From positions 172,531 to 236,530 of the forward strand of contig CAWHDZ010000015.1 of assembly GCA_963828255.1 (NCBI GenBank): a stretch of DNA of 64,000 bases, read 5' to 3'. The position numbers and the translations under genes are program-made. Shown one piece after another: positions 1-64,000 of the stretch. Position 1 is the first letter of the stretch. Every line of letters starts with the position of its first letter. The DNA comes from an uncultured delta proteobacterium. Lineage in GTDB: Bacteria > Myxococcota > Myxococcia > Myxococcales > Anaeromyxobacteraceae. The notes beneath the pieces are model-generated. The model saw only the letters and a list, made by a program, of their open reading frames with translations. It ran no database searches and was not told the origin of the DNA.

Positions 1-314
<314 letters not shown>

Positions 315-418
315 GGACGCCATGCCGGGCCGGCTTCCCCCAGGTGTCGTTTCGGGGGTTGCTTGCCGGCGCAAAGTGTGGCTAAAACACGACGCTTTTT
401 CCAATGACCGGAGCATCC

Positions 419-766
419 ATGCACTCGATCCTCACGGCCTTCCTCGCGCAGACCGCGCCGGACGCGCCGAATCCCCTGATGCAGCTCGTCCCCTTCGTCC
501 TCATCGCCGTGGTCTTCTACCTGGTGTTCTTCCGCCCCCAGCAGAAGCAGGTGAAGAAGCACCAGAAGTTCGTGTCCGAGCTGCAGAAGGGGCAGGACGT
601 CGTCACCCAGGGCGGCATGATCGGCAAGATCTTCCAGGTCGAGGACAAGACCGTGACGCTCGACTTCGGGGGCGGCAACAAGATCCGCTTCGTGAAGGGT
701 CAGATCGCGGGCTCATGGTCCGACGAGACCGGCTCCTCCGAGAAGGACGCCAAGGAGAAGAAGTAG
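419..766 (+). CDS. yajC: preprotein translocase subunit YajC
   Basis: Single TM followed by RPQQK...LQKGQDVVTQGGMIG; GGAG SD before ATG at 419. Confidence 0.95.
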   Translation: MHSILTAFLAQTAPDAPNPLMQLVPFVLIAVVFYLVFFRPQQKQVKKHQKFVSELQKGQDVVTQGGMIGKIFQVEDKTVTLDFGGGNKIRFVKGQIAGSWSDETGSSEKDAKEKK

Positions 767-2596
767 ATGGAGCGCAACTGGTACTGGCGGCTGGGGCTCG
801 TCCTCGCCGTCCTCTTCTGGTCCATCTGGCAGCTCGTGCCCACCTGGGCCTACTTCCGCTTGCCCCCCGGCGAGCGAAACGGCCCGGAGTTCGAGCAGTC
901 GGTCCCCGGCTGGGCGCCCGACGCGAAGAAGCACCTGAACCTCGGCCTCGACCTGCAGGGGGGCATCCTGCTGGCCATGGGCGTGGACGTCGATCGGGCC
1001 GTGAAGGCCAAGGTCGTCCGCCGCGCCGACGAGATCTTCGACTTCCTCAAGGGGAAGAACCTGCCTGTCACCGCGGCGGGCCCGTCGGCCGACGGCAACC
1101 GCGTCGAGGTCAAGACCACCGACCCGAAGCAGGTCGAGCAGGTGGTCCAGGACTTCTACGGGGCCGAGATGTCGTCCCCCGGCGGCGCGCCGGAAGGTTC
1201 GGTGTGGTTCGCCTTCCGGACCGACGTCATCAAGAACTTCAAGGAGAAGGCCGTCGAGCAGGCGGAGAAGACCATCCGCAACCGCGTCGACAAGTGGGGC
1301 GTCTCCGAGCCGGACATCAAGCGCAAGCAGAACGCCCAGATCCAGATCCAGCTCCCCGGATTCAAGGACCCGGGCAAGGCCAAGGACCTGCTCGGCCGCA
1401 CCGCGCAGCTCGAGTTCAAGATCGCCGACGACGAGTCGACTGCGCTCGACGCCATCCGCACGGAGATGCCACCCTGCCCGCAGGGGCCGGACGGCGGCAT
1501 CGCGCTGCCGCTCCCGGTCACCGGCTGCTACTACGTCGAGCAGGTGGACCTTCCCTCCGGCATCCGGCGCCAGTCCACCTACGTGGCCACCGGCAAGCGC
1601 ACCGACCTCGACGTGATCATCGAGAAGTCGCTGAAGCCCCGCATCACGCGCGACCAGGAGATCGGGATCGGCGAGGTCGTGGTCGGCCAGGGGCTCGTGA
1701 AGGAGCGCTTCTACCGGACCTACCTGCTCCGCGCCAAGACCGAGCTGACCGGCGACTACATCTCCGACGCCCGCCCCTCGGTGGACAACTCCAAGGGGGC
1801 AGGCGACCCGGTGGTGGCCTTCGCGATGTCGGCGGAGGGGGCCCGGCTCATGGAGCGGCTCACCACCGACAACCTGGGGCGCCGCATGGCCATCGTGCTC
1901 GACTCCAAGGTGGAGAGCGCGCCCTACATCCAGGGCAAGATCTCCAGCAACGGGCAGATCACGCTGGGCACCGGCCGCAACTACCAGGAGAAGTTCCAGG
2001 AGGCGAACGACATCTCGATCGTCCTCAAGGCCGGTGCGCTCCCCGCCCCGGTGACCATCTTCGAGGAGCGCAGCGTGGGCGCCACCCTCGGGCCGGAACT
2101 GGTGCGCAAGGGCACCATCGCCGCGCTCGTGGGCCTGGGCGCGGTCATGCTCTTCATGCTGCTCTACTACCGGGCGAGCGGCCTCATCGCCAACGTCGCG
2201 CTGGTGGAGAACGGCCTGCTCGTGCTCGCCATCATGTCGCTGCTCGGTTCCACGCTCACGCTGCCGGGCATCGCCGGCTTCGTGCTCACCCTGGGCATGG
2301 CGGTGGACGCCAACGTCCTCATCAACGAGCGCATCCGCGAGGAACTGCGCGCCGGCAAGACGGTCCGGCAGGCGGTGGACCAGGGCTACGACAAGGTCTT
2401 CTGGACCATCGTGGACAGCCACGTCACCGCGCTGGTGGCGGCCGTGGTCCTGATGCAGTACGGCTCCGGCCCGGTACGCGGGTTCGCCGTCACCCTGATC
2501 ATCGGCCTCCTCGCGTCGATGTTCACCTCCATCGTCGTCACCCGCGTGATCGTCGACTGGACCACGCGCCACGACAACGCCCGGCTGAGCGTCTGA
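767..2596 (+). CDS. secD: protein translocase subunit SecD
   Basis: LNLGLDLQGG, IRNRVDKWGVSEP, LTLPGIAGFVLTLGMAVDANVLINERIREE. Confidence 0.97.
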   Translation: MERNWYWRLGLVLAVLFWSIWQLVPTWAYFRLPPGERNGPEFEQSVPGWAPDAKKHLNLGLDLQGGILLAMGVDVDRAVKAKVVRRADEIFDFLKGKNLPVTAAGPSADGNRVEVKTTDPKQVEQVVQDFYGAEMSSPGGAPEGSVWFAFRTDVIKNFKEKAVEQAEKTIRNRVDKWGVSEPDIKRKQNAQIQIQLPGFKDPGKAKDLLGRTAQLEFKIADDESTALDAIRTEMPPCPQGPDGGIALPLPVTGCYYVEQVDLPSGIRRQSTYVATGKRTDLDVIIEKSLKPRITRDQEIGIGEVVVGQGLVKERFYRTYLLRAKTELTGDYISDARPSVDNSKGAGDPVVAFAMSAEGARLMERLTTDNLGRRMAIVLDSKVESAPYIQGKISSNGQITLGTGRNYQEKFQEANDISIVLKAGALPAPVTIFEERSVGATLGPELVRKGTIAALVGLGAVMLFMLLYYRASGLIANVALVENGLLVLAIMSLLGSTLTLPGIAGFVLTLGMAVDANVLINERIREELRAGKTVRQAVDQGYDKVFWTIVDSHVTALVAAVVLMQYGSGPVRGFAVTLIIGLLASMFTSIVVTRVIVDWTTRHDNARLSV

Positions 2597-3774
2597 TGCA
2601 ATTCAAGAGCTTCGACATCGTCCCCCACGGGACCAAGTTCGACTTCGTCGGGAAGCGCAAGATCGCGCTCATCCTGTCCACCCTCTTCAACCTGTCGGTG
2701 ATCCTCTGGGCGCTCCCCCAGGTCCACGGCCTCAACTACGGGGTGGACTTCGCGGGCGGCACCGAGATGCAGGTGAAGTTCGACAAGGCGGTGGATCCCG
2801 GCGAGGTCCGGAAGCACATCGAGGCCCTCGGCTTCACGGACGCCGTGGTCCAGACCTACGGCCCGGAGAGCGAGCACAGCTACCTCATCCGCGTCGGGCG
2901 CGTGGCGCTGCTCACGCCCGAGGACGCCGCCCGCATCGTGGCGGCCGTGAAGGCGAAGTTCCCGGTCATCGGCCAGCCGGCCTTCAGCCCCGAGGTGGGC
3001 GACAAGATCGACTTCGAGTTCCAGGTGCTCCCATCCCAGGCCGAGTTGCAGGCGGTCGTCGAGTCGACCGGGGTCAAGGTCAGGGAGATCCGGGAGGAGG
3101 CGGGGCTCACCGCCGGGACCCGGTCGCTGGCCGTCCTCACCCAGGGCATCCAGGACCGCGTCGAGAAGGAGCTCGCCGCCCGCTTCGCCGACGCCACGCC
3201 CCAGGTGCTCCGGGTCGAGTACGTCGGCCCGGCGGTGGGGCGCGAGCTCCGCAACCAGGGGTTCAAGGCCATCATCTACGCCATCGCGCTCATCGTGGTC
3301 TACGTCGGTCTTCGCTTCGACTTCCGGTTCTCCCCCGGGGTGGTCATCGCCATCCTGCACGACGCCATCGTCACGCTCGGTTACTTCGCCTTCACCGGCC
3401 GGGAGTTCAACCTCACCTCGGTGGCGGTCATCCTCACGGTGGTCGGCTACTCGGTGAACGACACGGTCGTGGTCTACGACCGGATCCGCGAGAACCAGGG
3501 CAAGCTCAAGGGCAAGAAGCTCGCCGACATCGTCAACGTCTCCATCAACGAGACCCTGGGCCGGACCATCCTCACCTCGTTCGCGACGTCGCTTTCCCTG
3601 CTCGGGCTCCTCATCTTCGGCGTCGGAACCATCTTCGACTTCGCCATGGCCATGCTCATCGGCATCGTCTCCGGCACCTATTCCACCTGGTTCATCGCCG
3701 CTCCGATGACCATCTGGCTCGAGGAGAGGGCCGAGGCGGCGAAGCAGAGGAAGGGCGGCGCCCGCGCCGCGTGA
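2596..3774 (+). CDS. secF: protein translocase subunit SecF
   Basis: TGATG overlap with secD; GLNYGVDFAGG, VGPAVGREL, GYSVNDTVVVYDRIREN. Confidence 0.96.
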   Translation: MQFKSFDIVPHGTKFDFVGKRKIALILSTLFNLSVILWALPQVHGLNYGVDFAGGTEMQVKFDKAVDPGEVRKHIEALGFTDAVVQTYGPESEHSYLIRVGRVALLTPEDAARIVAAVKAKFPVIGQPAFSPEVGDKIDFEFQVLPSQAELQAVVESTGVKVREIREEAGLTAGTRSLAVLTQGIQDRVEKELAARFADATPQVLRVEYVGPAVGRELRNQGFKAIIYAIALIVVYVGLRFDFRFSPGVVIAILHDAIVTLGYFAFTGREFNLTSVAVILTVVGYSVNDTVVVYDRIRENQGKLKGKKLADIVNVSINETLGRTILTSFATSLSLLGLLIFGVGTIFDFAMAMLIGIVSGTYSTWFIAAPMTIWLEERAEAAKQRKGGARAA

Positions 3775-3806
3775 CGACCGGGTAGATTAGGAAAGATTCA
3801 TGATCG

Positions 3807-3836
3807 CGAGGGGCCCGTCGAAAGCCGGGCCCCTCG
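3807..3836. terminator. GC-rich hairpin downstream of secF, possible terminator
   Basis: CGAGGGGCCCG...CGGGCCCCTCG 11-bp stem; no U-tract. Confidence 0.4.
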
Positions 3837-3913
3837 TCCCATTTCCGGGGTACACGAGTGGGCCCCGAACAGGTACCTTTCCGGGGCTCGCGGAACGGTG
3901 AGGAGATTCACGC

Positions 3914-6130
3914 GTGGACATGGTGTCGAGCGCCGTCGCAGCGGCCGCCGTGCTGCTGGCGATCGTCATGGCTGTCGGCCACGTGGTCAAGCGGCGCCGC
4001 AGGATGGCGCACGACGCCGTGGTGCTCAAGGACAAGCAGGAGAAGAACCTCCACATCCCGCGGTCGCTCCACCCCGTCATCGACACGGACATCTGCATCG
4101 GATCCCTCTCCTGCCTGAAGGCCTGCCCGGAGGGGGACATCCTGGGCATCCAGAAAGGCACGGCGACCCTGGTCCACGCCGACCACTGCATCGGTCACGG
4201 CCGGTGCGCCGCGGAGTGCCCCGTCCAGGCCATCCGCCTCGTGATGGGAACCCACGAGCGAGGCGTGGACCTCCCCGAGGTGGACGAGTACTTCGAGTCG
4301 AGCCGGCCCGGGGTCCACGTGGTGGGTGAACTGGGCGGGATGGGGCTCCTGCGCAACGCCGTCCGGCAGGGGCTGCACGCCGCCAAGCGGCTCGACGGAA
4401 TCCTCCCCAAGGGGGGCGGCGGCAAGGCGGTGGACGTGGTCATCGTCGGCGCCGGCGCGGCCGGCCTCGCCACCGCGTGCGCGCTCCACGAGGCGGGGCG
4501 GAGCTACAGGCTCCTCGAGCAGGGGACCTGGGGCGGCACGATGTACCACTACCCGCGCCGGAAGATCGTCATGACCGAGCCCGCCACCATCCCGGGCTTC
4601 GGCAAGATCGGAAAGTCCATCATCAGCAAGGAGGAGCTGCTCGAGACCTGGGGCAAGGCCATCGAGAAGATCCAGGTGAAGGTCGACGAGGGGATCCAGG
4701 TCACCGGCATCGACGGCGAGGACGGCGCCTTCGCGGTCCACACCACGAAGGGGATCATCGACGCACGCAAGGTCGTGCTCGCCTGCGGCCGCCGCGGCAC
4801 GCCGAGGAAGATGGGGGTCCCGGGCGAGGAGCTCCAGAAGGTCACCTACGGCTTCACCGACGCCGAGCAGTACGGCGGGCGGCGGGTCCTCGTGGTGGGC
4901 GGAGGCGACTCGGCCCTCGAGGCGGCCATCCAGATCGCCGAGCTGGGCACCTCCGAGGTGGCGCTCTCCTACCGCGGCGCCGAGCTCGGACGGGCCCGGC
5001 AGGCCAACCGGGACAAGCTGACCGCCCTCTCCGAGGCCGGGCAGCTCACGCTGCTCCTGCCCTCGCAGATCAAGTACGTCACCGAGACCGAGGTCCGACT
5101 CGAATGGGACGGGCGCGAGATGCGCCTGCCCAACGACGACATCATCGTCAACATCGGCGGCGACCCGCCCGACGGCTTCCTCAAGAAGGCCGGCGTGGAG
5201 ATGCGCCGCTACAAGGGGGAGCAGCTCGGGGCCAAGACCGGCGAGGACTACGTCAGCGAGGAGGAGATGAAGATGCGCCGGAGGCTGCGGCGCACGCTGG
5301 CGCTCTACGCCTGCCTGGGAGCCACCATCGTGGCCTACCTGGCCTACAAGGGCTGGGGCTACTACCAGCTCACCACCATGGCCCGGCTTCGGTCGCCGAT
5401 GCACGGCGCCTTCAAGTCGGCGGGGCCGTGGGGGCACGGGGTGGGGATCGTGGCCACGGTCTTCATGCTCTCGAACTTCCTCTACCCGGTGCGCAAGCGC
5501 ACCCGGTCCCTGACCGGCCTGGGGGACATCCGCGACTGGCTCAACTTCCACGTCTTCGTGGGGTTCATGAGCCCGCTCGTCATCGCGTTCCACGCCGCGT
5601 TCCAGTCGAACAACGTGCTCGCCACCGCGACCGCCATCGCGCTCGGGATCGTGGTGGGCACCGGGCTCATCGGCCGCTTCATCTACGGGCTCGTTCCCTC
5701 CGTGGACGGCCACGCCGAGGAGCTCGAGCTCATCTCCGGCCGGTTCGAGCGGCTCCGGTCCACCGTTGAGCCGATGCTCGCCGGGGCCCGGGAGAGGAAC
5801 CGGCTCGACAAGCTGGTGGCCTCGGCGACGGCCCAGGTTCCGAAGAGCTCTCTCATCGTCGCCCTCCTGCGGGAGCCGCTGTCCGGGCTGCGCTTCCGGT
5901 TTCGCCTCCTGCGGGTGCGGTTCCTCTTCACCGGGACGTCGCAGTACACTCGATTTCGCATCTCGGTGCTGCGCCTGCGCCGGCTCCGTTTCCAGATCGC
6001 CTTTTACGGCGGCCTGCGAAACCTGCTACGAAACTGGCGTGTCATGCACGCCTCCCTGGCGGTCTTCCTCGTCTTCGTCATGACCGTGCACATCGGCGTC
6101 TCGCTCTACCTGGGCTACGGACTGAAATGA
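3914..6130 (+). CDS. membrane-bound ferredoxin / FAD-NAD(P)H oxidoreductase / cytochrome b-like fusion protein
   Basis: N-terminal TM followed by KRRRR; CIGSLSCLKACP and CIGHGRCAAECP Fe-S motifs; VIVGAGAAG (FAD); VLVVGGGDSA...SYRG (NAD(P)H); C-terminal TM helices with two H-x13-H pairs. Confidence 0.85.
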   Translation: MDMVSSAVAAAAVLLAIVMAVGHVVKRRRRMAHDAVVLKDKQEKNLHIPRSLHPVIDTDICIGSLSCLKACPEGDILGIQKGTATLVHADHCIGHGRCAAECPVQAIRLVMGTHERGVDLPEVDEYFESSRPGVHVVGELGGMGLLRNAVRQGLHAAKRLDGILPKGGGGKAVDVVIVGAGAAGLATACALHEAGRSYRLLEQGTWGGTMYHYPRRKIVMTEPATIPGFGKIGKSIISKEELLETWGKAIEKIQVKVDEGIQVTGIDGEDGAFAVHTTKGIIDARKVVLACGRRGTPRKMGVPGEELQKVTYGFTDAEQYGGRRVLVVGGGDSALEAAIQIAELGTSEVALSYRGAELGRARQANRDKLTALSEAGQLTLLLPSQIKYVTETEVRLEWDGREMRLPNDDIIVNIGGDPPDGFLKKAGVEMRRYKGEQLGAKTGEDYVSEEEMKMRRRLRRTLALYACLGATIVAYLAYKGWGYYQLTTMARLRSPMHGAFKSAGPWGHGVGIVATVFMLSNFLYPVRKRTRSLTGLGDIRDWLNFHVFVGFMSPLVIAFHAAFQSNNVLATATAIALGIVVGTGLIGRFIYGLVPSVDGHAEELELISGRFERLRSTVEPMLAGARERNRLDKLVASATAQVPKSSLIVALLREPLSGLRFRFRLLRVRFLFTGTSQYTRFRISVLRLRRLRFQIAFYGGLRNLLRNWRVMHASLAVFLVFVMTVHIGVSLYLGYGLK

Positions 6131-7947
6131 CCAATCGACGAACCTGCACGGGTACCCGCCAGATCCTCGCCCCGCTGGCCGTCGCCGTCGCGCTGCTCGC
6201 CCTCCCGGCGCGGGCCGACCTCATCTCCCCCGGCGAGCTCTCCCGCGCCCACGAGAAGCTGGAGGGGCTACAGAACTGCACCAAGTGCCACCCGGCCGGG
6301 AAGCAGTTCTCCGCCGAGAAGTGCCTGGAGTGCCACAAGGAGCTTCGCCCCAGCCTCTCTTCGGGGAAGGGGCTCCACGGACGGGCCTCCGAGAAGAAGT
6401 GCGAAGCCTGCCACCACGAGCACCACGGCAAGGACTTCCCGCAGATCGACTGGGGCGAGGCCGGGCAGAAGGCCTTCGACCACGCCAGGACCGGGTACCC
6501 CCTGGTCGGCAAGCACGCCAAGGCGAAGTGCGAGACCTGCCACGACCCCCGCCGCGTCACCGATCCCGCCGTGAAGGAGGTCCTGGCGAAGGGGCGCAAG
6601 AGCCTCCTCGGCGCGCCGGCAACCTGCGCCGGGTGCCACTTCGACGAGCACCGGACCCAGCTCGGGAACGACTGCCAGAAGTGCCACGACCCCAACGCCT
6701 GGAAGCCCGCCACCAAGGGGTTCGACCACGCGTTGACCAAGTACCCGCTCAACGGGCTGCACGCCAAGGTCCCCTGCGCCAAGTGCCACGTTCCCCTGGT
6801 CGATCCGGAGGGCAAGCACACCTTCCCCCAGGCCGTCTCGGTCACCTACGCGAAGTACAAGCCGCTGCCCTTCGCCGCCTGCACCGACTGCCACAAGGAC
6901 CCGCACCAGAACCGCTTCGGCGCGCTCTGCATCACCTGCCACGTCGTGGAGGGCTGGAAGGTCATGAAGGTGGGGCAGGGCGACAAGATCGCCTTCCACG
7001 AGAAGGCCCGCTACCAGCTCCGCGGCGCCCACCAGCAGGTGGAGTGCAAGTTCTGCCACGGTCCCTTCGAGGGGCAGGCGAAGGCGAGGTACAAGGACCT
7101 GGCGTTCAAGGCCTGCACCGACTGCCACCAGGACGCCCACCTCGGCCAGCTGGGGAAGGCCGGGCAGCCCCCGGCGGCCTGCGATCGCTGCCACGTCGTG
7201 CAGGGCTGGGTGCCGGTGCGCTTCGAGCTGGCCGAGCACCAGAAGACCAAGTACCCGCTCGAGGGCGCCCACGTGGCCGTGGCCTGCGATCGCTGCCACG
7301 TGAAGACCAACAAGCTCGCCGAAAAGGCCCCGGCCGCGATGCGCGCCGAGATGAAGCGGCAGCGACGCCCGGTGAAGGTGAGCGAGTTCACCATGGAGAA
7401 GAAGGTGGACGGGAAGAAGTGCACCTCCTGCCACCGCGACGTCCACCAGGCGCAGTTCGAGAAGCGCATGGCGGTGGAGGGGTGCACGGCCTGCCATGAC
7501 CAGGCCAGCTTCACGAAGACCAGGTTCGACCACGCCCGGGACACCAAGTTCCGGCTCGACGGAAAGCACGGCAAGACGGCCTGCGCCTCCTGCCACGCCG
7601 CCGCGACCGGAAAGGACGGGAAGCCCTACGTGAAGTACGCCGGTGCGCCCACGGCCTGCGCGAAGTGCCACGCCGACCGGCACGCCGCCCAGTTCGCGGT
7701 GAAGAAGGTGACCCAGTGCGCCTCCTGCCACGGCGTCGAGGATTGGAAGAAGCTCAAGTTCGTCCACGCCGAGCCGTTCACGACCTACACGCTGACAGGC
7801 AAGCACGCCAAGGTGACCTGCGAGAAGTGCCACCCGCCGGTCAAGATCGGCACCCTCGAGATCAAGCGGTACAAGCCGGTGTCGCGCGACTGCCAGGGAT
7901 GCCACGCCGACTTCCACAAGGGCGCCTTCCGGGGGTACGAGCCGTGA
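6127..7947 (+). CDS. periplasmic multiheme cytochrome c, 20 CxxCH motifs
   Basis: Sec signal peptide (...ALPARA); 20 CxxCH counted; repeated FDH..T.[YF]PL.G.H units; ATGA overlap with upstream gene. Confidence 0.95.
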   Translation: MTNRRTCTGTRQILAPLAVAVALLALPARADLISPGELSRAHEKLEGLQNCTKCHPAGKQFSAEKCLECHKELRPSLSSGKGLHGRASEKKCEACHHEHHGKDFPQIDWGEAGQKAFDHARTGYPLVGKHAKAKCETCHDPRRVTDPAVKEVLAKGRKSLLGAPATCAGCHFDEHRTQLGNDCQKCHDPNAWKPATKGFDHALTKYPLNGLHAKVPCAKCHVPLVDPEGKHTFPQAVSVTYAKYKPLPFAACTDCHKDPHQNRFGALCITCHVVEGWKVMKVGQGDKIAFHEKARYQLRGAHQQVECKFCHGPFEGQAKARYKDLAFKACTDCHQDAHLGQLGKAGQPPAACDRCHVVQGWVPVRFELAEHQKTKYPLEGAHVAVACDRCHVKTNKLAEKAPAAMRAEMKRQRRPVKVSEFTMEKKVDGKKCTSCHRDVHQAQFEKRMAVEGCTACHDQASFTKTRFDHARDTKFRLDGKHGKTACASCHAAATGKDGKPYVKYAGAPTACAKCHADRHAAQFAVKKVTQCASCHGVEDWKKLKFVHAEPFTTYTLTGKHAKVTCEKCHPPVKIGTLEIKRYKPVSRDCQGCHADFHKGAFRGYEP

Positions 7948-8792
7948 TCCACCTCGCCGCAGCCGCCGCGCTGTTCCTGGCCGCCGCACCACAGGCTCCC
8001 CAGGCGCACGCCCCCGCCGACACCAAGTGCTCGGCCTGCCACACGCCCGAGGGGTGGGGGGACGTGAAGTTCGTCCACGAGCGGACCGGGTTCCCGCTCA
8101 CCGGGCAGCACGCCCAGGTGGCCTGCCGCAAGTGCCACGTGGTGGACTTCAAGCAGCCGCTGCCCCGAAGCTGCTCGGCCTGCCACCGCGACGTCCACGG
8201 CGGCAACGCGGGCGTCCAGTGCGCCACCTGCCACGACACCGAGAGCTGGAAGTCCCGCTTCGACGCGGACGCCCACCGGCGCACCAACTTTCCGCTGCAG
8301 GGGCGCCACGCGCTGCTCCCCTGCGAGCAGTGCCACGGCGACAGGCGCGATCGCTCCTTCGCACGTCCCACCGTTCCGTGCGCGGATTGCCACCAGGCCG
8401 ACCTCTCCAACGCGGCGGCGAAGGGGGTGGACCACTCGGGGTTCGGGAACACGTGCCTGGGCTGCCACGGCTTCTGGCGCTGGAGCCCGGCCACCTTCTC
8501 GGGGCACGGGGCCTGCTTCCCCATCGACTCGGGCAGGCACGCCGGAATTCCCTGCCTGAGCTGCCACGTCACGCTGCCCGTGCCGCTCGTCATCGGGTCC
8601 TGCACCAGCCAGCCTTCCCCGTCCTGCATCCAGTGCCACCCCTGCGCGTCGCACCCCCAGGTCCAGAGCTTCGTCTGCACCGACCAGGCCTGCTACGGAT
8701 GCCACTACAACGGGCAGGTCAACGAGGGCGGCGGGAACCTCCGGACCAGGCAGCTGCGGATCGGACCCACGCGGAGGACGGTGAAGCCATGA
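7944..8792 (+). CDS. multiheme cytochrome c, 10 CxxCH motifs
   Basis: GTGA overlap; Ala-rich signal peptide; 10 CxxCH counted plus 4 non-motif Cys. Confidence 0.93.
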   Translation: MIHLAAAAALFLAAAPQAPQAHAPADTKCSACHTPEGWGDVKFVHERTGFPLTGQHAQVACRKCHVVDFKQPLPRSCSACHRDVHGGNAGVQCATCHDTESWKSRFDADAHRRTNFPLQGRHALLPCEQCHGDRRDRSFARPTVPCADCHQADLSNAAAKGVDHSGFGNTCLGCHGFWRWSPATFSGHGACFPIDSGRHAGIPCLSCHVTLPVPLVIGSCTSQPSPSCIQCHPCASHPQVQSFVCTDQACYGCHYNGQVNEGGGNLRTRQLRIGPTRRTVKP

Positions 8793-10465
8793 GCGCGCTC
8801 CCCCTCCTGGCGTTGCTCCTCGCGGCGGGTTCGCCTGAGCAGGCGCAAGCCCCCGTCCCTCCGGCGCCGGCTGCCGTCGCGGCCCCCGTCGGCGCCCCGA
8901 CGGCGCCCGTCGCCCCGGTGGCCCGCCGTGTCGAGGGGAAGGTGACCTTCGCCACCGCCACCACCGTCTACCTCGACGCCGGCGCCCTGGAAGGGCTGAC
9001 CATCGGCCAGGTCATCCAGGTCACGCGCGCCGCCCAGCCCGTCGGTACATGTACGGTGCGTGAACTGGCCGACCACTCCTCCACCTGCACGGGGCAGGGG
9101 GTCCGCGTCGGGGATCGTTTCACGGCGGACACGACGGTGCCCGGCGCGCCCGTGGTGGCCAAGATGGCCCCCGTCCCCACCGAGGACGAGCTGGACAGCC
9201 GCAACGCCATCCTGGTCGGGACCCCGGTGGCGCTGGTCGAGTCGAAGGCGAAGGCCCGCGACGTCGTGATCGGCCAGCTCCCCAGCATCCGGGGAGATCT
9301 GGGATACGCGGTCTGGCTCGCCAGCCCGTCGGGGCCGGGGGACTCGCAGCGAATGCAGCTCGACGTCCAGGTGAACGGACTCGACGCCTTCGCCGGGTTC
9401 AAGTTCTTCGCCGACGCGCGCCTTTTACAATGGACCCAGCGGGACGAGACGTACGTGCCGGGATCCGCGACCCAGTTGCTGGTCTACGACCTGGAGCTCT
9501 CCCAGCGCGACCCGAAGAGGAGCTGGAGCGCCGCCTTCGGACGGGTCATGCCCTGGTTCGCCCCCGGCTCGACGGTCTTCGACGGCGCCCAGGGCGGGCT
9601 GCGGTTCGGCCGGACCGAGGTCGGCGTCTTCGGGGGCGTGGTCCCGGATCCCTACACCACCGAGCCGACCCTCAACCGGTACACCGGCGGCGTCTACGTC
9701 AACTTCGAGGCCCCCCTGGGATCCACGCTGCTCTCCGGCAGCGCGCGCGGCGCGGTGGTGCAGAACCCCGCCGTGCTCCGCCACTACGAGGGGGAGCTCC
9801 TGCTGAACTACTGGGCGGGCGGCGTCTTCAGCGCCTCCGGCAACCTGCGCATGGGGTTCGGCGACGTTCACGCGCCGTCCTACATCGACGCGGCCCGCCT
9901 GGCGCTCAGCATCCGGCCCGTCCCCATCTTCTGGATCTCGGGCGGCTTCTCCTACTGGGGACTCGCGATGCCGAACGACGAGCCCATCGCCACCTACCCC
10001 GGTCCCTCCCGCCGGGCCGACGGCTCGATCGGCGTGGACGCGACCCCCTGGCTGCGCATCGCCGGCCTGGGAGGTTGGGTGGACGACCTGACGTCCGGCC
10101 TGTCCCACACCTACGTGGGGCCCGAGGTGACCTTCACGAAGGTGCTGGCCGGCCTCTCCTTCGGCTACCTGAAGGACCTGGGATGGGTGGAGGGGCAGAG
10201 CGCCTGGGGGCAGATCGGCTGGGCCCCCGCACCGGGAGCGCGACTCACCGGCCGGGCCTCCTGGTTCCAGACCACCCAGACCGTCGGCGGGGTGTCGAAC
10301 TCCGCGCCGGCGAACGACGCCGGCCTCACCCTGAACGGGACGGTCGGGCTGACCCGCTGGCTCTCGCTCCGGGCGTCGGTGATGGTGCGGGCCGGGATCG
10401 ACAACTTCGAGGCGTCGGTGCCATTCGGGACGGCGGCGAACGTGTTCCTCGTCGGCACCTACTGA
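8789..10465 (+). CDS. outer-membrane beta-barrel protein with N-terminal FlgT-C-like domain (putative cytochrome-associated porin)
   Basis: ATGA overlap; signal peptide; Pro/Ala linker; VYLDAGALEGLTIGQ motif; amphipathic aromatic-rich strands; ends NVFLVGTY (terminal aromatic beta-signal). Confidence 0.8.
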   Translation: MSALPLLALLLAAGSPEQAQAPVPPAPAAVAAPVGAPTAPVAPVARRVEGKVTFATATTVYLDAGALEGLTIGQVIQVTRAAQPVGTCTVRELADHSSTCTGQGVRVGDRFTADTTVPGAPVVAKMAPVPTEDELDSRNAILVGTPVALVESKAKARDVVIGQLPSIRGDLGYAVWLASPSGPGDSQRMQLDVQVNGLDAFAGFKFFADARLLQWTQRDETYVPGSATQLLVYDLELSQRDPKRSWSAAFGRVMPWFAPGSTVFDGAQGGLRFGRTEVGVFGGVVPDPYTTEPTLNRYTGGVYVNFEAPLGSTLLSGSARGAVVQNPAVLRHYEGELLLNYWAGGVFSASGNLRMGFGDVHAPSYIDAARLALSIRPVPIFWISGGFSYWGLAMPNDEPIATYPGPSRRADGSIGVDATPWLRIAGLGGWVDDLTSGLSHTYVGPEVTFTKVLAGLSFGYLKDLGWVEGQSAWGQIGWAPAPGARLTGRASWFQTTQTVGGVSNSAPANDAGLTLNGTVGLTRWLSLRASVMVRAGIDNFEASVPFGTAANVFLVGTY

Positions 10466-10533
10466 CCGCGGCTGGGGCGCGGTCGTGCGGGGGCGGGCGG
10501 GTGCTCCGCAGGCGGGCGGCGCTGCAGGCGGAT

Positions 10534-10901
10534 CGCCTTCGTTCCGGGAGGCCGGCTGGGGAAGCCCGGGCCGAAGGCGACGCGAACAGCGCGCCTCGTG
10601 GGGAGATCCGGGCGCCCACTCGCGGACGGCGTCCCGCGGGCGGTGAGGACGGGACCGCCGGGAACGCGTTCGCCTGGCCGTCATGGGAACTGCGACACAC
10701 TCGCGGACCGAGTGAGCCCGGCCCGTGCCCGCGATCGCCACTCCGAGCGGCGCCTCCGCACCGGGCGCCGGGAACCGGCGATGCTCTGGCCCGGCGTGCC
10801 CCGGCGCCACCAGAGCCGCGAACGCCACCGCCGGGAGGACAAGCGCCGCGGAGAGTGGTGTCCCAGCGCCCGGCGGCAGCCGGCCTCCCGGAACGAAGGC
10901 G
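10534..10901. repeat. 368-bp non-coding element bounded by perfect 25-bp inverted repeats (MITE/REP-like or structured RNA)
   Basis: CGCCTTCGTTCCGGGAGGCCGGCTG (10534-10558) is the exact reverse complement of 10877-10901. Confidence 0.75.
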
Positions 10902-10918
10902 CCTCGCGCGACGCCGCC

Positions 10919-12043
10919 CTACTTCCCGCGGGAGAACTCCTCCATGAACGTCGCCAGCGCATCGACCCACTCGAACGGCACGGCGTTGTACGTGGACACC
11001 CGGATCCCGCCCACCGAGCGGTGACCCTTCAGCCCGACCATGCCGCGCTTCTTCGCCTCGGCGACGAACTGCTCCTCGAGGGGCTCGGTGGGGAGCCGGA
11101 AGACCACGTTCATCACGGAACGGCTCTCCCGCTCCACCGGGGAACGGTAGAAGGCAGGGTTGGCGTCGATGGCCCCGTAGAGCCGGGCCGCCTTCCGGCG
11201 GTTCGCCGCCTCCATGGCGGGCAGACCGCCCAGCCCCTTCAGCCAGGCGAGCACGTTCCGCACCATGTAGACGCCGAACGTGGGCGGCGTGTTGTAGAGC
11301 GACCTGTTCTCGGCGTGGGTGCGGAACTGGAAGATCTTGGGGATGTCCTTCCGCCCCTTCTCGACGAGTTCCTTCGACACGATGGCGACCACGATGCCGG
11401 AGGGGCCGATGTTCTTCTGGGCGCCGGCGTAGACGATGCCGAACTGCGACACGTCGAAGGGGCGCCAGAGGAAGTCGCTCGACATGTCGGCGACGAGCGG
11501 TGTCGCCCCGGTGCCGGGGTAGGCGCGCGACGCATCCACGTTGAACTCGATGCCGTGGATGGTCTCGTTCGACGTGAGGTGCAGGTAGGAGGCGGCCGGA
11601 TCGACCTTCACCTCGGCGGGGGAGGGGACGCGGACGTAGCTCTTCTCCTTGCCGTCGCCGGTGCCGGTGGTCTGGGTCGCGACCGAGCCGCCCAGCATGG
11701 CCGCCACCACCTTGGCCTCGCCGACCGCCTTCTCGCCCCAGGCGCCGGTGACCAGGTACTGGGCCGCCTTGCCCTTCTCCATGAGGTTCATGGGGATCTG
11801 GGCGAACAGGGCCGACGCCCCACCCTGGAGGAACAGGATCTCGTGGGTGGCGGGAACGGCGAGGAGTTCGCGGAGAAGGGACAGCGCCTCGTCGTGGACC
11901 GCCTCGTACTCCTTGCCTCGGTGGCTGTGCTCCATGACCGACATGCCGCTGCCGGCGAGGTCGAGGAGTTCCTCCCGGGCCCGCTCCAGCGCGGGGAGCG
12001 GCAAGGCTGCGGGACCGGCGTTGAAGTTCATCTTGCGGGCCAT
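10919..12043 (-). CDS. serC: phosphoserine aminotransferase
   Basis: [33 protein letters not shown] (PLP Lys), [18 protein letters not shown]. Confidence 0.97.
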
Positions 12044-12092
12044 GGCGTGCCTCCGTGCGGCGGGTGGGGTTCGGCTGCCGGGACGACGGCGG

Positions 12093-12761
12093 TCAGCGGG
12101 CCGGGGGGACCCCGGGGATTCCCGGGGGCGCGCCGCGCTGCCGCAGCTCGGCGATGGCGGCGCCGGCCTGGCCGGCGAAGCGCCCCGACTTGTCGGTGGC
12201 GATGACCTTGAGCCAGGCCTCCTCGGCGCGCTTCGTGTCCTTCAGGTCGTAGGCGAAGACGACGCCGATGTTCATGAGGCTCTGCATGTGGTTCGGATCG
12301 ATCTGGTTCGCCTTCTGGAAGTTGGCGAGCGCCTTGTCGTACTGCCCGAGGTCCCGGTACATGACCCCCTGATCGGTGAGGACGTCGGGGTTCTTGGGGT
12401 TCAGCTCCAGCGCCTTGCCGTAGGCGTCGATGGCGGCCTGCTGCTGCTTGGTGTCGAAGTAGTCGTTGCCGAGCGAGATCCAGGCCTGGACGTCCTTGGG
12501 GTTCTGGGCCACGAGTTGCTTCGCGATGGCGATCCGCTGGTCGACTCCGGCCCCGCCGCCCGGGACGTTGGGGGCGCCGACCATCCCGCCGGGAGGCATC
12601 CCGCCACCCGGAGGCATCGCCCCCGGGGGCATCGCGCCTGGCGGCGGCATGGTGGGTACCCCGCCTGCCGGCGGGGCAATTGGAGCGGCCGTGACCGGCT
12701 CGTTCTTCTTGCATCCGACCACTGCGAGAGCGACGGCGAGGGCGACGAGCGTTCGGTTCAA
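12093..12761 (-). CDS. TPR-repeat lipoprotein with Pro/Gly/Met-rich linker
   Basis: GGAGG SD plus TTG start; lipobox VVGC; MPPG repeats; three to four TPR motifs ([11 protein letters not shown]...[10 protein letters not shown]). Confidence 0.85.
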
Positions 12762-12815
12762 GGTGGTGTTTCCTCCAGGGGGCCAGGGCGGTCCTCGCCC
12801 TCGATCTCGCGGCGC

Positions 12816-12867
12816 AGTCTAGCCCGATGGCCGCCGGATTCAAGGACGGTCCCGGGAGTCGTATCAT
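12816..12867. promoter_or_regulatory. back-to-back sigma70-like promoters for TPR-serC (-) and the radical SAM gene (+)
   Basis: minus: TTGAAT-16-TAGACT (12843-12816); plus: TTCAAG-17-TATCAT (12839-12867). Confidence 0.5.
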
Positions 12868-12875
12868 GGCCGGGA

Positions 12876-14132
12876 TTGACCCCACCGAGCCTCGTCCTCG
12901 CCGACCTGCGCCCCCGCACCGCGGCCCTCGCCGCGCTCTCCGGCGCCGTCGAGGCACGACCGGAGTCGGCGGGGGTCAGCGTCCGCTTCGCCGGCCCTGG
13001 CGAGGACCTGCGCACCGCCATCCGCGATGCCACCAGGGAGGGGCCGGTTGTCGTGGGCTGGTCGCTCACCTCTCCCGGCCGCCACGCAGCCGCGGCAGCG
13101 CTGCGCGAGGCGAGGGGCACCGCGGGTAGCGGCGACCGGGTCCTCCACCTGGCCGGGGGGCCGCACCCCACGGCCGACCCGGAGGGCACCCTCGGCCTGG
13201 GCTTCGACCTGGCCGGGATCGGGGAGGGGGAGGAGACCCTGGTCGGGCTCCTGCGGCGGGTCGCCAGCGGGGAGGACCCACGGGGTCCCGGGCTCGCCTG
13301 GATGGAGGGCGGGCGTCTGCGCCGTGGGGCGCCTGCGCCGCCGGTGGACCTGGACGCGTGCCCGCCCTTCCCGGACCGGCTGCCGCGGCTCGGCCCGATC
13401 GAGATCACCCGGGGCTGCGTCCACGCCTGCCGCTTCTGCCAGACCACCCACCTCCACGGCGGCCGGGTCCGGCACCGGTCGGCCGGGAGGATCGCCGAGG
13501 CGGCGCGCCAGGTGGCGCTGCGGGGAGGGCGGGATGTCCGCTTCGTCACCCCGAGTGCGCTGGCCTGGGGCTCCGACGACGGCCGCCCCCGCCTCGAGGC
13601 CATCGAGGAACTCCTGTCGCGGGTTCGCGAGGCCGCCGGCGCCGGCGCGCGGATCTGGTTCGGCACCTTCCCCTCCGAGGTGCGCCCGGAGCACGTCACC
13701 CCCGAGGCGGTCCGGCTGCTGCGCCGCCACGTCGCCAACGACCACCTGGCCATCGGCGCGCAGTCGGGGTCGGACGCCGTGCTCGAGGCCTGCCACCGCG
13801 GTCACCGCGCCGAGGACGTCCGCCGCGCGGTGCGGCTCACGCTCGAGGCCGGGTTCCGCGCCAAGGTGGACCTCATCTTCGGCCTCCCGGGCGAGACGCC
13901 GGACGATGCCGCGGAATCCCGCGCCATGGCGGTGGAGCTTGCGGAGGCCGGAGCCGAGATCCACGCGCACGTTTTCCTGCCGCTCCCCGGAACGCCCTGG
14001 GCGGGAGCGGCTCCCGGGCGGATCGACGGCGCGACGCGGGAACTGCTGGCCCGCCTGGCCGGGAGGGGGCGCCTGTCCGGGGCATGGAGGCGCCAGGAGC
14101 GGATGGCGGCGACGGACGGCGGGCCCGGCTAG
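12876..14132 (+). CDS. B12-binding-domain radical SAM protein (TIGR04013-like); start uncertain
   Basis: AGGPHPT, GEGEET, EITRGCVHACRFCQT (CxxxCxxC), GTFPSEVRPE, GAQSGS, DLIFGLPGE. Confidence 0.85.
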   Translation: MTPPSLVLADLRPRTAALAALSGAVEARPESAGVSVRFAGPGEDLRTAIRDATREGPVVVGWSLTSPGRHAAAAALREARGTAGSGDRVLHLAGGPHPTADPEGTLGLGFDLAGIGEGEETLVGLLRRVASGEDPRGPGLAWMEGGRLRRGAPAPPVDLDACPPFPDRLPRLGPIEITRGCVHACRFCQTTHLHGGRVRHRSAGRIAEAARQVALRGGRDVRFVTPSALAWGSDDGRPRLEAIEELLSRVREAAGAGARIWFGTFPSEVRPEHVTPEAVRLLRRHVANDHLAIGAQSGSDAVLEACHRGHRAEDVRRAVRLTLEAGFRAKVDLIFGLPGETPDDAAESRAMAVELAEAGAEIHAHVFLPLPGTPWAGAAPGRIDGATRELLARLAGRGRLSGAWRRQERMAATDGGPG

Positions 14133-14153
14133 AACCCCGGGCGGAGGTCTCCC

Positions 14154-14567
14154 GTGGCCGAGCTGAAGACGAAGAAGACCCGCGCCAGCGTGGCGGCGTT
14201 CCTCTCGGCAATCCCGGATCCCGATCGTCGCAAGGACGCACGGGCTGTGGCGGCGCTCCTCCGCCGCGTCACCGGGGAGCGGCCCGCGCTGTGGGGCACG
14301 AACATCGTCGGGTTCGGGCAACGCAAGCTCCGGTACGCGTCGGGAAGGGAGCTCGACTGGCCGGTGGCCGCCTTCGCCTCGCGGGCCGACCGCATCACCC
14401 TCTATCTCGCCTGCGAGCTCTCGCGGCACCGCGCCCTCCTCGCCCGGCTGGGGAGGCACACGAAGGGGAAGGGCTGCCTGCACCTCCGGCGGCTCTCCGA
14501 CGTCGACCCCGAGGTGCTCGAGGAGCTGGTGCGGAGCGCGGTCGCCGACGGGGGCTCCAGAGGTTGA
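14154..14567 (+). CDS. DUF1801 (YdhG-like) protein
   Basis: MAELKTKKT..SV..FL, LWGTNIVGFG..Y.SGR, LGRHTKGKGCLHL; GGAGG SD. Confidence 0.85.
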   Translation: MAELKTKKTRASVAAFLSAIPDPDRRKDARAVAALLRRVTGERPALWGTNIVGFGQRKLRYASGRELDWPVAAFASRADRITLYLACELSRHRALLARLGRHTKGKGCLHLRRLSDVDPEVLEELVRSAVADGGSRG

Positions 14568-14699
14568 AACGAGAGGCGCGCGGGAACTGGGCCGGCTCGC
14601 ACTGTCCGTTGAGTCGTGGCAGGGTTCGGCGGATGCCGTCCTTCAATGTCGCGCTGCCGTCGGGAGCCCCTGACGTTCGCCGCCGGGTCACACCCCTCG

Positions 14700-15158
14700 T
14701 CAAGTCCCCCGAGCGGTATCGCTCGCGCCCTCCTCCATGCGCTCCTTCAGGTTGCGGACGGTCAACTCCGCCTCGCGCTCGTTGAGCCGCCGGACGAACG
14801 GGGCGGCCAGCCGGCCCAGCAGCGCCCCGGGGATCTCGTACTCGACTTCCGAGCTGAAGTCGGTCCCCTGGCCGTGCGGCCGGAACTCCCAGCGGATCGA
14901 GTGGGGAATGCCTCCTCTCGCCTTCACGATGTGAAGCCGGTTGCGCTCCGCCTCGACCGTCCGGGTGTGGCCGTGGAATTTCACGCCGGCCATCTTGTAG
15001 GTCCAGTCGTACTCGCTCGATCCGTCCGGCTCCGTGTGCACGTTCGACACCTCGATGAGGCTCGGCCAGATCTCGGGCAGGTGCGCCGGATCCAGCATGT
15101 ACTCGAACACCTTCGACGTAGGTGCCTCGATGAAGATCTCCTTCCGGACTCTTTCCAT
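14700..15158 (-). CDS. SRPBCC/START (polyketide cyclase-like) family protein
   Basis: IFIEAPTSKVFEYM.DP.HLPEIWP...EVEYEIPG.LLG; GAGGAG SD. Confidence 0.85.
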   Translation of the reverse strand: MERVRKEIFIEAPTSKVFEYMLDPAHLPEIWPSLIEVSNVHTEPDGSSEYDWTYKMAGVKFHGHTRTVEAERNRLHIVKARGGIPHSIRWEFRPHGQGTDFSSEVEYEIPGALLGRLAAPFVRRLNEREAELTVRNLKERMEEGASDTARGT

Positions 15159-15320
15159 GGCGGACTCCTCCTGCGTTCCAGGCTCCGCCTCCATCGCGGA
15201 AGGGGCAACCCGGGGATCCGGGGCGCATGGGTTCACCTGCGAGGGTGAACCCGGGCGGGGGCCGCCCAGGGGTCGTGGTGAAGTCCTCGCTCCTCCACGA
15301 CGGGGGGCGAGAGAGATGGA

Positions 15321-16061
15321 GTCCCCATCGATGCGATCTCCGACGAGCTCGTCCAGCGTCTCAAGGGCGATCTCGTCGAGAACCAGCGGAACAGCAAGAC
15401 CATCAACAACGTGCTCACCGCCCTCTCGGTCATGCTGAAGCGCGCGGCGGACTGGAAGGTCATCGATGCAATGCCCTGCCGGATCAAGCTCCTCAAGTAC
15501 GAGCGGACCGAGGTCTCGTTTTACGACTTCGCCGACTACGAGAAGCTCTTACAGGGCGCAGCGGCCCTCGATGTCCGCATCGAGCTGCTCGTGCTCCTGG
15601 GCGGAGGCGCGGGCCTGCGCCGTGGAGAGGCCATCGCAGTGGAGTGGAGCGACGTCGACCAGAAGCGGAGCGTCCTGCACGTGCAGCGCAGCGAGTGGGA
15701 CGGCCACGTGACCACGCCCAAGGGCGGCCGATCCCGGCGAGTGCCGATGACGGCTCGCCTGGCTGCCGCCCTCAAGGCCCATCGTCACCTCCGGGGCTCC
15801 CGAGTTCTCTGCCACGAGAATGGGGACGCCATCGGCAGGCAGGCCGTGCACGAGTGGATGGAGAAGGCCCAGCGACGGGCTGGCCTAAAGGTCACGGGCG
15901 CGTATCACATCCTCCGCCACACCTTCTGCTCGCACCTCGCGATGCAGGGCGCGACGGCGAAGGCCATCCGGCTGCTCGACCGGAGGCCGACCGGCGAATC
16001 CGTTGGAGACGGTTTGGAGACGGGCTCCGGGCCGGAGACGAAGTCGAGGGAAGTTCCGTAG
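15321..16061 (+). pseudogene. decayed tyrosine integrase (N-terminally truncated, internal deletion of the GH...Y box)
   Basis: KTINNVLT.L, GLRRGE, PKGGRSR, HILRHTFCSHLAMQGA then jumps directly to AIRLLD; no catalytic Tyr segment; abuts tRNA 3' end. Confidence 0.85.
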
Positions 16062-16066
16062 TTGAG

Positions 16067-16142
16067 TGGTGAGGCGCCCGGGAATCGAACCCGGAACCAC
16101 CGGCTTAAAAGGCCGATGCTCTGCCAGTTGAGCTAGCGCCTC
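16067..16142 (-). tRNA. tRNA-Lys (anticodon TTT)
   Basis: Reverse complement GAGGCGCTAGCTCAACTGGCAGAGCATCGGCCTTTTAAGCCGGTGGTTCCGGGTTCGATTCCCGGGCGCCTCACCA; 76 nt cloverleaf with CCA. Confidence 0.97.
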
Positions 16143-16317
16143 GTCCGAACTGTTCTACCAACTACCGGACCTGTTTTCCCGTCCGCCGACCTGACCGCGT
16201 CGCGGACGCTCCGGACCGCCTGCCGGCCTGCCTTCTCGCCGCCGCCGAGGAGTGGCGCGCCGCCTCCGTGGCCCGTCCATCGCAAACGCCTCCCGGACCC
16301 CGTCCGAGGAGGCACAC

Positions 16318-17739
16318 ATGTTCCCGAATGTCCTTTCCGCAAGCATCCCTTCGAGCGTCGACTGGAATCCACCCGGGCCCCTCGACACCGCGCCTCTCCA
16401 GGCAGTGGCGCCCCGGACCGGGGCAGATCCGATCTCGCTGGCCGGCCTCGCCGCCTGCGTCGAGGAGGCCCAGGTCACGGCCCTCTCGCCCCGGACCAGC
16501 CCCCCCGACCCGACGTTCTTCTCCTCCCTCCGCGCCCGGCTGTCGAAGGCCTGCGCGAGCCTCCCGGAGGCCTACCGATCGGCGGTCGGCGAGCCCCTCC
16601 TCCGCAGGCTCGACGACATGGGGCCGGGAGGGTTCGCCCGGCTCCTCTCGATGGACCCGGGGCGGACGGGGCCGGCCCGGCTCCTGCTCGACGTGGCGCA
16701 GGCGGTTCTCCAGAAGGGAGAGGGCTACCAGGAACGCGCCACGTCCGCATTCCAGGAGGTGGTGAGCGACCTCTACGAGGGATTCCTCTCCGCCGAGGAC
16801 CGGCGCGGCGTCCGGCCCCCGGATCACGGCGTCACCCCACCGCTCGTGCGCTGGGGGGAGGCCGAGAGCGGCCCCTACACCTGGCCCGCCTCCGCCGCCG
16901 AGACGTTCGGCGTGGAGGCCGCGGTCGTGAGCCTGCCCGCGGCCAACGCCACGGGCGGGCTCCTCGCCTGGCCGGCGCTGGCCCACGAGACCGCCGGGCA
17001 CGACATCCTCGCGGCCGACGACGGACTCCGCGAGGAGCTTTCGCGCGCCGTGAAGAAGAAGGTCCTGGCGAAGGAGATCGACCCGGCCGTGGCGGCCTAC
17101 TGGTCGGAGCGGGTGGACGAGGCTGCGGCGGACGTCCTCGGGGTCCTCAACATGGGGCCAGCCGCTGCGGTCGGGATGCTGGGCTACTTCCGCGCGCTCA
17201 ACGGCGCCTGGCGCGGGGTTCCCGAACTGCGCAGCGCGGGGAGGGAGGAGGACCCGCACCCCGCGGACATCGCGCGCGCCTACCTGGCGGCCGAGACGGT
17301 CCGGCTTCTCTCGTTCGAGGGGGCGGCCCGGTGGGCCGACCGGTTGGCGGCGGAGGCCGACCGCGACCTCGGGACGGTCCGCCTGGGCGACGTGACGGTC
17401 CCGGCCGGAGTCGCCCGGGCGTCGGCTGCCGCGGTCGCGCAGGCCATCGTGCGGACCCGGGTGCGGTCGCTGGAGGGTCACTCGCTCGGGGAGATCCAGG
17501 ACTGGACCGACAGGGACGAGGCCATCGTCGCGACCCTGCGCGGGGAGATGGGTGGTCCCGGAGCGGGAGGGCGCGCGCCCGGGAAATACGTGAAGGGGGC
17601 CTACGCAGCCCACGCGGTGGCGGCGGCGGTGTACGAGGCTGCCGCCGGAGGTTCGAGCCCGGTCGAGGTGATGGACAGGATGGTGGGAGTCCTGGCGGCG
17701 ATGCACGACCGGAACCCCGACTGGAAGGCGGACGTCTAG
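16318..17739 (+). CDS. hypothetical protein, putative zinc metallo-hydrolase (HExxxH + ExxAD)
   Basis: GGAGG SD before ATG 16318; ALAHETAGHD and downstream RVDEAAADVLG. Confidence 0.7.
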   Translation: MFPNVLSASIPSSVDWNPPGPLDTAPLQAVAPRTGADPISLAGLAACVEEAQVTALSPRTSPPDPTFFSSLRARLSKACASLPEAYRSAVGEPLLRRLDDMGPGGFARLLSMDPGRTGPARLLLDVAQAVLQKGEGYQERATSAFQEVVSDLYEGFLSAEDRRGVRPPDHGVTPPLVRWGEAESGPYTWPASAAETFGVEAAVVSLPAANATGGLLAWPALAHETAGHDILAADDGLREELSRAVKKKVLAKEIDPAVAAYWSERVDEAAADVLGVLNMGPAAAVGMLGYFRALNGAWRGVPELRSAGREEDPHPADIARAYLAAETVRLLSFEGAARWADRLAAEADRDLGTVRLGDVTVPAGVARASAAAVAQAIVRTRVRSLEGHSLGEIQDWTDRDEAIVATLRGEMGGPGAGGRAPGKYVKGAYAAHAVAAAVYEAAAGGSSPVEVMDRMVGVLAAMHDRNPDWKADV

Positions 17740-18080
17740 GCGCGAGCCCGGGCCACCGCAACCGCCGCCAGCGCAGGAACCGGCTCGTCCTCCGAGTGGC
17801 TCCGGCCGTCGGCCTCGACACGTGCGAACCAGCGCGCGGCGCGCCCCTTCAGCTCACGCCAGCGCTGGTCCTCCGGCGAGGCCCCGGGGATCGCGGCTCC
17901 GGAGGCGCGCGGCGACGCGGCCACCCTGCGGCCGAGCGCCCCGCGCTCGAAGACCTCGCCGTAGGCGGAGCAGAGGGTCCGCTTGCAGAACGGACACTGG
18001 TAGTAACGGGTGGGGGAGCCGGCGGCGCACCAGCTCGTCATCAGGACGCCGCACTGCGTGCACTCCACGAGCGATTCCAT
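17736..18080 (-). CDS. small zinc-ribbon protein
   Basis: CTQC...YYQCPFC two CxxC pairs. Confidence 0.7.
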   Translation of the reverse strand: MESLVECTQCGVLMTSWCAAGSPTRYYQCPFCKRTLCSAYGEVFERGALGRRVAASPRASGAAIPGASPEDQRWRELKGRAARWFARVEADGRSHSEDEPVPALAAVAVARARA

Positions 18081-18129
18081 TTGCCATCCGTTGATATCGG
18101 CCCATGATCCACCCGTCAAGAATCCAGCC

Positions 18130-19059
18130 ATGACCACTGCCGTGAGCATCGACGGAGTTCTCGTCCCGGCCGGGGAGGCCCGGGTCCCGGTCTTCGACCG
18201 CGGCTTCCTCTACGGCGACAGCGTCTACGAGGTGGTCCGCACCTACGACCTCGCGCCCTTCGAGCTCGCGGCCCACCTGGCGCGGCTGGCCGCCTCGGCG
18301 GAGCGGATCTTCCTGCCGCTCCCCTGGTCCGCACAGCGGCTCGAGCAGGAGATCCTGCGGGTCCTTCAGGCTTCCCGCGGCGACGACGAGGCCGATCCGG
18401 CCGCTGCGCCCTGGAACCGGGGTGAACGTTCCGTCCGGGTCGTCGTCACCCGCGGCAGCGGCGAGATGGGGCTCGATCCGGCCCTCGCCACACGGCCGCT
18501 GGTGGCCATCCTGGCGCTTCCCCTCCGCGGCCCGCCCCTCGCGGCGTACCGGGAGGGTGTATCGGCCTGGCCCTTCGGCGGTCCTGGCGCGCCCCTCCGG
18601 GGTGGCGACCCGGGCGCGAAGACCGGGGAGCACCTGTTCCATGTCCTCGCCATGCGGGAGGCCCGTGCCCACGAGGGGCACGAGGCGCTCCTCGTCGATC
18701 GGGGCGGCTGCGTGACCGAGGGAGCCAGCTCCAACGTGTTCGCGGTCCGCGGAGGGATCCTGGAGACGCCTCCCATCCAGGCCGGCATCCTGGCCGGAGT
18801 CACCCGGGCCCGCGTCATCGCGCTCGCCCGCGAGCTCGGCGTCGCGGTCCGGGAAGCGCCCCTTCCGCTCGCGTCCCTGAACGCCGCCGACGAGGCCTTC
18901 CTCACCTCGACGGTGCGGGAGATCCTGCCGCTCGTCCGGGTGGGGGACCGGGCCGTCGGGACGGGCGCGCCAGGACCCGTGACGGCCCGGATCCACGCTT
19001 CCTTCCGGTATCGCGCCGGCGGTGGTCACGAATCTGGAAAGGTCGCCGGCGGGGAGTAG
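18130..19059 (+). CDS. class IV aminotransferase (IlvE/PabC-like)
   Basis: FDRGFLYGDSVYEVVR, HLARLAASA, AKTG (PLP Lys), EGASSNVF, ILAGVTR, ADEAFLTST. Confidence 0.92.
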   Translation: MTTAVSIDGVLVPAGEARVPVFDRGFLYGDSVYEVVRTYDLAPFELAAHLARLAASAERIFLPLPWSAQRLEQEILRVLQASRGDDEADPAAAPWNRGERSVRVVVTRGSGEMGLDPALATRPLVAILALPLRGPPLAAYREGVSAWPFGGPGAPLRGGDPGAKTGEHLFHVLAMREARAHEGHEALLVDRGGCVTEGASSNVFAVRGGILETPPIQAGILAGVTRARVIALARELGVAVREAPLPLASLNAADEAFLTSTVREILPLVRVGDRAVGTGAPGPVTARIHASFRYRAGGGHESGKVAGGE

Positions 19060-19106
19060 ATTCGCCATCGGAGGTCGAGATGATCGGCGACGGCGACGAT
19101 TCGGGC

Positions 19107-19610
19107 ATGAGCAAGCGGAGGATGCGGAACTTCCTGGTGCACCCGGGAATCCAGCTCCGGCTCGTCAGCCACATGCTGCTCGTGGCGACCGCCATCGGCA
19201 GCGGACTCTCGGTGATGGTCTGGACCGCCGGGCAGGACGCCGGGCCCGGTCTCGTCCTGGGCGCCGCGCTCGCGGGAGCGGTCCCCGGCCTGCTCGTCCT
19301 CGCCGTCGTCCTCACGCACCGCGTGGCCGGGCCCGCGGTGGCGCTGGCCCACACCTGCCGCCGCGTGGGCGGCGGCGATCTCTCGTTGCCCCGCCCTCTC
19401 CGCCGCCGCGACCTCCTCGGCGACCTCGCCGACGAGGTGGCGCTGATGGTCGAGGGGCTCCGCGAGCAGGAGGCGGAGGAGCGGGCGCTGCTCGCCGACG
19501 CCGCCAACCGGCTCCGCCGCGCCGGGGAGTTCGCCGGCGGGAGCGACATCGCGACCCGCCTCGAGGTCCTGGCCGTCCGCAAGAGCCAGCGCCTCGGCCT
19601 CTTCGCGTGA
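19107..19610 (+). CDS. two-TM membrane protein with HAMP domain
   Basis: KRRMRNFLVHPGIQLR, two TM helices, THRVAGP...GGDLS...LRRRD.LGDLA. Confidence 0.75.
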   Translation: MSKRRMRNFLVHPGIQLRLVSHMLLVATAIGSGLSVMVWTAGQDAGPGLVLGAALAGAVPGLLVLAVVLTHRVAGPAVALAHTCRRVGGGDLSLPRPLRRRDLLGDLADEVALMVEGLREQEAEERALLADAANRLRRAGEFAGGSDIATRLEVLAVRKSQRLGLFA

Positions 19611-21253
19611 GTTCCGGGCTCCTGGCCGCCCTGGCGGCCGCCGGTGCGCTGGCGGCCGCGGCGACGCCGGAGGACCTCCCGCCACCCCTCCCACCTCCGC
19701 TGCTGGCCGCCGACCCGCTTCCGGGCGCCGATCCCGCGCCCGGAGATCCGCTGGAACGGCTCTGGAGCCACCGTCTCGACTTCGCGGGAGGGGAGCCGGT
19801 GATCGCCATCCGCATCCTGGAGCAGCGGGACGAGGTGGCGCTCTCGCCCCGCGGCGCCTCGGTGCTCGAGTTCCGCGGGGCGGCGCCGGTCCGGCTGCCC
19901 CCGGGGGCGAAGGTCCGCGCCCGCGTGCGGGGCGGCGTGCGCGCAGCGCTCTCCTGGAGCCCGCTGCTGGCCCAGTTCGAGTCGCGCGACCGGGCCGGGG
20001 TCCAGCGCGCCCGCGACCTCTGGGCCTCGCGCGGCGTCGCCACCCGCACCCGCGCCACCGGCGGCGTGTACGGGATCGCCGGCCACGTGATCGACAACCG
20101 GAGGACCCTGGTCCTCGCCGACGGCCCGTTCACCGAGGCGAGCGCCACCGACTTCGCCGCCGACGCCTGGCGGCGATGGGGCGAGCGGCCCGAGCCCACA
20201 CCGGAGGTCGAGACCCGTCCGTCCGGCGCCGTGGAGGTCCTGGGGAGCCGCGGCGAGGTGATCGGCAGCGGCGACCGGCTGGTGGTTCTCGACGGGCGAG
20301 GAGAGGCCGTCGCCGTGGACGGGCGCAGCTACCGGGGGACGCTCCAGCTCACGGTGGATGCGAACGGCCGGCTCGCCGTGGTCCTCCTGGTCGATCTCGA
20401 GCACCTCCTGCGCGGGCTCGTGCCGAGCGAGATGCCGGCCGGTTCGCCGGCCGAGGCGCTTCGGGCCCAGGCGGTCACGGCCCGATCCAACGTCCTCGCC
20501 CAGATCGGAACGCGCCACCTCGCCGACCCCTGGTCGATCTGCAGCGACGTCCACTGCCAGATGTACCGGGGCGAGGCGGCCCACGTGGCCAGCACGGACG
20601 CCGCCGTCCGGGCCACGCGGGGGGAGGCCCTCTTCGAGCTGCTCGGCGGGCGGCTCGTGGACGGGGTCTACTCGGCCATGTGCGGCGGGCACGGCGAGGA
20701 CAACGAGATGGTCTGGGGCGGCACCCCCAGCCCGAGCCTGCGGGGCCGCCCCGACCTCGGCGCTGCGGATGCCGCGGAGTGGGCCGGGGGGCTGTCGTCG
20801 GAGGGGAGGGTGGCGGCCTTCATCGCAGCGGCCCCCCCCGCCTGGTGCGCGCGTGCGCCGGGTGCGCGCCCCGACCGCTTCCGATGGGAACGGCGGCTTC
20901 CGCAGGCCGAGGTGGACCGCCTTCTCGCCCCGCTCGGGCTGGGGGAGATCGACGCCCTCGCGGTGGTGCGCCGGGGGACGTCCGGGCGCGCCGTCTCCCT
21001 GCGCGTGGACGGGGAGCGGGGGAGCGCCACGGTCCACGGGGAGCTGCGCATCCGGCGGCTGCTCGGCGACCTGCCCTCGGCCATGTTCGTGCTCGCGCCC
21101 CTCCCGGACGGGTGGTCGTTCCAGGGTGGCGGGTGGGGTCACGGCGTGGGCATGTGCCAGTGGGGCGCCATCGGGCGCGCCGCCGCCGGCCAGGAGCACC
21201 GGCGCATCCTGGGCGCCTACTTCTCCGGCGCCGGCGTGGCCCGCATCTACTAG
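19607..21253 (+). CDS. SpoIID/LytB-domain peptidoglycan lytic transglycosylase
   Basis: YRG.L, LEHLLRGLVPSEM...EALRAQAVTARS, CSDVHCQMY, GGGWGHGVGMCQWGA. Confidence 0.92.
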   Translation: MSSGLLAALAAAGALAAAATPEDLPPPLPPPLLAADPLPGADPAPGDPLERLWSHRLDFAGGEPVIAIRILEQRDEVALSPRGASVLEFRGAAPVRLPPGAKVRARVRGGVRAALSWSPLLAQFESRDRAGVQRARDLWASRGVATRTRATGGVYGIAGHVIDNRRTLVLADGPFTEASATDFAADAWRRWGERPEPTPEVETRPSGAVEVLGSRGEVIGSGDRLVVLDGRGEAVAVDGRSYRGTLQLTVDANGRLAVVLLVDLEHLLRGLVPSEMPAGSPAEALRAQAVTARSNVLAQIGTRHLADPWSICSDVHCQMYRGEAAHVASTDAAVRATRGEALFELLGGRLVDGVYSAMCGGHGEDNEMVWGGTPSPSLRGRPDLGAADAAEWAGGLSSEGRVAAFIAAAPPAWCARAPGARPDRFRWERRLPQAEVDRLLAPLGLGEIDALAVVRRGTSGRAVSLRVDGERGSATVHGELRIRRLLGDLPSAMFVLAPLPDGWSFQGGGWGHGVGMCQWGAIGRAAAGQEHRRILGAYFSGAGVARIY

Positions 21254-21290
21254 ACTGGCCCGACAAGCCGCTCCCCACCGGAGGCCCCAC

Positions 21291-22925
21291 ATGCGCGGAC
21301 TGATGATGGACTACGAGCTGACGCTGCTGCCGATCTTCGACCGTGCCGGGAGGTACTTCCCCGACGTCGAGCTCGTCTCCCGCTGGCCGGACAAGTCGAT
21401 CCAGCGTTCCACTTATGGTGAATTCCACAAGCGGGTGCAGAAGCTGGCCAACGCGCTGGTGCGCCTGGGGCTGAAGCCGGGCGACCGGGTCGCCACCCTG
21501 GGGTGGAACCACGCCCGCCACCTGGAGGCCTACTTCGCCATCCCGCTGGCCGGGGGCGTGCTGCACACCCTCAACCCGCGCCTCTCCGGCCAGGACCTGG
21601 CCTACATCATGAACCACGCCGAGGACCGATTCCTGCTCGTCGACGACGTGCTCCTGCCGGTGTACGAGCGCTTCCACAAGGACGTGAACCTGCGCGCGGT
21701 GGTGGTCTGGACCCACGGGCACGCGGCTCCGGACTTCGCCATCGACTACGAGCAGATGATCGAGCCCGAGATGAACTCCTTCGCCTTCCCGAACCTCGAG
21801 GAGGGGCAGGCGGCGGGGCTCTGCTACACGTCGGGAACCACCGGGAGGCCCAAGGGCGTCGTCTACTCCCACCGCGCCCTGGTCCTCCACTCCATGGTGT
21901 CGGCCCTGCCGGACGCGCTCGGCCTCTCCTGCGGCGACGCCATGCTGCCGGTGGTGCCCATGTTCCACGTCAACGCCTGGGGGCTTCCCTTCACTGCCAC
22001 CATGGTGGGCACGAAGCAGGTCTTCCCGGGGCCCCACCTGGACGCCAGGAGCCTGCTCGAGCTGTTCCAGAAGGAGAAGGTGACGCTCACCGCCGGCGTT
22101 CCCACCGTCTGGCTGGGCATCCTCGACGAGCTGGATCGCAACCCCGGCGTCTGGGACACCTCGTCGATCAAGGCCATGATCGTCGGGGGCGCGGCCGCGC
22201 CGAGGGCGATGATCGAGGGGTTCGACAAGCGGCACGGGCTCCGCGTCATCCACGCCTGGGGCATGACCGAGACCACACCGCTCGGCACCGTGGCCCGGTT
22301 GAAGCCCCACCTCGAGAAGGCCACCGAGGAGGAGCGGCTGCGCATGCGGTCCGCGCAGGGGATCCCGGTCCCCTTCGTCGAGACCCGGGTCGTCGGGGAG
22401 GACGGCGCGGTGCCGCCGGACGGAAGGTCCATGGGAGAGCTTCAGGTGCGCGGGCCCTGGGTGGCGAAGAGCTACTTCCAGAACCCGGCCGAGGCCGACA
22501 AGTTCACCATGGACGGTTGGTTCCGGACGGGAGACATCGTCACCGTGGACGGGGAGGGGTACGTCCGCATCACCGACCGCTCCAAGGACCTCATCAAGTC
22601 GGGCGGGGAGTGGATCAGCTCGGTGGACCTGGAGAACGCCCTCATGGGCCACCCTTCGGTGAAGGAGGCCGCGGTGGTGGCGGTGGCGCACCCGCGCTGG
22701 GGTGAGCGGCCGGTGGCCGCGGTCGTGCTGAAGGAAGGGGCGAAGGCCACGCCCCACGAGCTGACCGAGTACCTCACGCCCCTCTTCGCCCGCTACTGGC
22801 TGCCCGACGCCTTCGTCTACATGGACGCCATCCCGCGCAACGCCACCGGCAAGTTCCTCAAGTCGGCGCTGCGGGAACAGCTCAAGGACCACCGCTGGGA
22901 GGAGTCCCCGGTCCCGGGCCGCTGA
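21291..22925 (+). CDS. long/medium-chain fatty acid-CoA ligase (AlkK/ttLC-FACS-like)
   Basis: [54 protein letters not shown]. Confidence 0.93.
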
Positions 22926-23193
22926 CGTCCCCGCCACCGGCGTCCGCGCCGCCCAGGTGCAGGCTGTGGCGCCGCTCCCGGCGCCGCGACTGCCAGGCCA
23001 CCACGCCGGCCGTGAGCAGCGCGAGCAGCCCCACGAGCGCCATCACCAGCGCGAGCCGCTCGCCCAGCACCCGATCGGCGCCGGCCTGCGTCAGGGCCGC
23101 GCTCCGGGTCTCGAGCGCGCGCCACACCATGAACCCGCCCCCGACCAGGAGGAGGGCCACCCGCAAGAGGAGACGCCCGCGCGAGATCCGCAC
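22882..23193 (-). CDS. small two-TM hypothetical membrane protein
   Basis: Two hydrophobic helices; fills the gap between the CoA ligase and sdhB. Confidence 0.6.
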   Translation of the reverse strand: MRISRGRLLLRVALLLVGGGFMVWRALETRSAALTQAGADRVLGERLALVMALVGLLALLTAGVVAWQSRRRERRHSLHLGGADAGGGDVSGPGPGTPPSGGP

Positions 23194-23225
23194 GGGCGTC
23201 CTCTACCGCAGCCTCACGCCGGGGT

Positions 23226-23992
23226 CTAGCCGCCGCCGCCGGCCGCTTCCTCGCGGAAGGTGAGGGTCCCGGCCAGGTAGTCCTTGTTCATGCGGGCGAT
23301 GAAGTCGAGCTTCAGCCCCTTGGGGCAGGCCTCGGCGCAGGCGCCGATGACCGTGCAGCCGCCGAACCCCTCGTCGGAGTGGCGGGTCACCATGTTGAGG
23401 GCGCGCTGCTTCCGCTCCGGCTCGCCCTGGGGCAGGAGCCCGAGGTGCGAGATCTTCCCGCCCGTGAAGAGCGAGGCCGAGGCATTGGGGCAGGCCGCCA
23501 CGCAGGCGCCGCATCCGATGCAGGATGCGGCGTCCATGGACAGGTCCGACTCCTTCTTGCCCACCAGGATGCTGTTGGCGTCGCGGGGGCCGCCGGCGTT
23601 GATGGAGACGTACCCGCCCGCCATGACGATGCGGTCGAGCGCGCTGCGGTCGATGGCCAGGTCCTTGATGATCGGGAAGGCCTTGGCCCGGAAGGGCTCG
23701 AGCCGCAGGGTCTCCCCGTCGTGGAAGTGGCGCATGTGCAGCTGGCACACCGTGGTGAGGGGCTGCGGCCCGTGCGGGTAACCGTTGACCACGAAGCCGC
23801 ACATGCCGCAGATGCCCTCGCGGCAGTCGCTGTCGAAGGCCACGGGCTCCTCGCCCTTGCCGATGAGCTCCTGGTTGAGCACGTCGAGCATCTCCAGGAA
23901 CGACATGTGCTCGCTGACCTCGGGGAGGTCGTAGCGGGCGAAGCGGCCGGCGTCCTGGGCGTCCTTCTGGCGCCAGATCTCGAGCGTCAGTC

Positions 23993-23996
<4 letters not shown>
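23226..23996 (-). CDS. sdhB: succinate dehydrogenase/fumarate reductase iron-sulfur subunit
   Basis: [44 protein letters not shown] overlap with sdhA. Confidence 0.95.
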
Positions 23997-25909
<1,913 letters not shown>

Positions 25910-25920
25910 CCGTGTCACCT

Positions 25921-26628
25921 CTAGAGGCGGATCAGGCCGGTGACGACGCCGGCCGGAATGGTGAGATAGGCGATGGAGAGGAAGACGCCGACGAGAAGGG
26001 CGACCTTCATGATGGTCGGGGTCCAGAGCGGCTGCCGGAACCCGAGGGACTGCCACAGGGAGTAGAGCCCGTGGGACAGGTGGAACCCGAGGCCGACGAT
26101 GGAGGCCGAGTAGAAGATCACCTTGCCCCAGTTCCGGAAGGTGCCGACCAGGTTCTGGTAGGCCTCGCCCTCCACGAACCCGGAGTGGACGAAGGCGGCG
26201 CCCAGGGTGAGGTCGAGCAGGTGGAAGACCAGGAAGCCCAGCGTGAGCAGGCCGGTCCAGATCATGGTCTTCGAGGACGGGGTGGCCGGGTTGGCCAGCG
26301 GCACGCGGTAGGGCTGCGGGCGGGCCTCGCGCGAGCGCAGCCAGAGCTGGATGCCGGCCGTGGCGTGGAGGATGAGGGCCGCCAGCATGATGATGCGCGT
26401 GGGCCAGACGATGGCCTTGGTGTTCTGCAGGAACTGGGCGTAGGCGTTGAACTTCGCCGCGCCCTGGAACGCCTGCATGTTGCCGAGGAGGTGGCCGACG
26501 ACGAAGGTGAACAGGAGGATGCCGGTCACGGCGGAGACGAACTTCTTTCCGACCTGGCTCTGCCAGAAGACGGCGAGCCGGGAGACCTTGACCGGCGCTG
26601 CGGTGCTGGCGGTTGCGACGCTCATCAT
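25921..26628 (-). CDS. sdhC: succinate dehydrogenase cytochrome b558 subunit (single-subunit diheme anchor)
   Basis: [13 protein letters not shown]...GHLLGN, LH, FH, FHLSHG; about five TM helices. Confidence 0.92.
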
Positions 26629-26866
26629 CACCCCTCTGGGGCTGAAGGTGACACCGTCCTGGTCTCGATCCGCCGGGCGGCGGAGGTTCTCGGGCGCGAG
26701 CCGGGGCGATTGGGGCGGCGATTCTACGCATCGGCACCATGCGAAGGAAGAAGAATTGCGCCCAAATAAAGGGGACGAAATCGGTCCGTTTTCTGTGAGT
26801 GAATGACGCAGCGAATCACCCGGAATGCGCTCCACCTCCGCGGCCAGGAACGCTAGATTCGACGCG

Positions 26867-27448
26867 GTGAAGGACATCTGCGTCTTCTGCGGCTCGGCGA
26901 ACGGCCGGCGTCCCTCCTACGCCCGGGCGGCCCGCGCCTTCGGGGCGGCGCTGGCCGGAAAGGGGTACGGCCTCGTCTACGGGGGGGGCAGCATCGGTCT
27001 CATGGGCGTGGTGGCCGACGCCGCGATGGAGGGGGGCGCCTCGGCCGTCGGGGTGATCCCCCGCGCGCTCTTCCGGCGGGAGATCGCCCACCACGGTCTC
27101 ACCCGGCTGGAGGTGGTCCCTTCCATGCACGCCCGGAAGGCCCGGATGGCCCGGCTCTCCGACGCATTCGTGGCCCTGCCGGGCGGCATCGGCACGCTGG
27201 AGGAGCTCTTCGAGGTCCTGACCTGGGGTTACCTGGGGATCCACGCCAAGCCCACCGGCCTCCTCGACGTGGGCGGGTACTGGCGGCCGCTCATCCGCCT
27301 CCTCGACCACGCGGTGGAGGAGGGATTCCTGCGCCCCGCCCACCGGAAGCTGGTGGTGGTGGATCGAAGCCCGGCCCGCCTCCTCGAGCGGCTGGCAAGG
27401 CACCGGATCCCCCCATCGACCCGCTGGATCGACGAGAAGGAGACCTAG
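26867..27448 (+). CDS. LOG family nucleotide 5'-monophosphate nucleosidase (TIGR00730)
   Basis: [33 protein letters not shown]. Confidence 0.93.
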
Positions 27449-29964
27449 CGATCGAGGTCGAGCCCGCGCAGCCGCAGCGCGTTCAGGATGACGGTCACCG
27501 AGCTCACGCTCATGGCGGCGCTGGCGATCATGGGGGACAGAAGCAGGCCGGTGAACGGGTAGAGCACCCCGGCCGCCAGCGGTACACCCAGGGTGTTGTA
27601 GGCGAAGGCCCAGAAGAGGTTCTGGCGGATGTTGCGCATGGTCCCGCGGGAGAGGCGCCGGGCCCGCAAGAGCCCCGTCATCTCCCCCCTCACCAGCGTG
27701 ATCCCGGCGGTCTCCATGGCCACGTCGGTCCCGGTCCCCATGGCCACGCCCACGCTGGCGGCCGCCAGCGCCGGGGCGTCGTTCACGCCGTCCCCGGCCA
27801 TGGCGACGATGCGCCCCTCCGCGAGGTACCGGGCCACCACCTCGCCCTTGGCTGCGGGGAGCACCCCGGCCTCGACGCGCGAGATGCCGACCTCGCGGGC
27901 CACCGCCTCAGCGGTGGTGCGGGCGTCGCCGGTCAGCATCACCACCTCGACCCCGTCGGCGACGAGGGCGGCGATCGCGCCGGCGGCGCCCGGCTTCACC
28001 GGGTCGCGCACCTCGAGCAGGCCGGCCGCCCGCCCGTCCACGGCCACCAGCACCACGGTTCCGCCCTCGCGCCGCACCACCTCCGCGCGGGCCTCGAGGG
28101 TTCCGGCGTCGATGCCCAGGTCGCGGAGCAGGGCGGCGGTGCCGACGGCGACGCTCCTCCCCCCGACATCCCCCTCCACCCCGAGTCCGGGCCGGTATCC
28201 GAACCGGGCCGCCGCCTCCGGGTCGATCCCTCGCCCACGCGCCCCGGCCAGGATGGCCGCCGCGAGCGGGTGCTCGCTCCCCCGCTCGAGGCCGGCGGCG
28301 AGGCGCAGCAGCTCCTCCTCCGACGTGCCCGCACCGGACTCGATCCGCGCCAGCACGGGTTTCCCCACGGTGAGGGTCCCGGTCTTGTCGATGAGCAGCA
28401 GGTCCACCTTGCCGAAGGTCTCAAGGGCCTCGGCGCTCCGCACCAGGATTCCGGCGCCGGCCCCGCGCGCCGTGCCGACCATGATGGCCATGGGGGTGGC
28501 GAGTCCCAGAGCGCACGGGCAGGCGATGATGAGCACGGCCACGGCGTTCACGAGCGCGTAGGCGAGGCGGGGCTCCGGCCCCCAGAGCGCCCAGGCCGCG
28601 AACGCCGCCAGGGCCGACGCCACCACCGCCGGGACGAACCAGCCCGCCACCGCGTCGGCGAGCCGCTGCACCGGGGCGCGGCTGCGCTGCGCCTCCCCGA
28701 CCATGCGGACGATCTGGGCGAGCAGCGCGTCCTTGCCGACCCGCTCGGCCCGCATGACGAAGCTGCCGTTGCCGTTCACCGTGCCGCCGGTGACCCTCTC
28801 GCCCGCTCCCTTCTCCACCGGGATGGGCTCGCCGGTCACCATCGACTCGTCCACCGACGAGCGCCCCTCGACGACCGAGCCGTCCACGGGGACCTTCTCG
28901 CCGGGGCGAACGCGAAGGAGCATGCCGGGCGCGACCTCGGCCACCGGCACCTCCTCGTCGCGTCCGTCGTCCTGCACGCGCAGCGCGCTCTTCGGGGAGA
29001 GGCCGAGCAGCGCCTTGATGGCCCCCGAGACCCGCCCGCGCGCCTGCAGCTCGAGGATCTGCCCGAGCAGCACCAGCGCGACGATGACCGCGGCCGACTC
29101 GAAGTAGACCGGGACGGCCCCTCCGTGGTCGCGGAAGGCCGGCGGGAACCAGGAGGCCGGCAGCACCGTGGCCACGGCGCTGAAGAGCCAGGCCGCCCCC
29201 GTGCCCAGGCCGATGAGGGTGAACATGTTGAGGTGGCCCGTGCGCAACGAGAGCCAGGCCCGCTCGAAGAAGGGCCAGCCACCCCAGAGCACCACCGGCG
29301 CGGATGCGACGAGCTGCAGCCAGGCGAGAGGCCGGGCGCCGAAGAGCCGGGTCACCGGGTGGCCGGGCAGCAGCATGTCGGCCATGGAGAGGTTGAAGAC
29401 GAAGAGCACCGGCACGAAGGAGAGCCAGAAGCGCCGGGTCATGTTCTCGAGCTCGGGGTTGCGCTCGTCGGCGAGCGGCATCCCGCCCACCGCCAGGGGC
29501 TCGAGCGCCATTCCGCAGATGGGGCAGGGGACCGGGGATTTCTCCTTCACCTCCGGATCCATCGGGCAGACCCAGATGATGTCGGCGCCTGGCACCGCCA
29601 CCGGCGGCGCCTCCATGCCCTTCGGTCCACCCGAGAGGAAGCTCTCCGGGTCGGCGCTGAACCGCTCCCGGCACCGCATGCTGCAGAAGTGGTAGGCCTT
29701 CCCGGCGTGCTCGTGGGTTCCGCCCCGCGGCGCGAAGGGATTCGCATCCATCCCGCAGACGGGGTCCTTCGCCAGGAACGCGTCCGGGTCGGCGGCGAAC
29801 CGCTCCCGGCAGGCGTCGGCGCAGAAGGCGTACTGGAACCGGCCGTGAAGGAAGGTCCCGCCGGGCGGGCGGGTGACGTCCACCCCGGCGCCGCAGACGG
29901 GATCGCGAGGCTGCGGCGGGGCCGGGGGCTTCGCCGCGGGCGGGGCGGGGGACGATTGGCGCAT
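27445..29964 (-). CDS. copA: Cu(I)/Ag(I)-exporting P1B-type ATPase with two N-terminal YHS/TRASH domains
   Basis: DPVCG...FC...C twice, [36 protein letters not shown]...P, MSVSS. Confidence 0.93.
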
Positions 29965-30133
29965 CGGTGGTTCCTTACCGCGGGAAGGCGAGGGCCGCGC
30001 GGTCCGAGTGAGAGCCGGCCGGACCGGGTACGATTCCCAGGCGCGCGGCTGCATCACGCGCCACTTCGCTTGTGCCCGTCCCGGGACGACACATGATGAG
30101 GGCGGAAGAAGCACAGACGAGAAGGAGGTCGCC

Positions 30134-30286
30134 ATGTTGTGGACCATCGTGGTCATCTTGTTCGTCCTCTGGTTGCTCGGTCTCGCAACCTCCTACACCC
30201 TGGGCGGATTCATCCACCTCCTGCTGGTCCTGGCGGTCGTGGTCGTCCTGGTCCGGGTGCTGCAGGGGCGGCGCGCCCTGGGTTGA
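30134..30286 (+). CDS. lmo0937-family small membrane protein
   Basis: [16 protein letters not shown]...[21 protein letters not shown]. Confidence 0.88.
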
Positions 30287-30370
30287 CCCGAGCGTCATCG
30301 ATCGGGTCAACCCCGATAGCCCACCCGTTCCCGGGCGCGGAGGCGGACATTTGATGGCCTTCCGGCTCGC

Positions 30371-31486
30371 ATGAACGAACGCATCGACCTCCCCCGCGGG
30401 ACGCGGTTCCTCGTCATCGCGGCCACGCTCGTGGTCATCGTCTCGGGCATCCACCAGGCACAGTCGGTCCTGGCGTCGCTCCTCGTCGCCGTCTTCCTCT
30501 CCATGCTCGGGACACCGCCCGTGCTCTGGCTCGAGCGCAAGCGCATCCCGACCCTCGTATCGGTCCTGCTGGTGGTGGCGGCCATGGTCGCCATCCTGCT
30601 CGCCGCCGGGGCGATCGTGGGCGCGTCGGTGAACAGCTTCTCCGCGGAAATGCCCGCGTACCAGTCTCGAATGCAGGAGAAGGTTTCGGCGCTCCTGGCC
30701 TTCCTCGAGACCAAGGGCGTGCGGCGAATGGACAAGGTCCTGCTCGAGTACCTCAACCCGGGTGCGGTGATGGAACTGACGTCCCGCCTGCTGGCCGGGC
30801 TTGGCCTGGCGCTCTCGAACATCGTCCTGATCCTGCTCACCACGACCTTCATCCTGCTGGAAGCCTCGAGCTTCCCCGCCAAGATCCGCAACGTGCTCGG
30901 CCATCCGCAGCAGGCATTCCCACAGGTCACCGTCTTCGTGGCCGACCTGGAGCGGTACATGGTCATCAAGACCGGCATCAGCCTGGCCACGGGGATCCTC
31001 GTCGGGACGTGGCTGGCGATCCTCGGCGTGGACTTCCCGGTGCTCTGGGGGTTCCTGGCGTTCCTGCTCAACTACGTGCCGAGCGTCGGCTCCACCATCG
31101 CCGCAATTCCCGCGGTCCTGCTCGCGTACGTGCAACTGGGATTCGGTCGCGCCCTGCTTGCGACCGCGGGGTACATGTCGATCAACTTCCTGCTCGACAA
31201 CGTGGTCGAGATGAAGCTCATGGGACGAAGGCTTCACCTGTCGACGCTGGTGGTGTTTCTCTCCCTGATGTTCTGGGGAAGCCTGCTGGGCCTCGTCGGC
31301 ATGATTCTCTGCATCCCGCTCACGATGACCGCGAAGTTCGCGTGCGAGAACAACCAGGGTACGCGATGGATCGCCGTGCTCCTCGGACCGCAGGCCGGTC
31401 CGGAAGTCTCTCCCGCGGAGACGGCCGAATCTCCGGCTCCACGTCCGACGGACCCGACGGGCGAGAGCGATGGCAGGACGACGTAG
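30371..31486 (+). CDS. AI-2E family (TqsA-like) transporter
   Basis: Multiple TM; RYMVIKTGISLATG, LAFLLNYVPSVG, SLMFWG.LLG..GM.LC.PLT. Confidence 0.9.
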   Translation: MNERIDLPRGTRFLVIAATLVVIVSGIHQAQSVLASLLVAVFLSMLGTPPVLWLERKRIPTLVSVLLVVAAMVAILLAAGAIVGASVNSFSAEMPAYQSRMQEKVSALLAFLETKGVRRMDKVLLEYLNPGAVMELTSRLLAGLGLALSNIVLILLTTTFILLEASSFPAKIRNVLGHPQQAFPQVTVFVADLERYMVIKTGISLATGILVGTWLAILGVDFPVLWGFLAFLLNYVPSVGSTIAAIPAVLLAYVQLGFGRALLATAGYMSINFLLDNVVEMKLMGRRLHLSTLVVFLSLMFWGSLLGLVGMILCIPLTMTAKFACENNQGTRWIAVLLGPQAGPEVSPAETAESPAPRPTDPTGESDGRTT

Positions 31487-31510
31487 GGAAGCCCCGCACG
31501 ACTCCTTCGC

Positions 31511-32533
31511 TCAACCGCCGGGAAAGAGGGCCAGTTGCCGCCTCGGGCGGAGGAACGTGGCAGGCGCGGCGTCGGTGCCGGTTGCGTAACCCAGCCGCGA
31601 CGCCGAGGCCTCGAAGAGCGCCGCGATGGTGCGCGCGTACTCCCCCTCGCCGCGCCCCCGGACCCCGAAGCGGGCGTCGTAGAGCTTGCCGTCATGGGTC
31701 TCCCGGATCCGGTGCAGAACCCGCTCGGCCCGCTCGGGCAACGCGGCGCGGAGCCGCTCCTCGAAGACCTCCTTCACCGGGCCGGGCAGCCGGAGCAGGA
31801 GCCAGTGGGCCCGGGTGGCGCCGGCCTCGCGCGCCGCGGCGAGCACCCTGGGGATCTCCTCGTCATTCAGCCCCGGGATGACCGGCGCGACCATCACGCC
31901 CACCGGGACGCCGGCCGCCGCGAACCGCGCGATGGTCTCGAGCCGCCGCTGCGGGGAGGCGACCCAGGGCTCCAGGGCCCGGGCGCGCGCCGGGTCGAGG
32001 AAGGGGAGGGTGACGGAGGCGGTGGCCGCACCGTGGGAGGCGAGGTCGGCGAGGAGGTCCACGTCGCGCTCCACGAGGGGCGCCTTGGTCGTGACCATGA
32101 TCGGATTCCGGTACTCCGCGCAGACCTCCAGGCAGCCGCGGGTCAGGCGGAGCGAGGCCTCGATCGGCTGCCAGGCGTCGGTGTTGCCCGAGAAGGCGAT
32201 GGGCTCGCCGGTCCAGGAGGCGCGCTCGAAGGCGCGCCGCAGCAGCTCGGGCGCCCGCAGCTTGGCCACGATGCGGGTGTCGAAGTCGGTGCCCGCGCCG
32301 AAGCCCAGGTACTCGTGGGTGGGGCGCGCGTAGCAGTAGGCGCAGGCGTGGGCGCAGCCGCGGTACGGGTTGACACTGTAGGTGAACGGGATGTCCGGGC
32401 TGTCGTTCCGCGAGAGGATCTCGCGGGTGGCGTCGGCGTAGACGCGGGGCAGGGCGGGGGGCGGCTCCCCCAGCCAGTCCACCGTGGTGGCGTCCCAGGG
32501 GTTCCTGGGGTTGGAGATCGGGCGCGGCTTCAC
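31511..32533 (-). CDS. PA0069/Rv2578c-family radical SAM protein (SPL-like)
   Basis: NDSPDIPF.YSVNPYRGCAHACAYCYARPTHEYLG, SGNTD, APVIPGLND. Confidence 0.92.
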   Translation of the reverse strand: MKPRPISNPRNPWDATTVDWLGEPPPALPRVYADATREILSRNDSPDIPFTYSVNPYRGCAHACAYCYARPTHEYLGFGAGTDFDTRIVAKLRAPELLRRAFERASWTGEPIAFSGNTDAWQPIEASLRLTRGCLEVCAEYRNPIMVTTKAPLVERDVDLLADLASHGAATASVTLPFLDPARARALEPWVASPQRRLETIARFAAAGVPVGVMVAPVIPGLNDEEIPRVLAAAREAGATRAHWLLLRLPGPVKEVFEERLRAALPERAERVLHRIRETHDGKLYDARFGVRGRGEGEYARTIAALFEASASRLGYATGTDAAPATFLRPRRQLALFPGG

Positions 32534-32592
32534 CCGGCCATGCTGGGCCTGAACGGATGTGCGGTCAAGTCGCGTGCTATAACCCGCGCCGA

Positions 32593-33738
32593 TTGCCTGA
32601 CGAGATCCTCATCGTCGCCGCCGAGGCCAGCGCGGACCTGCACGCCGCGCGAGCCCTCGAGGAGCTCTCCCGGCTGCGCCCCGGCATCCGCGCCTTCGGG
32701 GTGGGTGGCCCCCGGCTGCGCGCCGCCGGTCTCGAGACGCTCTACCCCGCCGAGGAACTGAACGTGATGGGGTTCGCCGAGGTGCTGCCCAAGGTCCCCC
32801 GGATCCTGGCGGTGCTGCGCGGGATGCGCAGGGCCGCCGAGGAGCGCCGGCCCAAGGTGGCGCTCCTCGTGGACAGCCCGGACTTCAACCTCCGCCTGGC
32901 GAAGGTCCTCAAGCGACTGGGCGTCAAGGTCGTCTACTACGTGAGCCCCATGATCTGGGCCTGGCGCCGGGGGAGGGCCCGCAAGATCGCCAAGGTGGTG
33001 GACCGGATGCTCTGCATCCTGCCCTTCGAGGAGCGCTTCTACGACGGCACCGGGGTGTCGGCCCGCTTCGTGGGACACCCCTTCGCCGAGCGGGCCCTTC
33101 CCGGCGACGCCGCCTCCTACCGGGCGGCCCTCGGCCTGCCGCCCGGCCGCACCACCGTGGCCCTCCTCCCGGGCAGCCGGCGCAGCGAGATCGCACGGAT
33201 CCTCCCGCCCATGCTCGAGGCGGCCGAGCGCATCCGCAAGCTTCACCCCGACGTCCAGTTCGTCATCCCGGTGGCCGCCACGCTCTCCGAGGAGGCCCTG
33301 CGCCCGGCGCTGGGGCTCCACCCCGGGCTCGACGTCCGGCTGGTGGCGGGCCGGGCCGACGAGTCGGTGGGGGCGAGCGACGTGGCGCTGGTGAAGAGCG
33401 GCACCTCCACGCTGGAGTCCGCGCTCATGAACCGCCCCATGGTCGTGGTCTACAAGATGGCCTGGTTCACCTACTGGATCGCCCGCCTCCTCGTCCGCAT
33501 GTCCCACTTCGCGCTGGTGAACATCCTGGCCGGCCGCACCGTGGTGCCGGAGCTCCTCCAGCAGGAGGCCAGCCCCGAGCGCATGGCCGCCGAGATCGAG
33601 ATCCTCCTCTCCGACCCGGTGGCCCGCCAGGCCCAGCTCGACGGGCTCCTCGAGGTGCGCCGCTCGCTGGGGGAGCCGGGTGCGGCCCTGCGCGTCGCCG
33701 AGGAGATCGTTGGAGCCCTTCCAGGAGCAGTTCCATGA
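32593..33738 (+). CDS. lpxB: lipid-A-disaccharide synthase
   Basis: AAEASAD, VMGFAEV, DSPDFN, YVSPMIWAWR, LPFE, VGHP, LLPGSR.SE, KSGT.TLE, PELLQ. Confidence 0.95.
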   Translation: MPDEILIVAAEASADLHAARALEELSRLRPGIRAFGVGGPRLRAAGLETLYPAEELNVMGFAEVLPKVPRILAVLRGMRRAAEERRPKVALLVDSPDFNLRLAKVLKRLGVKVVYYVSPMIWAWRRGRARKIAKVVDRMLCILPFEERFYDGTGVSARFVGHPFAERALPGDAASYRAALGLPPGRTTVALLPGSRRSEIARILPPMLEAAERIRKLHPDVQFVIPVAATLSEEALRPALGLHPGLDVRLVAGRADESVGASDVALVKSGTSTLESALMNRPMVVVYKMAWFTYWIARLLVRMSHFALVNILAGRTVVPELLQQEASPERMAAEIEILLSDPVARQAQLDGLLEVRRSLGEPGAALRVAEEIVGALPGAVP

Positions 33739-34468
33739 CCGAGAATCCCGCCGCACCCGCCCGCCGCCGCGCGCTGGTCTGCCTTCCGACGTACGACGAG
33801 AAGGAGAACGTCGGCCCGATGACCGACGCCATCCTGGCGGCCACGCCGGACGTGGACATCCTGGTCATCGACGACAACTCCCCGGACGGCACCGGGAGGC
33901 TCGCCGACGCCATCGCCGCTCGTGAACCCAGGGTGAAGGTGCTGCACCGGGCCGGCAAGGAGGGGCTCGGAAAGGCCTACCTGGCAGGCTTCGACTGGGC
34001 GCTCTCCCACGGGTACGCGCTCGTCCTGGAGATGGACGCCGACTTCTCCCACGACCCGAAGTACCTGCCCGGGATGCTCGAGGCCTCGAAGGAGGCCGAC
34101 CTGGTCCTCGGCTCGCGCAACATCGAGGGCGGGGGCACGGTCAACTGGGGCATCGTCCGCAAGATCATCTCCGGGGGGGCAGCCTCTACGCCCGGACCAT
34201 CCTGGGCCTCCAGGTGCGCGACCTCACCGGCGGCTTCAAGTGCTTCCGCCGGGAGGTCCTCGAGTCCATCGACCTGGGGAGCGTGGAGTGCACCGGGTAC
34301 GCCTTCCAGATCGAGCTCACCTACCGGACGGTCCGGCGCGGCTTCCGGGTGAAGGAGATCCCCATCGTCTTCGTGGACCGGCGGGTCGGGCACTCCAAGA
34401 TGTCGAAGCGGATCGTTGTGGAAGCGCTGCGAAAAGTGTGGTCCATTCGACGCTCGAATTTCCGCTGA
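33735..34468 (+). pseudogene. polyprenol monophosphomannose synthase (DPM1/Ppm1-like GT2), frameshifted at G7 run
   Basis: PTYDEKEN, DDNSPDGT, EMDADFSH in one frame; RDLTGGFKCFRR, GYAFQIE, EIPIVFVDRRVGHSKMS in another; switch at TCCGGGGGGGC (34170-34180). Confidence 0.85.
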
Positions 34469-34492
34469 CGGGGGGCAGGATCCGGAAGACCG

Positions 34493-35148
34493 ATGCTCCG
34501 AGAGGTCCTGACCCAGAGCCTCGTCGCGCTCTCCGCCATCTTCGTGGTGGTCGATCCGTTCGCGGCGGTCCCGTTCTTCCTGGCCATGACGTCGGACCAG
34601 TCGGCGGCGCAGCGGCGGGAGACCGCGCGGCGCGCCGCCATCGGCGCCTGGCTCATCCTCACCGCCTTCGGCCTGCTGGGCGCGCTCCTCTTCCGCCTGC
34701 TGGGCATCTCCATCCCGGCCTTCAAGATGGCGGGAGGGATCCTCCTGCTGCTCATCGCCATCGACATGATCCGCACCGCGCCCTCGCCGGCCCGCATCAC
34801 CGCGCCCGAGGTCGAGGACGGGCAGGTGAAGGACGACGTGGCCATCGTGCCGCTGGCCATGCCGCTGCTGGCCGGGCCCGGCTCCATCGCCACCGTCATC
34901 GTGCTCATGGGACGGGTGCAGCCGAAGCAGTGGTGGAACGGCCTGCCGGTCCTGGTGGCCATCGCCGTGGTCTCGGTGGTCACCTTCCTGACGCTGGCCG
35001 CGGCCACCCGGGTCGAGCGGGTCCTCTCCCGCACCGGGATGAACATCCTCGAACGCGTGGCCGGCATGCTGCTCGCGGCCATCGCCCTGCAGTTCCTGAT
35101 CGACGGGGCCGGGGAGGCGTTCCCCGGCCTGCTCCGCGGAGGAGCCCC

Positions 35149-35152
<4 letters not shown>
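34493..35152 (+). CDS. MarC family integral membrane protein
   Basis: VVDPF..VP.F, GISIPAF..AGGILL, IVPLAMPLLAGPGSI, RVAGMLLAAIA.QF. Confidence 0.93.
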
Positions 35153-36840
<1,688 letters not shown>

Positions 36841-36934
36841 CACGCACGCGGCGGAGGCCCGATCAATCCGTGCTATGGATCGGCCCCTCGCCGTCCCCTC
36901 GAACCCCGCCCACGCGGGCGGACCCGGAGACGAA

Positions 36935-39019
36935 ATGGCTCCCCGCATCGCACGAACCTTCTCCATCCTCGGCGCCGACGGCGCCGGGAAGACCGCCCTC
37001 GTCGAGGCCTTTCTCCGCGCCGCCGACGCCCGGCGGGCCAGCCCGGAGGGTTCCACCTCGCGGCTCGACGCCGACCCCGAGGAGAAGAAGCGCAACTTCA
37101 CGCTGACCATCCACCCCGAGACCTTCGAGGAGGGCGGCCGGACCTTCAACGCGCTCGACACCCCGGGCTTCGCCGCCTTCATCAACGAGGCCGAGTGGGC
37201 CCTTCAGGTGTCCGACGGCGCCGTGCTGGTGGTCTCGGCGGTGGACGGCGCGCACAACCGCGCCGAGCGCATCTACGACGTGCTGGCCGAGTCGGGGCGC
37301 CCGGCCATCGCCATCCTCGGCCGCATCGACCACGACCAGGCCGACTTCCTCCGCGCGCTCGCCGACATCGAATCCTCCCTCAAGGTGAAGGCCGTCCCGG
37401 TGCAGATCCCCATCGGATCCGGGGCCGCCGGCGGGCTGAAGGGGATCGTCGACCTCTTCAGCATGAAGGCCCACCTCTACGACCGCACCTTCGGCAAGTT
37501 CGCCGAGGCGGAGATCCCGGCCGACATGAAGGCCGAGGCCGAGGCCGCCCGCACCGCGCTCGTCGAGGCGGCCGCCGAGTCGGACGACGAGCTGCTGGGC
37601 AAGTACCTGGAGGGCACGGCGCTCACCGCCGAGGAGATCGAGCGGGGGCTGGCCTCCGGCGCCGCCCAGCAGAAGCTCCTCCCGGTGGCGGTGGTCGCCG
37701 CCAAGCCCGGGGTGGGCGTCCGCGAGCTGCTCGACCTCGTGGTGCGGCTCTTGCCCGCGCCCGAGGCCCGATCGGTGAAGGGCGTGGACCTTCACGGGGC
37801 GCCGGTGGAGCGTCGCGCCGACGCCGGGGCTCCGTTCTGCGCCCAGGTGTTCCGCACCACCATCGACCACTTCGCCGGCCGGGTGGACTACCTGCGGGTC
37901 CTCTCCGGCACGCTCAAGGCCGAGGCCACGGTGATGAACCCGCGCACCCGCAGCGAGGAACGGGTCTCCCGCCTCCTCCGCACCGACGGGGCCCAGACGG
38001 TGGAGGTCCCGTCGGCCGGCCCCGGCGACGTGGTGGTGCTGCTCAAGCTCAAGGACGCCCGCACCGGCGACACCCTCTGCGACCGGGAGGCGCCCATCCT
38101 GCTTCCCGACTTCCGGCAGCCCAACCGTCCGGTGGCCTACGCCATCCAGGCCAAGGGGGGCGCCGACGACAAGGCGGCCGCCGCCATCCACAAGCTCATC
38201 GAGGAGGACCCCTCGCTCGACCTGCAACGCAATCCCGACACCGGCGAGTTCCTGCTCAAGGCGGTGGGCCAGGCCCACATCGAGGTCACCGTCGAGCGGC
38301 TGAAGCGCAAGCACTCGGTGGAGATCCAGCTGACCGTGCCCACGCCGGCCTACCTCGAGACCATCACCGCCTCGTCCAAGGCCCAGGGCAAGTTCAAGCG
38401 GCAGACCGGCGGCCACGGCCAGTACGGCGACTGCACCGTCGAGCTCCACCCGCTGGCCCGCGGCGCCGGGTTCGAGTTCGAGGACGCCATCGTGGGCGGC
38501 GTCATCCCGCGCCAGTTCATCCCGTCGGTGGAGAAGGGCATCCGCAACGCCCTCCACTCCGGCCCGCTGGCCGGCTACCCGGTGGTGGACTTCCAGGCCA
38601 AGCTGGTCTTCGGCAGCTACCACGACGTGGACAGCTCCGACATGGCCTTCCAGATCGCCGGGTCGATGGGGTTCAAGAAGGCCATGGAGGGGGCCCGCCC
38701 CATCCTCCTCGAGCCGGTCATGAAGCTCGACGTGCGTGTGCCCGAGGAGTACGTGGGCGCGGTCATGGGCGACCTGAACAGCCGCCGGGCCAAGGTGCAG
38801 GGCATGGAGCCGGCCGCCCGGGGGGTGGTCATCCGGGCCCTCTGCCCGCACGCCGAGGCCATGACCTACGACGCCGACCTCCGCTCGCTCACCCAGGGCG
38901 TCGGCTACTTCACCATGGAGCCGTCGCACTTCGACCCGGTCCCTCCCTACGCCGCCCAGAAGATCATCGAGAAGCGGCGCGCCGAGGGGAAGGTGAAGGG
39001 GGCCGAGGAGGAGAAGTAG
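36935..39019 (+). CDS. elongation factor G-like paralogue (EF-G2 / FusA2 type)
   Basis: GADGAGKT, DTPGF, EEDPS, KRQTGGHGQYG, GSYHDVDSSDMAF, LLEPVM, GDLNSRR; stand-alone, not in a str operon. Confidence 0.9.
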   Translation: MAPRIARTFSILGADGAGKTALVEAFLRAADARRASPEGSTSRLDADPEEKKRNFTLTIHPETFEEGGRTFNALDTPGFAAFINEAEWALQVSDGAVLVVSAVDGAHNRAERIYDVLAESGRPAIAILGRIDHDQADFLRALADIESSLKVKAVPVQIPIGSGAAGGLKGIVDLFSMKAHLYDRTFGKFAEAEIPADMKAEAEAARTALVEAAAESDDELLGKYLEGTALTAEEIERGLASGAAQQKLLPVAVVAAKPGVGVRELLDLVVRLLPAPEARSVKGVDLHGAPVERRADAGAPFCAQVFRTTIDHFAGRVDYLRVLSGTLKAEATVMNPRTRSEERVSRLLRTDGAQTVEVPSAGPGDVVVLLKLKDARTGDTLCDREAPILLPDFRQPNRPVAYAIQAKGGADDKAAAAIHKLIEEDPSLDLQRNPDTGEFLLKAVGQAHIEVTVERLKRKHSVEIQLTVPTPAYLETITASSKAQGKFKRQTGGHGQYGDCTVELHPLARGAGFEFEDAIVGGVIPRQFIPSVEKGIRNALHSGPLAGYPVVDFQAKLVFGSYHDVDSSDMAFQIAGSMGFKKAMEGARPILLEPVMKLDVRVPEEYVGAVMGDLNSRRAKVQGMEPAARGVVIRALCPHAEAMTYDADLRSLTQGVGYFTMEPSHFDPVPPYAAQKIIEKRRAEGKVKGAEEEK

Positions 39020-39031
39020 CGGCCCCGGCGG

Positions 39032-39637
39032 TCAGCGGGCCTTCACGGGGAGTCGAAGGAGGGTCCGTCGCCTCTCCACCGGCGTCCGCGCCGGGTCGGA
39101 GAGCCACACCTGGTGAAGCCGTCCGCGCACCACCAGGTCCTGGTCGGCGGCGGCCCTCCGCATCCGGTCCACCGTCCCGGTGATCCCGGCCGGAGGGCCC
39201 ACGTGAAGGGCCTGGATGCAGCGCCCCTCGCGGAGTTCCTCGATGCGCGCCGCCGGCAGGGCGAGCCCGTTTCCGGCCCGCTGCCCGGACAGCGCGGCCA
39301 GGTCGCTCGTCCGGACGAAGGCCGGGATGCGCAGCAGGAGCTTCCAGGCAACCGGGGCTCCCGGCTCCACCTCGACGCCCGAGGCGCGCGGTGCGCCCAG
39401 CAGGACCTCCAGCGGGGGGACGCGGAAGTCCTTGCCGGCCTCCCGCCTGGCCCGGGCCCGGAGGTCCCGCAGCAGGGCCGAGAGGGAGAGCGCCTGCTGG
39501 ACGAACCCCTCGCCCTGGAACTCCCCGGCGCCGTCCAGGGAGAGGTAGCGCGCCGGCGTGGTGGGCACGACGCGGGGGGCGCGAACGGCGGCGTACTCCT
39601 CGGCGTGAAGGGCCACCAGGTCGACCCGCGCGGACAT
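39032..39637 (-). CDS. GyrI-like small-molecule-binding domain protein
   Basis: YLSLDGAG, DFRVPPLE, W.LL.R.P.FV, EGRCIQALHVGP, HQVWLSDP.RT....RTLLRLP. Confidence 0.8.
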   Translation of the reverse strand: MSARVDLVALHAEEYAAVRAPRVVPTTPARYLSLDGAGEFQGEGFVQQALSLSALLRDLRARARREAGKDFRVPPLEVLLGAPRASGVEVEPGAPVAWKLLLRIPAFVRTSDLAALSGQRAGNGLALPAARIEELREGRCIQALHVGPPAGITGTVDRMRRAAADQDLVVRGRLHQVWLSDPARTPVERRRTLLRLPVKAR

Positions 39638-39733
39638 CCCGGGTACATAGCCTCCGGGCGCCGCCCCGCCACTCGTGCTGGCGGTCCGCCCAATCCCCTG
39701 TGAGAATGCGGCACCGACCTCGCCGGCACCCCA

Positions 39734-41572
39734 TTGCGCACCTACCTCCGCCTCCTCGCCTACGCCGCACCGTACCGCTGGCGCTTCCTCGCCGCCTTCG
39801 GGTGCATGGCGGTCCTCGCGCTCGCCACGGCCATGTACGTGAACCTGCTCGGGCCGGTGCTCGAGTTCCTCTTCACCGGGCAGGTCGGGGCCATGGGGGC
39901 CCTGGCCCGGCTGCTCCCCGGCGACTCCGCCCTGGCGGGGTGGGCCCAGGGGGTGGACCGCTCGCAGGCCCTGCGGGCGCTGCCCGGGGTGGTCATCACC
40001 GTGGCGCTGGTGAAGGGGGTGGCCTTCTTCGGCCAGGGCTACCTCATGGGCACCACCAGCCAGCGGATCATCGCCGACCTGCGCCTGGCGCTCTTCGACC
40101 ACCTGCTCCGGCTCTCCCCCTCCTTCTACGCCCGCCGCCACTCCGGTGACCTGCTCTCCCGCGTGGGCAACGACGTGCAGGCCGTGGAGGCCGCGGTCTC
40201 CACCGCCATCGCCAGCTACCTGCGGGACGGGCTCACCGTGCTGGTGATGCTCGTGAACTGCTTCCTCATCGACTGGAAGCTCTCGCTCGTCACCTTCGTC
40301 GCCATCCCCATCACCATCCTCCCGGTGGTGCGCATCGCGAGGAGGCTGAAGAAGGTCACGGTCCAGTCCCAGTCCACGCTGGGCAAGATCTCCGAGCTGG
40401 TCCAGGAGAGCCTCTCCGGGATCCGGGTGGTCCAGGCCTACGGCATGGAGGGCTGGGAGTCGTCCCGCTTCCGGGAGGAGAACGAGCGCTGGCTCCGTTA
40501 CATGCGGCGCAGCGTCGCCGTGCGCGCCTTCTCCTCGCCGCTCATGGAGGTGATGGCCGCGGTGGGCATCGGCATCGCCATCTGGTGGGTGGGGGAGGGC
40601 ATCGTCTCGGGGGCGCTGCCGGCCGGGAAGTTCTTCTCCTTCGTGACCGCCATCCTCCTGCTCTACACGCCGGTGAAGTCGCTCGGCAAGGTGGGGCAGG
40701 TGGCCATGGTGGGAGCCGCGGCTGGCGAGCGGATCTTCGAGATCCTCGACGCCCGCACGGACGTCCCCGACGACGGCAAGGTGGCGCTCCCGCCGCTGGG
40801 CGACGCCATCCGGTACGAGGACGTCACCTTCTCCTACGGCGACCGGCCGGTCCTCCACGGCGTCTCCATCACCGTGCGGAAGGGGGAGGTGGTGGCGCTG
40901 GTGGGCAGCTCCGGCGGAGGAAAGACCACCGTGGCCAACCTCCTGCCCCGCTTCTGGGACGTCACCGGCGGTCGCATCACCATCGACGGCGTGGACGTCC
41001 GGCAGGGTACGCTGGCCAGCCTGCGCTCCGGCATCGCGCTGGTCACCCAGGAGACCGTGCTCTTCAACACCTCGGTCCGCTCCAACATCGCCTACGGGCG
41101 CCCCGACATCCCGCTCGCCGAGGTGGAGCGCGCCGCGCGAATGGCCCACGCCGAGGAGTTCATCCTCGCGCTGCCCCAGGGCTACGACACCGTGGTGGGG
41201 GAGCGGGGCGTCATGCTCTCCGGCGGGCAGCGGCAGCGCATCGCCATCGCCCGGGCCTTCCTGAAGGACGCGCCCATCCTGCTCCTCGACGAGGCAACGA
41301 GCGCGCTCGATGCCGAGAGCGAGCGGGAGGTCCAGCGGGCGCTGGAGCGGCTCATGGGCATCGGCGAGGGAGGGCAGGGCGCCCACCGCACCACGCTCGT
41401 CATCGCCCACCGGCTCTCCACCATCCGCAACGCCGACCGGATCGTCGTCCTGTCGCAGGGGCGGGTGGCCGAGGAGGGGCGCCACGAGGAGCTCCTGGCG
41501 CGGAGCGGTGAGTACGCCCGTCTCTACCGGATCTACGAGGGCGGAGTGGCCGCCGAGGCGCCGGCCGGATGA
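39734..41572 (+). CDS. msbA: lipid A export ABC transporter MsbA
   Basis: ABC TM domain; GSSGGGKT, LSGGQRQR, LLLDEATSALD, IAHRL; heads the LPS operon. Confidence 0.88.
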   Translation: MRTYLRLLAYAAPYRWRFLAAFGCMAVLALATAMYVNLLGPVLEFLFTGQVGAMGALARLLPGDSALAGWAQGVDRSQALRALPGVVITVALVKGVAFFGQGYLMGTTSQRIIADLRLALFDHLLRLSPSFYARRHSGDLLSRVGNDVQAVEAAVSTAIASYLRDGLTVLVMLVNCFLIDWKLSLVTFVAIPITILPVVRIARRLKKVTVQSQSTLGKISELVQESLSGIRVVQAYGMEGWESSRFREENERWLRYMRRSVAVRAFSSPLMEVMAAVGIGIAIWWVGEGIVSGALPAGKFFSFVTAILLLYTPVKSLGKVGQVAMVGAAAGERIFEILDARTDVPDDGKVALPPLGDAIRYEDVTFSYGDRPVLHGVSITVRKGEVVALVGSSGGGKTTVANLLPRFWDVTGGRITIDGVDVRQGTLASLRSGIALVTQETVLFNTSVRSNIAYGRPDIPLAEVERAARMAHAEEFILALPQGYDTVVGERGVMLSGGQRQRIAIARAFLKDAPILLLDEATSALDAESEREVQRALERLMGIGEGGQGAHRTTLVIAHRLSTIRNADRIVVLSQGRVAEEGRHEELLARSGEYARLYRIYEGGVAAEAPAG

Positions 41573-42636
41573 CCTGGCGGCGGGCCGCCCTGGTGCTCGG
41601 TGCGCTGCTCGCCGCCTGGGTGGCCTTCGGGCTCTTCACCCGTTCGCGGCGCGCGCCCAGGCCCCCCCCGCCCGCCGGCGAGCTGCGGGGCGCCTGGCAC
41701 GTCCACACCACCCGCAGCGACGGGAGGGGCAGCCTCGACGAGGTCGTGCGCGCGGCCCGGGAGGCGGGGCTGCAGTTCGTCGTGATCGCCGACCACAACG
41801 TCCTCGCGCCGGAGGAGGGCGGCTGGCGCGACGGGGTCCTGGTGGTCCCGGCCACCGAGATCTCGGCTCCGTACGGCCACGTCGTCGGGACGGCGCTCCC
41901 CCGCGCGCTGACGAAGGACGAGCGGCAGAGGGACGCCCTCGGAACCGTGGCGCGCCTGGGCGGCGACGCGGTGCTGGCCCACCCCTTCCACCCCGGGCGA
42001 CCCTTCACCCGCTGGGCCCGCGACGACTGGGCCGGCATGGAGGTGGTCTCGAACGACACCTTCTGGGGGCTCGTGCAGCGGGACCACGCCTGGTGGCGGG
42101 CCGGGAAGGCGCTCCTCGTCCTCCCCTGGGATCCGGGGCGCTCGATGCTGGCGTTCTACCAGGACCCGGGCCGGGAGCTCGACCGCTACGACGCGGCCTC
42201 GGCCAGGCGCAAGGTGGCGCTCCTCTGCGCCTCCGACGCCCACGGCTGGCCGACCTACGGGGCCGCCTTCGAGGCCTTCAGCATGCACGTCCCGGTCGCC
42301 CCCACCGGCGACGGACCTGCCGACGTGGACGCCGTGCGGCACGCCCTCCTCGACGGGAACGCATGGTGCACGCTCGACGCCGTCGCCCCGGCGAGCGGCG
42401 TCCGGCTCTCCGTCTCCCCGGCCGGCGACCGGATCGAGCTCCGCGCCACGGTACCCCCCAAGGCCAAGGTCGCCTGGCACCTCTTTCGCGACGGAGCCCC
42501 GATGGGGACCTTCTCGTCCGCGCCGCCGGGATGGGCGTGGAACTGCGGGGGGCCCTGCCCTCGCGGGGCCTGGCGGGTGGAGGGGCGCATCGCCGGGGCT
42601 CCCTGGATCTTCACCAACCCGGTGCGCGTGGAGTAG
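41569..42636 (+). CDS. membrane-anchored PHP-domain metallophosphoesterase
   Basis: N-terminal TM; GAWHVHTTRSDG, IADHN, TEIS..YGH, LAHP, SDAHG. Confidence 0.85.
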   Translation: MTWRRAALVLGALLAAWVAFGLFTRSRRAPRPPPPAGELRGAWHVHTTRSDGRGSLDEVVRAAREAGLQFVVIADHNVLAPEEGGWRDGVLVVPATEISAPYGHVVGTALPRALTKDERQRDALGTVARLGGDAVLAHPFHPGRPFTRWARDDWAGMEVVSNDTFWGLVQRDHAWWRAGKALLVLPWDPGRSMLAFYQDPGRELDRYDAASARRKVALLCASDAHGWPTYGAAFEAFSMHVPVAPTGDGPADVDAVRHALLDGNAWCTLDAVAPASGVRLSVSPAGDRIELRATVPPKAKVAWHLFRDGAPMGTFSSAPPGWAWNCGGPCPRGAWRVEGRIAGAPWIFTNPVRVE

Positions 42637-42648
42637 GACCGGACGACC

Positions 42649-64000: not shown

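Follow-up and report, generated by a model that had tools for sequence, protein, structure and literature searches.

Characterised Gram-negative conduits hand electrons to, or draw them from, the quinone pool. Among predicted ones, the porin-cytochrome clusters named PCC3, such as Slit_0867-0870 and Slit_1446-1449 of Sideroxydans, were defined in Fe(II) oxidisers, and their function is a prediction only (He et al. 2017, PMC5566968). The PCC3 inner-membrane protein is defined by a length of about 300 residues, five helices, two WX3HX13H motifs and an SGXXG motif on helix 4, and the WX3HX13H class was proposed to be a quinone-active cytochrome b (PMC5566968). In Anaeromyxobacter, Pcc clusters made up of two genes and lacking an outer cytochrome have been reported (PMC4245776). 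Proteins with a ferric reductase domain (NOX, STEAP, MsrQ) link a cytosolic reductase to an acceptor on the outside (PMC12525009).

Here we analyse a four-gene cluster from an uncultured member of the Anaeromyxobacteraceae (Myxococcota). The wire that it would form is PCC3-like, since the membrane domain of its first gene carries the PCC3/PCC4 hallmark, and such a wire has already been published as a prediction; the new part is an NADPH/flavoprotein input.

Organisation of the locus

Genes A to D begin at position 3914 of the window (the whole stretch of 64,000 nucleotides that was analysed) and, like all features mapped within them, lie on the + strand. Gene A (3914-6130) encodes 738 residues from a GTG start with GAGGAG 8 nt on its 5' side; gene B (6127-7947) encodes a 20-heme cytochrome c of 606 residues, gene C (7944-8792) a 10-heme cytochrome c of 282 residues, and gene D (8789-10465) a predicted outer-membrane β-barrel of 558 residues. 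The A/B, B/C and C/D overlaps are of 4 nt each (ATGA, GTGA and ATGA), just as an earlier note on this DNA had joined the genes, and because of them we infer that A-D are co-transcribed. The parts named in that note, an Fe-S/FAD/NAD(P)H membrane oxidoreductase, a 20-heme and a 10-heme cytochrome and a barrel, agree with the domain matches, motif counts and structure model described below. A scan for promoter-like sites at the operon found none, and its one terminator-like match lies within gene A on the - strand. Two metatranscriptomes contain short operon-like contigs, those in X1 with about 94-98% identity over genes A-D; flanking genes are equally covered and the contigs may derive from DNA, so they are no evidence of expression.

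Domain structure of gene A

Gene A comprises, in order, an N-terminal anchor helix, an atypical ferredoxin, a permuted FAD-NADPH domain and a five-helix predicted di-heme b domain. The anchor (aa 7-25, 3932..3988, hydropathy 2.54) is followed by a basic stretch with 8 Lys or Arg residues within aa 24-48, implying that the catalytic part is probably cytoplasmic. The two-cluster ferredoxin domain (4070..4237; PF13237, 4Fe-4S-type, E 9.5e-11) is modelled with low confidence and carries the motifs C-x2-S-x2-C-x3-CP and C-x2-H-x2-C-x3-CP, in which the second Cys is replaced by Ser at site 1 and by His at site 2. Across 99 distinct homologs of A, the site 2 residue is His in 98; at site 1 it is Ser in 89, Cys in 7 and Thr in 2, with one unparsed.

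The flavin part matches PF13738 (pyridine nucleotide-disulphide oxidoreductase, E 3e-41), and its FAD domain is, by motif order, circularly permuted: the C-terminal-type FAD-binding segment of TrxR-fold enzymes (GD-type, here GE; 4259..4408) stands 5' of the first Rossmann motif. Matches of this segment are weak (E 0.19-0.47) and the window's own copy has no match in Pfam, while the equivalent segment of a homolog matches PF07992 over 258-291 of 291 positions (E 0.033). When the genome is searched with a diverse family profile of the permuted segment, a motif of this kind is detected in a further flavoprotein (E 4e-4); a tight profile finds no match there. The FAD and NADPH-binding core (aa 173-435, 4430..5218) has the bacillithiol disulfide reductase YpdA as its closest solved relative (E 4e-26; fold Z 21.5, rmsd 5.2, 263 aligned), and it contains the FAD and NADPH domains of TrxR-type ferredoxin-NADP reductases in permuted order (B. 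subtilis FNR, Z 17.5, rmsd 5.7, 249 aligned). This domain filled the match lists of both fold searches made with the whole model of A. A thioredoxin reductase is ruled out by the missing redox-active CxxC, which is absent from the core and from all 102 flavin segments of the A family. Of these segments, 98 hold the NADPH-type GxGx[DN]xA motif with [YH]R and a basic residue, bearing out the earlier claim that the inner-membrane partner has a pyridine-nucleotide site of its own.

The membrane domain (aa 455-738, 5276..6130) is of the PCC3/PCC4 type. In the model, its five predicted helices span residues 449-484, 505-529, 539-562, 568-593 and 675-732. The two WX3HX13H motifs consist of W542 with H546 (5549-5551) and H560 (5591-5593), and of W708 with H712 (6047-6049) and H726 (6089-6091), and T583-G-x-x-G on helix 4 corresponds to the SGXXG of PCC3, with Thr replacing Ser. 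The defining features of the PCC3 inner-membrane protein are thus present in A as a fused domain, and the earlier guess that similar clusters had been flagged as PCC-type was a sound one (PMC5566968). Both motifs are kept in 119 of 122 distinct homologs of the domain, and with them a feature of the ferric reductase domain superfamily, namely two pairs of His on membrane helices with a spacing of 14 residues. The domain is predicted to bind a pair of b hemes, with H546/H712 and H560/H726 as putative ligands. Matches to PF01794 are weak: they occur in 10 of 11 family members, at E 6e-5 at best, and the first member reaches 20 bits where the cut-off is 28. Searching PDB sequences with the domain profile gave chance matches only.

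Cytochromes B and C and the predicted barrel D

CxxCH motifs number 20 in B and 10 in C; in 5000 residue shuffles the means are 0.18 and 0.14, and the highest count is 3. Each protein has a signal-peptide-like N-terminus; B, with 44 His residues, is predicted to be a periplasmic wire, and C has no internal Met. In eight related loci the two are fused in frame as one ORF. A search of the PDB with B at E 0.001 found no relative. Membership of the MtrA family is rejected for both proteins, the MtrA/DmsE-family decaheme model TIGR03508 giving 43 bits for B and 37 for C, well under its cut-off of 192. The periplasmic cytochrome of PCC3 is repeat-built with 21-27 hemes, compared with the 20 of B, and the single published peptide of Slit_1447 shows, by eye, the repeat type of B, a likeness that rests on that one peptide. 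Set against the extracellular multiheme cytochrome of PCC3, C has its 10 hemes, shows no clear lipoprotein Cys and is able to fuse to B. Many relatives of the cluster carry an extra cytochrome of 7-26 hemes between C and D, or one of 22-41 hemes beside the cluster. The A-D operon of the window has no evident surface lipoprotein cytochrome.

The model of D has 22 barrel strands (pLDDT 72.7, pTM 0.60), matching the many-stranded outer-membrane barrel of PCC3 and the barrel that the earlier note had expected of the last gene. The terminal aromatic residue named in that note is present in D, which ends in Tyr, but does not typify the family, where the last residue is Phe, Tyr or Trp in 62 of 134 members and Leu in 54. 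A small β domain lies at the N-terminus, C88 and C100 are invariant, and the alternation of strand faces was equalled by 1 of 2000 shuffles. D has no match in Pfam or NCBIfam, no MtrB-family Pfam match was found among 44 D homologs, and the D profile finds no relative worth noting in the PDB. The fold matches listed are all membrane barrels. The best are plugged 22-strand TonB-dependent transporters (BtuB, Z 15.5, rmsd 5.5, 361 aligned), whose alignments extend over the N-terminal domain; MtrB, at rank 35 (Z 12.2, rmsd 7.7), is a generic match.

Conservation and the Sideroxydans clusters

Within the 201 genomes of the class, A and D are found in 62 each and together in 61, a count in which related genomes are not independent and G082 (unpublished) is included; D almost never occurs without A. 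A cytochrome with at least 8 hemes accompanies 34 of 37 fused-A loci hand-picked from genomes, and a barrel 33; the four genes are conserved together. Misannotation or chance as the source of the cluster is ruled out by this co-occurrence together with the heme-motif and strand shuffles. In four second copies of fused A the stretch that was retrieved contains no barrel, and in three it contains no cytochrome.

The flavoprotein is not always fused. In 18 true split loci it adjoins the membrane protein, in differing gene orders, and split subclades appear repeatedly in the trees of the flavoprotein and of the membrane domain alike. Searches of plasmid records matched one record; a split five-gene form with ccsA lies on an Emticicia plasmid (Bacteroidota). 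Among 79 scored metagenome loci the flavoprotein is missing in 13, all on contigs of at most 5.1 kb. Half of 20 hand-picked distant loci have the membrane domain fused to an Fe-S domain with no pyridine-nucleotide domain found within about 10-13 kb, and four of these ten adjoin a 30-heme cytochrome; in all 20, an Fe-S domain is in the membrane-domain ORF or a flavoprotein domain is in or beside it. A search of the ESM Atlas returned unnamed clusters only.

In Sideroxydans, Slit_0866 flanks the PCC3 cluster Slit_0867-0870, and its five peptides in a published proteome table match, by eye, the flavoprotein motifs of A in order (PMC12016527 supplement). It is likely to be a relative of the flavin part of A, placed beside the predicted PCC3 conduit of a cultured iron-oxidiser. 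Slit_0866 is higher in late magnetite than in late Fe-citrate cultures (difference 2.35, q 0.018; 2.55, q 0.0027), an abundance based on 4 unique peptides, and the neighbours of the second PCC3 cluster of Sideroxydans are an HD protein and an aldolase instead of a flavoprotein (PMC12016527 supplement). Relative to thiosulfate, the Slit_0867-0870 genes are lower on Fe(II)-citrate (log2 -1.2 to -2.7), and their proteins went mostly undetected in proteomes. A full-text literature search, with most subscription papers outside its scope, found 0 occurrences of Slit_0866 in main texts and no paper describing a flavoprotein in PCC3-like clusters.

Proposed electron path and its alternatives

How might electrons pass through these proteins? 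We give about an even chance to a single trans-envelope wire, NOX-like, in which A-D carry electrons outward from cytoplasmic NADPH to acceptors at the cell surface. NADPH would transfer hydride to the FAD of A, which would pass single electrons to the two non-standard Fe-S clusters, and these in turn to the inner and then the outer heme b, with H546/H712 and H560/H726 as their ligands. B and C would act as a single 30-heme chain across the periplasm, with the end of C inside the D barrel, reducing Fe(III)/Mn oxides, humics or a surface cytochrome whose gene lies elsewhere. The path would need no quinone. It is drawn from what the sequence itself shows, namely domains, motifs, numbers of hemes and conservation, and from model predictions, namely the D barrel and the five membrane helices of A. 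In NADPH oxidase, outward-moving electrons help to discharge the inside-negative membrane. Since outward flow would do so here too, the role of A-D would be redox disposal or surface reduction, spending membrane potential, and not energy-conserving respiration. Our even weighting balances the A/D co-occurrence, the fused and split loci, the B-C fusions, the NADPH-type site, Slit_0866 and the ferric-reductase analogy against the flavoprotein-free distant loci, the second Sideroxydans PCC3 cluster, the orphan A copies, the rise of Slit_0866 on magnetite, the ubiquinone of MsrQ, the TonB-dependent transporters among the fold matches of D and the low confidence of the ferredoxin model.

Several of these opposing points could instead reflect a three-way junction, in which the di-heme domain exchanges with quinone, the flavoprotein serves as an entry point (NAD(P)H:quinone) or a side branch, and quinol feeds or drains the wire. 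Such a junction would suit the quinone-active role proposed for the motif class, and the relatives and Sideroxydans cluster that have no adjacent flavoprotein. MsrQ, of the same fold superfamily, co-purifies with bound ubiquinone, a likely acceptor, but this quinone is judged incapable of donating (PMC12525009). With the Fe-S or flavoprotein domain also kept in every distant locus, we consider a junction unlikely.

The transporters that head the fold matches of D suggest another use for the 30 hemes: charged by NADPH, they might supply or store reductant for repair, detoxification or iron mobilisation within the envelope, D being a plugged transporter or secretion pore and not a cytochrome sheath. 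The orphan copies of A, and an operon with no evident surface lipoprotein cytochrome, would fit. This is improbable, however, given that the fold scores are generic and include MtrB, that many relatives add large cytochromes between C and D or beside the cluster, and that D so rarely occurs without A.

Electrons could also run inward, with reduced minerals, cathodes or partner cells reducing NADP+ directly through the A-D chain. FNR-type flavoproteins are reversible, it was in Fe(II) oxidisers that PCC3 was defined, and the rise of Slit_0866 on magnetite in such an organism could fit inward flow. Because transfer to NADP+ would oppose the membrane potential as well as the redox potential, being uphill from most Fe(II) couples, we weight outward flow well above it; the lower levels of Slit_0867-0870 on Fe(II)-citrate and their largely undetected proteins also make inward uptake quite improbable. 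Finally, despite its kinship with YpdA, A is most improbable as a YpdA-like thiol-disulfide or small-molecule reductase that borrows a membrane domain and is unrelated to the cytochromes, since the NCBIfam YpdA model TIGR04018 gives it 140 bits, below the cut-off of 339.9, and both the ferredoxin that it carries and its tight linkage to the cytochromes and the barrel indicate one-electron chemistry.

If A-D do form an outward wire with its own NADPH site, they would provide a second route across both membranes, beside that from the quinone pool, and a compact four-gene module linking cell reductant to electrodes. PCC3 genes in genomes, currently taken as candidate iron oxidases, would be reread. 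With the fused A there is no need to ask which donor partner should be added, so the wire is directly testable; the split form, for its part, has already been detected in proteomes of Sideroxydans ES-1, which is in culture. More tentatively, and at somewhat less than even chance, PCC3-type conduits as a whole may not be quinone-fed, forming instead a widespread, cross-phylum NOX-like class in which a permuted ferredoxin-NADP reductase links the NADPH pool to the exterior and the flavoprotein is an overlooked fifth subunit, fused in Myxococcota.

Comparison with known systems

Like YpdA (Bdr) and the TrxR-type ferredoxin-NADP+ reductases, A has FAD and NADPH domains without CxxC; unlike them, it is circularly permuted and membrane-anchored, and its chain also includes an atypical ferredoxin as well as a membrane domain. 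With MtrCAB/MtoAB and the Geobacter-type Pcc, the locus shares a barrel and multiheme cytochromes in one cluster, but B, C and D have no family-level match to those systems, which draw on the quinone pool, and the two-gene Pcc reported for Anaeromyxobacter is another cluster, whose cytochrome has 12 hemes (PMC4245776). The ferric reductase domain superfamily (NOX, STEAP, MsrQ with Fre) offers bis-His heme pairs across the membrane, a cytosolic NAD(P)H flavoenzyme and an outside acceptor (PMC12525009), the heme of A being predicted. Its members have six helices. A has five in the domain and an anchor of its own at the N-terminus; its flavoenzyme is of the TrxR fold and comes with a ferredoxin, and its predicted acceptor is a 30-heme chain and an outer-membrane barrel.

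PCC4 and the 'MHC + IMP + redox protein' clusters (He et al. 2017) share the membrane motif and include unspecified redox or Fe-S proteins; the PCC4 redox genes, compared by description only, may overlap with the ferredoxin/FAD/NADPH module of A. PCC4 cytochromes, however, have 4, 5 and 10 hemes, and most of the 'MHC + IMP + redox protein' clusters are without a porin. PCC3 is closer, in a comparison with the Sideroxydans and Leptothrix proteins made by lengths, labels and peptides, not full sequences. Shared with it are the five-helix inner-membrane protein with two WX3HX13H motifs and [ST]GXXG and a predicted barrel of at least 22 strands; a putatively periplasmic cytochrome of about 600 residues with 20-21 hemes and a second multiheme cytochrome may correspond as well. 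The host differs, being of the Myxococcota and not the Proteobacteria; neither Anaeromyxobacter nor Myxococc- occurs in the main text of He et al. or in 30,038 characters of supplement text. D has 558 residues, compared with PCC3 barrels of 744 and 862 residues labelled SPOR or TPR, and the second cytochrome here is a B-like 10-heme protein able to fuse to B. PCC3 was described as a set of four genes presumed to be linked to quinone, whereas in A a ferredoxin/FAD/NADPH module and the membrane protein form one chain.

Operon and genomic context

The four overlapping genes lie on the plus strand at 3914-6130 (A), 6127-7947 (B), 7944-8792 (C) and 8789-10465 (D) of the window, and the open reading frames, 4-nt overlaps and motif counts claimed in the earlier note were all found as stated. 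CxxCH motifs number 20 in cytochrome B and 10 in cytochrome C; residue shuffles reach at most three (5000 shuffles). The GC content of the block is normal, and it is flanked by secDF-type genes on one side and, on the other, by a class-V aminotransferase gene in the opposite orientation. Its closest named relatives are genomes of the Anaeromyxobacter family, with identities for A of up to 98%.

Two genes away, on the other strand (12093-12761), a TPR protein with a lipoprotein-like start matches the CcmH/CycH TPR model (43.7 bits against a cut-off of 42), and a role as a heme-maturation helper is possible. A short phage-integrase-family ORF (15411-16142), whose end adjoins tRNA-Lys, likely marks an old integration site, and the low-GC region at 52000-58000, with tRNA-Ile and tRNA-Ala at 54570-54748, is probably an rRNA operon. 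Genes for the flavoprotein and membrane subunits of succinate dehydrogenase/fumarate reductase (23993-26877, minus strand) and a DDE transposase (59280-60524, minus strand) are also present.

Domain structure of protein A

Residues 7-25 of A form a hydrophobic anchor followed by a basic stretch, implying that the 400 residues after the anchor are cytoplasmic. In the ferredoxin, both motifs have a non-Cys second ligand, Ser in 89/99 and His in 98/99 distinct homologs; this pattern is suggestive of raised-potential clusters of the [3Fe-4S] or mixed-ligand type. Residues 173-435 resemble YpdA, TrxR-type FNR and TrxR in sequence and fold (for YpdA, Z 21.5, rmsd 5.2), and of 102 A-type flavin segments all lack CxxC and 98 carry an NADPH-type signature. 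Family-model matches to A end some 20-50 positions before the models do, and split homologs, in which flavoprotein and membrane protein are separate genes, terminate about 20 residues past the NADPH domain. The missing C-terminal FAD piece turns up before the first Rossmann motif: this segment of A has weak matches in lipoamide and glutathione reductases, to their C-terminal FAD motif, that of a homolog matches PF07992 positions 258-291 (E 0.033), and a 24-sequence profile of it matches another flavoprotein of the genome (E 4e-4). Each test is weak alone, but in combination they support a circularly permuted FAD domain as the predicted arrangement. Two fused homologs of about 960 residues (L178:4007-6901 and L179:5960-8848) have an insertion of about 150-200 residues within the NADPH domain.

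The final 284 residues form five helices in the model. Two W-x3-H-x13-H motifs are kept in 119, and a TGxxG motif in 120, of 122 homologs; by the positive-inside rule, H546 and H712 would lie on the cytoplasmic side and H560 and H726 on the periplasmic side. PF01794 is matched weakly by 10 of 11 aligned members of this membrane-domain family.

Cytochromes and barrel

Both B and C have signal-peptide-like N-termini, and their histidine supply, judged from sequence, should suffice for bis-His ligation of every heme. They are joined as a single ORF of 29-30 hemes in eight loci (L012, L013, L045, L049, L059, L064, L116 and L156), implying that they probably work as one chain. The claim that D is a β-barrel is borne out by its model, which comprises a small β domain, a helix and 22 strands. 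Hydropathy alternates between the strand faces, 1 of 2000 shuffles scoring as high, and the fold matches listed are membrane barrels throughout, none of them specific (TM 0.41 or less; BtuB Z 15.5, MtrB Z 12.2). The D profile retrieves 1229 representatives at E 0.001.

Distribution and modularity

Both searches covered one set of 201 genomes from the class: A (at E 1e-60) and the D profile (at E 1e-8) match 62 genomes each, with 61 common to both, counts that take in the unpublished G082 and kin that are not independent. The co-occurrence that the earlier note proposed to check is supported. G186 has A only and G191 D only, and both assemblies are fragmented. Presence is patchy inside genera (7/15, 1/29). 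Among 40 stretches picked for long contigs, A is fused in 37, truly split in two and broken in one; a cytochrome with at least 8 hemes accompanies 34 of the fused forms and D accompanies 33, the four loci without D being second copies in genomes that have the full cluster elsewhere. The intact second copies L054, L056, L080 and L081, without a barrel nearby, have pirin, ABC and RND transporter, chemotaxis and nitrilase genes as neighbours.

A metagenome scan by one motif kept 80 of 127 loci, and the 79 above threshold fall into 47 fused loci, 19 split ones, among them one broken fusion, and 13 with the membrane protein only, these last all on contigs no longer than 5.1 kb. The flavoprotein gene in split loci may be upstream, downstream, divergent or past the barrel. 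One split variant (L063:7494-15001, L071:1-7622) has divergent arms, the first with flavoprotein and 27-heme cytochrome, the second with membrane protein, an unrelated Trp-ending barrel-like protein and a B-like cytochrome. An Emticicia (Bacteroidota) plasmid combines ccsA with genes for the membrane protein, the flavoprotein, two cytochromes of 23 and 40 hemes and a homolog of D (E 1.4e-8). In a conductive-particle consortium, a Lentimicrobium genome is reported to carry a porin cluster that encodes cytochromes of 61 and 20 hemes and lacks synteny to known modules (PMC13013709); this cluster may be the Bacteroidota form of the cassette. We conclude that the four-gene system is real, conserved and cross-phylum.

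Trees were built from 40 rows, 26 of 84 fused forms drawn at random after removal of near-copies plus 14 split (L083 and L142 omitted). A 99/95 branch in the flavoprotein tree and a 99 branch in a quick membrane-domain tree each have the fused forms on one side; both trees are unrooted with some long branches, and the same split groups reappear in each. Of 251 genomes in the phylum, 76 have a match to the membrane-domain profile. In 10 of 20 hand-picked, mostly distant loci this domain is fused to an Fe-S domain and a pyridine-nucleotide domain was not detected anywhere in the stretch, which speaks against the flavoprotein being its universal partner; four of the ten adjoin a 30-heme cytochrome. 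The input module is swappable, yet in the 20 loci it is always an Fe-S or flavin unit. Fusions of the membrane domain seen across L166-L185 are with Fe-S only, a second Fe-S/FAD fusion adjoining 33-36-heme cytochromes, and a cNMP-binding and Fe-S fusion adjoining an FHA/7-heme/FAD protein.

Proposed electron path

What does the system do? The most likely reading, to which we give an even chance, is an outward path in which NADPH would reduce FAD and then two Fe-S clusters, from which electrons would pass to two hemes b and the 30-heme chain ending in the barrel. An inside-negative membrane would favour such flow and be discharged by it, implying that the system would dump reductant or reduce surface substrates instead of conserving energy. 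Giant cytochrome ORFs, most of them Thr/Gly/Ala-rich and several with lipoprotein-like starts, occur on contigs other than the cluster's (G000 C7:208485-244718, with 37, 49, 46 and 25 motifs; C27:170974-188940, with 42 and 25) and could be surface partners; genome-wide, 41 ORFs have at least 4 CxxCH, some in overlapping frames.

A quinone-linked junction is unlikely, although such a link was proposed for the predicted cluster type PCC3 (He et al. 2017, PMC5566968); MsrQ binds ubiquinone, judged an acceptor (PMC12525009). Periplasmic supply, with a transporter-like D, is less probable still; transporter alignments run over D's N-terminal domain, which may therefore be a plug. Inward electron uptake we rate about as low, since NADP+ reduction would run against both membrane potential and redox gap. 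That A is a disulfide reductase unrelated to the cytochromes is very improbable.

Comparison with known systems

By definition PCC3 combines a porin with multiheme cytochromes outside the cell and in the periplasm, and its inner-membrane protein is recognised by five helices, an SGXXG motif and two copies of WX3HX13H (PMC5566968). A-D would work like PCC3 and has such a membrane protein and a barrel, whereas PCC3 porin sizes differ from D; judged by motifs and parts, we file it as PCC3-like. Later papers, as far as available, keep PCC3 at four genes, one terming its function unverified. Beside one Sideroxydans PCC3 cluster, Slit_0866 has five peptides in the supplement of PMC12016527 that by eye fit A or split homologs at about 109-116, 218-231, 287-293, 299-309 and 426-433; on few peptides, it is more abundant in late cultures on magnetite than in late ones on Fe-citrate (q 0.018 and 0.0027). 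It is absent from the main texts of the literature searched, and the other Sideroxydans cluster is without such a flavoprotein neighbour. Genes of the cluster beside Slit_0866 (Slit_0867-0870) are reported to be less expressed with Fe(II) than with thiosulfate (PMC8788666).

A-D is a variant of this predicted, uncharacterised class whose new part, a predicted NADPH input, is apparently unreported. It is distinct from the Anaeromyxobacter Pcc, a two-gene cluster (PMC4245776). Mechanistically, the ferric reductase domain superfamily offers the best precedent, since there a cytosolic NAD(P)H flavoenzyme supplies an outside acceptor (PMC12525009).
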